NCBI GenBank assembly: GCA_029551395.1
Contig: JAKPFN010000046.1
Span: 15,752 to 79,751 of the forward strand
Length of the DNA stretch: 64,000 bases
Reading direction: 5' to 3'
Origin: Armatimonadota bacterium
GTDB lineage: Bacteria; Armatimonadota; UBA5829; DTLH01
Shown: piece by piece, positions 1-64,000 of the stretch
Position numbering within the stretch: the stretch's first letter is position 1
Layout of the letters: every line of letters starts with the position of its first letter
Translations under genes and position numbers: made by a program
Notes under the pieces: model-generated
Told to the model about the DNA's origin: nothing
Databases searched by the model: none
Seen by the model: the letters and a program-made list of their open reading frames with translations, nothing else

Positions 1-825
1 ATAATCTCCGAATTTATCCCAGAATACCTGGACAATCTTGTCATACGCAGCAGGAGTGATTGTTTTTGTCTTGAGGTCTGGCATGTAGAACCGGACAGCA
101 ACCTGCCTGATATGTGTGTCTACTGGAACAGCTTTGTCTTTATCAAGAGAGAACAGACATACACAGTCAGCAATCTTAGCTCCGATACCGCGTAGTGCAA
201 CCAAATCTGCCTTTGCATCTTCATAACTTCTGGAACGCATCGAAAGCAGCCAACCTTTTGGATGAGACAATATCTGCCTGGCTACCGTTACTATGTTTGA
301 TCCTCGCCAACCGAGTCCTGCCTTATTACGTATCTCATCAGGATCAGCAGAGGCAAGCGCTGATATGGAAGGAAATGCGTAGTGGTCAACTCCTCCTGCT
401 GATGCAATAAAAGTGCCGTACATTCTGGAAAGCTCATCAACGGATTTCGATATCCTTGGCACTGAGTTGGCTGTTGAGCAGACATAAGAGATAATTGTCT
501 CTTCAGGGTCCTGTCTTACCAGCCTTAGCCCTGCAAACTGCTTTACCAGAACAGCTAGATGTTCATCTGCATTGGAAAGATGTTCATAAATGGCTGGTAC
601 ATCATCATCAAGCCTGAAATAGCTGTTGAAAAGGGCCAGGTCTGGTTTACCAGGCAATGTTTCCCATAGAAATCCGTTGTCTTGTTCCTTGACACGAATT
701 ACTTTGCCTTTAACCGGAGCAGCCCACCAGCCTTCATTATCCTGTTTCCACCTGAATGCCTGTCCACATGTCAGCGTATAAGTCAGGTTCAGGTATTCAT
801 GTGCATAATCCAGATATTCAGCCAT
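1..825 (-). CDS. 8-oxoguanine DNA glycosylase (OGG1/HhH-GPD family), 3' end runs off window
   Basis: Not in ORF track. Manual translation from ATG 825: MAEYLDYAHEYLNLTYTLTCGQAFRW (OGG_N TLxCGQxFRW) and HhH-GPD motif LRGIGAKIADCVCLFSLDKDKAVPVDTHI. Confidence 0.88.
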   Translation of the reverse strand, partial: MAEYLDYAHEYLNLTYTLTCGQAFRWKQDNEGWWAAPVKGKVIRVKEQDNGFLWETLPGKPDLALFNSYFRLDDDVPAIYEHLSNADEHLAVLVKQFAGLRLVRQDPEETIISYVCSTANSVPRISKSVDELSRMYGTFIASAGGVDHYAFPSISALASADPDEIRNKAGLGWRGSNIVTVARQILSHPKGWLLSMRSRSYEDAKADLVALRGIGAKIADCVCLFSLDKDKAVPVDTHIRQVAVRFYMPDLKTKTITPAAYDKIVQVFWDKFGDY

Positions 826-853
826 TAGCCATTACCATTTCCGTACATCAATA

Positions 854-883
854 AAGGGGCATCCCTACGATGGGATACCCCTT
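854..883 (-). terminator. Intrinsic terminator-like hairpin after the DUF151 gene
   Basis: AAGGGGTATCCC-loop-GGGATGCCCCTT on the minus strand, followed by a short T-rich tail. Confidence 0.55.
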
Positions 884-906
884 CTTAAGACTTGCCTGAC
901 GTCGGA

Positions 907-1446
907 TTATTCTTCGTAGACCGCTGCTTGTTCAAGGACAGATTCGGCCATGTAAATAGGTGCTTTGGTCCTTAGACCAAGCGCAATAGCATCACTAGGT
1001 CTTGAATCGATCTCCACCACGCTGCCATTTATTACTATATGCACTTTGGCATAATAGGTCTCGTGCCAAAGATCATCAATTACAATCCGATCCACCGTTC
1101 CACCGAGACGTTGGATGATATTTTTCATCAGGTCATGAGTCATCGGACGGTCCATCGAAGCGCCTTCCAGAGCAACTGAGATGGAATATGCCTCCGGTCT
1201 GCCAATCCATATCAAGACAGACCGTCCTTGATTATCTCGAAGAAGCACAAATGCAGCAGGCTGAGCAGTTATGGAATCCTGGTGCTCGTACACGCCGACT
1301 ACTTTGACTTCCTTTTCATCGAGTCGTTTATCTTCGGATGCGCCCCTGTCCGGCATATCACCCATATCACCGAACTCCGGCAGTCCTTCTGACGGTATCT
1401 CGTCTTCCGGTCTGTTTTCTTCCTCGAAGTTGCGCTCGTCGTCCAC
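907..1446 (-). CDS. Bifunctional nuclease family protein (DUF151)
   Basis: Motifs IWIGRPEA, RPMTHDL, IDSRPSDAIALGLR; acidic N-terminal extension. Confidence 0.9.
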   Translation of the reverse strand: MDDERNFEEENRPEDEIPSEGLPEFGDMGDMPDRGASEDKRLDEKEVKVVGVYEHQDSITAQPAAFVLLRDNQGRSVLIWIGRPEAYSISVALEGASMDRPMTHDLMKNIIQRLGGTVDRIVIDDLWHETYYAKVHIVINGSVVEIDSRPSDAIALGLRTKAPIYMAESVLEQAAVYEE

Positions 1447-1501
1447 GTTACTGCATCCCTTCGTAATTGTTCTTTACCAATTTACCCCTCTCCCGTTGGG
1501 G

Positions 1502-2773
<1,272 letters not shown>

Positions 2774-2976
2774 GTTTCTTCACCTCTTTGGCATACATTG
2801 CCGTAGAAACTATAAATATTAAAACTGCAACAGACGCTTAAGCTGGGCTGATATGGAAGGGCGAGATCGACGCACGAGTTCAAGCGCCTGTTATAAGCTG
2901 AAGTTACAAATGATGGCTAAAGAAGCTGCGGCCGAAGCAATTCGGCCATTTGAGGTCTTCTTACGGCTCAATAAAT

Positions 2977-3005
2977 AGTATAACTAACATTCTCAAATTT
3001 GTCCA
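2977..3005 (-). promoter_or_regulatory. Sigma70-type promoter for rho
   Basis: TGGACA-17 nt-TATACT on the minus strand, about 200 nt upstream of the rho start. Confidence 0.6.
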
Positions 3006-3053
3006 GTACGATGGCAAATGTTTATACGCTTGCACGCCGTATATACTATTGAT

Positions 3054-3623
3054 CTAACCGCCGCCATAAACCTCCGGCTTGAGCACTCCAATAAACGGAA
3101 GGCTTCTATAATGGCCGTCGTAGTCCAATCCGTATCCGACTACATATTTGTCTTCAACGATGAAGCCATAGTAGTCTATGCCCACATCAACAGCCCGCCT
3201 ACTAGGCTTATCAAGTAGTGTGCATACCCTCACACTCGCAGCCTTACGAGATCTAAGGTTTTCTACTATGTAGCTCAGTCGCAGCGTCCATCCCGTATCT
3301 ACAATATCCTCAACAACGAGGACATGTTTACTCTCTATACTTGAATCAAGATCCTTAAGGAGCCGCACAACACCGGAAGACCGCGTGTCAGCACCGTAGC
3401 TTGATATGGCTACAAAATCATAATCTACCGGGATTGTTATGTGCCTTACGAGGTCAGCCAAAAAAATTGCGGCTCCCTTTAATATACCCACTAGTACGAG
3501 TTCTTTACCCTCGTAATCCCTGGAAATTTGTTCTCCGAGTTCTTTGACTCTTTCCTGTATTTGTTCTTCGCTCAATAGAACTTGGGCAATATCATTGGTC
3601 AATGGCGGTTTTTGTTGTCCCAT
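3054..3623 (-). CDS. hpt: Hypoxanthine phosphoribosyltransferase
   Basis: VGILKGA, SSYG, PRPP motif VLVVEDIVDTG, LLDKP, YVVGYGLDY; ATG 3623 chosen just after the guaA stop. Confidence 0.96.
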   Translation of the reverse strand: MGQQKPPLTNDIAQVLLSEEQIQERVKELGEQISRDYEGKELVLVGILKGAAIFLADLVRHITIPVDYDFVAISSYGADTRSSGVVRLLKDLDSSIESKHVLVVEDIVDTGWTLRLSYIVENLRSRKAASVRVCTLLDKPSRRAVDVGIDYYGFIVEDKYVVGYGLDYDGHYRSLPFIGVLKPEVYGGG

Positions 3624-3628
3624 AGTGC

Positions 3629-5194
3629 CTACTCCCACTCAATAGTCGCCGGCGGCTTAGAGCTAACGTCATACACCAGCCTGTTGACTCCCTTTACTTC
3701 ATTTATGACTCTATTACTAATACGTTCCAACACTTCCCAAGGCAGGCGAGCCCAGTCGGCAGTCATAGCGTCTTCACTGGTCACTGCGCGAAGGATAATA
3801 GGATAGGAATAAGTTCTCTGGTCGCCCATAACACCGACACTTCTAACTGGAGCGAGCACTCCAAACGCTTGCCACAACGTCCTGTAGAGACCTGCACGCT
3901 TGATTTCCTCGACTATTATATCATCAGCTTCGCGCAGTGTCTCAAGCCGGTCCTTAGTTACCTCACCGATTATCCTTATTGCAAGACCAGGCCCTGGGAA
4001 TGGTTGGCGCCAAACCATTTCGCTTGGCAATCCTAATTCTTCCGCCACACGTCTAACTTCGTCTTTAAACAGGTACCTTAATGGCTCAACCAGCTTAAGG
4101 TTCATATCGTCGGGAAGACCACCTACATTATGGTGTGTCTTAATCTTGGCAGCCTGCTTGGTCCCACTTTCGATAACATCCGGGTAGAGTGTTCCCTGAG
4201 CCAGATAATCTACATGTGGAAGTTTTTTTGCTTCCTCTTCGAATATCCTGACGAATTCTTCTCCGATAATCTTCCGTTTTTCCTCAGGGTCTAACACACC
4301 TTTCAACCGGGTAAGGAACCGTTCTTCTGCATCTACATAGATGAGCCGGACATTGAAAAAGTCCTGGAATGTCCGCCTGACCTGTTCTGCTTCATCTTTA
4401 CGGAGAAGTCCATGGTTGACGAAGATACAAGTCAACTGGTCGCCGATTGCCCGATGAACCAATGCGGCTACGGTAGCGGAATCTATACCGCCTGACAACC
4501 CGCAGACGACCGATTTATCTCCGACTTGTTTCTTAATAGCATCACATGAGAGCTTAACAAATGATTCAGCCGTCCACAGGCCCTGACATCCGCACTCGGA
4601 ATAAAGGAAATTACGGATTACCTCTATGCCCCAAGGAGTGTGTACTACCTCAGGATGGAATTGAACCCCATACAGCTTTTTCTCTGGGTTGGACATCGCC
4701 GCAACCGGAGAATTGGATGTACGTGCAATCACTGAGAATCCAGGAGGTGGGCTTTGAACAGCGTCACCGTGGCTCATCCAGCAGATGAGCTTCGGGTTCA
4801 GTCCCTGGAAAAGGTCTCCGTTATCAAGAACATCGAGTTCGGTCTTGCCGTATTCCCGTCTGGCACCAGAGACAACACCGCCTCCCAACTGATATGCCAT
4901 AAGCTGCATACCATAACAGATGCCAAGTATAGGGATGCGGAGGTCATATATCCTTGGGTCGCAAGTTGGAGCGCCGTCTTCGTAAACACTGGATGGACCA
5001 CCTGAGAAGATAATCCCTATAGGCTGTCTGCGGACTATTTCTTCAACAGGTGTGTCATAGGGCAGAATTTCGCAGTAGACTTTGCACTCTCTAACACGTC
5101 TTGCGATAAGCTGGCTGTACTGTGCACCAAAGTCCAACACCAGTACAAGCTGTTTAATAGCTTGCTTACTACTTGATGCCGATTTCGGCGTCAT
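3629..5194 (-). CDS. guaA: GMP synthase (glutamine-hydrolysing)
   Basis: [43 protein letters not shown]; ATGA overlap with the upstream stop. Confidence 0.98.
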
Positions 5195-6351
5195 CGCCAC
5201 TGCCCCACGTTCTGAGCACGCTGTGCCGTCTTACCTTCTGTCGGAAGGGACGGAGCAATTATCATCTCAGCTTCCTGTAGTTCTTTGATAGTGCGAGCGC
5301 CGCAGTAGCTCATAGCCAGCTTCAGTGCACCAATAAGATTCATAGTGCCATTGTCGGTATTTGCTGGTCCGAACAAGAGTTCATTAAGGGAATACTTGAC
5401 TCCAACCTGGACTCGAGTGCCTCTTGGCAGTCCGGGGTGAGAAGTAGCCATGCCCCAATGGTAGCCTTTACCAGGTGCTTCGGCTGCTGCTGCTATCGGA
5501 GAGCCTATCATTACGGCATCAGCTCCAGCAACAAATGCTTTGATAATATCTCCGCCAGTCCTCATACCGCCGTCAGAAATGATTGGAACATACTTGCCGG
5601 TACGGGCCTCAAAGTCGTCTCTCGCTGCGGCGGAATCTGCTGTAGTAGTAATCATAGGAACGCCAATACCGCAAACCTTGCGAGTAGTACAAGCTGCGCC
5701 TGGGCCAACTCCTACCAGAACAGCATCTGCTCCCGCTTCCATCAGGCTCATTGCACCTTCATAGGTTACGGAATTGCCAACAATTACAGGAATCGGAGAT
5801 TCCTTGCAGAAATCCGCAATAGAAACAGACTCACCACGAGATGAAATAAACTGCGCGGTAGTCACTGTAGACTGGATGACCATTATATCAGCGCCGGCAT
5901 TGAAAATAATCTCGGCGTATTTTTTGGCCACTGCCGGAATAGCGGATACAGCCGCAAGTTGTCCGCCTGCCTTGATTGCTTTGATTCGATATTCTATAAG
6001 TTCAGGTTTGATTGGTTCTTGGTAGATTTTCTGTATGACTGGGATGACCGAGTCGGCAGGTGGCTCGATGATCTGCCTGATTGCTGCGTCTGCATCCTCA
6101 TAGCGAGTCTGCACGCCCTCAAGATTGAGAACTGCAAGCCCACCAAGCTTCCCCATTTCGATGGCTAGACGTGGATCAGTAACGCCATCCATAGCGGAAG
6201 CAAGAATAGGAATTCGAAAACAATCGTCGCCGAGATACCAACTGGTATCTACATCAGCGACATCGATGCTAACCGCCGCGGGCACCACAGCCACCTCGTC
6301 AAATCCGTAAGACTGTCTGGCTTTTTTTCTGCCCCCGACTATAACCTCCAA
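5191..6351 (-). CDS. guaB: GuaB3-family IMP dehydrogenase (no CBS domains)
   Basis: [54 protein letters not shown]. Confidence 0.9.
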
Positions 6352-6378
6352 CGTGTGTTCCTCCTGGCTTTTCGCAAT

Positions 6379-6407
6379 ATGATATCAAAGGCTGAGCTAG
6401 CTGTCAA
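6379..6407 (-). promoter_or_regulatory. Sigma70-type promoter of guaB-guaA-hpt
   Basis: TTGACA-17 nt-TATCAT, then AGGAGG SD before the TTG start. Confidence 0.75.
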
Positions 6408-6453
6408 TCGGTCTGGCTCAGCCTAAATAACAAGATTAAACTAATAATTATTA

Positions 6454-7473
6454 CTACTTGTTTTCAGTCTTTGTTTCCGTTTTAGGCTCTGTTTTTTTAG
6501 GAGCTTCGTATTCGTAAGTACATTGTTTCCACACCTTAACTACACACTTTAACGAGCCTTCGCCGGCAATTGAATCAGTCCATTTGATCATCTGATTTTC
6601 TATAACAGAATAAAAACGCATTGTAACCGGATCAACAATCCACTCTCCACGCTCAAAATACTCTACATTACACGCCTCATGACTCTTACCGGTTGAATCC
6701 AGTACTGCACTTTCCATGTTGAGAATCTGCCCAAGGTAAACATCGGCCACATTAGGATCTACAGTTGTTCTATATTGTAGCTTTGCGCAATTATGTCCAT
6801 CCTTTTGCACATTATCAACCCATGTAATATTGTTAGCTAATTTTGCACTGGTATCATCAGATACAACGGACGATATTGCATGTGTTGTAGACCACGTATC
6901 TCCCTTTTTAGCACGTAAGCCTAGAAGCCCGCGGTATTTTGAATTCCATTCTTCTTGCATCACCATACTAATCATCTGATCGAATCCTGGGGGTACTCGA
7001 AGTTCGATTAAGTTAGGCATTTGCCTATAAGCTTCAGCAGTGATTGCTTCAAGAAGACCTTCCATTCCGTTAATACCAACACATGCTCCGTAGGAATTCA
7101 GAACGTATTCAACAGGAGTCCTATTCCTCATTTCCTGGGCAATATAGTTTACTTGTTCTTGGTAATCTGCTTCTTTGATTTTTGGTGTAGCAAATGATAT
7201 TGGGGTACGCTTGACCAGATAACCATCTTCAGTTTTCTTTATTTGATATCGCATTTTCGATTCAATAACTGATGTACTATCCACTTGGCCATCGATAGTC
7301 TTTTGATTAGTTTCTTTATAGGTCTCTATCCATGTAGTACCATCAGGTATATTGAATCTAAAAAGAACATCTGACGCGCCCAGACAAGGTTGAGACACAA
7401 AACCTGCCAAAACAACAAGAACGATTACTATCTTACCGATAACTACTGACGCAACTCTAAAACCGCGGTTCAT
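6454..7473 (-). CDS. Hypothetical exported protein
   Basis: Long ORF with hydrophobic signal-like N-terminus; GGAGG SD before ATG 7473; visibly AT-richer than neighbours; no recognised family. Confidence 0.75.
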   Translation of the reverse strand: MNRGFRVASVVIGKIVIVLVVLAGFVSQPCLGASDVLFRFNIPDGTTWIETYKETNQKTIDGQVDSTSVIESKMRYQIKKTEDGYLVKRTPISFATPKIKEADYQEQVNYIAQEMRNRTPVEYVLNSYGACVGINGMEGLLEAITAEAYRQMPNLIELRVPPGFDQMISMVMQEEWNSKYRGLLGLRAKKGDTWSTTHAISSVVSDDTSAKLANNITWVDNVQKDGHNCAKLQYRTTVDPNVADVYLGQILNMESAVLDSTGKSHEACNVEYFERGEWIVDPVTMRFYSVIENQMIKWTDSIAGEGSLKCVVKVWKQCTYEYEAPKKTEPKTETKTENK

Positions 7474-7592
7474 GTGAGGTTCCTCCGGATGGATTAACAT
7501 CGGGTATGCAGCTATTTATTCTATATAAGGCTGCATACCTGATGATATACCTGGTTTTATCACGTTTGCCTGCTTTTTTGCAAGACTTTTAA

Positions 7593-10081
<2,489 letters not shown>

Positions 10082-10083
10082 CG

Positions 10084-10884
10084 TTAACCACGCTCCTTAT
10101 CACCGCCTGTAAAATACCACATTTGGCCTTTTCCGAGCTTAACCGACTTCTTTATCGAAGCAACTATATAATCTTTTGCAAACTTGATGGAATCCTGAAC
10201 CGAATCGCCTCGCGCAAGTCGGGCTGTGATAGCCGCAGAGAACACGCAGCCAGTCCCATGCATTGTCGGCCCTTCAACTCGCTCGCTTCTATACTCCACA
10301 AATTGAGAGCCGTCATATAACATGTCTACCGGCTCACCATCAAGATGTCCTCCCTTAATGAGAACATAATTCGGGCCAAAGTCATGAATCCGTTTTGCAG
10401 CTTCTTTTACACTATCCAGGTCAGTTACCTGGATTTTCGCTAACTCAGCTGCTTCGACCAGGTTCGGTGTTACGATCAAGCATTTCGGTATGAGTTCCTG
10501 TCTCATCCTCTGTACAGCTCTAGCAAGAAGAAGCCTGCTGCCATCTTTTGCGAATATTACCGGATCAAGCACCACGTTCGGAATTTCGCGCCTGACTATC
10601 CGTTCAGCTACTCTGCTAACAATTTCTTCAGAAAAGAGCATTCCAATCTTACAGGCATCGACTCCCATATCTCTTACGACAGAATCAATCTGTGCTGCCA
10701 CTATCCTCTGCGGCACCTTGTTGATTTTCTGCACTCCAAGAGAGTTCTGTGCCGTAACTGCCGTAACCACTGACAGCCCGTAGACTCCAAGATCAGCAAA
10801 GACCTTCAGATCAGCCTGAATTCCCGCACCGCCGCTTGAATCCGAACCAGCAATTGTCAGTGCAAGCTTCACTGTTCGCTCCAC
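10084..10884 (-). CDS. thiD: HMP/phosphomethylpyrimidine kinase
   Basis: LTIAGSDSSGGAGIQADLK, KIGML, TPNLVEA, KGGH, HGTGC. Confidence 0.96.
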   Translation of the reverse strand: MERTVKLALTIAGSDSSGGAGIQADLKVFADLGVYGLSVVTAVTAQNSLGVQKINKVPQRIVAAQIDSVVRDMGVDACKIGMLFSEEIVSRVAERIVRREIPNVVLDPVIFAKDGSRLLLARAVQRMRQELIPKCLIVTPNLVEAAELAKIQVTDLDSVKEAAKRIHDFGPNYVLIKGGHLDGEPVDMLYDGSQFVEYRSERVEGPTMHGTGCVFSAAITARLARGDSVQDSIKFAKDYIVASIKKSVKLGKGQMWYFTGGDKERG

Positions 10885-11717
10885 GATATATTCAGCAGTT
10901 CAATCAAATCATCTATAATGATTTCCGGCTTTAGCTCAAGTGGAGCAGTTTCTGCATCTTCTCTGGTTGAGATGCCTGTAGTGACCATCACTGTATGCGC
11001 ACCGACTCTATTGCCTACCAGTATGTCTGTTTCCAACCTGTCGCCTACAACGACAGTCAATTCTGAGCTGCCGCCAGCTATCTTGATGATCTTTTCTAAT
11101 GCATAAGTCTCAGGTTTGCCGATAACGAATGGTGTTTGTCCTGATGCCGTCTCGATAGCGCTGACGATTGCACCTCCGCCAGGGATAACCACGCCTTCTT
11201 CTATAGGGAATGTGGCATCTCTATTGGTGGCAATGAACTTTGCTCCAGCAAGAATCGCCTGCTGTGCATTAGTCAGCTTGTCGTAGTTGAACTGGCGGTC
11301 CAGCCCTGCTATGACATAATCGACTTTTCCAACGCTTCCATTACGGAGGACTTCCACATCTGCAGATTCCAGTTCCTGGATAAGTCCTGCTTCACCAACT
11401 ACATACGCTTGTATCCTAGTTTTACCCGATTCGCGGAGAAAGAGTGCTGTAGCATAGGCTGAGGTCATAATTTCCTCAGGTTGGCATTGAATATCCATTC
11501 CCTGGAGCTTGTCTTGGTAGTCTTTTCGAGACCTGGTAGCGTTGTTAGTGTAGAAGAAGACCTTGTTTCCACGGTGCCTGAGATGCGCCACAGTCTCGCT
11601 GGCATGCGGCTGTGGTTCGTTCCCTCGGTAAATAACACCGTCGAGGTCGAAAACGTAAGTCTGCGGCCTATTAATCAATCCCACTGCCTCTCTTTTATCA
11701 ACCTGAAAGTCTACCAT
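10869..11717 (-). CDS. HAD-IIA family hydrolase (NagD-like)
   Basis: FDLDGVIY, TNNA, ATNRD, GKP, VGDRLETDI. Confidence 0.92.
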   Translation of the reverse strand: MVDFQVDKREAVGLINRPQTYVFDLDGVIYRGNEPQPHASETVAHLRHRGNKVFFYTNNATRSRKDYQDKLQGMDIQCQPEEIMTSAYATALFLRESGKTRIQAYVVGEAGLIQELESADVEVLRNGSVGKVDYVIAGLDRQFNYDKLTNAQQAILAGAKFIATNRDATFPIEEGVVIPGGGAIVSAIETASGQTPFVIGKPETYALEKIIKIAGGSSELTVVVGDRLETDILVGNRVGAHTVMVTTGISTREDAETAPLELKPEIIIDDLIELLNISWSEQ

Positions 11718-11880
11718 TAATTAGCCCATAAGTCAATTACAATAATTTTTAAATTTGAAGTTATACAGCGTCACTTACATACTCAATTTTGTGTTTGATA
11801 GACTAGCCCAAGTGTTCCAATCGATGTTGGAGGGTAGACTTGATGAAAGTATATGTGGAGTATTACCCGTGGAGGTTAAA

Positions 11881-12414
11881 ATGGAGATTGAGAAGGTTCT
11901 GCAAGGTGATTCCTGGCTTGGGCATCCTGTCCATCCGGCAATGATATCCATTCCCATTGGTTTTTGGTTATTTGGTTCGATTATGGACGGTATTGCTGCT
12001 GTTACTGGCAGTGAATGCGCACAGGAAGCGGCTGATTATGCGATTATCGGAGGCGTTGTAGGAGCAGGTATCGCTGCAGCAACTGGAGTAGGGGAGTTCC
12101 TAAGAGTACCGCAGGGAAATACCGCTCAAAGAGATGCCGTTACTCATGGAGCGCTGAATGCTGCTGCTACTGCAATATTCGGGGTCAGTGCTTCGCTTCG
12201 AACAGGGCAGCATGGCCGGGGAAAATCTACTGGGATTTTACCAAAGCTTTTATCTTTAGCTGGAGTCGGAGTTATTATATATACAGGCTGGCTTGGCGGT
12301 AAACTGGCTTACAGCTATGGTGTTGGTGTACAAAAAGAGCATATTGAGGAAGAGGACAAACAGCCACTCAGCCAGGATATCAAAGAAGAACAAATGCCTA
12401 GAGCGCATGCTTGA
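11881..12414 (+). CDS. DUF2231-domain membrane protein
   Basis: WLGHPVHPAMISIPIG, HGALN, GWLGGKLAY; GGAGG SD before ATG 11881. Confidence 0.85.
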   Translation: MEIEKVLQGDSWLGHPVHPAMISIPIGFWLFGSIMDGIAAVTGSECAQEAADYAIIGGVVGAGIAAATGVGEFLRVPQGNTAQRDAVTHGALNAAATAIFGVSASLRTGQHGRGKSTGILPKLLSLAGVGVIIYTGWLGGKLAYSYGVGVQKEHIEEEDKQPLSQDIKEEQMPRAHA

Positions 12415-12590
12415 GCATTTACTTAGCAATCAGAGATAAGAACTAGGTATTTTCCTGTTTAATAGATAACACGGGTGAAGGTCATAATACTTTTACTGTC
12501 TTCATTTACCTAAGTCCTTTCTTAAGGATGTTAATCTGACTGAGCACCTGCCTTACATCCTCATTGTTCACTACTCGGTCATAAATATTC

Positions 12591-12619
12591 TTGACTCAAC
12601 AGTGCATTGCTGGTATACT
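12591..12619 (+). promoter_or_regulatory. Sigma70-type promoter of yebC
   Basis: TTGACT-17 nt-TATACT with extended TG. Confidence 0.7.
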
Positions 12620-12643
12620 GAGCTTAGCGGGAGGTGCACTGAC

Positions 12644-13396
12644 TTGTCAGGTCATTCCAAGTGGCATAATATTAGATTGCGCAAGGGCAAGCAAGACGCA
12701 GAGCGCGGTAAAATCTTTACAAAACTTGCCCGTGAAATCATAGTTGCAGCAAAAGCTGGCGGAGGCAATCCGGATGCTAATGTTCGGCTGCGCTTGGCGA
12801 TCCAAAAGGCTCGCGATAACAGTATGCCAGCCGATAACATTAAGAGAGCTATCCAAAGAGGTACCGGTGAACTCGAAGGAGTTGTCTACGAAGAGGTAAC
12901 CTACGAAGGTTATGGTGTGAATGGTGTGGCTGTTCTGGCCCAATGCTTGACCGATAACAGAAACCGTACGGTTGCAGAGCTTCGAAATGTGTTTAGCAAG
13001 TGCGGCGGAAACCTCGGAGAATCAGGTTCAGTTGCCTGGATGTTCGACCAGAAGGGTGTTGTTACGATATCTGCCGAAGCATCAGATGAAGACTCAATAA
13101 TGATGGCTACGCTCGATGCCGGAGCCGAAGATATCCGTAAAGAAGACGACACTATCGAAGTAATAACCAGACCTGAGGATCTTCAGGCTGTTCGTGATGC
13201 TTTGAACGCTGCTGGGATTCCATTTATGGATGCTGAAATCTCGATGATCCCAAAAACAACTGTTCGAGTCGAAGGAACCAAAGAAGCTGGACAGATACTC
13301 AGGCTTGTTGAGATGCTTGAAGATCTGGACGACGTGCAAAACGTCTACGCCAATTTTGATATCCCAGATGAGATTATGCAAGAAGTCGCTGCGTAA
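12644..13396 (+). CDS. yebC: YebC/PmpR family protein
   Basis: (M)SGHSKWHNI, NPDAN.RLR, YEGYG, TDNRNRT, DDVQNVYAN; TTG start after GGAGGTG. Confidence 0.96.
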   Translation: MSGHSKWHNIRLRKGKQDAERGKIFTKLAREIIVAAKAGGGNPDANVRLRLAIQKARDNSMPADNIKRAIQRGTGELEGVVYEEVTYEGYGVNGVAVLAQCLTDNRNRTVAELRNVFSKCGGNLGESGSVAWMFDQKGVVTISAEASDEDSIMMATLDAGAEDIRKEDDTIEVITRPEDLQAVRDALNAAGIPFMDAEISMIPKTTVRVEGTKEAGQILRLVEMLEDLDDVQNVYANFDIPDEIMQEVAA

Positions 13397-13410
13397 TCTG
13401 TAAAATTGAT

Positions 13411-13440
13411 AGGCCGGTCGCAAAAAGGCCGGCCTGTTTC
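13411..13440 (+). terminator. Intrinsic terminator-like hairpin after yebC
   Basis: AGGCCGGTC...GGCCGGCCT followed by GTTT. Confidence 0.55.
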
Positions 13441-13490
13441 CCAAAGACTGGGATTATAATAATTACCTTCAAACCGGAGGTGGGTGTACA

Positions 13491-13712
13491 ATGATTAAGC
13501 TCCGGGTGGATTGGCACCAGGCTTGTCAGTCTTGTGGTACTGAAGTAGTTGTGGACTATCTAGATCAGTGTCCAAAGGAGATTCTATGTCCATGGTGCGG
13601 GGCTAAAGTGCTCATAGACATCAAGAATGGAAACCTGGATGCTAGAGAAAGGCTCACATCTGCACTTTTTGCGCTGGAATCCCAAATGAACCAGGAACTA
13701 ACGCGTACCTAG
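13491..13712 (+). CDS. Small CxxC-CxxC zinc-ribbon hypothetical protein
   Basis: GGAGGTG SD; CQSC and CPWC pairs, helical C-terminus. Confidence 0.7.
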   Translation: MIKLRVDWHQACQSCGTEVVVDYLDQCPKEILCPWCGAKVLIDIKNGNLDARERLTSALFALESQMNQELTRT

Positions 13713-13898
13713 CGCATACTTGCTGGCTTACTCATCAAAACTACCTTATAAATCTGTTGATAATACAGATGACCTGTTTCTCGCCTCTCAAATCACTCAT
13801 CATTTGCCTTGAATCATAATTCCACTAAAAACATTGAATAATTCTGAAGGTTACAAGGGCCTATTGATCTAATTGATCTCTGGTGGAGGTGTATAAAA

Positions 13899-14396
13899 AT
13901 GGATGCCATAGAATGTTTGAAAACCCGAAGAAGTGTTCGAAGTTATACAAACCAGCCAGTACCCAGAGAAGTAATTGAAGATATAGTCGATGCTGGGAGG
14001 CTTGCAGCGTCTGCTATCAATATTCAACCCTGGCAGTTTATTGTTGTGACAGACAGTAGGATGAGACAGAAACTCGCTGATATTACGGACCACGGTAAAT
14101 TTATTGCCGATGCGCCTGTCTGTATTGTTGTTTTTTGCGAAGATTGTAAATACTATCTGGAAGATGGATCAGCAGCTACACAGAATATTCTGAATGCAGC
14201 TAAAGCTCATGGACTTGGCTCATGTTGGATTGCAGGTGATAAGAAACCTTATGCTGATCAGATAAGAGATCTGTTGGGATTACCTGAGAACTACAAGCTT
14301 ATCAGTCTTATCACAATAGGACATGCAGCATCCATACCAAACCCGGAGAAGAAAACCTTGTCTTCAGTGATGCACTGGGAGAGATTCTCAGGCTGA
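13899..14396 (+). CDS. Nitroreductase family protein
   Basis: RRSVRSY, AASAINIQPWQF, GLGSCWI. Confidence 0.93.
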   Translation: MDAIECLKTRRSVRSYTNQPVPREVIEDIVDAGRLAASAINIQPWQFIVVTDSRMRQKLADITDHGKFIADAPVCIVVFCEDCKYYLEDGSAATQNILNAAKAHGLGSCWIAGDKKPYADQIRDLLGLPENYKLISLITIGHAASIPNPEKKTLSSVMHWERFSG

Positions 14397-14427
14397 TATT
14401 TTAATATACAAAGGAGGAACTGGTTCA

Positions 14428-14889
14428 ATGGCAAGAAATATTGAGAATGCCCTTAATTCATTTACCTACGGGGTCTATGTAGTCAGCGGCCGTCGTGGTG
14501 AACGAGCCAACGGGCTAACCTGCGCATGGGTTACGCGAGTATCGATGGAGCCGGCTTTGGTTGCTGTAGCTGTCGGAAAGCCCCGTTACACTCACGATTT
14601 CATTAAAGAAGGTGGAGCATTTGCTGTGAGTGTGCTTTCAGAGAATCAAGTGGAAATCGGCCGATATTTTGGTACGGTTTCAGGCAAGGATGAGGACAAG
14701 TTTGCTAAATACTCACACTTCACAAAGACAACAGGTGTTCCTATTATTGCCGACTGCGCTGCCTGGGTGGACTGCAAGCTGATACACAGCTATGATGCAG
14801 GAGACCATACAATTTTCGTTGGTGAAGTGGTTGATGCAGGTACTTCGGATGCTGCACCGCTCGTATTCAGACCAGGTGATTATTTCTAA
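14428..14889 (+). CDS. Flavin reductase family protein
   Basis: YGVYVV, VSMEPA, GTVSG..EDKF, AGDHTIFVGEV. Confidence 0.92.
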   Translation: MARNIENALNSFTYGVYVVSGRRGERANGLTCAWVTRVSMEPALVAVAVGKPRYTHDFIKEGGAFAVSVLSENQVEIGRYFGTVSGKDEDKFAKYSHFTKTTGVPIIADCAAWVDCKLIHSYDAGDHTIFVGEVVDAGTSDAAPLVFRPGDYF

Positions 14890-15000
14890 GGCAATAAATT
14901 TCTGCACGATATTGTGCAAATGTATGAAGGATAATCGTTATTGAATAGCTAATGTTTTTATATAACCACAGGGCTGACTGGCCAACAAGAGGAGGATGAT

Positions 15001-16161
15001 ATGGGGAAGGTTAAAACTGGGATTATCGGCACTGGGTTCATAGGCCCAGCACATGTAGAAGCTGTCAGACGGCTTGGCTATGTGGAAGTAGCTGCAGTTG
15101 CTGAGGCAAACAAGGACCTGGCAGAGCAAAAAGCAGCCGCTCTTTCGATACCAAAGGCCTATGGATCCTATCAGGAACTTCTTGCTGATCCGGAGATTCA
15201 GGTAGTGCATGTTTGTACGCCCAACACTCTCCATTATCCGATAGTGAAAGATGCCCTTCAGGCTGGCAAGCATGTTTATTGCGAGAAACCGCTTGCTATG
15301 AACAGCCGGGAATCCGCAGAACTGGTCAAGATGGCTGATGATCTTGGTCTTGTAAATGCAGTCAACTTCAACTATCGGTTTTACCCGTTAAACCAGGAAG
15401 CAAAGGCAAAGGTGCAGTCAGGAGAGATAGGCCGAACGCTTGTTATTACTGGCAGCTATCTTCAGGATTGGCTCCTTTTACCTACGGACTACAACTGGAG
15501 GATAGAGCCTGATCTTGGAGGCGAGTCCAGAGCAGTTGCGGATATCGGCAGCCATTGGTGCGACCTCATATCGTTCATCACCGGGCAGAAATTTACCCGA
15601 GTATATGCTGACCTTGCTGTGGTCCATAAAACCCGCATGAAGCCTAAGAAAGCCATAGAGACATACGCAGGCAAGGAACTCACTCCTGAGGATTATGAAG
15701 CTGTGCCAGTTACGACTGAGGACTATGGGACTGTTATGTTTGAGATGGATGGCGGCGCTCGGGGGGTCTTTACTGTCTGCCAGGTTTGTGCAGGCCGGAA
15801 AAATCGGCTTTACTACGAAATCGATTGCGAGAAAGCGGCTCTTGCTTATGATCAGGAAGATGTGGAGCGGTTGTGGATTGGCCGAAGAGATGGCCCGAAC
15901 CAGGTTCTGATGCGCGATCCATCTATTCTTTCAAGCCACGCTAAACAATATACATCATATCCTGGAGGCCACCCGGAAGGTTATCCTGATGGTCTGAAGA
16001 ACTTCATGTCCAGTTTTTATGGCTTCGTGATCTCAGATAAGGATCCAAGAAAGGAAAAACCGGACTTCCCAACATTCATAGATGGGCATGCTGAGATTGC
16101 AATAGTCGAAGCTGTGTTAACCTCTGCCAAAAAGCAGGCTTGGACGGAAGTTATCTACTAA
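15001..16161 (+). CDS. Gfo/Idh/MocA family oxidoreductase
   Basis: GIIGTGFIG, TPNTLH, KHVYCEKP, ADIGSHW. Confidence 0.93.
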   Translation: MGKVKTGIIGTGFIGPAHVEAVRRLGYVEVAAVAEANKDLAEQKAAALSIPKAYGSYQELLADPEIQVVHVCTPNTLHYPIVKDALQAGKHVYCEKPLAMNSRESAELVKMADDLGLVNAVNFNYRFYPLNQEAKAKVQSGEIGRTLVITGSYLQDWLLLPTDYNWRIEPDLGGESRAVADIGSHWCDLISFITGQKFTRVYADLAVVHKTRMKPKKAIETYAGKELTPEDYEAVPVTTEDYGTVMFEMDGGARGVFTVCQVCAGRKNRLYYEIDCEKAALAYDQEDVERLWIGRRDGPNQVLMRDPSILSSHAKQYTSYPGGHPEGYPDGLKNFMSSFYGFVISDKDPRKEKPDFPTFIDGHAEIAIVEAVLTSAKKQAWTEVIY

Positions 16162-16200
16162 GTTGAACGGATATTTTTCCATGCGCTAAAAGCGCAGAAA

Positions 16201-16764
16201 GTGATGCCTACTGTGTCGCAGCATTACAAAATTTTAGGTTGGCTATTCCTGATTTTTGGAGTCCTGGGAGTGCTTGGAAGTCTCGGCGGAATTGTATTTA
16301 TGGGGTTCATGATAGAATTTATCCAGCAGGATATTATGGAGAGTATGCCTTCATACGCGCCACAAACCGAAACGCCGGGATTAGCTCCATCTCCAACAGA
16401 ACCAACACCTGTTCCAGAGCAACCAGCAACATCACCAGGAGATATACCGCAAGCAACTGATTCACAACAATCGCGGCCTGGTCAAGTTCCACCTCAGCAG
16501 TTTCTTGATATATTCAGGATAATTTGGATGGCGATTCTTGCCTTGGCATTGATTTCATCTCTGCTGTCAGTATTAGCTGGTTGGGGGCTGTTCGCACGGA
16601 AAGCATGGGCGAAAGTAATAACAATTATTGTCTCAGTTCTGTACATTATCAATTTTGCAGGTTTTCCCGTTATCACAGGCATTGGGATTTATGGTCTTTG
16701 GGCGATGTTCCAAACCGGCAAACCAAATGCCTGGGAGCAGTATGTAGCTGGAGAAAATCCGTAG
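16201..16764 (+). CDS. Hypothetical membrane protein with Pro/Thr/Gln-rich loop
   Basis: About four hydrophobic segments; P/T/Q-rich stretch between TM1 and TM2. Confidence 0.7.
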   Translation: MMPTVSQHYKILGWLFLIFGVLGVLGSLGGIVFMGFMIEFIQQDIMESMPSYAPQTETPGLAPSPTEPTPVPEQPATSPGDIPQATDSQQSRPGQVPPQQFLDIFRIIWMAILALALISSLLSVLAGWGLFARKAWAKVITIIVSVLYIINFAGFPVITGIGIYGLWAMFQTGKPNAWEQYVAGENP

Positions 16765-16787
16765 AAAGTAAATACTGGTTGATATTA

Positions 16788-16819
16788 AAAGGCCGGCAGC
16801 GATTCATCTGCCGGCCTTT
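16788..16819. terminator. Bidirectional terminator between convergent genes
   Basis: Perfect 12-bp stem AAAGGCCGGCAG / CTGCCGGCCTTT. Confidence 0.8.
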
Positions 16820-16824
16820 GTAGT

Positions 16825-18594
16825 TTATTCTCTGAATGCGTTAGTGATTGGAAGCCGCCGGTCTTTACCGAATGCTTTGGGGGTTATTTTTACTCCCGGG
16901 GCAGCCTGCCGACGCTTATATTCGTTCCTGTCGACCATTGCAATTACCCGCCGAACAACATCCTCAGGATAACCTTTGGCTATAATCTCACCTGGAGAAG
17001 CATCCTGTTCGATGTAGAGATGCAGTATAGGGTCCAGCAGTTCATAAGGTGGAAGTGTATCCTGGTCTTTCTGGTCTGGCCGAAGCTCTGCCGATGGCGG
17101 CCTTTCTATTGTAGTCTGCGGGATGACAGGGCTTATTGTGTTCCTGTAATTCGACAGCTCATATACGAGAGTCTTCGGCACATCTTTGAGCACAGCAAAA
17201 CCACCAGCCATGTCTCCGTAAAGCGTTGCATAGCCGGTAGCCAATTCGCTTTTATTGCCTGTGGTTAAAACAAGCCATTTGAACTTGTTGGAAAGAGCCA
17301 TCAGATAGTTACCGCGAATACGGGCCTGGATATTCTCCTCAGTTACATCTGATGGATAACCTTCAAATACTGGCTTGAGAGCAGTCTTATAACATTCGAA
17401 GACCTCTTGGATTGGGATGGTTATAAGATTTATTCCGAGATTCTTTGCAAGCAGCTCTGCATCGGTTTTCGTGCCTTCGGATGTGAATATAGACGGCATA
17501 GAAACGCCTGTAACATTCTCCGGGCCAAGTGCATCGACGGCTACAGCTGCTGTTAGTGCGGAATCGATTCCTCCGCTAAGTCCGATGACCACATGGCTGA
17601 ACTTATTCTTCTTAACATAGTCTCGGGTGCCAAGAACAAGTGCTTTATATACTTCCTCAACTCGCTCAGGAGGACTTACTTGCTTTGTTGCCAATCGAGG
17701 CCGTTCAATCTCTCGTTTCGGGCCAAGGTCTATCAATCGTACAGGAAATTCAGGATCTCTACAGGCAGGAGATTCCTGTCTCCATCTAGGGTCAGCCAGA
17801 CGGGTATGCCATACGCTACCGATATCAAGGTCTGCGACAACCAGTTCTTCCTCAAATGGAGTTCCGCGTGATACCAGTTTCGCACGTGGGTCTATAATCA
17901 TAGAATGACCGTCGAAGACAAGCTCATCCTGACCGCCAACCTGGTTCACATACACAACGTACGCTGAATTATCGCCCGCACGGGTAGTGAGCATACTGTC
18001 TCGCCATTTCCACTTGAGCGAATAGAACGGTGAAGCGTTTATGTTGATAAGAACCTGTGCGCCGGCAAGCGCTTGAGCGCGGTGTGGGCCATCGGGATAC
18101 CACATATCTTCGCAGATCGATACGCCAAAAACTGGGCCGCCCAGACGGAAGATAGAAGTTTCGCAGCCTTTTTGGAAGTATCGAAATTCATCGAACACTC
18201 CGTAGTTCGGCAGAAACACTTTTCGATGTACCCCGGCTAACTTGCCATTGTGGATAACGGCAGCAGCGTTATAGATATCTGCATTAACATCTACAAATCC
18301 GCAAATAGTGGTGATATCATTTGAAGCTGCAATTATTTTGTCAAGCGCTTGCAGGTTCTTCTCAAGGAATGATGGCTTAAGGAGAAGATCTTCAGGAGGG
18401 TAGCCGGTAATGGCAAGTTCGGTGAAAGCTATAATGTCCGCACCTGCATTGCGCCCCTGGTCTATGAAGTCTATTATCTTATCAGTATTGCCTTCGATGT
18501 CTCCGACGGTTGGATTGATCTGTGCAAGAGCGATTCTCAGGCTTCCGCGAATAGATCCGGTATGGTTATCCAATCGAATGTCCTCCAGTATCAT
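16825..18594 (-). CDS. nadE: Glutamine-dependent NAD+ synthetase
   Basis: CN-hydrolase domain (ELAITGYPPEDL, LPNYGVFDE, ICED) plus [31 protein letters not shown]. Confidence 0.97.
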   Translation of the reverse strand: MILEDIRLDNHTGSIRGSLRIALAQINPTVGDIEGNTDKIIDFIDQGRNAGADIIAFTELAITGYPPEDLLLKPSFLEKNLQALDKIIAASNDITTICGFVDVNADIYNAAAVIHNGKLAGVHRKVFLPNYGVFDEFRYFQKGCETSIFRLGGPVFGVSICEDMWYPDGPHRAQALAGAQVLININASPFYSLKWKWRDSMLTTRAGDNSAYVVYVNQVGGQDELVFDGHSMIIDPRAKLVSRGTPFEEELVVADLDIGSVWHTRLADPRWRQESPACRDPEFPVRLIDLGPKREIERPRLATKQVSPPERVEEVYKALVLGTRDYVKKNKFSHVVIGLSGGIDSALTAAVAVDALGPENVTGVSMPSIFTSEGTKTDAELLAKNLGINLITIPIQEVFECYKTALKPVFEGYPSDVTEENIQARIRGNYLMALSNKFKWLVLTTGNKSELATGYATLYGDMAGGFAVLKDVPKTLVYELSNYRNTISPVIPQTTIERPPSAELRPDQKDQDTLPPYELLDPILHLYIEQDASPGEIIAKGYPEDVVRRVIAMVDRNEYKRRQAAPGVKITPKAFGKDRRLPITNAFRE

Positions 18595-18667
18595 ACATGG
18601 AGTCTACACCTAAAAAGCCACTTTTGGCAAACAGGCTTAGAGGAATATTTGCTGTCCTGGCACAGCA

Positions 18668-19747
18668 TTAACCATACTTTGCCTTAAACGCTCTCATGAA
18701 CGATACGAGTGCATCTACAGCTTCCTGCGGCACAGCGTTATATATGCTTGCACGGATTCCTCCGACCGATCTGTGTCCTTTCAGCCCGATCATTCCGGCT
18801 TTTTTAGCTTCTGATACAAAAAGCTCTTCCAGGTCTTCATTAGGGAGCCGCCAGACAACATTCATAATAGACCGGCATTTTCTATCGGCTGGTGTGTGCC
18901 AAAAGTTGCTGGAATCCAGTTCTTCGTAGAGTGTTGCCGCTTTATGTTCGTTCAACTTCTCTATCTCAGAGATTCCGCCCAGAGAGTCGAGCCATTCTGT
19001 CACCAGTTTCAGAATATATATTGCCCAGGTGTTTGGAGTATTGTAAAGGCTCTTTTCCTCAAGATGAGTTTTATAACGAAGGAAAATGGGTGCATCTTCA
19101 GGCACTCGATCTATTAAATCTTTACGTAGAATTACCAGTGCCAGCCCGGATGGCCCCAGGTTCTTTTGTGCTCCGGCGTAGATCATGCCGAACTGGTTTA
19201 TATCAATGACTCGTGACATAATCTCACTGGACAAATCAGCTATTAACGGTGCTTTGGTTTTTGGAAATGTGGGATAACGGATGCCTCCGATCGTCTCGTT
19301 AGAGCAGATATGAACATACTCCGCGTCTTCAGTAAGGTTGAGTTCTTCAGTCGCAGGAGTACGCATATAGTTCGCTTCTTTGCCGTCCCATATAACGTTA
19401 ACGCTGCCTGTGGTCTTTGCTTCCTTGATAGCCTTTGCCGACCAACTGCCAGTGTGGATATAATCAGCAGTCTTTCCAGGACGGCGAAGGTTCATAGGAA
19501 CCATAGCAAACTGCATACTGGCTCCGCCTTGAAGGAAAAGGACAGCGTAATCGTCACTAATGCCCATCAGCTTTCTGACATTAGCCTCTGCACCTTCGAT
19601 TATTGCAGCGAAATCCTTGGACCTGTGAGACATCTCCATTACAGACATCCCAGAGCCAGCGTAATCGAGCATTTCAGACTGCGCCCGCTCCAGAACAGCA
19701 AGTGGAAGCGCTGCAGGTCCAGCATTGAAGTTATAAACACGAGCCAT
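18668..19747 (-). CDS. serC: Phosphoserine aminotransferase
   Basis: YNFNAGPAALP, MEMSHR, NETIGG, YAGAQKNLG, GHRSVGGIRASIYNA. Confidence 0.98.
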   Translation of the reverse strand: MARVYNFNAGPAALPLAVLERAQSEMLDYAGSGMSVMEMSHRSKDFAAIIEGAEANVRKLMGISDDYAVLFLQGGASMQFAMVPMNLRRPGKTADYIHTGSWSAKAIKEAKTTGSVNVIWDGKEANYMRTPATEELNLTEDAEYVHICSNETIGGIRYPTFPKTKAPLIADLSSEIMSRVIDINQFGMIYAGAQKNLGPSGLALVILRKDLIDRVPEDAPIFLRYKTHLEEKSLYNTPNTWAIYILKLVTEWLDSLGGISEIEKLNEHKAATLYEELDSSNFWHTPADRKCRSIMNVVWRLPNEDLEELFVSEAKKAGMIGLKGHRSVGGIRASIYNAVPQEAVDALVSFMRAFKAKYG

Positions 19748-19841
19748 TAACCATACTCCTTACTCATCAATATCCTTACTCAAATATTCCATCAATTATA
19801 CTGGGATTCCTTAAGATAATGTTCTTATCTTTATCTCCTTT

Positions 19842-19978
19842 CTCGGGAGGGATTTGAAATTCCTCACAGACGTATAGCTAAGGGATCGGTGATCCTAGAT
19901 TATTATCAAAAACACCAAGGAACGGGATTGCAAATCTCTCGGTTGTTGTTCCGGGCTAAATTGCAAATTTAGCCCGAG
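19842..19978. repeat. Cluster of related palindromes (REP/REPIN-like)
   Basis: Three hairpins with ATTTG(C/A)AAT core at 19847-19865, 19924-19938 and 19952-19976; element bounded by CTCGGG...CCCGAG. Confidence 0.5.
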
Positions 19979-20033
19979 GGTAGGGTAGGTTTAGCTCAAG
20001 GGTAGATACGAGACTGATTTGAGATATAAGCAA

Positions 20034-20061
20034 AGAAGCCAGAGAATATATCCCCAGCTTC
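20034..20061 (-). terminator. Possible terminator after the PRC-barrel gene
   Basis: AGAAGCTGGGGA...TCTCTGGCTTCT with G-U pairs, then T-rich tail on the minus strand. Confidence 0.4.
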
Positions 20062-20094
20062 TCGTAGAATGATTCATCTTGGAAGACTCATGTG

Positions 20095-20511
20095 TTACTT
20101 CAGACGTTCTTCTTCAGACTCATCTATCTCCTCGGCAAAGATTTCCTCTTCTTCCATTTCCTCCTGCCAACCTGAAACCATCTGGTTCCAATAGTTAACA
20201 TGAGGCTGGATGTCCTCTGTTTTGTCAGAAAAATCAGGTGCTTCGTCAAGGTCACCTTTAGTAACAGGTAGAACGAGCTGCTTACTGGCTTCGTCCAAAA
20301 ACATCAGTTCAAGCGGGACTATGGTGCAGCGATTATTGCTATAGCAGACCGCGCCGAAGAGTATTTCTCCACTTTCAGTTTCAACAAGCATATCATCAAG
20401 GGATCCAATTACCTGACCGTCTGCGTCAGCTACATCCCATCCGAGTAGATTAGGTTGTCCCGGTTCTACACGGTAGTCTATCTGTGTCAATCTAACAAGC
20501 TCACCAGCCAT
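20095..20511 (-). CDS. PRC-barrel domain protein
   Basis: LLGWDVADADGQVIGSLDDMLVE, LDEAPDF; acidic tail; GAGGGGAGG SD. Confidence 0.85.
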   Translation of the reverse strand: MAGELVRLTQIDYRVEPGQPNLLGWDVADADGQVIGSLDDMLVETESGEILFGAVCYSNNRCTIVPLELMFLDEASKQLVLPVTKGDLDEAPDFSDKTEDIQPHVNYWNQMVSGWQEEMEEEEIFAEEIDESEEERLK

Positions 20512-20589
20512 TTGTTTATGGTCCTCCCCTCTCGTGGGACTGATACATCACACGATTATTTATGTTGCAGGGTCGCTATCTATACGGGC

Positions 20590-21363
20590 TTACCCTGTGA
20601 TAACTCTCACCAAAACCTTGGAACCTAACATGAGTCCTAATTCAACAGCCACATTGCCCATATTGATGGCGATCTCCAGCTGTCCCGATGATCCAAACAG
20701 CGCTGCAGGCCCTCCGGGAGTTGCCTCTGCGTATGTTCGTATTGGTCCATGGATCAGTTGACCAGAAACGGTGATAACAGCCGTTCGTGAACCCAACCAG
20801 TTACGGAACCGGGATTCCTCAATATCTGTAATGCAGTTTCCAAACCTGTCTATATGGATGATTCGGCCCTCAAAGGTGTTGTCAGAAGGAACAGGCGGAG
20901 GTGGAAGCATTACCGGGTCAAAAACCTGCGGCCCAAGCTCTGAAACAGGTGTGCCGAGCGATAAATAAGCTGCTGCTGGTGAGAAAATGTCTCTGCCATG
21001 GAATGTGCTGCTTATCTGTGGAAGCATGAACCGTGAATTGGTGATTTCATAAGCCTCAAATTGCTCTTCATTTCGTAAAACTGAAGTTAAAAGGCCATTG
21101 TCTGGCGCGACAAACATCCAGCTATTCGTGCGTACAGCCAATGCGCGTCTTTCAGTACCAACTCCTGGGTCTACTACGGCAACATGGACTGTTCCAGAGG
21201 GAAAATATCGGTATGCCGACTCCAGAAGAAACGCGCCTTGTTCAATTGCCTGAGGTTGAACATCGTGGGTGATGTCTATTATAGTTGCATCAGGCGAGAT
21301 AATCTGGGCAACATAAGTGTCTGATGCTCCGAAATCCGTTAGAAGTGTGATAATTGGAGGCAT
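20590..21363 (-). CDS. SAM hydrolase / chlorinase-fluorinase family (DUF62), apparent N-terminal in-frame deletion
   Basis: TLLTDFG, VVDPGVGT, APDNG, STFHGRDIF, IDRFGN, GSSGQLEIA. Confidence 0.9.
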   Translation of the reverse strand: MPPIITLLTDFGASDTYVAQIISPDATIIDITHDVQPQAIEQGAFLLESAYRYFPSGTVHVAVVDPGVGTERRALAVRTNSWMFVAPDNGLLTSVLRNEEQFEAYEITNSRFMLPQISSTFHGRDIFSPAAAYLSLGTPVSELGPQVFDPVMLPPPPVPSDNTFEGRIIHIDRFGNCITDIEESRFRNWLGSRTAVITVSGQLIHGPIRTYAEATPGGPAALFGSSGQLEIAINMGNVAVELGLMLGSKVLVRVITG

Positions 21364-21368
21364 TTCGG

Positions 21369-23048
21369 TTAGCCTGATTGTTTGTTAATGTCCGTCAATC
21401 GCTGTTCAGCTATAGGAGACCAGTCGGGGTCGAACAGCAGCGGATCTTCGGCTACCTTCCGATAAAAAGATTTAGCCTGCTCAGGATTGGATGATGCCAG
21501 CCTGTCTCCCTGGTTGATGTAGATTTCACATAATCGTTTTCTGGCAGCCTGAGCGAAGTCGTCATTACCTCCTGTTTCGATGGCCTTTCGTAATTCGGCA
21601 TCATATGTAGAGTAACCAAGGTAATGGTCAGCTATTCCCAGATAGTAGTGACCAGCAGAGTATGTAGGGTCAGCGTCAACAGTCCAGCTTGCATATTGCT
21701 TTAGTGACCTATATTGGCGCTGCTCAAGAGATTTTCCTGCCAGATCTGCGTATACATGAGCAAGCCGTCTGCGTGCCTCTGCACCTGCTTTTCCTGTACC
21801 TGCAGCCCTTTTTGCATTGTTGTACTGAACAAGAGCATCATCCACTCTGCCTTCTTTCATCAGCTTGTCACCCTGGCTGATGTATTTAGTGACGATTCGA
21901 GTCCGGGTCTGTTCGTCATACTTTGAATAGGCTTCGGTTACCATCCAAATAGCAAGTAAAAGCAAACCGGTCAGGCTGAGAACAATGAAAAGTGTTCCTA
22001 AGAATGCTCTTGTTTCCGGCGACATTCCTTTTCTTTGTGGAATCGGTGTCGGTACAGGTGACGATGGTACCGATTGAGCAAACGGATCAGGAACATATTG
22101 CCCTCCTGAAGGTGATGGAGGAGGGGAATATGTGGTTGGCGGCGCATACGTTGTCGGTGGCGAGCCTGTGCCGTAGGTTGTCATAATGCCCTGCGGCATA
22201 GGTGGGCTGTAAGGGTCGGAATATAGAGTTGCTCCATTGGCAGGTTCTTGCTTCAGAGCATCAGCCATTTCTTCCACAGACTGGAACCGCATATTGGGGT
22301 CTTTGGCCATAGCTTTTCTGATAATAGCTACCAGGTGAGGCTGGACTCCAGGTGGCGGAGGCGGTTCTGAGTTCATAATATTGTAGGTGATAGTGACTAC
22401 CGTATCACCAGCAAACGGTTTCTGGCCGGTAAGCATTTCATAAAGCAGCACACCGAGCGAAAAAATGTCAGAGCGGCCGTCAATATTCCTGCCGGAAACC
22501 TGCTCTGGAGACATATAGCTTGGAGTGCCAAAGACCTGTCCGTTGGCTGTGATAGATGGTTCTGACATTATTCTGGCGATGCCAAAATCAGTCAGCTTAA
22601 CGTGCCCGCCAGGTAATATCTGAACATTTTCAGGCTTAACATCCCGGTGGACTATATTATTCTGATGTGCCAGTGCCAGTGCTTCACAAAGCTGTAATGT
22701 AATGTCTACAGCATCCTTAACAGGTAGAGCGCCACGAGCTTTGATAGTGTCTCGAAGAGTCTGACCTCCCAGAAACTCCATTGCGATGAAGAACCGGTCA
22801 CCTTCCTGACCTATTTCGTAGACTGTCACGATATTCGGGTGTTCCAGACGTGCAGCAGCCTTGCCTTCGCGCATAAAACGCTCGATACGTTCGCGTTTTT
22901 GTGCGCCATCGATGTTGGGAGGAAAGTACAACTCTTTGAGCGCGACGCGTCGGCCCAGCGTTGGGTCAGTCGCCTCGTAGACGATGTCGTTGCTCCTCGC
23001 AATCTCTCGTATTATCTGGTATTTTCCAAGAGTGTTGGTTGATTCCAC
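21369..23048 (-). CDS. Hanks-type Ser/Thr kinase with Pro-rich linker, TM and C-terminal TPR-like domain
   Basis: VALKE, HPNIV, HRDVKPEN, TDFGIA, GTPSYMSPEQ; TM FLGTLFIVLSLTGLLLLAIW. Confidence 0.95.
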   Translation of the reverse strand: MESTNTLGKYQIIREIARSNDIVYEATDPTLGRRVALKELYFPPNIDGAQKRERIERFMREGKAAARLEHPNIVTVYEIGQEGDRFFIAMEFLGGQTLRDTIKARGALPVKDAVDITLQLCEALALAHQNNIVHRDVKPENVQILPGGHVKLTDFGIARIMSEPSITANGQVFGTPSYMSPEQVSGRNIDGRSDIFSLGVLLYEMLTGQKPFAGDTVVTITYNIMNSEPPPPPGVQPHLVAIIRKAMAKDPNMRFQSVEEMADALKQEPANGATLYSDPYSPPMPQGIMTTYGTGSPPTTYAPPTTYSPPPSPSGGQYVPDPFAQSVPSSPVPTPIPQRKGMSPETRAFLGTLFIVLSLTGLLLLAIWMVTEAYSKYDEQTRTRIVTKYISQGDKLMKEGRVDDALVQYNNAKRAAGTGKAGAEARRRLAHVYADLAGKSLEQRQYRSLKQYASWTVDADPTYSAGHYYLGIADHYLGYSTYDAELRKAIETGGNDDFAQAARKRLCEIYINQGDRLASSNPEQAKSFYRKVAEDPLLFDPDWSPIAEQRLTDINKQSG

Positions 23049-23051
23049 AGG

Positions 23052-24014
23052 TTATCTAAAAAATCCAAAAAACCGTTTCTTTGGTGTATCGGGTTTAGGG
23101 TCAGTGTCGTAAATCTCTTCAGATTCAGCAGCCTCATCTTTCACAATATCTTTTATTACTACGATCATCGCAGTGATATTGTCATTCCCACCGCGTTCGT
23201 TGGCTGCGTCTATCAGATCCATTGCAGCCTGTGACGGAGCATTGCCAGCTACAATGTCGCGAATATCAGTTTCGGATAAACTGCCAGAGAGTCCATCAGA
23301 ACATAAAACAATTGTATCACCTGGTTGAATCTCCTCTGCAAATACATCCGGTTCTACTACGGGAAGATTGCCAAGAGACCGGGTTATTACATTCCTGAAT
23401 GGTGACAACCGTGCTTCTTCTTCAGTCATGACGCCCCGGCGGACCTGTTCAGCTATCCATGAGTGGTCTTCTGTGATCTGTCTGATGTCTCGACCGCGTA
23501 TCAAGTAAGCTCTGCTGTCTCCAACCTGTACGAAATATGCTGTGTCAGCCCTGATAACGACCGCTGTCAGCGTAGTTCCCATACCTGAGCGTTCGACGAT
23601 CATTTGAGCTGCGTCATAAATTAGCTTGTTGGCATCGAACACCGCACGGGTCAAGCTGCCTACTACATCAGGTGAGGAATCTTCATAATATACCTTAATC
23701 ACCCGCTTGAGTGCCATCTCACTGGCTATCTGTCCGGCTGCATGACCACCCATACCATCTGCAACAGCATAGAACAGGCCTTTATTTGCAAGGATATCTG
23801 GATCTTCAGGCTCGAAAAAGTCGAATTTATCCTCATTGTTTTCCCGCACACAGCCAAGGTCGGTGCGAGCAGCCATTTTTATAACAGGATGGATATGTTT
23901 GGCTCGAGTAGCGAGCTTTTCCCATTCCTGAGAAAGCTCAGAAGGTTGAAGCTCAGCCGTTGTTTCTATGTCATCGCCTGTTACAACAGGTGTTGTTTCG
24001 TTTTCCTGGTTCAT
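23052..24014 (-). CDS. PP2C/Stp1-type Ser/Thr phosphatase
   Basis: RENNED, VADGMGGHAAG, GMGTT, VGDSRAY, CSDGL, GGNDNIT. Confidence 0.96.
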   Translation of the reverse strand: MNQENETTPVVTGDDIETTAELQPSELSQEWEKLATRAKHIHPVIKMAARTDLGCVRENNEDKFDFFEPEDPDILANKGLFYAVADGMGGHAAGQIASEMALKRVIKVYYEDSSPDVVGSLTRAVFDANKLIYDAAQMIVERSGMGTTLTAVVIRADTAYFVQVGDSRAYLIRGRDIRQITEDHSWIAEQVRRGVMTEEEARLSPFRNVITRSLGNLPVVEPDVFAEEIQPGDTIVLCSDGLSGSLSETDIRDIVAGNAPSQAAMDLIDAANERGGNDNITAMIVVIKDIVKDEAAESEEIYDTDPKPDTPKKRFFGFFR

Positions 24015-24029
24015 AATCCAGCCTTTCGT

Positions 24030-24743
24030 TTACATGGAGCCCATTTTAACTACGCGAGTCCTGGTCAAACGGTCGTGAAGCATTCTGCCCTGGCTATCCC
24101 ATATAGCGCAGAAAATCCCAACTATTGAAACAATAGCTGGTATCAAGGACATTAGTCTGAGAATGGCAGCACGATAGTCCAGAGCTTCGCCATTGTAGCG
24201 AACAACGCCTATATCAAGAGAAGCCATTCCAGGAGTCTGTCCATTTTCTGCAAGACTGTGCACAAAATAGATAATCGTACCACCAGTAAATATGCTCCAG
24301 AATAAAACACGCGCCCAAGGCAATTCACCAGCACCAAGTGGCACTGTAGGATCACCGAACAAAAGCCAGAATGCCATCCAGAGTATAGTCAAAGCGCATC
24401 CGAGAATCAGAATGTCGATACCTGCTGCTATGGTTCTAATAAAAAATCCAGCAGGCTCCAATTGTGCAGGGACGACTACAGGAACATCTCTCAGGAGTTC
24501 ATCTTCACTCGGGCGGTCGGCACATTCGTGACAGAATGAATCACCATCAATGAACTCCTCACATGCCTCGCATAACTCCAGACCACAGGCGCGGCAAGTA
24601 CTGACTGCAAAACGCCACGGATGGTTGGCACATACCTGTTCATTGACAACTAACCTGGATTGCAGTCCCCAACCGCACACTATGCACTTTTCAGCGTCTG
24701 GCTCGTTCTCGGCGCCGCATTTTGAGCATTTCATATTCTGCAT
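24030..24743 (-). CDS. RDD-family membrane protein with zinc ribbon and B-box-like domain
   Basis: CSKC..CIVC; CANH..CRAC..CEAC..CHEC; AGFFIRTIAAGID, GQTPG, LHDRLTRTRVV. Confidence 0.88.
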   Translation of the reverse strand: MQNMKCSKCGAENEPDAEKCIVCGWGLQSRLVVNEQVCANHPWRFAVSTCRACGLELCEACEEFIDGDSFCHECADRPSEDELLRDVPVVVPAQLEPAGFFIRTIAAGIDILILGCALTILWMAFWLLFGDPTVPLGAGELPWARVLFWSIFTGGTIIYFVHSLAENGQTPGMASLDIGVVRYNGEALDYRAAILRLMSLIPAIVSIVGIFCAIWDSQGRMLHDRLTRTRVVKMGSM

Positions 24744-24751
24744 TCTGTTCC

Positions 24752-25813
24752 TTAGACAGTGAATCTGAATGACACCTGAGCAAATGTTACCATATCGCCG
24801 TCGTTTAACTGGCGAGGTTGGTTTGGTTCCAGCTTTTCTCCATTAACAAATGTTCCATTGGTACTCCCGATATCGGTCAGCGTAAACGTTCCATCTTCTG
24901 CTGTTATCACAGCATGGCTGCCGGAGACATATGGATCTGCAATAGCTATTTTATTAGTCGGTCTTCTGCCAATAGTATTCTCGCCAGGATGGATTTGAAT
25001 AACATCTCCACCAGCCTCAGGTATGAGTCTGGCCAGTGAAGGTTCTTCTTCGTGTATCTCGACAGGCTGAACCGGTTCTTCAAGAGATTGTTCGGGTGTT
25101 GCAATAAACTCCGATTCAATATCCTGGCCGATTGACATTTCTACCTCTACAGATTCTTCAGCAGCACTCTCCTGAACCTGTTCCATTTCAACAGGCGGAT
25201 TCATCGGTTCTTCTGCAGCTTGCTCTACGGCAATCGATTCTTCAGAATATTCTTCTAACTCTTCAGCTTCTTCGACTTCCCTTGCTGATTCGGCTGAAGC
25301 GATTGCCTGGTCACTAGCCGGAGCTTCAAACCTGAGCACTGTCGACCCGAACCGAATCTCCATCCCTGAAGTCACTTCCACTGGCTGGCCTGGTTCAACC
25401 TTCTTATCACCTGCATAAGTCCCGTTGGTACTGCCAATGTCTTCCAATAAGTACTTACCATCTGCGACAGTAATCTTTGCATGCCTGCGGGAGACTGTAG
25501 GATGCATAACAAGAACATCGGTATTCTCTCTGCCTATCGTGTTTTCTCCCGGATTCAGAGTAAATTCACGTCCGCCGGTTGGTTCAATAAGCTTGGGCAA
25601 GGCCGGAGCAGGCTCAGGTGATTCTACAATCTCTTCAGGTGCTGATGAAAGCAGAAAACCACAATCAGAACAGTACTGCTCTCCTGCTGGTGTGGTAGTC
25701 TTGCAAATCGGACAGGTAACGCTAACGGCCATTTGAGTGGCTTCCACACCCGGAGCAGGCATCATCTGCGTTGCATTATCGTTTGCGAGTTGAGTTTTTT
25801 CGATATCGTTCAT
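24752..25813 (-). CDS. Zinc-ribbon + tandem FHA-domain protein with acidic linker
   Basis: CPIC..CSDC; FHA1 IGR..VSRRHA..GSTNGT; FHA2 IGRR..VSGSHA..GSTNGT; GGAG SD before ATG 25813. Confidence 0.92.
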   Translation of the reverse strand: MNDIEKTQLANDNATQMMPAPGVEATQMAVSVTCPICKTTTPAGEQYCSDCGFLLSSAPEEIVESPEPAPALPKLIEPTGGREFTLNPGENTIGRENTDVLVMHPTVSRRHAKITVADGKYLLEDIGSTNGTYAGDKKVEPGQPVEVTSGMEIRFGSTVLRFEAPASDQAIASAESAREVEEAEELEEYSEESIAVEQAAEEPMNPPVEMEQVQESAAEESVEVEMSIGQDIESEFIATPEQSLEEPVQPVEIHEEEPSLARLIPEAGGDVIQIHPGENTIGRRPTNKIAIADPYVSGSHAVITAEDGTFTLTDIGSTNGTFVNGEKLEPNQPRQLNDGDMVTFAQVSFRFTV

Positions 25814-25855
25814 GATTATCTCCATAGAACCGGTTACGCTCAGTAAGCCGATATT

Positions 25856-27226
25856 CTATTTAGCTCCTTTGCCTCTGTCGAGATTGTAGATGGTGCCGAC
25901 AAGCGTCTTTTCAACACCAGCGCCCTGCTTGATGTTGTCGATAGCCTGCTGAATCTCCTGTGCCTGCAGTGTTTTGCCTTGCTGGACAAGGATAGACATT
26001 GTCCTTTCGAGCTCCTGGACTGCTGCGGCTGGTGAAATCTGCTGGGTGCGCATTCCCATAACTGTCCGCTCGAGATTTCTGGACGCAAGCGCAACTTCTA
26101 TCTCCCGCTGAACCTGCTGGTTGACGTTTGCAGCAACCAGAGCTTCATCTGGTGTGAACTCAAGGACTACATCCTCTGTAAGCCGTTCAGCCCGGCCTGT
26201 AACTGAATCATCGTAAGTAACCTCAACCCTGGCAACCCGATAAGTGCCTGCAGGTCTGGGGCCAAACTCAAGTTCAACGAGCGCGCTCTCAGCGCTGCCT
26301 CTTTCAACGTCCGGCAGAGTAGTCTCAGCAGTTCGATTGCCGAATGTAGGCAAGTGACCATAAATCTGTCTGACCTGAACCCATCTGGAAAGGTTGATTC
26401 TCAGCTTTAGGTTGCGGGCAACCACCGTCATCAGAGTCTCAAGTTCTTTTCGGAAGACCTCAGGGATTAAATCAGGCCGGGTGATGTAGTAATAATTACC
26501 TCCAGCCTTTCGCGCGATTCCTGCCAGAAGTTCTTCATTGTATTCGTTGCCGAAACCGAGTGCTGTGATTGTTATACCTCGGCTTTTTTGCTCACCGACA
26601 AGCCCTACGATGGAACTGAAGTCTTTGATACCGGCAGTTGGGTCACCATCAGTGAAAAGCAAAGCACGGTTAACGTAATTGCCGGAATAAACGCTTGCTA
26701 TCTGGCTTGCACCGGCAGCGATGCCGTCGAAAAGGTTGGTGGTATTTCCTACATCAAGCCTGTTGATATGTTCCTTGATGAGCGCCTTGTTAATTACCTT
26801 TCGAGCAGGCATTATAACCTCTACACGCTCTTCAAATGCAACGATGGAAAGAACATCGTTTGGTTCCAACAGGTCTACAACGTAACCACAGGCACGTTTT
26901 ACATATTCAAGAGGCTCGCCTTCCATCGAACCGCTGCGGTCGATGATAAGACACAGATTGAGCGGCATCCTTGCGCCACCCATCACATTACTTGCCATAA
27001 GACTGACAAGCAGATGCTCTCGCGATGCGCGAGTGGAAAGCGCATACTTATTACCTGGAATGCACTGGAGAGTGATACCCTTTTGCGGTGGGCCTACCAT
27101 CTGAGTTCTGGCAGGATCGAAACCTCCAGGACCAGTCATCTGCGTTTTATATGGGTCCTGCTGCCCAAAATTGCCTACCTGTGTGCGGTTGTTGTCGAAC
27201 GGCGGAATCATTTGTGTGCTATCCAT
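25856..27226 (-). CDS. vWA (MIDAS) domain protein
   Basis: PLNLCLIIDRSGSM, GNTTNL, LFTDG, LGFGNEYNE; low-complexity TQ-rich N-terminus. Confidence 0.92.
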   Translation of the reverse strand: MDSTQMIPPFDNNRTQVGNFGQQDPYKTQMTGPGGFDPARTQMVGPPQKGITLQCIPGNKYALSTRASREHLLVSLMASNVMGGARMPLNLCLIIDRSGSMEGEPLEYVKRACGYVVDLLEPNDVLSIVAFEERVEVIMPARKVINKALIKEHINRLDVGNTTNLFDGIAAGASQIASVYSGNYVNRALLFTDGDPTAGIKDFSSIVGLVGEQKSRGITITALGFGNEYNEELLAGIARKAGGNYYYITRPDLIPEVFRKELETLMTVVARNLKLRINLSRWVQVRQIYGHLPTFGNRTAETTLPDVERGSAESALVELEFGPRPAGTYRVARVEVTYDDSVTGRAERLTEDVVLEFTPDEALVAANVNQQVQREIEVALASRNLERTVMGMRTQQISPAAAVQELERTMSILVQQGKTLQAQEIQQAIDNIKQGAGVEKTLVGTIYNLDRGKGAK

Positions 27227-27294
27227 ATAATGCCCTCATCATTGTTGGTTGCAGGTCTTGATAGACTTGTATTAATGCTATTTTAGGAATAAAA

Positions 27295-28761
27295 CTACGC
27301 TTCAAACCTAAACTTCGTGCTTCCTATCTGCACGGTATCACCGGTTTGCAGTATATGCTGGGTGATACGGTTGTTATTGACATGAGTGCCGTTGGCGCTG
27401 CCCATATCGTAAATAACGAACTGGCCACCTTCGTTTACGATTCTTGCATGTTGCCTGGATACCGTATTATCGCTGCTTAACGATATAGTCCTATCCGACT
27501 GTCGGCCAATGGTTGTTTCCCCAACGAGTATCAGATTGAATACCTGATTTGCAAACGGTCCTGATATTGCAGTAAGTCTTGGTCCAGAACCTGCCTGTGT
27601 GCCTGCATTCAGCCCAACGGTCGGTTCCGAAATTGGTTGTGCAGCCTGCGTAGCTACAGTAGCCTGCATTGTTTGTTCTGCAGCAGTGTTGTTAGGCTGC
27701 ATAGGCGGCGGGCTGCCGTTAACTGAACAAGAGCAGTTACCTGAAGCATCTTTAATGCTTCCACAGAACGGGCAGATGTGCTGAGATGTTGGAATTCCCG
27801 ATCCTGCTGTGCCGTAAAGGTCGTTCGACCTTGGGATTACTGACCGTGTTGCTTTATCTCGGAACAGCAGCTTTGTCATGCCTATCTGGATAATATCCCC
27901 ATCCTTCAGCGTGTGCTGTTTGACCTTCTGCCCGTTGACAGATGTTCCGGCAAGCGTATTCAGGTCATGTAAAACATGCCTGTAGGGGTCTGCTTTTATC
28001 AGGAAATGCCTTGGTTCAACATCCGGGTCGCCGAAGATCGGTATATCAACCAATTCATCCCTGCCGACAACAGTTTCAGGCTTATACACCAGGAATTCCT
28101 TACCTTCATTACGGCCTTTCAGATGAACAATAGAAGCCCGCTTGGTCACTTCTTCTATGAAACCGATGAATAGTCCTGCGGAACCTGCAGTAATCATGAA
28201 ACCAATCATTCTCAATAATTGCAAAGGAACGCTAAATATCCATAGGATTTGAAAAACAAACCCACCTACTGCACCACCGATGAATCCTCCGACAGCACCG
28301 TTGATCATTTTCTTGGTAGACTCGGTTGAAAGTCCTTGTGCCAGACCTGTAAAAAGCCCAATTAGCGCCCAGCCTGCTGTGCGGCCTATTAAGACAATAA
28401 TAAAAGTCAAAGTATTTGGTGGGGCATCAGGATCATAACCTGAAAGCTTCAAAAGCGGTATATAGATCAACTGGTTGCCGAGAGAAAGCCCTAATGCACC
28501 GCCGACAGCGCCAACAGCAAGTCCAATAAATATGCTCTTGTACGCATCTTTCCGAGACACGCCGGACAATGCTTCGGCAAGCCCCAGCCCAAGGCCAAGA
28601 AACATGCCAAAAATCCCGCCGAGCGTTATCATCTGTGGGTATGTTAAGTCTCTATTACTCATATCACCGGATGGTGTAAGTGCCTCGATTGGTTCTACGA
28701 TTATCCAGGCAATCAATCCACCCAGTGCAGCGAGTATAAGATATCGAGCAATTCTTGCCAA
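27295..28761 (-). CDS. Polytopic membrane protein with two C-terminal FHA domains
   Basis: Gly-rich TM helices, then VGRDE..H..T and IGRQ..VSRQHA..GSANGT. Confidence 0.9.
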   Translation of the reverse strand: MARIARYLILAALGGLIAWIIVEPIEALTPSGDMSNRDLTYPQMITLGGIFGMFLGLGLGLAEALSGVSRKDAYKSIFIGLAVGAVGGALGLSLGNQLIYIPLLKLSGYDPDAPPNTLTFIIVLIGRTAGWALIGLFTGLAQGLSTESTKKMINGAVGGFIGGAVGGFVFQILWIFSVPLQLLRMIGFMITAGSAGLFIGFIEEVTKRASIVHLKGRNEGKEFLVYKPETVVGRDELVDIPIFGDPDVEPRHFLIKADPYRHVLHDLNTLAGTSVNGQKVKQHTLKDGDIIQIGMTKLLFRDKATRSVIPRSNDLYGTAGSGIPTSQHICPFCGSIKDASGNCSCSVNGSPPPMQPNNTAAEQTMQATVATQAAQPISEPTVGLNAGTQAGSGPRLTAISGPFANQVFNLILVGETTIGRQSDRTISLSSDNTVSRQHARIVNEGGQFVIYDMGSANGTHVNNNRITQHILQTGDTVQIGSTKFRFEA

Positions 28762-28785
28762 TAGTTAGTCTCCAACTGACAGTTA

Positions 28786-30114
28786 TCAGACTTCGAATCT
28801 GAACTTGGTACTTCCTATCTGTATTTCATCACCAGGCTGCAACTGATGCCTTCCGGTGATGCGCATTCCATTGACATAAGTTCCGTTTGAACTGCCTTCA
28901 TCGGTGATTGTAAATGAACCGTTTTCCTTTGCAATTCTTGCATGTCTACGGGAAGCAGTATTGTCCTCTGGTAAAGCTATCTCATTGTCTGGGTCACGCC
29001 CTACAATAATGCTGTCACCAGATATCTCGAATATTCTGCTGGAATATTGACCTTGAGTGCCTATCAACCTGGGTATTCCGATGGTGCCAGATGCAGGTGT
29101 GGCGGAAGATTGTGCATCTACACTGCAGGCACAATTGCCGGTTACAGGGTCTTTTCTCTGACCGCAGAACTGGCAGATATTTGGATCTATATGCTGTTGA
29201 GGTTCTGCTGCAGGGACAGTTCCGGCATCAGCAGTATCTTGTGGGAATTGCACTCCCAGCTTCCTCAGGCTGCTTTCAAAGCTGCCGCCTTTGGCTTTGA
29301 TGATAACATAACCGATGAATCCTATCATCCCGATGATAGCAAGACCCATAATATACTGCAGCCAGGCAAATGATGGTTGATCATCCTTTTTTGCTTTCGT
29401 AGGAGCAGGTTCGCCGTCCTCACTTACCGCAGCAGAATCGCTTGAAGCCATAGCAGTCTTTACCTTTACAGTTCGGACTTTACCTGCTACTGGAACTTCC
29501 TCGACATAAATAGGCTCATCTCGTTCAGTCGGGATTTCAAGGTCAACCGTCATCCTTCGAGTTCCGTTGTATTGAACTTCGACACTGACAGCGCCGGCGG
29601 CAATATCATGAAACTCTGCGACTCCTTCTGACAGTGGGTCCACAAGAACCGTAAAAACATCCGAGTTGGCATCGGTCAGCGTTACGACAGCAGACTCTAA
29701 TCTCTCGTTTTCTTTGCCACTGGTTGGTTTTAGGACAACCTGAACAGTGCGGACGAGGTCGAAATCGGTATCTTTTAACTTGAGGTCTTTCTTATCCTGT
29801 AGATTCTCCAGATTTTTGGCTGCTACATTGCCGGTTTTCGGGTTGTAAATCTTCAATGTGCCCTTTGGGAGCTTGCCTTCGACAGCGGTGAGTGCCAGAT
29901 CGATGTTTGTATCGGCTCCGGCAGCGTGGACAGGGGCATTTAGCTTGATTTTGCCTGCTTCATCTTCCAATTCAAGCCAGTAGATGTAACTGCCTTTCTC
30001 CGGGAATGTAACTTCAATGGTAGGATCAGCAATTAATGCGGTTGTCAGAAAGGAGAATGCAATTACAATCAGAACGGCTACTGCTTTTTGTCTCATATAC
30101 TCATCCTTTATCAT
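28786..30114 (-). CDS. Single-pass membrane protein: extracellular beta-rich domain, TM, Cys motif, cytoplasmic FHA
   Basis: Signal-like N-terminus, TM WLQYIMGLAIIGMIGFIGYVII, VGRD..ASRRHA..GSSNGT; ATGA overlap with nnr stop (alternative start 30096). Confidence 0.88.
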   Translation of the reverse strand: MIKDEYMRQKAVAVLIVIAFSFLTTALIADPTIEVTFPEKGSYIYWLELEDEAGKIKLNAPVHAAGADTNIDLALTAVEGKLPKGTLKIYNPKTGNVAAKNLENLQDKKDLKLKDTDFDLVRTVQVVLKPTSGKENERLESAVVTLTDANSDVFTVLVDPLSEGVAEFHDIAAGAVSVEVQYNGTRRMTVDLEIPTERDEPIYVEEVPVAGKVRTVKVKTAMASSDSAAVSEDGEPAPTKAKKDDQPSFAWLQYIMGLAIIGMIGFIGYVIIKAKGGSFESSLRKLGVQFPQDTADAGTVPAAEPQQHIDPNICQFCGQRKDPVTGNCACSVDAQSSATPASGTIGIPRLIGTQGQYSSRIFEISGDSIIVGRDPDNEIALPEDNTASRRHARIAKENGSFTITDEGSSNGTYVNGMRITGRHQLQPGDEIQIGSTKFRFEV

Positions 30115-31661
30115 TCGTTATCAGCTCCAACTTCCGCAAGTGCTCTTGGGAGCAGCGGCAGAAGGTCAGTGGCCGAAACACCGGCGTCACCTATCTTATC
30201 CTCTGTTAATTCACCAGCCCTGCCGTGTAAATAGACACCACAGATTGCAGCATCTAATGGTTCCAGCCCCTGGGCGAGGAGTCCGACGATTGCACCAGTA
30301 AGTATATCACCAGTTCCCCCGGAAGCCAGCGCAACACTGCCGGTAGAATTGATCCATGCTTCACCGGAAGGAGATGCAATCACGGTTGAAGCACCTTTGA
30401 GCACCATAGTAACGCCAAATCTTTCAGCCGCATCCTGAGCAGCCTTCAGTCTGTTAGACTGTATGGCTTCTACTGGGGTTCCTGTGAGGCGAGACATCTC
30501 ACCAGGATGAGGAGTTAGGATGGCAGGTGATTTGAGCCTGCTTAGTACGGTTGTATCCTCTGCGATGGCATTCAAACCGTCTGCATCGATAACCATCGGT
30601 TTGTCGATTTGTGGAAGCAGTTCATGAATAAAAGCGATTGTCTCAGGATTCTTTCCAATCCCAGGGCCGATGGCGACAGCATCACATCTGTCAATCAGTT
30701 CCAGTGCTTTATCAACTGCAGAACGAGAAAATGATCGGTCTGGGGTTTCAGGAAGTGGAACAGTCATCGCTTCAGTTACTTTTACCTCAAGAATGTCGTT
30801 CAGACTCTCGGGTACGGCCAGTGTGACTAGTCCAGTTCCGATGCGGACGGCAGACATTGCAGACATTGCCGCAGCACCGGTCATACCAACAGAACCAGCA
30901 ATGACTGCAGCGTGCCCAAATGTGCCTTTATGAGCGTCAGGCGGCCTTGCGGGCAGCCGCAGGAATACATCCTCTTCTTCTGTGTAGAATGTTGAGATAT
31001 CAGATGATTCTATAGCTGCTTCTGGAATGCCTATCTCGGCGACCATTATCTCTCCAGCACATTCAGCTCCTGGATAAGTAGCAAGACCGATTTTAGGCAG
31101 GCCAAAGGTTATGGTAGCGTTGGCCTGGACGCATCGCCCGCATATCTGGCCTGTATCTGCATCAAGCCCTGACGGCAGATCGACGGCTACAATAGGCCTG
31201 CCGGAGTCGTTGATGGCGTCTATGACCTCACCAGGAAGACCTGTAATCTCTCCTTTTATACCTGTGCCGAACAGTGCGTCTACAATGATGTCGCACTGAG
31301 AAAGCGCTAATCTGAGAGATTCTGCATCTGTAATTGGATTGATTGTGATACCGGTCTTGAGGATAATTTCGTAATTGACCCGCGCATCGCCTTTTATATC
31401 TTCAGCATTTCCTGCGAGGAAGACTATTACCTCTGCGCCGACTTCATGAAGATGCCTTGTAACGACAAAACCGTCTCCGCCATTGTTGCCGCGGCCGCAA
31501 ACTATTCCGACACGATAACCTCCGACTTCCATGAGGACATCGTAAACGAAATCGAACGTCCTGAGGCCGGCATTTTCCATCAAGATGATACTCGGGACAC
31601 CGAACTCGGCAGTGGCTCGCCTGTCTAACTCTCTCATTTGTGCTGCGGTTGCAATTCTCAT
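30111..31661 (-). CDS. nnr: Bifunctional NAD(P)H-hydrate epimerase/dehydratase
   Basis: LMENAG, GRGNNGGDG, DALFGTG, VDLPSG, HKGTFG, DADGL, TPHPGEM, GGTGD. Confidence 0.96.
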   Translation of the reverse strand: MRIATAAQMRELDRRATAEFGVPSIILMENAGLRTFDFVYDVLMEVGGYRVGIVCGRGNNGGDGFVVTRHLHEVGAEVIVFLAGNAEDIKGDARVNYEIILKTGITINPITDAESLRLALSQCDIIVDALFGTGIKGEITGLPGEVIDAINDSGRPIVAVDLPSGLDADTGQICGRCVQANATITFGLPKIGLATYPGAECAGEIMVAEIGIPEAAIESSDISTFYTEEEDVFLRLPARPPDAHKGTFGHAAVIAGSVGMTGAAAMSAMSAVRIGTGLVTLAVPESLNDILEVKVTEAMTVPLPETPDRSFSRSAVDKALELIDRCDAVAIGPGIGKNPETIAFIHELLPQIDKPMVIDADGLNAIAEDTTVLSRLKSPAILTPHPGEMSRLTGTPVEAIQSNRLKAAQDAAERFGVTMVLKGASTVIASPSGEAWINSTGSVALASGGTGDILTGAIVGLLAQGLEPLDAAICGVYLHGRAGELTEDKIGDAGVSATDLLPLLPRALAEVGADNE

Positions 31662-31742
31662 AGCAATGATTCCAACCTCTGGTGCCTTACACCACGACGG
31701 TTTTCAAGACCGCTCTCATTTGTGCTGTAGTTGCAGTCTTAT
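31631..31742. repeat. Imperfect direct repeat of the first ~30 nt of nnr (31631-31661 and 31713-31742)
   Basis: CTCTCATTTGTGCTG identical in both copies, followed by cgGTTGCAattctcat vs taGTTGCAgtcttat. Confidence 0.8.
31668..31713 (-). pseudogene. tRNA-Ser(UGA) fragment (anticodon arm, variable arm, partial T arm)
   Basis: Minus strand GCGGT-CTTGAAA-ACCGT-CGT-GGTG-TAAGG-CACC-AGAGG-TTGGAAT-C; no D arm or acceptor stem. Confidence 0.7.
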
Positions 31743-31810
31743 ATTAATTATGGCTTTCGAGAGTGATGTGCAACTATCCTCTATCAAGAGGCAATATGCA
31801 GTATGAATAT

Positions 31811-32176
31811 TTATTCGTCACAGGCCATCAACAGCGCTGTTGCCGTGGCGTAATATTTGGAATGTGACATAGTAATCATAACCAGGCAGCCTTCAGTCAA
31901 ACGTTGTGCCAGACCGGATAATCGGACTTCAGGTTTGCCCTGCGATCCATTGATTATCTCGACATCCTGCCAGGATAATGATCTTCCTATTGCTTTTCCC
32001 ACAGCCTCTTTTGCTGCGAATCGAGCCGCAAAATGCGGATAACAATCCTTTCTTGCTTTGCAGTAGTCGATTTCAACAGGTGTGAACACTCGCTTCGCAA
32101 AGCGAGGCGTATTATCTATCACCCATGCGATTCTGTCTATTTCTATAATGTCGGTTCCAATACCAATAACTTGCAT
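31811..32176 (-). CDS. acpS: Holo-ACP synthase
   Basis: GIGTDIIEIDRI, FTPVE, AARFAAKEA, GKP, TMSH. Confidence 0.96.
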   Translation of the reverse strand: MQVIGIGTDIIEIDRIAWVIDNTPRFAKRVFTPVEIDYCKARKDCYPHFAARFAAKEAVGKAIGRSLSWQDVEIINGSQGKPEVRLSGLAQRLTEGCLVMITMSHSKYYATATALLMACDE

Positions 32177-32554
32177 AGTGTTTGTTATATATACGCCAAA
32201 AGACAGGTTTTTTCCTGCTTTTAAGTTATGTATACTGAGGTATTATGTCCCTGTTTATTATAGAACAAGTATTGCCACTATTTCTCTTGAGTTATTGGTT
32301 TTAATTTTAGGATGCATCTATAGTATTTGTATCTCCAAAACCAAATTGTGCACCAACCGCAGGAATTACCTGTTTTGTATACCCGATATTATTTATTCTT
32401 GGTTCAAATACCTGGCTGCATAATAATCAAATTAGCTTAGCTTTATTGAAATCAGTAGCAGGATTCTGCTAACATTCCCTACAGGTAAATAACAGGCAGG
32501 CACAACTGTCTGATATAACCAATCATTTATACAACTTAATAACAGGAGCTGGAA

Positions 32555-33706
32555 ATGAGTTTTATTTCGATGTTGAAGAAGGGTGCCTGCGTATTTACAG
32601 ATCACCCAGCTCTGATAGGATGGTATGTTCAAAATCGATTGCGTAACACTACCTTGAAATTTGAGCAAGGCCATTTGGCTGGTCTAAGCCTGTTTGCCCG
32701 TGGTGTTACGTTTAGAATAACCTCTGCGTGTAATCTTCGGTGTAAAATGTGCAGGTTCGTTGAAAGTGGAGAAGTGTTCGGTAATCCCAACGATACTCTG
32801 CCTCTTGATTTGTGGTTATCAATTGTTGACGACCTTGCTAAATATAGACCTTATATCAGCATAACTGGTGGCGAGCCAACACTTTATCCTCATTTGGAAG
32901 AAATCCTCGCACGAATCAGAAAATATGATATGCGAAGCACCTTAACAACAAATGGTACCATGTTGGTCAAGTGTGGAGAAGCACTTGTGGAAAATGCACC
33001 CGATATGATGATTATATCGCTGGATGGATCTGCAGAGGTGCATAATGAAGTCCGTGGACAGCCTCGAGTATTCGAAAAAGTGGCAGAAGGATTGTCGTTC
33101 ATACGGGAACTGAAGACAAAGAGAAGCCAGAATTACCCAATACTGATTATCAATTCCTCCATAACAGCCTATAACTACAAAAATGCTGAGATGATGATCG
33201 ATATAGCTAAAGAGCTAGGTGTTGATGCTTTGAACTACCAGTTTCAATGGTCGCTTACACCCAAAATGGTAGACGCACATAACAAGCTGCATGGGGATTT
33301 CCACCCACTATCAGGCGAACAACTGGGTGCTGCAGATCCTCTTTCTGTAGACATAGATGAAGTTGTGGCTGTTGTTAAACGGATCAGGAAGCGAGCATCC
33401 TCATGGGAAGAAGGCATTGTCATCACATTCCATCCTGAACTGAATAATGATGAAGTTCGCCGGTGGTTTGAAGATCCGCATAACTGGGTTCAGAGAAAAG
33501 GGGCAGCATGTGCTTGGTTGAATACGGAGATACTTCCAAATGGGAATGTGGAACCATGCTTTGGTTTTGTCTGCGGCAATGTGAAGGAACAGCCCTTTTC
33601 GAAAATCTGGAATTCGTCAACATATCGCAAATACAGAAGAAGACTGGCTAATGCAGGTGATTTCCCAGTGTGTGTAAGGTGCTGCTCATACTTTCGAAGA
33701 GATTGA
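32555..33706 (+). CDS. Radical SAM protein with SPASM/twitch-type C-terminus
   Basis: CNLRCKMC, TGGEPTL, TTNG, ISLDG; C-terminal CAW..NGNVEPC..GNV..CVRCC. Confidence 0.92.
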   Translation: MSFISMLKKGACVFTDHPALIGWYVQNRLRNTTLKFEQGHLAGLSLFARGVTFRITSACNLRCKMCRFVESGEVFGNPNDTLPLDLWLSIVDDLAKYRPYISITGGEPTLYPHLEEILARIRKYDMRSTLTTNGTMLVKCGEALVENAPDMMIISLDGSAEVHNEVRGQPRVFEKVAEGLSFIRELKTKRSQNYPILIINSSITAYNYKNAEMMIDIAKELGVDALNYQFQWSLTPKMVDAHNKLHGDFHPLSGEQLGAADPLSVDIDEVVAVVKRIRKRASSWEEGIVITFHPELNNDEVRRWFEDPHNWVQRKGAACAWLNTEILPNGNVEPCFGFVCGNVKEQPFSKIWNSSTYRKYRRRLANAGDFPVCVRCCSYFRRD

Positions 33707-33753
33707 TACAGAGATATATTTTACTTACAGGGTATATTTTGTGAATTGAGTAG

Positions 33754-33782
33754 TTGAACTTCACTGTTTAACCGGGTAGAAT
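33754..33782 (+). promoter_or_regulatory. Sigma70-type promoter of the UroD-family gene
   Basis: TTGAAC-17 nt-TAGAAT. Confidence 0.5.
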
Positions 33783-33829
33783 AGAGTCAGGCTCCAATCA
33801 TATTGTTATTTAGGGAGGAGCGCCTCTTA

Positions 33830-34810
33830 ATGACTAGTCGTGAGATTGTACGGCGAAACATTACCTTCGATAATCCACCAAGGATTGCCATCAAATTCGA
33901 CGTCTTTGGGTTCAACGACTGCTACGATATCTGGCTAAAGGAAGTCACAGGCTATTATCAATTAGGCGGCGGCACGGATGAATGGGGCTGCGTCTGGAGC
34001 CAGACTGAAATGCAGAATACTGGACAAGTAACCCATCATCCGCTTGCAAGTTGGGATGAATTTCCTGATTACAAGTTTCCTGACCCCGAAGCAGATGGAA
34101 AATATTCCAGCTTCATGAGCGACCTTGCTGGGGCAGGGGATAAATTCGTAATGTATTGCGCCGGATTGGGACTGTTCGAACGTTTTCACACGCTGCGCGG
34201 CTTCGAAAATGCCCTCATGGACCTTTATATGGAACCAGAAAAAACCCACCAACTGCTTGATGGTATTTTAGACTTCCATATGAGAGCGATTACCAAGATG
34301 CACAAGCTTGGCGGCGGTAGAATAGACGCTGCAGCAATCTCTGATGACTGGGGAACTGAAGTTGCGACCATCATCAGCCCGGACAAGTTCAGAGAGTTCT
34401 TCAAACCACGCTACATAAAACTATTCAAGCATATTCATGACCTTGGAATGCACACATGGATGCATTCATGCGGAAAAATCAACGATGTGTTGGATGATTT
34501 GATTGATGCAGGACTGGAGGTTGTGAACACGCAGCAGCCGAAGTCTGTTGGTATCGATGAATTCGGGCAGCGCTTCGCAGGTAGGATTTGCATAGAGACA
34601 ATCGTTGATACACAGTTGACCTATCCGCATGGGACACTGGATGAAATCCGTGCTGAAGCCAGAGAACTGGTCGAAAAGTGGAATACGCCGCGCGGTGGAT
34701 TCATTGCCAGCGATTATGGCGATGCTCAGGCCATTGGAACAACCATAGAGCGCCGCAAAGCGGCTTTCGAGGTCTTTGCAGAGCTTGCTGGTATAGAAAT
34801 GCCGGTTTAG
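33830..34810 (+). CDS. Uroporphyrinogen decarboxylase (URO-D/MtaA) family protein
   Basis: TDEWGCVW, LFER..LRGFENALMD, SDDWG, MHSCG, DTQ..P.GT. Confidence 0.88.
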   Translation: MTSREIVRRNITFDNPPRIAIKFDVFGFNDCYDIWLKEVTGYYQLGGGTDEWGCVWSQTEMQNTGQVTHHPLASWDEFPDYKFPDPEADGKYSSFMSDLAGAGDKFVMYCAGLGLFERFHTLRGFENALMDLYMEPEKTHQLLDGILDFHMRAITKMHKLGGGRIDAAAISDDWGTEVATIISPDKFREFFKPRYIKLFKHIHDLGMHTWMHSCGKINDVLDDLIDAGLEVVNTQQPKSVGIDEFGQRFAGRICIETIVDTQLTYPHGTLDEIRAEARELVEKWNTPRGGFIASDYGDAQAIGTTIERRKAAFEVFAELAGIEMPV

Positions 34811-34850
34811 TTGTTGAGTAAAGCGAGAATCAATCTAAAAGGGTAAGGCT

Positions 34851-35414
34851 ATGGACATTAAGGAAGCAATTTATACACGCCGTTCGGTCAGGCAATATCA
34901 GAATAAGCAGGTAGATAGAGGTTTGATAGAACAAATCCTAGATGCTGCTGTCCAGGCACCCAGTGCGATGAATACACAGCCTTGGGTTTTCGGAGTAATA
35001 CAGGATGCAAGCCTGTTGAGAGAAATCTCAAATAAATCCAAGGTAACGATGCTGGAGATAATAGGTCAGGGGCCAGAGCTTGAAAGATACCGTGAGACAT
35101 TAAGTGACCCTGCTTTTAATATCTTTTATAATGCACCTTCGTTGATTCTGATTATGTCTAAGCCTGGTATAAGTCCGATGCCTGAGGTAGATTGCGTTCT
35201 TGCTGCAGAAAACCTGATGCTGACGGCTAGAAGTCTGGGTTTAGGAACTTGTTGGATGGGGTTTGCCACTCCATATCTTAATACTCCTGATGGCAAAAAG
35301 ATGCTTGGAATCCCGGATGAGTATTCGGTAATCGCACCGTTGATAATAGGTTATCCCGCGCAGGAATTTGAGGAGATCGAAAAGAATCCGCCAGAGATAT
35401 TATTCTGGAAATAA
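34851..35414 (+). CDS. Nitroreductase family protein
   Basis: [31 protein letters not shown]. Confidence 0.93.
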
Positions 35415-35462
35415 CTCTGGCGAGAAACCAACGAGCTACACAGGTACCGATTGTGTAGTTCC

Positions 35463-35509
35463 AGATAATGCAGGATTTCCCCCGGGTTTCCTGCATTATC
35501 TTTTTTTTT
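35463..35509 (+). terminator. Intrinsic terminator
   Basis: 13-bp stem AGATAATGCAGGA / TCCTGCATTATCT followed by a long T run. Confidence 0.85.
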
Positions 35510-35540
35510 AGATGATACCAGTGATAAACAACTCCAGGCT

Positions 35541-36851
35541 TTATTTGGATACGGTAATCAACCCTTTGCTGTCTAGAATGTATACTTGAGTCGATAACAT
35601 ACACGACCGTCCTGCTGTGATAATTGGTACCTCACCTAGAACAGCCAAATAACCACTTTTTGGCAGCGAGACCAAGGCCTGATAGCCTCCATCTATAGGG
35701 TCTGTAGGCATTGCTTCCCACTTGCTTTTTCGAAAGTCTTGAGTATCGGACTTTACAGTCCAAACTGTAGCTGATCTGGATGCAGAATCTGTCTTTATGG
35801 TCAAGAGAAGTCCGTCTTCTTTCAGCTTGGAGTCCCATGTTAGTTTTGGAAGCTCAGATTTGGAGGCAATGGTACGTGTAAAAGCCGTTAGCGCAGTCAA
35901 TACGCGGATAGGATCAGACAAGTCATGCCCGCAGTTTGGAACATACAGCACATGTTTTGTCCCAATGAGGTCGTCCCAATAGATATTGAGCGAGTCTTGA
36001 GTCCAGTAAGGGTCGTTTGTGCCATTGATAATCAACTTAGGCATTTTTATTCGGCTGCGGTAAGACCAGGGGTCTACTATACCGGCAAGGTATTTGCCTT
36101 TTTCTGTCTGTAAAGCTTCCTGGATGCCAAGATTAGTGTAGTCATCGATCATACTGCTGTATTTTCCCCAGCATTCTACTTGATGAGCCATTTGACGAGA
36201 CAGATTGAGATTATCATAGACCATAGGAGCAATGCCTTTGACTCGGACTGGATCTGCTGCAGCCGTAAGCCAGGTTGTCCAGCCTCTTTTAGATGCCCCA
36301 GACACTACAAACCCTTTAATCTCCTGTTTTAAATCTTGCCTGGAAAATGCTTGTATTGCGTCCATTGCTCTGACTGCGCTTTTTGTCATTGGGAAAAGTA
36401 ATGGCCAGGTGTCGTCACCTGTTTCCATAGCCTTAATGAATGTATGAGCAATCAATGCATCTTCCCGTTTGCCATCAAACAATGGCTGGTTTGGAATGCC
36501 ATAAAGAATCGTAATAGGGCAACCTGTTTCTGAAGCGATAATAGAAGCAGCTTTCGATTCCCAGTCTCCAACTTTGCCAAACGTTATGAATAATAAAGCA
36601 GTATCAGGATAATCACATTTAGCTGGTTTGACGATTTCGATATCATGAGTCCAGGTGATGTTCTGCCACGTTTGACTGGTCATCTTGAGTATGTAACGGG
36701 TTTGGTTGGATTCTTCTATCTGAGAGACTTTTTCCCATTTGTACGATGTATCTGGGATTTTAATGTATGAGAGCAAATCTCCAGCATAAGCAGATACCGA
36801 GAGGGCTGACAAAATAACAAAAAGAACAACATAAACTCGAAGCTGATTCAT
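35541..36851 (-). CDS. PqaA (PhoPQ-activated pathogenicity-related) family alpha/beta hydrolase, exported
   Basis: MTSQTW, IPNQP, REDALIA, PMTKSAVRAMD, GASKRGWTTW, VDPWSY; AAGGAG SD before ATG 36851. Confidence 0.9.
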   Translation of the reverse strand: MNQLRVYVVLFVILSALSVSAYAGDLLSYIKIPDTSYKWEKVSQIEESNQTRYILKMTSQTWQNITWTHDIEIVKPAKCDYPDTALLFITFGKVGDWESKAASIIASETGCPITILYGIPNQPLFDGKREDALIAHTFIKAMETGDDTWPLLFPMTKSAVRAMDAIQAFSRQDLKQEIKGFVVSGASKRGWTTWLTAAADPVRVKGIAPMVYDNLNLSRQMAHQVECWGKYSSMIDDYTNLGIQEALQTEKGKYLAGIVDPWSYRSRIKMPKLIINGTNDPYWTQDSLNIYWDDLIGTKHVLYVPNCGHDLSDPIRVLTALTAFTRTIASKSELPKLTWDSKLKEDGLLLTIKTDSASRSATVWTVKSDTQDFRKSKWEAMPTDPIDGGYQALVSLPKSGYLAVLGEVPIITAGRSCMLSTQVYILDSKGLITVSK

Positions 36852-37118
36852 TGCAACACATCTCTCCTTTGGCGACATTAACAATTAACCAGTGACGAAG
36901 ACCAACAACACAAGTTGCCTGAAGACAGACCGATTGTATAAAGGCGGATTACTTCTTCTTACGATGCAATATCGCGGCGAATGTTCGTTTGCGGAGGGTG
37001 ATTAAGATGTGATAAGATTAGAAACTGGCAAAGTACTTCTAGATTTTTCGTCATCGATTATTATAGGACCATTGGAGATGGCCGGCGCATATATTACTGC
37101 TGCCGGCCTGATGACATA

Positions 37119-37799
37119 ATGAGAGTAATCCGGATATTAACGCTTCTGATTGCAGTTGTATTCATTGCTGGCTGTGCAAAGGATAGTCAACGCATTGAAA
37201 GTGCATCATCTTCCCAACAGCCAGAAGTGAATACTACTATCCAACGTGAACAGCAAGGCAGTAAGAAGTCTAATGGACCATCTCAGCCTCAGACTAACGA
37301 ACCAACAAAGAAACAAGATGCTGATGGATCACAGAAATCTCCAGATCTGGAGTTAAAGATTCATGGCCAGAAAGTCAATTTAACATGGCAGGATGGCGGG
37401 AAACCTAAAATGCGTGTTAAAGCAGATAAACTGGTTGGCAATACCGTTGCTGGTAGTGCATCACTTGAAAAGGTAGACGCTGAGCTGTACGAAGATGGTA
37501 AACTTGTGGCACGGTTATCAGCCCCATTGATTCAAGCTGACGAAAAGACAAGAATAGTCATTGCAACAGGAGGTGTTACAATTACATCAGCCGATCCTGC
37601 AAGCAGTATTAAGACAATAAAAGCTAAATGGATCAAATGGTATTCTCGTGATAATAAAATCATAGGCAATGGCGGAATTACAGCCGTTGGGCCTGTTGCA
37701 TCAATAAATGCTGCCGAATTCATCGCTGATACTCGTATGAAGACTGTAAGGTTCAATGCAAATCCTGCTGAGGCACGAGCAGAGGTTGGAGAGCGCTGA
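37119..37799 (+). CDS. LptC-like lipoprotein
   Basis: Lipobox IAGC; beta-jellyroll-like C-terminus; first gene of the lpt cluster. Confidence 0.6.
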   Translation: MRVIRILTLLIAVVFIAGCAKDSQRIESASSSQQPEVNTTIQREQQGSKKSNGPSQPQTNEPTKKQDADGSQKSPDLELKIHGQKVNLTWQDGGKPKMRVKADKLVGNTVAGSASLEKVDAELYEDGKLVARLSAPLIQADEKTRIVIATGGVTITSADPASSIKTIKAKWIKWYSRDNKIIGNGGITAVGPVASINAAEFIADTRMKTVRFNANPAEARAEVGER

Positions 37800-37810
37800 A
37801 GGTAAATGTA

Positions 37811-38398
37811 ATGATTAGCAGATTAACCGTAACTTTATTAGTATTGATAGTCCTGGCTGTGCCAGCACTTGCACAGAAACAGGAGATTGGATCTGTTGTT
37901 ATAGAACGGTTCCAGACTTTTGAGATGACGGATGATACTGTTATCGTATCAGGTCCCAGAGTATATGTCAGGACCAAGGATGGCAAATTCGAGGCTAAGG
38001 CGGCCAGGATTACAATCAGATTCGATCCATCGAGTGTAAAAGGTGGGGTTAACGCGCTCAAAAGTGCTTCTTTGGAAGGTGATGTGTGGCTTCTGACCAA
38101 ACCTGAACCAGGGCGCTCGACTGAAGCCAGGTCAGAAAGAGCAGATGTTGATTGGGCAGGTGCAAAACAGGCTGTCCTTAAAGGGAATGTAGAGGTAAAA
38201 ACTGTCGATCCAACTAAGTTTCAAGGTCCGCTTACACTGGTAGCTGACAAAGCGACTATCAGCCTTAAACCTTACGGTGAGCTTAAAAACGGAGAAAGCA
38301 GGATTAAAATCGAAAGCGACCCGGAGAAGAGCCGGTTAGAGTTTACTCCACTACCAGCAGAAACATCGGAGAAGGATAGTAGTGCGAATCAAGACTGA
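37811..38398 (+). CDS. LptA/OstA-like periplasmic protein
   Basis: Signal peptide, LEGDV and LKGNV beta-jellyroll motifs, adjacent to lptB. Confidence 0.65.
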
Positions 38399-39104
38399 GA
38401 ACCTGGTCAAAATATATAAAGGTCGGCGAGTAGTAGATGGCGTCAGTCTGGAGGTTGAACGCGGCGAAATTGTCGGGTTGCTCGGGCCAAATGGTGCCGG
38501 AAAGACTACTTCTTTCTATATGGTAGTTGGTCTCGTCAGACCAAATGGAGGCAAGGTTTATCTAGATAACCGTGATATCACCCGATTTCCCATGTACTAC
38601 CGTGCAAGGCTGGGCATAGGGTATCTGGCACAGGAACCGTCTGTTTTCAGAAAGCTGACAGTGCAGGAGAATATTCTTCTGGTGCTTGAGATGTGCGGAC
38701 TCAGCAAGAAAGAGCGATTGAAAAAGTGTGACGAGCTTCTGGATGAGTTAGGTCTGACTAAACTCAAACATGAGAAAGGAATGGTGCTCTCAGGTGGAGA
38801 GCGCAGGCGGACAGAGATTGCACGTGCTCTTGCCAACAATCCTGCATTCATTTTACTCGATGAACCTTTTACTGGAGTCGACCCGATAGCCATCGAGGAT
38901 ATCCAAACAACGATTGCCAGACTCCGAAAAGATAAAAACATCGGTATTATCATCACTGACCACAATGTTCGTGCGACTTTGTCCATCACTGACCGGGCTT
39001 ACATTATTTCGGATGGTAAAATCGCCACATCCGGTAATGCAGAAGACCTGCCGAACGACCCAATAGCCCGAAAGTATTATCTGGGCGAACGGTTCGAGAT
39101 GTGA
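38382..39104 (+). CDS. lptB: LPS export ABC transporter ATPase
   Basis: [60 protein letters not shown]. Confidence 0.96.
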
Positions 39105-39114
39105 GGCTGCGTGG

Positions 39115-40224
39115 ATGAAAATCCTGGACAAGTTTCTTGGAAAAGAGCTTATTGGCCCGTTTTTATTTGGCGTTGCGGCATTCACTTCGATATTTTTCGC
39201 CGGTCAGTATCTTCTAAAACTCACAAGCCAGGTGTTGCAAGGCACTCCAGTCTTGACTGCAGCGGTGATGCTTGTGCTGTATCTGCCTTCAGTGGTCGTT
39301 TACACGCTGCCGATGTCTGCGCTGCTTGCAGTCCTGATTGCTTTCAGCAAACTGTCTGGAGATAGTGAGATTGTGGCTATGTATGCAAGCGGCGTGAGCC
39401 TCTATCGCGCTATAGTCCCTGTGTTAGTCCTGGGATTGATAGTCACATTTATGGGATTTGTGCTTAGTGAAGTAGTTGTACCCGCAGCAGCCAGAAAAAC
39501 TCAGGCAATACAAGCCCATATTCTCAAAGAGGAAATTTCTACAGATAAGCCCTTCGTGGTGATTGATAAAGATACTAATTCCACCATATACGTTCGGGGC
39601 GGATTCAGTGCCAGGACAAAGGTCATGAAGGACGTTACCATTACGCGCTATAATGATAATGAACCAGCCATGCTGTTTCAGGCGCGTGAGGCCCGGTGGC
39701 AAGGCGAGAATAAGTGGGGAATGAACTCGTGGGGGCTGTACGATGGGAAAATGTATGCTCTTGGAGATGACCCGCAATCATCGCTGTCGCTTACGTTCGA
39801 AGGGCTTTCTTCTGAACCGATCGAGATCAAAAAATCGCCAAACGATATAGTCCTGCATCAGCGCAAGCCTGAGGATATGACTTATAGAGAGCTGCGGAGC
39901 CATATAAAGGCTCTTGGAAATGGTGGAGTAAGACCAGAGGAGCTTCTGGAGCTAGAAGTCGAATTATATAATAAGTTTGCAATACCGCTTGCAGCACTCG
40001 TTTTTGCGCTGATAGGTGCACCGCTTGCTGTAAAGCCTGCCAGAGCAAGTACCAGCCTGGGACTTGGCTTGAGTATACTCATTATCTTTGCTTACTGGTT
40101 TACGTGGCACTTTACCACGGCACTTGCTATTCAAGGTGGAATATCTCCATTTGCTGGAGCATTTATGGCTGATGTGTTTGGTCTGATGCTGGCAGGGATA
40201 TTGCTATCTAGAACAGCGAAGTGA
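39115..40224 (+). CDS. LptF/LptG family permease
   Basis: MKILDKF..E...PF, LSGDSEIVAMYASGVS, KFAIP, six TMs with a periplasmic domain. Confidence 0.93.
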   Translation: MKILDKFLGKELIGPFLFGVAAFTSIFFAGQYLLKLTSQVLQGTPVLTAAVMLVLYLPSVVVYTLPMSALLAVLIAFSKLSGDSEIVAMYASGVSLYRAIVPVLVLGLIVTFMGFVLSEVVVPAAARKTQAIQAHILKEEISTDKPFVVIDKDTNSTIYVRGGFSARTKVMKDVTITRYNDNEPAMLFQAREARWQGENKWGMNSWGLYDGKMYALGDDPQSSLSLTFEGLSSEPIEIKKSPNDIVLHQRKPEDMTYRELRSHIKALGNGGVRPEELLELEVELYNKFAIPLAALVFALIGAPLAVKPARASTSLGLGLSILIIFAYWFTWHFTTALAIQGGISPFAGAFMADVFGLMLAGILLSRTAK

Positions 40225-40282
40225 TAATCTACCTGTTGGCTATGTATAGCAGTTGTTATTTCGGCTTCCGGAGGTAGCCAAA

Positions 40283-41797
40283 GTGACTTACACGGTTCTT
40301 TTTATAATCACACTGATTGTTGTATCGGGAGCGATTGCCTATTTAGGTGATCTGCTTGGGCGTAGATTAGGCAAGCGGCGTCTAACGCTGTTTGGGCTTC
40401 GTCCAAGGCACACCGCAATTGTCGTTACTACAATCACCGGTATGCTGATTGCCGGAGTCGTGTTTGCCACGCTTATTACCGTAAGTGCCAGCCTTAGAGA
40501 AGTTTTGCTAAGAGGCGAGAGACTGATTAATGATATTGAGATTTATCAGTCAAAGAACACGGAACTTTCAGAAAAGAACAAATTGCTGGCAGAGGGAAAC
40601 AAATCACTCCAAACAAGAAATAAATCTTTATTAAGCACCCGGTCAAAACTCGCACTGGAAGTCGAAAAAAAAGCTGATGAGGTAGATCAGGCAATACGTG
40701 CAAGGGATGAGGCAAGAAAGCGTGTAGACGAACTGCAAAGTGATATTCGGAAGAGCCAGATTGAACTGGAAAGACTCAGACAAAGCGGAAAAGCTACTGA
40801 AGAAAACCTGAGCAGAATGACTGCTAGTCTTGAAGATAAGAAAGCGGAGTTAAAAGTTGTCCGGCTGGATCTGGAAGCAAAAGAGAAAGACCTATCAGTA
40901 AAACTGCAGGAATTGGTTGCAAAGGATATAGAGCTGAACAAGATGGATCTGATGCTCAAGGAAAAGGAAAGGAGCATCAAAGACGCTGAGACAACAATTG
41001 CCAGACACGAAAATACTATAGAGACCCAAAAAGAACAGCTTATGGAAGCTGTCCAGTTTCGAGATACATATTTTACTGGAGATGTAGTGTTGTCGTTTGG
41101 GCAGGAAATCATCCGTAAAGTGATAGATTCCTCACAATCACCAGAACAGATTCGCACGCAGCTTATTGGCTTATTTGATGAAGCAGATGCACAGGTAAAG
41201 CGGATGCATCCTGAACTCAAACAAGAGACCAGAGTTATTCGGCTGGCGGTTGTGGATACAGAAAAGAAAGTAGTGCTGTTTCCAAGGAATGATAACGACA
41301 TAAACACTATCATCGACAAGCACGTAAAGGCAATTGTTGGTATTGGACATTCATTGCCTGACCGTGGAGTGATTGTCAGGTTAGTTGTAGTAAAAAATAC
41401 GCTTAGAGATGAGATTGCTCCGGTAGAGATAAACCTGTACCCAAACAGGCTTACATTTAGCCAGGGGCAAAAAATTGCCAGCAGGATTATTGATGGTAAA
41501 CTCTCAGAGGGAAGAATTCTCCTAGAGGTTATGGACTTTCTTGGCCAGAATGTAAGAATGGCAGCACAAAGTGCTGGAGTTCAACCGGTCGCCAGCCCAA
41601 ACCCGGATGAAGTCGATGAACCAATATCTGGAGCGCAGTTGGACGAAATAATGGAGCTTGTGGAAATGATCCGGGCTGGGAATAAGAAAGTCGAAGTATA
41701 CGCTCGGGCTGAAAAAGATATTTATGCTGCTGGCCCGATTAGCTTGGATAATATCGAGTTTATCATTTCTGAGATTACAACTAGCGCATCCAGATAG
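40283..41797 (+). CDS. DUF3084-domain coiled-coil membrane protein
   Basis: IAYLGD..GRRLGKRRLTLFGLRPRHTA, long coiled coil; GGAGGT SD before GTG 40283. Confidence 0.88.
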   Translation: MTYTVLFIITLIVVSGAIAYLGDLLGRRLGKRRLTLFGLRPRHTAIVVTTITGMLIAGVVFATLITVSASLREVLLRGERLINDIEIYQSKNTELSEKNKLLAEGNKSLQTRNKSLLSTRSKLALEVEKKADEVDQAIRARDEARKRVDELQSDIRKSQIELERLRQSGKATEENLSRMTASLEDKKAELKVVRLDLEAKEKDLSVKLQELVAKDIELNKMDLMLKEKERSIKDAETTIARHENTIETQKEQLMEAVQFRDTYFTGDVVLSFGQEIIRKVIDSSQSPEQIRTQLIGLFDEADAQVKRMHPELKQETRVIRLAVVDTEKKVVLFPRNDNDINTIIDKHVKAIVGIGHSLPDRGVIVRLVVVKNTLRDEIAPVEINLYPNRLTFSQGQKIASRIIDGKLSEGRILLEVMDFLGQNVRMAAQSAGVQPVASPNPDEVDEPISGAQLDEIMELVEMIRAGNKKVEVYARAEKDIYAAGPISLDNIEFIISEITTSASR

Positions 41798-41806
41798 AAA
41801 GGACGA

Positions 41807-42232
41807 TTGGTGATTAACACTGTTTTAGCAGTCGATCCTGGCCGGTCGAAGTGTGGAATTGCTATAGTTTCCTGTAATGATGGTGTCATGGTTCGGACAA
41901 TAGTCTGTCCTGCTGATGTTTCTGATACCATCCGGCTGCTTTTTGCACGGTATGAGCCTGATGCAATAATAGTAGGGGCTGGTACAGGTTCGGAAGCAGT
42001 TATAAAGATTGTTAATCAACTGCCAATAAAAGTCCATTTGATTGATGAACGTTTGAGTACCCAGATTGCACGTTCGAGGTATTTTAAGGATAATCCTCCC
42101 AAAGGATGGCGCAGATTGATACCTCTCAGCATGCAAGTCCCTCCTTGTCCATATGATGATTATGCCGCTGTAGTACTTGCAGAAAGATTTCTAAAGTCTC
42201 AAGTACAAAAGGATCCTGCCGCTAATCTATAA
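41807..42232 (+). CDS. YqgF/RuvX-like RNase H-fold nuclease
   Basis: LAVDPGRSKCG, DERLST..AR.RY, PP.PYDDYAA. Confidence 0.85.
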   Translation: MVINTVLAVDPGRSKCGIAIVSCNDGVMVRTIVCPADVSDTIRLLFARYEPDAIIVGAGTGSEAVIKIVNQLPIKVHLIDERLSTQIARSRYFKDNPPKGWRRLIPLSMQVPPCPYDDYAAVVLAERFLKSQVQKDPAANL

Positions 42233-42280
42233 ATAGCTCAGTCTGTAGTCAATTTGACCGTCTAGAGCAGTCTTCGTATA

Positions 42281-42970
42281 ATGGAGTCGATGAATCATTT
42301 ATTTACCGACTTTGATGCAGTGTTGTTCGATCTGGATGGTACTCTTGTGGAGACCAACATCGACTTCCCCTTAATGAAGCGCGAGATGCTAAACCTCGCA
42401 ACAAGCTGTGGAGTCTCTGTATCCCAATTAGCCGGACTGGATATTCTAGCGATTGTTGACAGGATGGCTCATCATATCAGATTCAAAGAAGGTGCACCTG
42501 CTGCCGACAATGCCAGAAGGCGCGCACTGAGTATTCTTCAGGAAATTGAGCTTCGACATTCAAAAGATGCAAAAGAGATTCCGCCTGCCCGCGAACTTAT
42601 TGACTATCTCAAGTGTCAAAATATAAAAGTCGGTATCGTCACAAGGAATTGCCGAGCTGCCAGTGAAGATTCACTTGTACGAACAGGCTTGCATCCAGAT
42701 GTTTTAATAGCACGTGAGGATGTCGGGCGTGCGAAACCTGCACCAGACCAACTCCGTATGGCTTTGCAATATTTGGATGTTGAGCCTGAGCGTGCAGTTA
42801 TGATCGGTGATCATCCAATGGATGTTGCAGCAGGCAATGCCGCTGGAATGAGGACTATAGGCTTACTTCCAGCAGGTAAAGAAGATAATTACTACGCATC
42901 GGTCAACCCAGACGCCATTGCGCGAGACCTTAGAGAGATTCTTAGTGCGGTTATCGATAATCATCGTTAA
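42281..42970 (+). CDS. HAD family hydrolase (phosphoglycolate phosphatase-like)
   Basis: FDLDGTL, IVTRN, KPAP, IGDH..D. Confidence 0.9.
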   Translation: MESMNHLFTDFDAVLFDLDGTLVETNIDFPLMKREMLNLATSCGVSVSQLAGLDILAIVDRMAHHIRFKEGAPAADNARRRALSILQEIELRHSKDAKEIPPARELIDYLKCQNIKVGIVTRNCRAASEDSLVRTGLHPDVLIAREDVGRAKPAPDQLRMALQYLDVEPERAVMIGDHPMDVAAGNAAGMRTIGLLPAGKEDNYYASVNPDAIARDLREILSAVIDNHR

Positions 42971-43784
42971 TTGGAATACCAGCAAGTTGCTTGAAACCTG
43001 TCTTGAGTCGATTTACCGGAATCCTCCGGCATTCAACTTCGAGGTGGTTGTAGTTGATAACGCGTCTTCTGACTTCAATCCCAAAGAAATGGCTGAGAAG
43101 TTCAAACAAACGGTGTTTATCGTAAACAGCGAGAACCTGGGATATGCTGAAGGCAATAATCAGGCAATTAAAGCTGTTAGTGGAGACTATGTACTTCTGC
43201 TAAACCCGGATACAGAGGTTAAGAACGATGCTCTTACGGTACTCGTAGAGTTTATGGAAGCACATCCAGAAGCTGCTGCTGCTGGATGCAGGCTCGTCAG
43301 ACCAGATGGCACAATTGACCGATCCTGCAGAGGCTTTCCTGAGCCAGGTCCGGTAGCTGCTGAGTTCTTTGGATTATCGAGATTGTTTCCCAACAGCAGA
43401 AAACTTGGCGCATACAGAATGACGTGGTTTGATTACAATGAAGAGGTTTCTGTCGATCAGCCAATGGGTTCATGTCTTATACTGAACCGCAAGACCATTA
43501 ATGAAATAGGTGTATTTGATCAAGATTTTCCGATATTCTTTAACGAAGTTGACTGGTGTTACAGGGCAAAACAAGCCAGATGGCAGATATACTTTACTCC
43601 ATCAGCCGAGATAATCCATCATGGTGGTGGAAGCACAAAGCAGGTCCGCCGTGAAATGAGAAGAGAATCGCACCGGTCGCTTATTCGGTTCTACAGGAAG
43701 CATTACAAAAAGCGGCTGTTTCCACCTGTGTATTGGTTTATTATTGCGTCAATAAAAGTCAGCGAGGTTCTTGGTGGCAGATAA
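42945..43784 (+). CDS. GT2 glycosyltransferase (WbbL-like)
   Basis: LSIIIVNWN, VVDNASSD, LLLNPD, FFNEVDWC; GTG start assumed. Confidence 0.9.
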   Translation: MRLSIIIVNWNTSKLLETCLESIYRNPPAFNFEVVVVDNASSDFNPKEMAEKFKQTVFIVNSENLGYAEGNNQAIKAVSGDYVLLLNPDTEVKNDALTVLVEFMEAHPEAAAAGCRLVRPDGTIDRSCRGFPEPGPVAAEFFGLSRLFPNSRKLGAYRMTWFDYNEEVSVDQPMGSCLILNRKTINEIGVFDQDFPIFFNEVDWCYRAKQARWQIYFTPSAEIIHHGGGSTKQVRREMRRESHRSLIRFYRKHYKKRLFPPVYWFIIASIKVSEVLGGR

Positions 43785-44685
43785 TTGTATTGATATCACA
43801 GTGAGTATAGTCAACTGGAATACCCGGGACGAGCTTCTGCGCTGTCTTGAAACCGTCACAGCACAAGAAGGCGTGTCTATGGAGATTATAGTTGTCGATA
43901 ATGCCTCTTCAGACTCAAGTGCCGAGGCTGTCGCTGAGAAGTTCCCTCAAATCCGGTTTATTGCAAATAGTAAGAACGTTGGATTCAGCAAGGCTCAGAA
44001 TCAGGCTATACGCGAGAGCAACAGCCGTTACGTTATGCTGCTGAACCCTGATGCCTTAATACATGATCGTGATACTCTTGCAAAAATCATCGAATTTGCG
44101 GATGCGAACCAGGATGTAGGCATCATTGGGCCGAAAATCGAGAATCCAGATGGCAGCTTACAGTTTTCAGCACGCCGTTTTCCTTCTATTGGCACAGGAC
44201 TGTTCCGCCGTACGCCTTTAGGCCGTCTGTTTCCAAATAATCGCTATGTCCGCAGCTACATTATGGCCGATTGGAAGCATGATGAAGTTCGGGATGTTGA
44301 TTGGGTCTCCGGTGCGGCTCTTGTTATTCGTAGAAAGACTATAGATGATATTGGCCTGCTTGATCCTGGCTTCTTTATGTATTGTGAGGATGTCGACTGG
44401 GCTTACCGAGCTAACAAAAAAGGATGGCGCGTTACATATTATCCGATGACCAAGGTAACTCACAGGATAGGCTCAGCCAGTGACCAGGTCCCAATTAAGA
44501 TGATTATCCAGTTCCACCGCAGTATGTTCCGGTTTTACCTGAAACACTACGCCAAGGGCCTTGCAGCGCTTCTAACACCTGTTGTACTTGCAGGGCTTAC
44601 AGCCAGAGCTGTCTTTTTTGTTATCCTCACAAAGGTTCCAATCTCCCAGCAGGCTCATGATGGTGGTGAACGGCTGGTTCGCTGA
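43771..44685 (+). CDS. GT2 glycosyltransferase (WbbL-like)
   Basis: SIVNWN, VVDNASSD, LLNPD, DWVSGA, FMYCEDVDW. Confidence 0.92.
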   Translation: MVADNCIDITVSIVNWNTRDELLRCLETVTAQEGVSMEIIVVDNASSDSSAEAVAEKFPQIRFIANSKNVGFSKAQNQAIRESNSRYVMLLNPDALIHDRDTLAKIIEFADANQDVGIIGPKIENPDGSLQFSARRFPSIGTGLFRRTPLGRLFPNNRYVRSYIMADWKHDEVRDVDWVSGAALVIRRKTIDDIGLLDPGFFMYCEDVDWAYRANKKGWRVTYYPMTKVTHRIGSASDQVPIKMIIQFHRSMFRFYLKHYAKGLAALLTPVVLAGLTARAVFFVILTKVPISQQAHDGGERLVR

Positions 44686-44709
44686 CCTCACCGCTGAGTG
44701 TAAAAAAGT

Positions 44710-45876
44710 TCAGTTGACTGAGGAAAGATCCACTATCTCAACATCTGTGTAGTAGTGTTTTAGTATCTTATCGTACGTATGGTTATGAGGCTCGGATGCC
44801 ATCCCGTTAGCTCCCCACTGACAGAGGCCGACGCCATGTCCGTATCCTTTACCTTCGAATATGACGTTTCCATCTTCTATTTTGACTGAGAAGATCGTGC
44901 TCTTGATGACGGTATTGCCAAGCATTGTCCTGAGCCGAGTACCACTGATTGTTCGAGAGCCTTTATCTGCCTTTATGCTAAGGTCAGTAACTCTTCCGGT
45001 TTCATCTGTGTCAGTAACAGAGATATCTTTTAGTCCGCCCAGGTCAGAATACGTCTTTGCAAGGATTTTTTCAAACTCAGCAACAGGCCAGGATTTACTC
45101 CAAGTATGCCCTTTATGTTCACAGTAGTCACAGTCTCCCTGTGCTGGTCTATCAACTACTGAAGACAGGTATGCTTGTCCACCGCTTTTGGTAATACCTC
45201 CGCAATCAGAGCAAAACTGGGCAGAAATGAGCTTTCCATTGTAAACAAGAACCTGTCCGGCAGTCTGTTTTACAGCCTCAGAGGTTGAAGGTTTCTCATA
45301 CGCTGCACCATGATAAACTTGGCAGTCCGTAGAATCGCATAAATCGAAACCGGACTTGCCATGCCGTCCCCGACTGTTCCAAGCGTAAGTTCTGGCTGCA
45401 ACAGCCTGTGCTTTGAGCGCTTCCAGATGAAAGGTTGACGGCATCTCAGAAGGTAAAACACCGCGGACGTAGTCTTCGAGGTCTACAATATTCACGCAGG
45501 ACAACTTATCATCATTCAATTTGACTTCGATCTTCCCGTGGTACTCTGCAATGGGACAATCGTTAGATGCTAGTAGCAAAATACCTTCATTTGACGCGCA
45601 GTCTATTATAATGAGGCGATCTAGTATGCCTGAAGAGCCATCTGTGCGTGACAGTATTGTTTTCGAATCTTTTACTGAAAGTGTCACTCGTTCTGCTGCT
45701 GGTATCGTGGAAAGCACTGCTCCACTTGAGTCATAGATTCGGAATTCGGCTGTTGCGCTGACTGTTATGATGGGCTGATTCTTGAACCGGCTGATAAGTC
45801 CGATGCGAAGTTCAGCCCCAGTTGCACATATGGAGAAAGATAGCAGTATTGCAGTAATTAACAGCCTCAGTATCAT
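44710..45876 (-). CDS. SpoIID/LytB-domain peptidoglycan lytic protein
   Basis: LEDYVRGVLPSEM, EALKAQAVAARTY, CQVY, GYGHGVGLCQWGA, ILKHYY. Confidence 0.94.
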   Translation of the reverse strand: MILRLLITAILLSFSICATGAELRIGLISRFKNQPIITVSATAEFRIYDSSGAVLSTIPAAERVTLSVKDSKTILSRTDGSSGILDRLIIIDCASNEGILLLASNDCPIAEYHGKIEVKLNDDKLSCVNIVDLEDYVRGVLPSEMPSTFHLEALKAQAVAARTYAWNSRGRHGKSGFDLCDSTDCQVYHGAAYEKPSTSEAVKQTAGQVLVYNGKLISAQFCSDCGGITKSGGQAYLSSVVDRPAQGDCDYCEHKGHTWSKSWPVAEFEKILAKTYSDLGGLKDISVTDTDETGRVTDLSIKADKGSRTISGTRLRTMLGNTVIKSTIFSVKIEDGNVIFEGKGYGHGVGLCQWGANGMASEPHNHTYDKILKHYYTDVEIVDLSSVN

Positions 45877-45884
45877 AAAAACAC

Positions 45885-47357
45885 CTAATTTACAGTATCT
45901 TGATCATCAGGAGCGGTGTTTGTTGTATTCTGAGAAGCATCACGTTTCTTGATTTCCTGTTTTGCAATCTCCATTTGCCTGGCGGCTGAAGCATAGCTGG
46001 GATCAATAGCAAGGACTTTTTCAAACTCTGCAATAGCTTCTTCAAACCGATCTTGCCGCAAGTAGCACCGGCCAAGCCTGAAACGAGCGTCAGTATAATC
46101 AGGATCAAACTCCAGTGCCTCGTGGAGAAGTTTGATAGCGCCATCGAGATCGCGTCCGCGAGTTGCTGCATCTATAGCATCTGCGTATCTTTGACGACTG
46201 GCTCTTCGCACCGCATCCAGCTTCCAGGGCATCTCTGGGACAAGTGCTGGTTCTGCGAAAATGCCATATTTGAGCGCAGCAACCAGTTTGATACGAGCAT
46301 CTGACTGGTTGAATGCAAATCCGACCATTCCGTTCATTTCTCGTTTTCTTGACGCATCAAGCTGCTGGAGCACCATACTGACAGATTGGCTGAAGTTCAA
46401 CCCGCAGTATACATGCCTGTTATACTGCCACCGTCTGCATCCCTCTATCCAGTTTCGGTACTGTTGTGCATTCTTTGGTCTGCTCTCATCCTTGTAGTTC
46501 ATAGGGATGTTTGCATCCAGGATACCTTCTTCCATCCAGGCTCTCCAGTCCTGATAGACCTGCACATAGGGAGAAGTGTTGCTGAAGCTGGATGAGCAAT
46601 CACCCCAGGGAATCGTTGCCGCAGTTACTTTTACTTTTGGTTTATGAAGGTTGACTTGCTGATATATTTTCCTTACAACCTTAGTTACCTGGTCTCGTCT
46701 CCACTGTTTCCATACAAGGTCGCTATTGGATGGGGTACCGGATCGATATTTTTCCGAGTTGAACGCTACAATTGCCGCAGGAGCGTAACCGAACTCTGGG
46801 CCAGGATAACGGATATAGTCCAAATGGATGCCGTCAACATCATAGTTCTTCACAATGTCCATGCATATGTTTACTATATAGTCCTGCACTTCCGGTATAC
46901 CAGGGTCCAAATACAAACCTTCACTTGCCTTAGTTTCTCCAGATGCGTTTCTGGTAATCCAATCCGGGTGTTGATGGACAACATGTGATGGATCAGTCGG
47001 CAGTTCCTGGGCAGACCATGCACGAAATGTATTCAACCATGCGTGAACTTCCAGACCTTCTGCATGAGCTTTTTCGATCACATAAGCCAGAGGGTCATAA
47101 TCGGGAAGGTTCTCGATGTTTTTCGCTCTGGGTTCAAAGCTGGACTTGTAGTAGGCATCGCCGACTTTACGAACCTGTATGAAGAGCGCGTTCAAATTGG
47201 CCTCTTTAGCAAGGCGGATAGTCTCGTCAGCTTCCTCAGGAGTAAGAAAACCGTTGGACCATGCTGTTACCCATGCTCCGCGGAACTCGTATCTCGGTCC
47301 ATCTGCAAAACACAAACTCGATGATATAAGAAGCAGTAGTGCTAAAATGTATCTAAT
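45885..47357 (-). CDS. GHL10 (DUF187/YddW-like) glycoside hydrolase with C-terminal TPRs; probable ATT start
   Basis: EFRGAWV, QVR..GDAYY.S, DPLA...AH..GLEVHAW, YDVDGIHLDYIRY, QDWRAW; signal peptide is complete only from ATT 47357. Confidence 0.88.
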   Translation of the reverse strand: MRYILALLLLISSSLCFADGPRYEFRGAWVTAWSNGFLTPEEADETIRLAKEANLNALFIQVRKVGDAYYKSSFEPRAKNIENLPDYDPLAYVIEKAHAEGLEVHAWLNTFRAWSAQELPTDPSHVVHQHPDWITRNASGETKASEGLYLDPGIPEVQDYIVNICMDIVKNYDVDGIHLDYIRYPGPEFGYAPAAIVAFNSEKYRSGTPSNSDLVWKQWRRDQVTKVVRKIYQQVNLHKPKVKVTAATIPWGDCSSSFSNTSPYVQVYQDWRAWMEEGILDANIPMNYKDESRPKNAQQYRNWIEGCRRWQYNRHVYCGLNFSQSVSMVLQQLDASRKREMNGMVGFAFNQSDARIKLVAALKYGIFAEPALVPEMPWKLDAVRRASRQRYADAIDAATRGRDLDGAIKLLHEALEFDPDYTDARFRLGRCYLRQDRFEEAIAEFEKVLAIDPSYASAARQMEIAKQEIKKRDASQNTTNTAPDDQDTVN

Positions 47358-47448
47358 TGCCCTTTTCCTCCGTGATTGGTGCTATATTATACCAGACGCA
47401 GAGTAAACAGCATGGGTTTCCTATAAAAATGTATACAACAGCTAATTA

Positions 47449-47477
47449 TTGACTCTATTCAAGCTCAGACATATTAT
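47449..47477 (+). promoter_or_regulatory. Sigma70-type promoter of alr
   Basis: TTGACT-17 nt-TATTAT. Confidence 0.6.
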
Positions 47478-47512
47478 ATAGGCACTTCGTATTACAAATT
47501 AAGGTAAACAAA

Positions 47513-48631
47513 ATGCAACACGGACACGATGCGTGGGTCGAAGTAGACCTTTCAGCTATAAAGCATAATGTAGAGCAGGTTCGGTCTTACATTGGACATG
47601 ACATACATCTAATGGCAGTAGTCAAAGCCGATGCCTATGGTCATGGTGCCGTTGAGACAGCTAAGGCTATGCTGGATGCTGGGGCAGATGCGCTTGCTGT
47701 TACAAGGCTTAACGAAGCTGCACGGTTAAGAGCAGGTGGAGTGACAGCACCTATCCTGGTTTTCGATGCAATCCAGCCTGAAGCAGCAGAAGAAGCAGTT
47801 GCACTGGATGTGGAGCTTACAGTATGTTCTCAAGAACTTGCTGCAGCGCTTGGCAATGCTGCCAGAAACGCAAATAAGCAGGTAAGTGTCCATCTAAAGG
47901 TGGATACAGGTATGGGCAGGCTGGGAGTGCTTCCCAAAGATGCTCCAAACCTTACACGCACAATAGTATCATCAGGTTTGACGCTTACAGGCACTTATAC
48001 CCATTTTGCAACTGCTGCAGAAAAAGACCTGACACTGGCAAAGGAACAATTGGAACGGTTCAAAGAGGCTATTAGGTTGATAGAGCAGGCGTTTCTTGAT
48101 CCTGGAATAGTTCATGCAGCCAATAGTGCGGCTATACTCAGGCTTCCGGAGTCTCATTTCGGAATGGTCAGGCCGGGAACGATTCTTTACGGACAATATC
48201 CATCGCGATATGTACCTCAATCGCTCGATTTGAAGGATACGTGGAAGCTAAAAGCGCGTATCAGTTGCCTGAAAACGCTTCCTGCAGGCTATAACATCGG
48301 TTATGGCGCTGAATATACTACAAGAAAAGAGAAACGCATTGCCGTAATTCCCCTTGGATGGGCAGATGGGCTGACATTGATGCCTGAAAGCATTGCAAGG
48401 AGAAGTTGGCTCAAAATGGCGCTTGCGAAGGCTTTCCATAGACCTATGTTGACTGTCAACATTCGCAGGAAAAAGGCAAAAGTGGTTGGGCGCATTGCCA
48501 TGCAGATGTGTTCTGTCGATGTGACCCGAATCCCCGATGTTTCTGTTGGTGATGAGGTTACGATTCCTGCCCGAAGAGTAACTACAAGTCCTCTCTTACC
48601 CAGAGTCTATATAAACAAGGATAGTTCCTAA
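47513..48631 (+). CDS. alr: Alanine racemase
   Basis: AVVKADAYGHG, HLKVDTGMGRLG, THFATA, HAANS, RPG, IGYG. Confidence 0.96.
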   Translation: MQHGHDAWVEVDLSAIKHNVEQVRSYIGHDIHLMAVVKADAYGHGAVETAKAMLDAGADALAVTRLNEAARLRAGGVTAPILVFDAIQPEAAEEAVALDVELTVCSQELAAALGNAARNANKQVSVHLKVDTGMGRLGVLPKDAPNLTRTIVSSGLTLTGTYTHFATAAEKDLTLAKEQLERFKEAIRLIEQAFLDPGIVHAANSAAILRLPESHFGMVRPGTILYGQYPSRYVPQSLDLKDTWKLKARISCLKTLPAGYNIGYGAEYTTRKEKRIAVIPLGWADGLTLMPESIARRSWLKMALAKAFHRPMLTVNIRRKKAKVVGRIAMQMCSVDVTRIPDVSVGDEVTIPARRVTTSPLLPRVYINKDSS

Positions 48632-48674
48632 ACCTAAAATGTTCTAAGCTCCAGCGGCTAATCATTCGCATTAT

Positions 48675-48703
48675 TTGACGACTATATGTACTAGTGTTAC
48701 ACT
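48675..48703 (+). promoter_or_regulatory. Sigma70-type promoter of the SEDS-PBP/FHA/kinase operon
   Basis: TTGACG-17 nt-TACACT with extended TG; supports ATG 48735 as the start. Confidence 0.6.
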
Positions 48704-48734
48704 TGAGTTAGCTGGAGGGGAACAGAGAGGGAAA

Positions 48735-51700
48735 ATGCTCCCGATACTACTTCTTGTTGTGTCGCTGATTGTGCTGACTGCCATCTTTGCCCGTGCACCA
48801 CGGCGGGCAGAGGGGCTGTTAATCGCCTACCTTATGCCATGCCTCGCATTCTTTGCTTACGTCACCTGGCACAACAAGACAGCAGAGCTTAACCATACAG
48901 GTGTCAACATCAATACAGCAACGCCAGCAGAAATCGCTCAAGCCACTGGAATACACTTGGAGCTTGCAGAACTACTGACTGAGTATCGAGAAACTAACGG
49001 ACGTTATTCTTCATTGTCATCTATTCCAACGTTAGGTAGTGCGAGTATTGCAGACAGGAAAGATATCAGGCAGCTTTCAGAGAAAAAAGATTGGAAAACC
49101 TTAGGGGAGATTGCAAATACCGGAAAAATCCCTGATTCTGCCCGGCCTGGATTGATCAAAGGCGTTGTTCGTGCGGCAAACCCTGGTCAAAAGCAATCTT
49201 CAGGCCTGTTGCCCGAAATGGACCTTCGCGCTAGAGCTATTCAAGCACAGCCTGATCCTGAAATAGACCTGGCTAAAAGCCCAAGAGAGATTCTCCTGGG
49301 TGTATTAGGAAATGAAGCCGTTGTAGACCGAATAATCCAGTTTAGAAGGACAGAGTGGAGACCTGCACCTGGTGAAGTACTTCGTATCTCTGACATCCCG
49401 GCTGTACCAAAAGATAAAATTGTTCTAAGAACAAAAGAAGAGGCCACTCAACTTTTCTGGCTGGTCATATTCTTACTTATTGGATTTGTGATAGGTCTGC
49501 ATGTTCACTTAAAGAGACGCAATTCAACGGCAGATGAGTTTCTACTGCCTCTTATGGGGGCGCTTGGAGTGCTCTCTGTAATCATGCTTTTTTCCGTATC
49601 ATCGCCGTTGAAAGTGCCTGCTGCTGTACCAGGTATTCCGTTGCTGTTTGGTTCTGCACAGCCCAAATATATTGGTCAGGCGCTTGCTGTGTTTCTTGGA
49701 TTGGCATTGCTTCCGTTTGCTTATCGTGGAGTTCGGTTCATAGAACGGTCGGCAACTATGGAGGTGCTGGCGCTTGCTGCTTTAGGACCGCTTGCTGCGA
49801 ATGTATTTGCCAGCAGTGGCGCGGGTTCGATTCCTGCCATTCTAATCTGTGGCGCGTTGATTGCTGCTGGCCTGTATCGTATGGAAAGACGGAAATCAGC
49901 TCAGTATACCGCTGTTGGAACTATAGTCATCGCATTGCTAGCTATAGGAAGAATCCTTGCCGGAAGGTCCGGATATGCTCCATTTTTCGAGTTTGGGAAG
50001 ATCGCTCTGATTATCTACACAGCCCGACTCTGCGCAGAACATGATTTCTTTTTTGGAGGCAAGCTCAAACAGCTTCCAAGCTCAGCAGTTGTGCATTTTG
50101 TCAGTGTTTGGTTGGTTGCGATACTGCTGACCTTGTTAGTGAAAGATATGGGAGTCCTCCTTCTTCTGTGGGTTCCATGTATCCTGCTGATTGGATTCGC
50201 ATTTTCACGCAGGGAAGTGCTTGCAGGTCTTGCAATGCTTCTCATCGGTGCAAAAATAGTCCAATTATTGTCGCTTGGACCATTTCAGGACCGGGTTGCT
50301 ATGTGGCTCAACCCGTGGACTTATATTCCAACATCCGGTTATGCCTTCAGCAGTCAGATGGCGCAGGCATTACATCGAATAGCTTCCGTGCCAAGCCCGA
50401 TTGCAGGAATGGGGCTGGGGCGCGGAACATTAGCCAGTATCGCAACGGATACGCAGGATGTAATCCTTCCGCTTTATTTCGAGCAGCTTGGTTTTATTGG
50501 CGTAGCCCTGGTAGTGCTAATCTATCTTGTCATAATGCACAGGCTTTTTAGAATCGGGGTGCATGCGCAGGATAGGTTCTCACATTGGCTGTGTCTGGGA
50601 TTTGCAAGTGTATTTGCTGTGCAAAGCGTATATATGATTGGTGCTAATTTTGGAGCATGGCCTCTGACTGGTGTCACACTTGCCCCGATTGCCTTTGGGA
50701 AAGCTGCTTGTTTTTCAGCATTTGTGATGGTATGGATTTCTCTTGGGGTTTCGGAAACTGCGGGTGAGAGTCCTGCTGGACATGTACCGAAAAAACGGGT
50801 GAGGACGATTGGATGGGTGTTTGCAGGACTCATATTGCTATCTTTATGGTCTGTAGGAAAAGCGCTTAAAATCGGTGTTATAGACCGCGATGTAAATGCT
50901 CTTGCACATTACGGACCTGGCCGCGTAATGAACTCTCGAATTGCTGCTAAACTGGCTTCATTGCCACGCGGCAGTATCCTTGCACGAGGCATGTCATCCA
51001 GTTACAAGAATACCAAGGTTCTGGCAGGACAGGATAAGAACATAAATACACGTATATACACGCTTGGGCCTGCTGCCTGGCCTGTAGTTGGCGTCACAGG
51101 GCCATTTGGAACTACAGGTGGTGAAAGCTTATGGAGAAGTTACCTGACTGGAACGCATGCGTTGGTTCAGAAAGGTTCAGTGGTAGAGAATCCTCAGATA
51201 ACGTTAGAGACTGCTCTGTTGTCTAAGTGGCGAGCAGAACATCATCCATTATGGCGAGCTAGTTCTGAATGGGATGAAAGGCTGGAGCCGCAAGATGTGC
51301 AGACTACCATTATATCTTCACTGCAACTCGAGGCTTACAGGCGGCTGTCGGATTACCTATCTGGATCGCTCCATAGAAATGGTTTGCGGCCGAGAAAGGG
51401 TGCTATACTGATTGTTGATGTGCGGACAGGCGAGTATCTTGCAAAGGTGCAATATCCATCGGTTGATCCGAACATGATCAGGTCTGGATGGATTGCTTGG
51501 GACAGGTTTGTCACCAGTCCCAATGGATATGTAGACTCGAATGGTCAGATAATCGATCTAGTCGACAACACAGACCGTGCGCCAGGGTCGACTGCAAAGC
51601 TGAATACTATTATGGCATTGCTTTCTTCAGGACAAGGAAAAGCAAAGTTCTACTGCGCGCCTGGAATCAAGGTCAATGGACATAGGATCAATGATTTTGG

Positions 51701-52313
51701 CGATGCTGCGCACGGTTGGGTTGATGCAGAAAAGATAATAAAATACAGTTGTAATAGAGGTGCGGCTCAGGCTGCACAGGCAGTTGGACCTAACCAGTTG
51801 CTTTTATTTTATCGAGAGAAATTAAGGTATCGGCTTCCACACATGCCTCGTCCGGAGGATAACTTCCGAGCTAATTATGATAAAATCGCCTTTGGACAGA
51901 CTATATCCGCCAGCTTGAAGGAGATGATGACCACCGTAAGTGCGATTGCAAGAGGTGGTGAAGCTATAGAACTGCATGTAGTCCGCAAACGGCCGGAAGA
52001 TGTAGAAAAGTGGAGAGTATGCAGCCAGAGCACAGCATCTGCGCTAACCAGATATATGGTTTCTGCAGCAAAGCCAGGTGGGACTGCATACAGCGTCTAT
52101 GAGAATAAGGTAGTCTGGCCTTCCAAGACTGGTTCCGCTGAGGTAGCTGGTGCAAAAAAGACCGACGCCTGGTTTGTAGGTTTTGCACCGGCAGATAATC
52201 CAAGGGTAGCGTTTGTCCTCTGGGTCGAAGAGGATGGCACAGGCAGCAACATGGCCAAACAAATCGGCGTTGTGCCTCTTGTGCAGCAAGCGCTTGATAT
52301 CACAGGTAAATAA
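48735..52313 (+). CDS. Fusion: ComEA-like helix-hairpin-helix + SEDS (RodA/FtsW) + class B PBP transpeptidase
   Basis: VNINTATPAEI..ATGI...LAE....YRETNGRY; SEDS motifs AD.FLLP, EFGK, KDMG, WLNPW, EQLG, PLTGV; PBP motifs PGSTAK, SCN, KTGSAE. Confidence 0.88.
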   Translation: MLPILLLVVSLIVLTAIFARAPRRAEGLLIAYLMPCLAFFAYVTWHNKTAELNHTGVNINTATPAEIAQATGIHLELAELLTEYRETNGRYSSLSSIPTLGSASIADRKDIRQLSEKKDWKTLGEIANTGKIPDSARPGLIKGVVRAANPGQKQSSGLLPEMDLRARAIQAQPDPEIDLAKSPREILLGVLGNEAVVDRIIQFRRTEWRPAPGEVLRISDIPAVPKDKIVLRTKEEATQLFWLVIFLLIGFVIGLHVHLKRRNSTADEFLLPLMGALGVLSVIMLFSVSSPLKVPAAVPGIPLLFGSAQPKYIGQALAVFLGLALLPFAYRGVRFIERSATMEVLALAALGPLAANVFASSGAGSIPAILICGALIAAGLYRMERRKSAQYTAVGTIVIALLAIGRILAGRSGYAPFFEFGKIALIIYTARLCAEHDFFFGGKLKQLPSSAVVHFVSVWLVAILLTLLVKDMGVLLLLWVPCILLIGFAFSRREVLAGLAMLLIGAKIVQLLSLGPFQDRVAMWLNPWTYIPTSGYAFSSQMAQALHRIASVPSPIAGMGLGRGTLASIATDTQDVILPLYFEQLGFIGVALVVLIYLVIMHRLFRIGVHAQDRFSHWLCLGFASVFAVQSVYMIGANFGAWPLTGVTLAPIAFGKAACFSAFVMVWISLGVSETAGESPAGHVPKKRVRTIGWVFAGLILLSLWSVGKALKIGVIDRDVNALAHYGPGRVMNSRIAAKLASLPRGSILARGMSSSYKNTKVLAGQDKNINTRIYTLGPAAWPVVGVTGPFGTTGGESLWRSYLTGTHALVQKGSVVENPQITLETALLSKWRAEHHPLWRASSEWDERLEPQDVQTTIISSLQLEAYRRLSDYLSGSLHRNGLRPRKGAILIVDVRTGEYLAKVQYPSVDPNMIRSGWIAWDRFVTSPNGYVDSNGQIIDLVDNTDRAPGSTAKLNTIMALLSSGQGKAKFYCAPGIKVNGHRINDFGDAAHGWVDAEKIIKYSCNRGAAQAAQAVGPNQLLLFYREKLRYRLPHMPRPEDNFRANYDKIAFGQTISASLKEMMTTVSAIARGGEAIELHVVRKRPEDVEKWRVCSQSTASALTRYMVSAAKPGGTAYSVYENKVVWPSKTGSAEVAGAKKTDAWFVGFAPADNPRVAFVLWVEEDGTGSNMAKQIGVVPLVQQALDITGK

Positions 52314-52315
52314 CT

Positions 52316-53662
52316 TTGGTAAGACAAGTATTTGAGCAGTTAATACAGTTTTTTTCTGATGCTGCAGTGTCAGGAAGAGTCCGGCACGAAGGTCAGATGA
52401 CGCGAGTCGAACTTTCAGGCGGAGAGTCAGTTGATCGGATAACCGGTTATATTGGTAAAGCGTGCCAGTCTGCCATCGATCGTTCGATAGAAGGCGTCAT
52501 GCTTGGCCCGGAGCAGCGTCTTCCTGCAGCAAATAATCTATTAGTGTCGGTCTACCTTGAACACAGCCGCGCAGTAAAGTATCAGAAGGTAACGGATACA
52601 AGAGATTTAGCCCGGAACCTGTCTCGTGCAATGACGGAATATGCGCATAAGCAGCGGTATCTGCTTGTTGGAAATAAAGTTGAGGTGCCTGGGATTTCAA
52701 TTCGAGACCTGGACGAGACAGGAAGAGAACGGGTAGAGGTCTTCTGGCGGCGTTCTGAGATAACTGTGGATGGAAGCGCTCAAGCTCCTGTTATAGTCAG
52801 ACCTCGAAACGAACCGAGCAGACCTGAAGTAATATGTTCGGATAAAATAACAGCCGAATCTAATGAAGACGAAGCGAGATTATCAGAGCCGTTTACATTA
52901 TGGGTCAAAGACGGCAACCAGGAACCTGTTTTATGGGATAATCTGCTTACCCCGTTCTATTTTGGGAAAGAAACAAAGCATCCCCAGGTAGAATTTGAGT
53001 TCGCACAAAAGGATCAGATTTCACGGGATCACTTTGCTATCCTCTACTTGCCAAGAGAGCGGTTCCTTATCAGAAACAACGGACGCAATGGAACAATAGT
53101 GATCCGTGGAGACCGAGCATTAAGGTTATACACTCCACCGTCATTGCAAAACGGACCGAAAAGCGCGCAAATTGCAAGACTTGCGGATGGTGATATCATA
53201 AGGCTACAGGCTGGACCGCTGGAGGCTACAAGAATAGTCCAGATGGCATTTTGCCGTCCCGGAACGCAGGTTGAGGACATTAAATGGGCTGATAGTCTTG
53301 AGAAACTGGATTGCGGCGATGTAATCGAGCCGGTAGTCCGCAGAATAAGACAAAACGGCCCGCTCGAGCAGTTTACCTTGATATGCGGCGACCAATATCT
53401 TGGCAGCGCAATCACTCAAGGGATAAAATTTGCTTATTCTGAGGATGATCCTGGTTTTGTTGGCGGTTCGGCAATAGCTTTGGTCAGTAATTTCGGCAGG
53501 CTTACCATCAGATGGCTCAATGCAGATATACCTGCAGTAGTCGGTGGAACTTCGCTGCAAGTAAATAAGGCTGTTGCGCTTCGTCCTGGTGATGAGCTTG
53601 TTTTTGGTGGATCTGGATGCGCTATTCCAGAGACAAAGGTCAAATTTGAATGGATTGAGTAG
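52316..53662 (+). CDS. FhaA-like protein (DUF3662-like N-terminus, FHA, second degenerate FHA-like domain)
   Basis: AANNLLVSV..LARNL...EYA....YLLVG; FHA FGK..ISRDH..NGRNGT..LADGDII; C-terminal LRPGDELVFG. Confidence 0.7.
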   Translation: MVRQVFEQLIQFFSDAAVSGRVRHEGQMTRVELSGGESVDRITGYIGKACQSAIDRSIEGVMLGPEQRLPAANNLLVSVYLEHSRAVKYQKVTDTRDLARNLSRAMTEYAHKQRYLLVGNKVEVPGISIRDLDETGRERVEVFWRRSEITVDGSAQAPVIVRPRNEPSRPEVICSDKITAESNEDEARLSEPFTLWVKDGNQEPVLWDNLLTPFYFGKETKHPQVEFEFAQKDQISRDHFAILYLPRERFLIRNNGRNGTIVIRGDRALRLYTPPSLQNGPKSAQIARLADGDIIRLQAGPLEATRIVQMAFCRPGTQVEDIKWADSLEKLDCGDVIEPVVRRIRQNGPLEQFTLICGDQYLGSAITQGIKFAYSEDDPGFVGGSAIALVSNFGRLTIRWLNADIPAVVGGTSLQVNKAVALRPGDELVFGGSGCAIPETKVKFEWIE

Positions 53663-53683
53663 CCGATAGTTGAGAGTATCGAT

Positions 53684-54187
53684 ATGGAATACGTTCTGAA
53701 TTGGCTTGTTCTAATACTGGCGCTTGGAGCTATACTGCTGGTAGCATTCCTGTGCTATGCGGACATTACTCGTAGGAGTGACCATAGTCCTGAATCTAGA
53801 GCTGTTACGCATGTTGAATATACTGCTGAGCCATCTACAGTAGCAGCAGCTTCAGATGGAATGTATGTAGAGCTTGCATACTGCAGAAATGATGTTGTGG
53901 AGCACGTTCAAAAGGTATACCCATACGAAGCAGGATATGTGGGAACAGAATCGTATCCAGCAATGGGAGCAGGGATGCCTGTTAGATGCCTGGAAGTATG
54001 CTGGCGGAATGGCGATCTCGTTTGCTGCAACCTGGACTGGCAAACACAGGTTGGTCTTCCAGATGAGAACGGAGAGCTAATAGCAATTGAAATAGGCCAG
54101 TCAGTTGTCATCGATGATGGAGCGGAGTTGCATGTCGGGAATGACTGGGTCATCCGCTGCACGATTCATGGAAGGACAGAAGAATGA
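53684..54187 (+). CDS. FhaB-like membrane protein (N-terminal TM + degenerate FHA-like fold)
   Basis: TM at about residues 5-25; C-terminal IDDGAELHVG resembles the FHA end strand; GR/SxxH/NG not found. Confidence 0.5.
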   Translation: MEYVLNWLVLILALGAILLVAFLCYADITRRSDHSPESRAVTHVEYTAEPSTVAAASDGMYVELAYCRNDVVEHVQKVYPYEAGYVGTESYPAMGAGMPVRCLEVCWRNGDLVCCNLDWQTQVGLPDENGELIAIEIGQSVVIDDGAELHVGNDWVIRCTIHGRTEE

Positions 54188-55458
54188 GGACTGTTGTCGA
54201 TCTTGCCGGATTTTCCATAGCTAAAGAACGACCAGATGGACATAATGAAGACTGTTTCGAATTTCTTCCTGAGCCTGGAGATGGTCCAGCAGCCTGGGCA
54301 GATTTTGCAGCCATAGTGGTAGACGGTGTAGGCAGTTCAGCAGACCCTCAACGCGCGGCTATGATGGCTGCACACAGTTGGTTGGATCATGCAGAGGCTA
54401 AGTTTATAGAAAACGGCGATAAATGCGCCGGATTTACAGCACGGCATTTTGATGAAATAACCAGACATGCATTTGTCCAGGCTCATGAAGCTGTTCATTT
54501 GACCGCAGGCAGCGCTTGTGCAGTTGCTGCTTGTATTCAAGGAGATAAACTGATTGCAGGCAATGTAGGCGACTGCCGTATTTACATGATATCCGCAGGT
54601 AGATTGTTGCAGGTTTCGAAAGACCAGGTTGATTCGATCGGTGACCCTACTGATCTAATAGGCGGAAAACGTGTTCCAGTTCCTCATACTGTGTCAGATA
54701 TCAGGGTTAAGGCCGGAGATATATTGATCTTATGCACTGACGGTGTCTGGAAATATATAATGCCTGCAGATTTATTGAATTGCGCAGTATCTGGCAATGC
54801 TAAGGATATATCTGCGCGTATCGAACAAACACTGCGGTCACGGCGAAAGCCTGAATCAGATGACGCAACTGCTGTAGTTGCCATAATAAAACGAATAGGG
54901 CTGCCATTTTGGGAAAATGACTCGTATTCAGGAGAAAGTGTATTGAGAGACGATCTTGTTGAGAATAAGCTGAATGAGGTATTGGCTGAGCTGCTTAACC
55001 GGATTCGAACCCCGCTTGAACGCCAACATGCAAAGGCAGATCAGGCAGTTTCTCAGTTGTCATCGGCTGTAAATGATTTAAAGGCAGAACTGGAGTCTCT
55101 GCGGGCGGAGACAGCGCAAATTGGCAACCAAAGAAAGCCTGCAGGTTCGGACTGGAAGGCATCGTATGGGGTAATTGCTCTCAGTGTGCTGCTTTTCATC
55201 GGCGGCATAGTGATAGGTTGGGAACTTAGAGACTTTGCCAAGTCTTATAAAACTCGAGATATTACGCCAGAACTGCCTCAGAATGCTAAGGTATTATCAC
55301 AGCAATACACGGAGAACGACAGGCTCCTTGTCAGATTTGTAGGTAAAGATCAAAAGCAAAAACTGGCAGTGTTCCGTCTGGAAGATGGCGGAAAACCATT
55401 TGCAATAATAGACGATCCAAATCCTCCTGAAAAGAATAACGATGTTCAAGTGCCTTAA
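54184..55458 (+). CDS. PP2C-family phosphatase with coiled coil and TM (PstP-like)
   Basis: HNEDC, VDGVG, GNVGDCRIY, LCTDGV, DDATAV; TM YGVIALSVLLFIGGIVIGW. Confidence 0.88.
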   Translation: MRTVVDLAGFSIAKERPDGHNEDCFEFLPEPGDGPAAWADFAAIVVDGVGSSADPQRAAMMAAHSWLDHAEAKFIENGDKCAGFTARHFDEITRHAFVQAHEAVHLTAGSACAVAACIQGDKLIAGNVGDCRIYMISAGRLLQVSKDQVDSIGDPTDLIGGKRVPVPHTVSDIRVKAGDILILCTDGVWKYIMPADLLNCAVSGNAKDISARIEQTLRSRRKPESDDATAVVAIIKRIGLPFWENDSYSGESVLRDDLVENKLNEVLAELLNRIRTPLERQHAKADQAVSQLSSAVNDLKAELESLRAETAQIGNQRKPAGSDWKASYGVIALSVLLFIGGIVIGWELRDFAKSYKTRDITPELPQNAKVLSQQYTENDRLLVRFVGKDQKQKLAVFRLEDGGKPFAIIDDPNPPEKNNDVQVP

Positions 55459-57619
55459 ATGCGGTTTAGAGTTCGAAGATACTCCGCCTGAGTATTGTCC
55501 GGTCTGCCAGACACTTTGTTATGTGTGTCCGTGGTGCGGCAGGATGACTGATGCTTCTACATCGCACTGCGGGATGCAGGATTGTGAGCAGCCGATAAAA
55601 TATGTCCGCATGACACCTGACCTGCGCGATGTAATGCGTTTGGGGTGGGGAGAGTTAGTTGAAATTGGGCATGTCGAAGTCAGGATAGAGCGTGCCTTTT
55701 ATTTCAGCGCCAGAGTCACAGTCTACAGAGCCAGAGTAATCAGCACCACAGGAGGTAGAAAGTCAGAACCAAGACCAGGGGAAGTAGTAGTGGTGCGAGA
55801 GGTGATGGACGAGTGCTCGAAACGTGTAGAAGCTGTCATCTCCAAACTGTTATCAGTGCGCCATCCAAACATCGTTAGGACCTATGCAGGTGCTGCAGAT
55901 GAGTCAAGAGGCTGTTACAGATTGCTTCAGGCGTGGATAGGTGACCGCGATCTGGCATCAGACCATCTTCAAGAGAAAGGTGGACAATCAGCAGATAACC
56001 TCAGGTTGGCTCAGATAGCGTTTGATCTGGCGCATGCTTTGGAGTATTTACACGAAAAAGGGATTATCCACTGCGATCTTACACCATTTAACGTTCTTCT
56101 GACAGATGACGGAACACCTGTTATATCGGATTTTGGGATTGCCACACTTACTGATGATCCAGGCCGCCCAAGAGGTTACACGCCAGGTTATTCGCCAGTA
56201 GAAATGCTTCCTCCTGAGGACGTTCCTCAAGATATCCTCGGCCGGAGTTGGTCTATAGGTACCCATACAGATCGTTTTATGCTGGGTGCGACGCTATTTT
56301 GTATCTCATGCGGTCGAGGTGTAAGAGATGCCCATCCGGTAACAAGGACTCCTGTGCTTGTGCCACCGGTGGATCGGATAAGATATGACCTGGGGTATGG
56401 CGGGTCACCACAGGCACCACTGACAGCAATCAAACGAGATATCGACTCGGGATTAGCAGAATGGATCGAAACACTAATATCGATAGAACCTGATGCTCGT
56501 TTCCGAAACGACTCAGAGATGGTCAGCCGAATTACGAAACTCGCCAAGCAGGTTGGGAGACGGAAAATAATCCCATATCTATGGTCAGGTCGGATGCGGA
56601 AGCCTTTGAAGGCCGCAGCCCTGGTTTTTATCGTCTTGATGCTAGTTTTCTTGGTCAGACATTCTTATACTCTCACGAATTCCCCAAGAAACCTGTATGC
56701 GTTGGCTGTATCAGATATAGCAGGACTGTTTAAAAGACACGATATTGCTCTAAAAGCATTAGATAACGCACCTGTACCTTCGGCAGAGATAAGTTGGGCA
56801 AGAGGTCGCGCATTGGAGCGGCTTGGAATGCTGGATGAAGCGATGGATGCGTATAAGAACAGCGTAAAAATCGATCCATCGTTTACAACAGCAGTCAAAG
56901 CAGTTGAAAGAACTCGTACGACGCTTGGAATGACAAGCCTACAGCGCGGATTGCAGCTTTATCGGGCTGGTGAGTATTATCTTGCAGATCAGCAGCTTAC
57001 CAAGGCTGAAAAACACGGGATGACATCGCTTGAAGGTTACAAGGCTCTTGCTCATATTGCAGAACGGCGAGGTCAGATATCCCGCGCAGCAAAATACTGG
57101 GACAAAATATGTACATTGGATCCGCGCAGCGTAAAAGCGCACTATCGAGCATCAATACTGTTTCTTGATTCGAAAAACCTCAATAAAGCTTATCATCATG
57201 CTGCAAAGGCCCGCGACCTGTACTACAAGCCAAAACCAAAGGATAATGTAGGGAAGGCTGAGATGGAATCTCTTATTGAGGATGTTTCGAAAGCCTGCCT
57301 GCGTGAAGGATATTTGGACATATCAAAAGTAACCAGTGTCCGGCGTATTTATGAAAAAATGGTCTGGGTAGAAAGAGCAAAGAACCTCAATCCGACAGCA
57401 GAAGTCTACACCAAACTGGGGAATTATGAAGAGCGGCTTGGAGACCTTGCTTTGTCTGACAAGCGATTGAACCACTACAACAAGGCAGTAGATCACCTTA
57501 AGAAAGCACGCAAACTGAAGCCTGGGTCGATATCGATAAACACACATCTTGCCCGCTGCATCGCCAAGTCTAAAGCACATCAGGTAAGACTCAGCATTAA
57601 ATCTTTCCTTCAATCATAA
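55442..57619 (+). CDS. Ser/Thr kinase-like protein (double zinc ribbon, atypical kinase domain, TM, TPRs)
   Basis: CLKC/CPVC/CPWC; HPNIV, HCDLTPFN, SDFGIA, YTPGYSPVE; TM then TPR-like helices. Confidence 0.88.
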   Translation: MFKCLKCGLEFEDTPPEYCPVCQTLCYVCPWCGRMTDASTSHCGMQDCEQPIKYVRMTPDLRDVMRLGWGELVEIGHVEVRIERAFYFSARVTVYRARVISTTGGRKSEPRPGEVVVVREVMDECSKRVEAVISKLLSVRHPNIVRTYAGAADESRGCYRLLQAWIGDRDLASDHLQEKGGQSADNLRLAQIAFDLAHALEYLHEKGIIHCDLTPFNVLLTDDGTPVISDFGIATLTDDPGRPRGYTPGYSPVEMLPPEDVPQDILGRSWSIGTHTDRFMLGATLFCISCGRGVRDAHPVTRTPVLVPPVDRIRYDLGYGGSPQAPLTAIKRDIDSGLAEWIETLISIEPDARFRNDSEMVSRITKLAKQVGRRKIIPYLWSGRMRKPLKAAALVFIVLMLVFLVRHSYTLTNSPRNLYALAVSDIAGLFKRHDIALKALDNAPVPSAEISWARGRALERLGMLDEAMDAYKNSVKIDPSFTTAVKAVERTRTTLGMTSLQRGLQLYRAGEYYLADQQLTKAEKHGMTSLEGYKALAHIAERRGQISRAAKYWDKICTLDPRSVKAHYRASILFLDSKNLNKAYHHAAKARDLYYKPKPKDNVGKAEMESLIEDVSKACLREGYLDISKVTSVRRIYEKMVWVERAKNLNPTAEVYTKLGNYEERLGDLALSDKRLNHYNKAVDHLKKARKLKPGSISINTHLARCIAKSKAHQVRLSIKSFLQS

Positions 57620-57755
57620 TATTCAGTTATGAGGTGTAACTGGTATATGATACAATCACCTTAGCATTCAGCCTTTCTTAATTCATAGAGGTAAGTTTGC
57701 ATTGTGTATCGAATATCATGTATGAAAATGATTTAAGGAGTAGTAACTGTCGAAG

Positions 57756-58691
57756 ATGACGGATGAAAAACAGTCTGTATTGAAAGCAAAGATGGATGCT
57801 GCAGCATCTGCAGGAATAGTAGTTCCCGCATTCAACGTACCTTACCTCCCGATGGCGGAACCAATCCTTAATACTCTTGCTGAGCTTGATGCATTTGCTT
57901 TGATGGAAGTTGCACGGCTTGAGCTGACAAAATTCGAATCCCGAAGTCTGGAAGCTGTTGCAAAAGAGTTTCGGAAATATGCTGATCCCCGGACAGCAAG
58001 CCTTCATCTTGACCACGTTCCGGTAATTGACGAAGATGGACTGCTTGTAGACTGGAAAAGCCTGATAGCAGAGGGAATAGCTCTTGGCTATAGTTCCGTA
58101 ATGATAGATGGATCCAGACTTCCGCTTGGAGAAAACATTGAAGTCACTGCTGAGGTAGTACGGATGGCACATACAGAAGGTGTGCTGGTCGAGGCTGAGC
58201 TTGGATCCGTAATGGGACATGAATCAGGTCCGCTGCCTCCATACAATGAGCTTTTCGAGAGCAAAGCAGGATTCACAAGACCAGAGGAAGCTAAGGAATT
58301 CGTTGAGAAAACAGGTGTAGACTGGTTGTCCGTCTCTGTAGGTTCTGTTCACGGTGCTATATCTGGCGCAGCTAAAAGCCAGAAGAAAGTTGAAGCCAGG
58401 CTGGATATAGAGCATTTGAGAAAACTGTGGGATATAACCGGTATTCCGTTGGTGCTGCATGGCGGCTCAGGGATACAGCAATCATACATAGATGAAGCAA
58501 TCAAGAATGGTATTGCAAAGATCAACGTCGGCACCGACATCCGTCAGCCTTATGAACGCATGCTGGCTGAAACAGGCAGCGTAAAGGATGCTCAGGCGGC
58601 TGTAGCTGAGAAGATGAATCAGTTGATCTGTGATGTTTATCGAATAAATGGCTCTGCAAGCAAGCTCGAGTCGTTGATCTCCGGGAAGTAA
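57756..58691 (+). CDS. Class II fructose/tagatose-bisphosphate aldolase family protein
   Basis: PAFNV, LHLDH, SVMIDGS, VEAELG, GSVHG, LVLHGGSG, KINV. Confidence 0.93.
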   Translation: MTDEKQSVLKAKMDAAASAGIVVPAFNVPYLPMAEPILNTLAELDAFALMEVARLELTKFESRSLEAVAKEFRKYADPRTASLHLDHVPVIDEDGLLVDWKSLIAEGIALGYSSVMIDGSRLPLGENIEVTAEVVRMAHTEGVLVEAELGSVMGHESGPLPPYNELFESKAGFTRPEEAKEFVEKTGVDWLSVSVGSVHGAISGAAKSQKKVEARLDIEHLRKLWDITGIPLVLHGGSGIQQSYIDEAIKNGIAKINVGTDIRQPYERMLAETGSVKDAQAAVAEKMNQLICDVYRINGSASKLESLISGK

Positions 58692-58714
58692 CCGTTAATC
58701 ATCAGAGGGCAAAT

Positions 58715-60241
58715 ATGAGTTTAATGGGTGTAGATGTTGGCACTACTGGCGTAAAAGCTGTTGTGTTCGACGACAAAGGTGCGCAGATAGCTTCCGCATA
58801 CGAGGAGTATCCATTGCATTTCCCATTTCCGGGAGCAAGCGAACTGGATTCCAAAGGGGTAATTGATGCTTCTTTAAGGGTAATCAGCAAGGCTGTAAAA
58901 GATGCTGCCCCGATAAGCCCTGTAAAAGCAATAGGAATAGCCTCTCAGGGAGAAGCATTCACGCCACTTGCGCCTGATGGACGTATCTTAGGAAATGCAA
59001 TGACTTCATCAGACAATAGAGTGGAGCCGTATGTCAGGAGTTGGAGTGACAAGTTTGGTTATGAGCATCTTTATGCAACCACAGGTCATGCTCCTTACAC
59101 GATACACTCACTTTATAAAATGCTGTGGCTCAAGGACCACCAACCTGATGTATGGCGGGATGCATGGAAGTTCCTGTTCTTCGAGGATTTGATAGCGTAT
59201 GTTCTTACCGGCGAAACGAAGGTCGATTATTCGCTCGCAGCTCGTTCTATGCTTTTCGATATACGAACAAAAAAATGGTCTAGCGAGATCTGCGGTGCGC
59301 TGGAGATTGATACTGCTAAACTTCCTGAGCCGGTACCTTCGGGTGAGATTGTAGGAAAAATAAAGAAAGATCTTGCTGAAAGCCTTGGATTGAATTCTGA
59401 TGTAACGGTTTCTGCGGCTGGACATGATCAGCCAGTAGGAGCGCTTGGCTGTGGTGCAGCATCTCCTGGTCTAGCAAGCTATTCTATCGGAACGGTTGAG
59501 TGTATAACTCCTTTGTTCGATAAGCCCATTCAGAGTCCTGAACTTATGGCTGCAAACCTGGCAATGTATCCACACGTGCTGCCGGATATGTATACCAGTG
59601 TTGCATTCAACCTGACAGGTGGAAGCGGGCTTAGGTGGTTGAGAGACAATATTGCTACAGAAGAAGCAAACACAGCACGTGCAAACGGAGAAGATCCGTA
59701 TGACTGTATCGTTGCTGCAGCGTCCCAAGAGCCTTCTAACCTGGTGCTGCTGCCTCATTTTGGACCAACGGGTACACCGCACTTTAACCCGATTGCTACT
59801 GGAGCGCTTTTTGGAATAAGTCTCTCTACAACAAGAGCTGAGGTTTTTAGAGCGTTTCTGGAAGGCATTACCTACGAGTTGAAGTGGAATTTGACTATCT
59901 TGAAAGACTCCGGATTTGACCTGAAAGAGCTGAGGGTTGTTGGTGGAGGTGCAAAAAGTGCTGTCTGGATGCAGATTAAATCTGATATATTAGGTGTTCC
60001 GCTCAAAACAATGCGTGTAACTGAAGCTACCTGCATGGGTGCTGCAATTCTGGCAGGCAGCGGAGCGGGAATGCTCGACGCGGCAGAAACAAGCGCTAAG
60101 TGGGCAAGCCCCATCCGGACATTTATACCAAGAGAAGAGTTCACCCAACTTTACCAGGATCGGTTCGATATCTATAAAGACTTATATTATGCACTGGATA
60201 GCGCTAGGCGCAAGCTGCATATTTTGAAGAGAAAAGGATAG
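58715..60241 (+). CDS. FGGY-family carbohydrate kinase
   Basis: GVDVGTTGVK, GHDQ, GT.E, GGGAKS..W.Q..SD..G, GAA. Confidence 0.93.
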   Translation: MSLMGVDVGTTGVKAVVFDDKGAQIASAYEEYPLHFPFPGASELDSKGVIDASLRVISKAVKDAAPISPVKAIGIASQGEAFTPLAPDGRILGNAMTSSDNRVEPYVRSWSDKFGYEHLYATTGHAPYTIHSLYKMLWLKDHQPDVWRDAWKFLFFEDLIAYVLTGETKVDYSLAARSMLFDIRTKKWSSEICGALEIDTAKLPEPVPSGEIVGKIKKDLAESLGLNSDVTVSAAGHDQPVGALGCGAASPGLASYSIGTVECITPLFDKPIQSPELMAANLAMYPHVLPDMYTSVAFNLTGGSGLRWLRDNIATEEANTARANGEDPYDCIVAAASQEPSNLVLLPHFGPTGTPHFNPIATGALFGISLSTTRAEVFRAFLEGITYELKWNLTILKDSGFDLKELRVVGGGAKSAVWMQIKSDILGVPLKTMRVTEATCMGAAILAGSGAGMLDAAETSAKWASPIRTFIPREEFTQLYQDRFDIYKDLYYALDSARRKLHILKRKG

Positions 60242-60246
60242 ATAAA

Positions 60247-61668
60247 ATGGCCAGTGGAGTAAAGAAATCTACATTTGCCCTGTTCTTCGGTAACAGGGGC
60301 TTCTTTCCTGGATCGCTTATTGCATCAGCCAGGGATGAAATGGTTCAGACACTAAAGAATCTGGGACATGAAACACTTATCATGGATGCCGGACTGACCA
60401 GGCATGGCGCGGTAGAGACTGTCGCAGAAGGTCAGGCTTATGCTAAATTCCTAAAGGAGCATGAAGGCCAGTTCGATGGAATTATACTCTCACTTCCGAA
60501 CTTTGGCGATGAAAATGGCGTTATAGCAGCACTAAGAGATGTCAACGTGCCGATCTTTGTTCAGGCTTATCCTGATGATCTGGATAAAATGGCTCCTGAA
60601 GTCCGCAGAGATTCATTTTGCGGGAAAATGTCGATAATGGATGTCTTCTTCCAGAATGACATCAAATACACGGCATTAAAGCCTCACACAGTCGCACCGG
60701 GCAGCCTGGCGTTTGCAGCAAATATCGACCACTTCGACAGAGTCTGCCGAGTAGTCAAAGGCGTTCGGGGAATGACTGTTGGCGCAATCGGGGCGCGCTG
60801 CACACCGTTTAAAACAGTCAGAATAGATGAAGTCGCGCTTCAAAGAGCCGGTATTACCGTAGAAACAGTCGATTTGTCTGACGTTTTTGCTCGTATGCAG
60901 AGTGTCGACCCGAATAGCAACGCATATAAGGACAAACAGGAGTTCCTGAAGTCTTATACGAACCTTGGAGATGCTCCTGCAAAGGCGCTCGATAACATCC
61001 TGAGAATGGGTGTAGTGCTGGATCAATTAATTGAAGAGTACAATCTGGACGCTCTGGCAATCAGATGCTGGCTTGAACTTCAGCGTCAGTTGGAAATGTC
61101 TATTTGTGTTGTCGTAAGTGCACTCAATAATCAATTCCTTGCATCATCTTGTGAGGTTGATGTAGGCAATGCAGTGGCAATGCACGCACTGAGCAGAGCA
61201 TCTGGCAATGTCTCAGCATGTCTCGACTGGAACAACAACTATGGCGACGATGAAGATAAGTGCATCCTGTTCCACTGCGGTCCGGTACCTCAGGATATGA
61301 TGACCGAGAAGGGACTGGTTACTGGACACGCAATTCTCGACAACGCACCGGGTATTGCCTGCTCTTATGGCTGCAATACTGGAAGGATAAAACCTGGAGA
61401 CTTCACTTTCTCCAGTATGATGACTGATGCTGGTAAACTGAAATGGTATGTCGGTGAGGGAGCATTTACCACCGACCCGATTCCAGCAGAATTCTTCGGC
61501 TGTGCAGGTGTTGCTGAGATTCCAAACCTGCAGGATGTTCTGCTTTTTGCTGGTCGCAACGGTCACAGGCATCATGTCAGCGTCACTCCTGGTAAGGTGA
61601 CTGCTGCTTTGTCTGAAGCTCTGGGTTACTACCTTGGTCATCAGGTGGATGCACCACAGGAGAAGTAA
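60247..61668 (+). CDS. L-fucose/L-arabinose isomerase family protein
   Basis: GNRGFFP, LPNFGDE, RRDSFCGK, IRCW, CEVD, FHCG, RHHV. Confidence 0.88.
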   Translation: MASGVKKSTFALFFGNRGFFPGSLIASARDEMVQTLKNLGHETLIMDAGLTRHGAVETVAEGQAYAKFLKEHEGQFDGIILSLPNFGDENGVIAALRDVNVPIFVQAYPDDLDKMAPEVRRDSFCGKMSIMDVFFQNDIKYTALKPHTVAPGSLAFAANIDHFDRVCRVVKGVRGMTVGAIGARCTPFKTVRIDEVALQRAGITVETVDLSDVFARMQSVDPNSNAYKDKQEFLKSYTNLGDAPAKALDNILRMGVVLDQLIEEYNLDALAIRCWLELQRQLEMSICVVVSALNNQFLASSCEVDVGNAVAMHALSRASGNVSACLDWNNNYGDDEDKCILFHCGPVPQDMMTEKGLVTGHAILDNAPGIACSYGCNTGRIKPGDFTFSSMMTDAGKLKWYVGEGAFTTDPIPAEFFGCAGVAEIPNLQDVLLFAGRNGHRHHVSVTPGKVTAALSEALGYYLGHQVDAPQEK

Positions 61669-61685
61669 CGAGTAAGTACTAATAA

Positions 61686-61715
61686 AACAGGGGTGGGAGA
61701 TATCCTGCCCCTGTT
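61686..61715. terminator. Bidirectional terminator between convergent genes
   Basis: AACAGGGGTGGGA / TCCTGCCCCTGTT stem. Confidence 0.7.
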
Positions 61716-63642
61716 ATAACTGCTGTCTTATATCAGCCTCTACTTCAGTTATCTGCTCGCAGACCTGTTCCCACTCAGAATAAAAACCGTTGAGCTTGCC
61801 TGTCAAATCTTCAAATTCCCTGGAAAGCTCTCCAGCAGTGCCGTTGCGGTAGGTCTCTTCGTCTGCAAGCGCCTCAGTTATCTCATTCAAGCGAGATTCA
61901 GTATGCTCTATAGCAGATTCAAATTCTTTCTGCTGTTTTACAAGCTCTTTCAGAAGCCTTTGCCTGGCTTTTAGCGGTGAATCCGGCCGTTTTGGTAGGG
62001 CAGGGGACTTCTTTGGTGCATACCGAGGAGTGACAGGCTCGGGCGGCGGTGCTGTTTTTTCCTTATAGCTGGAGTAATTGCCGATGTAGCGCGTGCATGT
62101 GCCATCTTTTATTTCCAGAATATCAGAAGAGATAGCATCGAGCAGATAACGATCATGTGAAGCCACAAGAACCGTTCCATTGAAGGCTTTTAGAGCATCC
62201 TCAAGTGCTTCTCTGGAGCGGATATCCAGATGGTTGGTCGGCTCGTCGAGTAGAAGCAGGTTCGGATTGTTGGCCAGCACCTTTGCAAGTGCCAACCGGC
62301 ATAACTCTCCGCCTGAAAGCACATCAACTTTCTTGAATGCATCATCTCCCATAAACAGGAATTGAGCCAGAAGGTCCCGAGCCTCACCGGATGTCAGGTC
62401 TGCATCTGCCAGCAGTTCTTCGATCACTGTTCTGCTGGGAACAAGGTGGTCGAACTCCTGCGCAAAGTAGACTGGTATCACATTGTGGCCGAATATCACT
62501 TCGCCAGCATCGGCATCAGACCGTCCTGCAAGTATTTTGAGCAAGGTAGTCTTTCCACTGCCGTTCGGCCCAACAATCCCTATCTTCTGGCTTCGTTCAA
62601 CTGTGATGCTAAACTCGTTAAACAGTGTCTTACCAGGAAAAGTCTTGGTAAGACCTTCAATGTTAATTACTTCACGTCCGCTTCTCGTTGTTTCAGTAAA
62701 AGTTAGTTTGATTGTCCTCTTGTCTTGAGGATTTGTGATTCTTGATATCCGTTGAAGCTGTTTGATCTTGTTATCGCGCCGGCTGAACTTGCGATCGCTG
62801 AAAAGTGTCTGGATTGCTGTCTCAATTCTCGAAATTTCTTTCTGTTGGAGCTTATACTGCTTGCGCTGTTCTTCGATTCGATCTGCTTTCTGTTTTGCGT
62901 ATGCTGAGTAATTACCTGGATATGTATAAGCAGTCTGATCATCTATCTCTACGACCTTGCTCACTACCCGGTCGATAAAATACCTGTCATGGCTGACAAT
63001 TAGCGCTGCTCCCTGGTATTTTTCATTGAGAAACGTCTGGAGCCATTCACAGGCTTGAATATCAAGATGGTTAGTTGGCTCGTCGAGCAATAGTATATCA
63101 GGTGAGAGCAAAAGCAGGCGTGCAAGCGCGGCTCTTGTCTTTTGACCGCCGCTAAGAGACTGTATAGGTTTGTTAAAGTCTGATTCGTGGAAACCTAGAC
63201 CGATAAGTATTGCCCTGGCCTTTATTTGATAGTCGAAACCGTGAAGATTATCGAACCGATGGCTTACCTCAGCGTATCGAATACCAAGAGAATGTGCCTG
63301 ATCCGAAGCTGCTTGTTCCATCTCTTGCTCAATCCTGGCTAGTTCACAGGCACAGTCAAAAAGCTCAGGTGTAACAGCCATCACAGATAGATGCAGCGGA
63401 GCTACATCCGGGAGATCGACTTCCTGTGGTAGATAACCTACTGTTATTCCAGGTTCTTTAGATACCGTACCTGCATCATATGATTCCTCACCGGAGATGA
63501 TACGCAGGATTGTAGTCTTACCAGTGCCGTTAGCGCCAATTAGCGCCACTCGCTCGTGCTCGTTAATAAAAAACGATACATCCCGCAACAGATCTCTTGT
63601 GCCGAATGATTTTTTGATATTCGAAAGTGTGATAATAGCCAT
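61714..63642 (-). CDS. ABC-F family ATPase with C-terminal coiled coil
   Basis: Two NBDs (GANGTGKTT, LSGGQ, LLDEPTNHLD; GPNGSGKTT, LSGGE), no TMs; alternative ATG at 63669. Confidence 0.95.
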   Translation of the reverse strand: MAIITLSNIKKSFGTRDLLRDVSFFINEHERVALIGANGTGKTTILRIISGEESYDAGTVSKEPGITVGYLPQEVDLPDVAPLHLSVMAVTPELFDCACELARIEQEMEQAASDQAHSLGIRYAEVSHRFDNLHGFDYQIKARAILIGLGFHESDFNKPIQSLSGGQKTRAALARLLLLSPDILLLDEPTNHLDIQACEWLQTFLNEKYQGAALIVSHDRYFIDRVVSKVVEIDDQTAYTYPGNYSAYAKQKADRIEEQRKQYKLQQKEISRIETAIQTLFSDRKFSRRDNKIKQLQRISRITNPQDKRTIKLTFTETTRSGREVINIEGLTKTFPGKTLFNEFSITVERSQKIGIVGPNGSGKTTLLKILAGRSDADAGEVIFGHNVIPVYFAQEFDHLVPSRTVIEELLADADLTSGEARDLLAQFLFMGDDAFKKVDVLSGGELCRLALAKVLANNPNLLLLDEPTNHLDIRSREALEDALKAFNGTVLVASHDRYLLDAISSDILEIKDGTCTRYIGNYSSYKEKTAPPPEPVTPRYAPKKSPALPKRPDSPLKARQRLLKELVKQQKEFESAIEHTESRLNEITEALADEETYRNGTAGELSREFEDLTGKLNGFYSEWEQVCEQITEVEADIRQQL

Positions 63643-63650
63643 TTTACGCG

Positions 63651-63724
63651 AAAAAGCCGTGAGCCACATGTCCCACGGCCTGTTTTACTGATGAAATTGT
63701 ACTGCCGTAAGGCGAACGTGTCAA
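63651..63724 (-). promoter_or_regulatory. ABC-F promoter and leader hairpin
   Basis: TTGACA-17 nt-TACAAT (63724-63696), then GCCGTGGG-loop-CTCACGGC-TTTTT before the ATG. Confidence 0.6.
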
Positions 63725-63796
63725 CGCAAACGAAGTATGGAATAATAATCTCAGCTATAGCTTAAGCTCTGGCTGTATAAATTAGAGGTGATACCA

Positions 63797-64000
63797 ATGC
63801 AGGCATGGGAAACAGTATTCCTAAATACACCCAGGTTGTTTGAGACAGTAGATGTCTATTTTCGAGGCAGGAAGTGCCAGACATCGCATATTTCAACAGT
63901 AGAGACAATCGAAGGCACAGACCCGGTTCAGTATCGTGTGAAGACAATGTCAGGTGGAGTCTATATAGGCCCGATTGGCACAGAAGAAGAAGCGGCTGCA
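63797..64000 (+). CDS. Hypothetical protein, runs off window
   Basis: GAGGTG SD, open frame MQAWETVFLNTPRLFETVDVYF... to the window end; not in ORF track. Confidence 0.6.
   Translation, partial: MQAWETVFLNTPRLFETVDVYFRGRKCQTSHISTVETIEGTDPVQYRVKTMSGGVYIGPIGTEEEAAA

Follow-up and report, generated by a model that had tools for sequence, protein, structure and literature searches.

A predicted single-chain SEDS-class B PBP peptidoglycan synthase with a putative ectodomain of degenerate helix-hairpin-helix modules in an Armatimonadota bacterium

Pairs of SEDS proteins and class B PBPs (bPBPs) are central to building the cell wall and serve as antibiotic targets; how activators act on them at the outer face of the membrane is an active question. 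In the window, a 64,000-nucleotide stretch of an Armatimonadota genome (GCA_029551395.1, contig JAKPFN010000046.1), one gene seems to join both enzymes behind a helix-hairpin-helix (HhH) module of the ComEA type. A sequence-only reading had proposed that this module lies outside the membrane and could couple wall synthesis to extracellular or transiting DNA, or to another polyanion. Here, we ask whether the fusion is genuine, on which side of the membrane its N-terminal domain lies, and what that domain may do.

The gene occupies a single uninterrupted frame (48675..52313, + strand), in which the ATG at 48735, preceded by GGAGGGG/GAGGG, opens a protein of 1192 aa; the relatives start at the same position. 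The HHH_3, FTSW_RODA_SPOVE and Transpeptidase models of Pfam all matched above their curated cut-offs, which bears out the three-part single-chain architecture described from the sequence. The glycosyltransferase (GTase), the transmembrane (TM) linker and the transpeptidase (TPase) lie within one unbroken ORF, as in the relatives. The AlphaFold2 (AF2) model of the full-length protein reached a pLDDT of 91.4 and a pTM of 0.88. The features of the gene are:

48735..52313, + strand: fused synthase gene, TM-TM-(two HhH-like modules, ectodomain)-TM-SEDS-TM-class B PBP, 1192 aa (ORF, Pfam, AF2)
48735..48869, + strand: hydrophobic helices A (residues 1-19) and B (27-45) with the basic loop RAPRRAEG between them (hydropathy; AF2 helices 2-18 and 24-51)
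48870..49448, + strand: predicted extracytoplasmic N-domain (residues 46-238), modelled as a single compact unit made largely of helices (separate AF2 model, pLDDT 91.2, pTM 0.86)
48891..49088, + strand: HhH module 1 (residues 53-118), ComEA/Tex-like, lacking the second hairpin glycine (Pfam HHH_3)
49248..49448, + strand: HhH-like module 2 (residues 172-238), ending in a conserved L-R-T motif before TM helix C (hhalign; repeated AF2 helix pattern)
49452..49511, + strand: extra TM helix C (residues 240-259), predicted to lead the chain back into the cytoplasm, with the basic loop KRRN after it (hydropathy 2.39; AF2 helix 234-261)
49533..50753, + strand: SEDS glycosyltransferase domain (residues 267-673), in which an additional helical hairpin spans roughly residues 342-382 (Pfam; conserved D267, E419 and D575; hydropathy and AF2 helices)
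50790..50882, + strand: bPBP membrane anchor (residues 686-716; hydropathy; AF2 helix 686-716)
50883..51398, + strand: pedestal-like region of the bPBP part (residues 717-888; Foldseek alignments extending beyond the TPase)
51399..52262, + strand: transpeptidase domain (residues 889-1176) with S952-x-x-K, S1005-x-N and K1131-T-G (PF00905, 112.7 bits; motifs; conservation)

The catalytic motifs are intact, and the motifs listed in the sequence-only reading were located at residues 419 (EFGK), 470 (KDMG), 573 (TQDV), 643 (PLTGV), 952 (STAK), 1005 (SCN) and 1131 (KTG). In an alignment of 57 fusion proteins, D575 is invariant, E419 is at least 90% conserved, and each of S952, K955, S1005, N1007 and K1131 is either invariant or kept in 90% or more of the sequences. 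We take E419 and D575 to be the acidic residues of the SEDS outer face, namely the Glu of the P-S-E motif and the Asp of extracellular loop 4. The Pfam SEDS match (PF01098, residues 419-668, 102.9 bits against 26.4) covers profile positions 106-346 only, and the NCBIfam equivalogs for RodA, FtsW and SpoVE gave 71-87 bits against cut-offs of 337-449. Because the match is partial and these models stay below their cut-offs, polymerase activity is assumed from the motifs.

The PBP2 equivalog of NCBIfam also scored far below its cut-off, and the pedestal region gave no Pfam PBP_dimer match at E <= 1. Foldseek aligned the full model with PBP3 and Mycobacterium tuberculosis PBPA over 440-520 columns, which extends beyond the 290-aa TPase domain, and only PBPs were among the matches listed. 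The PBP part of the model matched PBPA (3upo_A) with a TMt of 0.73.

Close relatives from independent assemblies are full-length and collinear, with 33-68% identity over the whole protein and 31-60% over the N-domain. Nine full-length proteins from other assemblies (1185-1348 aa) and the genomic loci L008-L010 align over 99-100% of the query; two of these three loci encode two of the same nine proteins. The architecture, at first taken to be undescribed, is in fact shared by many Armatimonadota proteins, and precomputed Pfam annotation of database relatives shows it too. An HhH module was found in 22 of the best 150 fusion representatives, including the RefSeq protein WP_016482306.1 of the cultured Chthonomonas calidirosea (P0057/P0166 cluster), which carries no annotation beyond 'FtsW/RodA/SpoVE family cell cycle protein'.

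Beyond the close family, the HHH_3-SEDS-bPBP proteins of other Armatimonadota are 22-28% identical overall to the window's protein and are built in the same order: a basic tail and a TM helix lead to one or two HhH modules, after which come another TM helix, SEDS, a further TM helix and bPBP. HHH_3 exceeded its cut-off in all nine that were tested. They differ in that the canonical SEDS model matches in full and PBP_dimer weakly; the ectodomain is longer in the window's family, whose SEDS part also has the extra helical hairpin. The sole locus examined among them (L035) lies outside any FHA/PP2C/kinase operon; in its genome (G201), the one such genome checked, the fusion is likewise a third SEDS protein.

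The location of the N-domain follows from the helices around it. Both N-terminal TM helices proposed from the sequence are present by hydropathy and in the AF2 model, and R20, P22, R23, E26 and G27 are invariant in ten family members. Helix C lies immediately upstream of SEDS TM1, which we place at the region D267..L277..P291 conserved in the 57 fusions. All five distant relatives inspected have the same extra TM helix and run from a basic N-terminal tail through a TM helix, HhH module(s) and a second TM helix into SEDS TM1; in four of the five, the Pfam SEDS model starts at profile position 4-8 at that helix. Because of hydropathy, the basic loops, helix C, the basic R-x-x-E-G tail and the same layout in relatives, the 193-aa N-domain is predicted to lie outside the cytoplasmic membrane, in agreement with the sequence-only reading. 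In the AF2 model, DSSP assigns residues 386-435 to one long helix, an assignment that we could not fully match to a TM3-loop-TM4 hairpin; the case for the topology is independent of this discrepancy.

Two alternatives would undo this picture at its base. The fusion could be an assembly or gene-calling artefact, with two or three genes joined by misassembly or sequencing error, and the genome is indeed a draft of 165 contigs. Against this stand the collinearity of the nine proteins and L008-L010, the linker TM and pedestal modelled with high confidence, and an even GC content along the gene. Since the fusion is collinear in at least ten independent assemblies, it is not an artefact, and we regard the chance of one as negligible. 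The HhH region could also be cytoplasmic, with helix A acting as an N-in anchor or as a signal peptide that reverses the topology, and would then bind chromosomal DNA or a cytoplasmic partner. Helix A does end in I-F-A followed by R, a loose likeness to a signal-peptidase site; a signal peptide was rejected on parity grounds. This orientation would invert SEDS TM1 and leave the transpeptidase in the cytoplasm. It also runs against the conserved R-x-x-E-G tail and against relatives with a single N-terminal TM, in which the basic tail precedes that helix and a second TM leads into SEDS TM1. We therefore consider a cytoplasmic HhH region highly improbable.

With the N-domain placed outside the membrane, its resemblance to ComEA becomes the central issue. 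HHH_3 matched residues 53-95 with 33.3 bits (cut-off 27; E 5e-8), covering only positions 2-44 of the 65 in the profile. In phmmer searches of solved structures, module 1 matched ComEA 8dfk (E 0.0017) and EEPD1 9yi2 (E 4e-6), and Foldseek superposed ComEA 8dss_B locally on the N-domain (41 columns, rmsd 1.3 A, probability 0.93). For the whole N-domain, Foldseek found no analogue in the PDB (best E 0.57, nothing at E <= 0.001), and the top whole-domain rows, including DotM and PPAR-gamma, were discarded as noise (rmsd > 10 A). The superposition on ComEA was confined to about 41 residues. No usable match to residues 46-238 was found in the ESM Atlas.

A weaker second HhH copy had also been suggested. 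It is borne out only in part: module 2 gave no Pfam match, and the copy is supported by an in-register hhalign match between the two modules (41 columns, P 1e-3, probability 22%), by the AF2 helix pattern of module 1 repeated in module 2, and by a tandem second HHH that is obvious in distant relatives. R232, within this module, is conserved in at least 90% of the 57 fusions. As modelled, the N-domain is two degenerate ComEA-like modules packed as one compact unit. It was absent from shorter proteins (30-654 aa) at E <= 0.001 among 1589 word-sharing candidates, and no standalone or unfused copy was found with the word-limited query. A predicted complex of the N-domain (46-238) with the PBP ectodomain (713-1192) scored 0.31 against a mark of 0.32, in a run without controls.

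The gene stands first in a tightly spaced operon with four downstream genes:

52316..53662, + strand: FHA-domain protein, 448 aa, no TM, starting 2 nt past the synthase stop (Pfam FHA, 28.1 bits)
53684..54187, + strand: 167-aa protein, matched by no Pfam family, with a single TM at its N-terminus, kept in the operon (L099 orthologue, E 6.5e-13)
54184..55458, + strand: PP2C phosphatase with a C-terminal TM at about 326, overlapping the 167-aa gene by ATGA (Pfam)
55442..57619, + strand: Ser/Thr kinase (STK) with a Cys-rich N-terminus, kinase domain, TM at about 387 and predicted outer TPR domain (Pfam Pkinase and TPR)

The FHA, PP2C and Hanks kinase genes are thus co-oriented with the fused SEDS-bPBP gene. 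The order fusion-FHA-167aa-PP2C-STK recurs in L010 and L099, where FHA orthologues adjoin the fusion gene, and hence in all three family loci whose downstream flank reaches 5 kb or more. A phmmer search of the window's FHA, PP2C and STK proteins against 80 genome loci recovered all three together in L010 only. In the same search, scattered kinase matches lay beside unrelated fusions. Downstream of the fusion in L009 is a 326-aa ORF with no match to Pfam or to the window's FHA protein. The gene alr lies directly upstream of the synthase gene in the window; this adjacency is not conserved among the 80 genome loci by phmmer, with no match in L099. Scans of the window for tRNAs and Rfam families found nothing.

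Among the closest known systems is the actinobacterial cluster fhaA-fhaB-pstP-rodA-pbpA-pknA-pknB, which is Rv0020c-Rv0014c in M. tuberculosis. Both loci bring SEDS and bPBP together in one operon with FHA protein(s) and with a PP2C and a Ser/Thr kinase that are both membrane proteins, and the window's PBP part matches the M. tuberculosis PBPA. In the window, by contrast, SEDS and PBP form one chain at the head of the operon, the synthase carries the HhH ectodomain, and there is one kinase; no PASTA domain was found on it, and the region past its TM matches TPR instead. The operon's kinase, phosphatase and FHA protein probably control the fused synthase through phosphorylation, an arrangement that resembles this cluster.

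SEDS-bPBP fusions as such are already in print, which also speaks against uniqueness. Their existence is noted in a passage of Nygaard et al. 2023 (PMC10449877), and the main text of a survey in Microlife 2025 (PMC12516126) describes natural chimeras, or 'bifunctional class B' synthases, in Rhodococcus jostii, Paraphotobacterium marinum and Pedobacter ginsengisoli, including fusions beside kinase and phosphatase genes. Like the window's protein, each of these is encoded by a single ORF that runs from an FtsW/RodA/SpoVE GTase at the N-terminus through a TM linker to a TPase at the C-terminus, and each coexists with a canonical FtsW/FtsI pair. Unlike it, they are not reported in that main text to bear an N-terminal TM-ectodomain-TM addition; the terms helix-hairpin, ComEA, HHH and Armatimonad are absent from it, and its supplements may list such architectures. 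An HhH ectodomain on a SEDS-bPBP fusion was not met in the literature searched.

Two further alternatives concern what the protein does. The periplasmic HhH could bind DNA as ComEA does, or another phosphate-rich polyanion, and so couple wall synthesis to extracellular or incoming DNA. The N-domain shares with ComEA (PDB 8dfk, 8dss) the VNxNTA start, the helix-hairpin-helix, the Y/F-R helix and a predicted membrane-anchored, extracytoplasmic position. HHH_3 exceeds its Pfam cut-off, 8dfk is among the best sequence matches in solved structures, and 8dss_B superposes locally. In relatives, the net charge of the whole ectodomain ranges from neutral to strongly basic (0 to +14, pI 7.0-11.6), which leaves room for a polyanion ligand. 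The details point the other way, as the G-h-G hairpins and their lysines are not conserved and the two modules are joined in a larger compact domain. In the first hairpin of ten family members, the first glycine is present in seven and the second in none; across 34 modules from 27 proteins, the first glycine occurs 13 times, the second twice (Pro 16 times), and Lys at the ComEA position once. In ComEA, two intact G-h-G hairpins have basic residues beside them, among them this lysine; here its position is hydrophobic in most modules, and an acidic residue precedes it in 7/10 family members. Both modules of the window's protein are acidic (pI 5.2 and 5.4). The ComEA-specific NCBIfam models fall far below cut-off (TIGR00426, 28.4 against 53.1; TIGR01259, 25.4 against 152), the operon contains no competence genes, and a separate canonical ComEA with intact hairpins (PGVGP and KGIGPKK) is encoded elsewhere in the genome. 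The proposed coupling to DNA is thus not upheld, and we judge DNA or polyanion binding of this kind unlikely.

The protein could instead be the main elongation synthase, a RodA-PBP2 fusion replacing the separate pair. The position of alr is in favour, and the main text of the 2025 survey ties such chimeras to elongation (PMC12516126). The genome itself argues against it, since it contains two canonical SEDS genes (327 and 342 bits) besides two canonical bPBPs, FtsI-like and PBP2-like. Two canonical SEDS genes plus one fusion were counted in 4/4 genomes checked (G000, the window's genome, G001, G063 and G201). Full-domain fusion matches are patchy in the phylum (6/201 genomes including the window's own; 0/3 in the same family and 0/9 in the same order). 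We consider this role very unlikely; the fused SEDS is a divergent third paralogue.

Taken together, we favour with moderate confidence an accessory single-chain peptidoglycan synthase that has a non-DNA-binding ectodomain and is controlled by the kinase, PP2C and FHA proteins. The SEDS part, with D575 as catalytic residue and E419, would convert lipid II to glycan strands, and the C-terminal bPBP part, anchored by a TM helix of its own that follows SEDS TM10, would cross-link them through S952. Ahead of SEDS, the added N-terminal segment would run from a cytoplasmic basic tail through a TM helix, an ectodomain of about 190 aa and a second TM helix to SEDS TM1, and the two degenerate ComEA/Tex-type modules would sit compactly in the periplasm next to the polymerase. 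Candidate docking sites include the synthase's own outer parts, nascent glycan, lipid-linked substrate, or some partner, for instance the operon kinase's outer TPR domain. In the cytoplasm, activity would probably be set by the co-transcribed kinase, phosphatase and FHA reader(s). Because the hairpin glycines and basic residues are not conserved and the scaffold residues are, we infer that the ectodomain is an integral module for structure or regulation rather than for DNA binding; it is under selection, yet not ComEA-like in detail.

A bolder version is that the tandem-HhH ectodomain senses a phosphate-bearing envelope polymer or lipid and gates a private, kinase-controlled synthase. The ligand may be transforming or extracellular DNA, an undecaprenyl-pyrophosphate-linked glycan or a teichoic-acid-like polymer. 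We consider this version unlikely; if true, wall synthesis in Armatimonadota would be coupled to an extracytoplasmic polyanion in a way not recognised before. As it stands, the fused synthase provides no evidence that wall synthesis is coupled to DNA. It points to the reuse of an HhH scaffold on the outer side of the membrane, where the DNA-binding hairpins are apparently missing. With polymerase, cross-linker and conserved ectodomain in a single chain, a kinase/phosphatase/FHA operon setting and a relative in the cultured species C. calidirosea, it would lend itself well to structural studies of how SEDS-bPBP pairs are regulated.

We found that a single open frame at 48675..52313 (+) spans the synthase gene. 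Its 1192-aa product starts at an ATG at 48735, just after GGAGGGG/GAGGG, and the alignment shows this start position to be common to the synthase and its relatives. The claimed combination of a helix-hairpin-helix (HhH) region, a SEDS domain and a transpeptidase in one frame was borne out by matches above the Pfam cut-offs, and every motif named by the sequence-only reading lies where it was placed.

Pfam domains of the synthase
residues 53-95, HHH_3, 33.3 bits against a cut-off of 27, profile positions 2-44 of 65
residues 419-668, FTSW_RODA_SPOVE, 102.9 bits, above the curated cut-off, profile positions 106-346
residues 889-1176, Transpeptidase, 112.7 bits, above the curated cut-off

The synthase scores far under the cut-offs of the NCBIfam equivalogs RodA, FtsW, SpoVE and PBP2. 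Across 57 aligned fusion proteins, each of E419, D575, S952/K955, S1005/N1007 and K1131 is either invariant or conserved in at least 90%. The full-length AlphaFold2 model built from the same alignment has a mean pLDDT of 91.4 (pTM 0.88), and Foldseek matched its PBP part to PBP3, gonococcal PBP2 and M. tuberculosis PBPA. In the synthase's own family, SEDS TM2 and TM3 are separated by an additional helical hairpin (residues 342-382; 49758-49880) and the loop ahead of the E419 motif is shortened; the Pfam SEDS match probably starts only at position 106 because of these two traits.

An assembly error joining separate genes would produce the same frame. Nine full-length proteins (1185-1348 aa) from other assemblies and three Armatimonadota loci are collinear with the synthase at 33-68% identity; two of the loci code for two of the nine proteins. 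These relatives rule out an artefact, and the fusion stands.

To place the HhH region relative to the membrane, we combined hydropathy with the AlphaFold2 model. Helices 1-19 and 27-45 are separated by the basic loop RAPRRAEG, and the soluble stretch 46-238 is followed by an extra TM (240-259) and then KRRN. Helix 269-288 carries a D..LL..G..S pattern that lines up, in all 57 fusions, with the conserved first SEDS helix, where D267, L277 and P291 are at least 90% conserved; residues 386-435 form one helix by DSSP of the model. All five distant relatives inspected show a simpler version of this layout (basic N-terminal tail, TM, HhH module(s), TM, basic loop, SEDS TM1), and in four of them the Pfam SEDS match begins at profile position 4-8. 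Since SEDS proteins begin in the cytoplasm and the transpeptidase has to lie outside, the segment flanked by the two extra TMs is extracytoplasmic. Thus, the ectodomain (residues 46-238) is predicted to be extracytoplasmic from hydropathy, the model, the relatives' layout and SEDS orientation, and the earlier inference of an external HhH region holds. The predicted cytoplasmic loops of the synthase are 260-268, 331-341, 383-390 and 674-690.

Modelled alone, the ectodomain forms a single compact unit (pLDDT 91.2, pTM 0.86). Its resemblance to ComEA, proposed from the sequence, was found to be local: Foldseek matched only HhH parts of PDB chains (ComEA 8dss_B, Tex, XPF/ERCC1, KIF22), with 41 columns of 8dss_B superposed at an rmsd of 1.3 A (prob 0.93), but found no PDB analogue of the whole domain (best E 0.57). 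By sequence, the EEPD1 HhH repeats and ComEA 8dfk come closest among solved chains. The proposed second HhH copy is weak in the synthase's own family (hhalign P 1e-3, probability 22%, 41 columns in register); in distant relatives it is obvious. HhH modules of distant HhH-SEDS-bPBP relatives, namely the L035 locus (6558-9923), P0030, P0057 and P0135, also gave sub-threshold Pfam matches to T2SSK (GspK; 20.7-22.4 bits vs 24.2). GspK is extracytoplasmic too, with HhH/SAM-like modules.

The sequence-only reading had proposed a ComEA-like DNA-binding module that could couple wall synthesis to extracellular or transiting DNA, or to another polyanion. Of 10 family members, seven keep the first Gly of the first hairpin and none keeps the second; the position aligned with the ComEA lysine is hydrophobic in all 10, with an acidic residue just before it in seven. 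Across 34 modules from 27 proteins, a count that left out the fragments P0002 and P0005 and later-fetched cluster members, the first Gly occurs in 13, the second in two (Pro in 16) and Lys at the ComEA position in one. The canonical phosphate-binding hairpin is not retained, and the conserved scaffold consists of N-x-N, Ala, the Y/F-R arginine, P-x-L-G and L-R-T. Modules 1 and 2 of the synthase are acidic (pI 5.2 and 5.4), and the whole ectodomain of relatives has a net charge of 0 to +14. The synthase also scores far under the cut-offs of the NCBIfam ComEA models. The window's own genome encodes a 231-aa ComEA-type protein (contig C107) with intact PGVGP and KGIGPKK hairpins, as well as Tex and a 130-aa HHH_3 protein. 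With neither the hairpin glycines nor the lysine conserved and the modules acidic, ComEA-like DNA binding by the ectodomain seems unlikely, and its coupling of wall synthesis to DNA is unsupported and, on sequence grounds, improbable. Identity across relatives is 31-60% for the ectodomain and 33-68% for the whole protein; this near-equal conservation indicates that the ectodomain is functional.

A full HMMER scan with the synthase returned 9344 proteins at E <= 0.001; SEDS-bPBP fusions of about 870-1400 aa make up most of the best 150 representatives. A local iterative profile found module 1 in 22 of these 150, one at E 0.005 only, and HHH_3 exceeded the Pfam cut-off in 9/9 tested relatives and in L035. 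All organism-named carriers are Armatimonadota, including the cultured Chthonomonas calidirosea, whose WP_016482306.1 is annotated merely as FtsW/RodA/SpoVE family protein. The synthase's own family is patchy within the phylum: of 201 Armatimonadota genomes, 11 gave an ectodomain match at E <= 0.001, which in six of them (including the window's own) was near full length and inside 1221-1427-aa ORFs, and this query had no match in three same-family or nine same-order genomes. A word-limited search found no shorter proteins with the ectodomain. SEDS-bPBP-like matches over query residues about 419-1170 also occur in Anaerococcus and Peptoniphilaceae loci (L011-L060; many cultured Anaerococcus species), suggesting further natural fusions in Bacillota; the HhH module was not detected in them.

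Genes around the synthase
43771-44685, + strand, family-2 glycosyltransferase
within 44710-47315, - strand, SpoIID-domain protein (388 aa), wall-remodelling, divergent from the synthase
within 44710-47315, - strand, GHL10 glycosyl-hydrolase-like protein with C-terminal TPRs (476 aa), wall-remodelling, divergent
47513-48631, + strand, alanine racemase (Ala_racemase_N/C), directly upstream of the synthase, co-oriented, about 100 nt off
53684-54187, + strand, 167-aa protein with one N-terminal TM, operon-conserved (L099 orthologue, E 6.5e-13)
55442-57619, + strand, Ser/Thr kinase with a Cys-rich (CxxC x4) zinc-ribbon-like start and, past its TM, outer TPR repeats without PASTA domains

Downstream of the synthase, tightly spaced or overlapping, are genes for an FHA protein (448 aa), the 167-aa protein, a membrane PP2C and the membrane Ser/Thr kinase. 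This order is repeated in L010 (synthase 31% identical) and in L099, from a different family of the phylum, and is kept in 3/3 family loci that extend far enough downstream. L008 and L009 are too short on that side to be counted, and the single ORF following the L009 fusion has no match. The alanine racemase adjacency was not seen in L099, and the distant HhH fusion of L035 sits outside any FHA/PP2C/kinase operon. The 167-aa protein has no Pfam family or FHA match; its position and size are reminiscent of the mycobacterial small membrane FHA protein FhaB/FipA. Two canonical SEDS genes accompany the fusion in all four genomes checked (G000, the window's own, G001, G063 and G201), and G000 also has canonical bPBPs. 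This makes the fusion an accessory third synthase.

PMC10449877 mentions natural SEDS-PBP fusions, citing the Rhodococcus RHA1 genome paper, and SEDS-bPBP fusions were surveyed in 2025 as putative 'bifunctional class B' synthases (PMC12516126), in whose main text the terms helix-hairpin, ComEA, HHH and Armatimonad are absent. Full-text literature searches turned up no report of a SEDS protein or PBP that carries an HhH or ComEA-like domain. The synthase has the same single-chain basis as the known natural fusions, under putative Ser/Thr phospho-control. Taken together, what is new relative to them is the HhH ectodomain, the Armatimonadota clade and the conserved five-gene operon.
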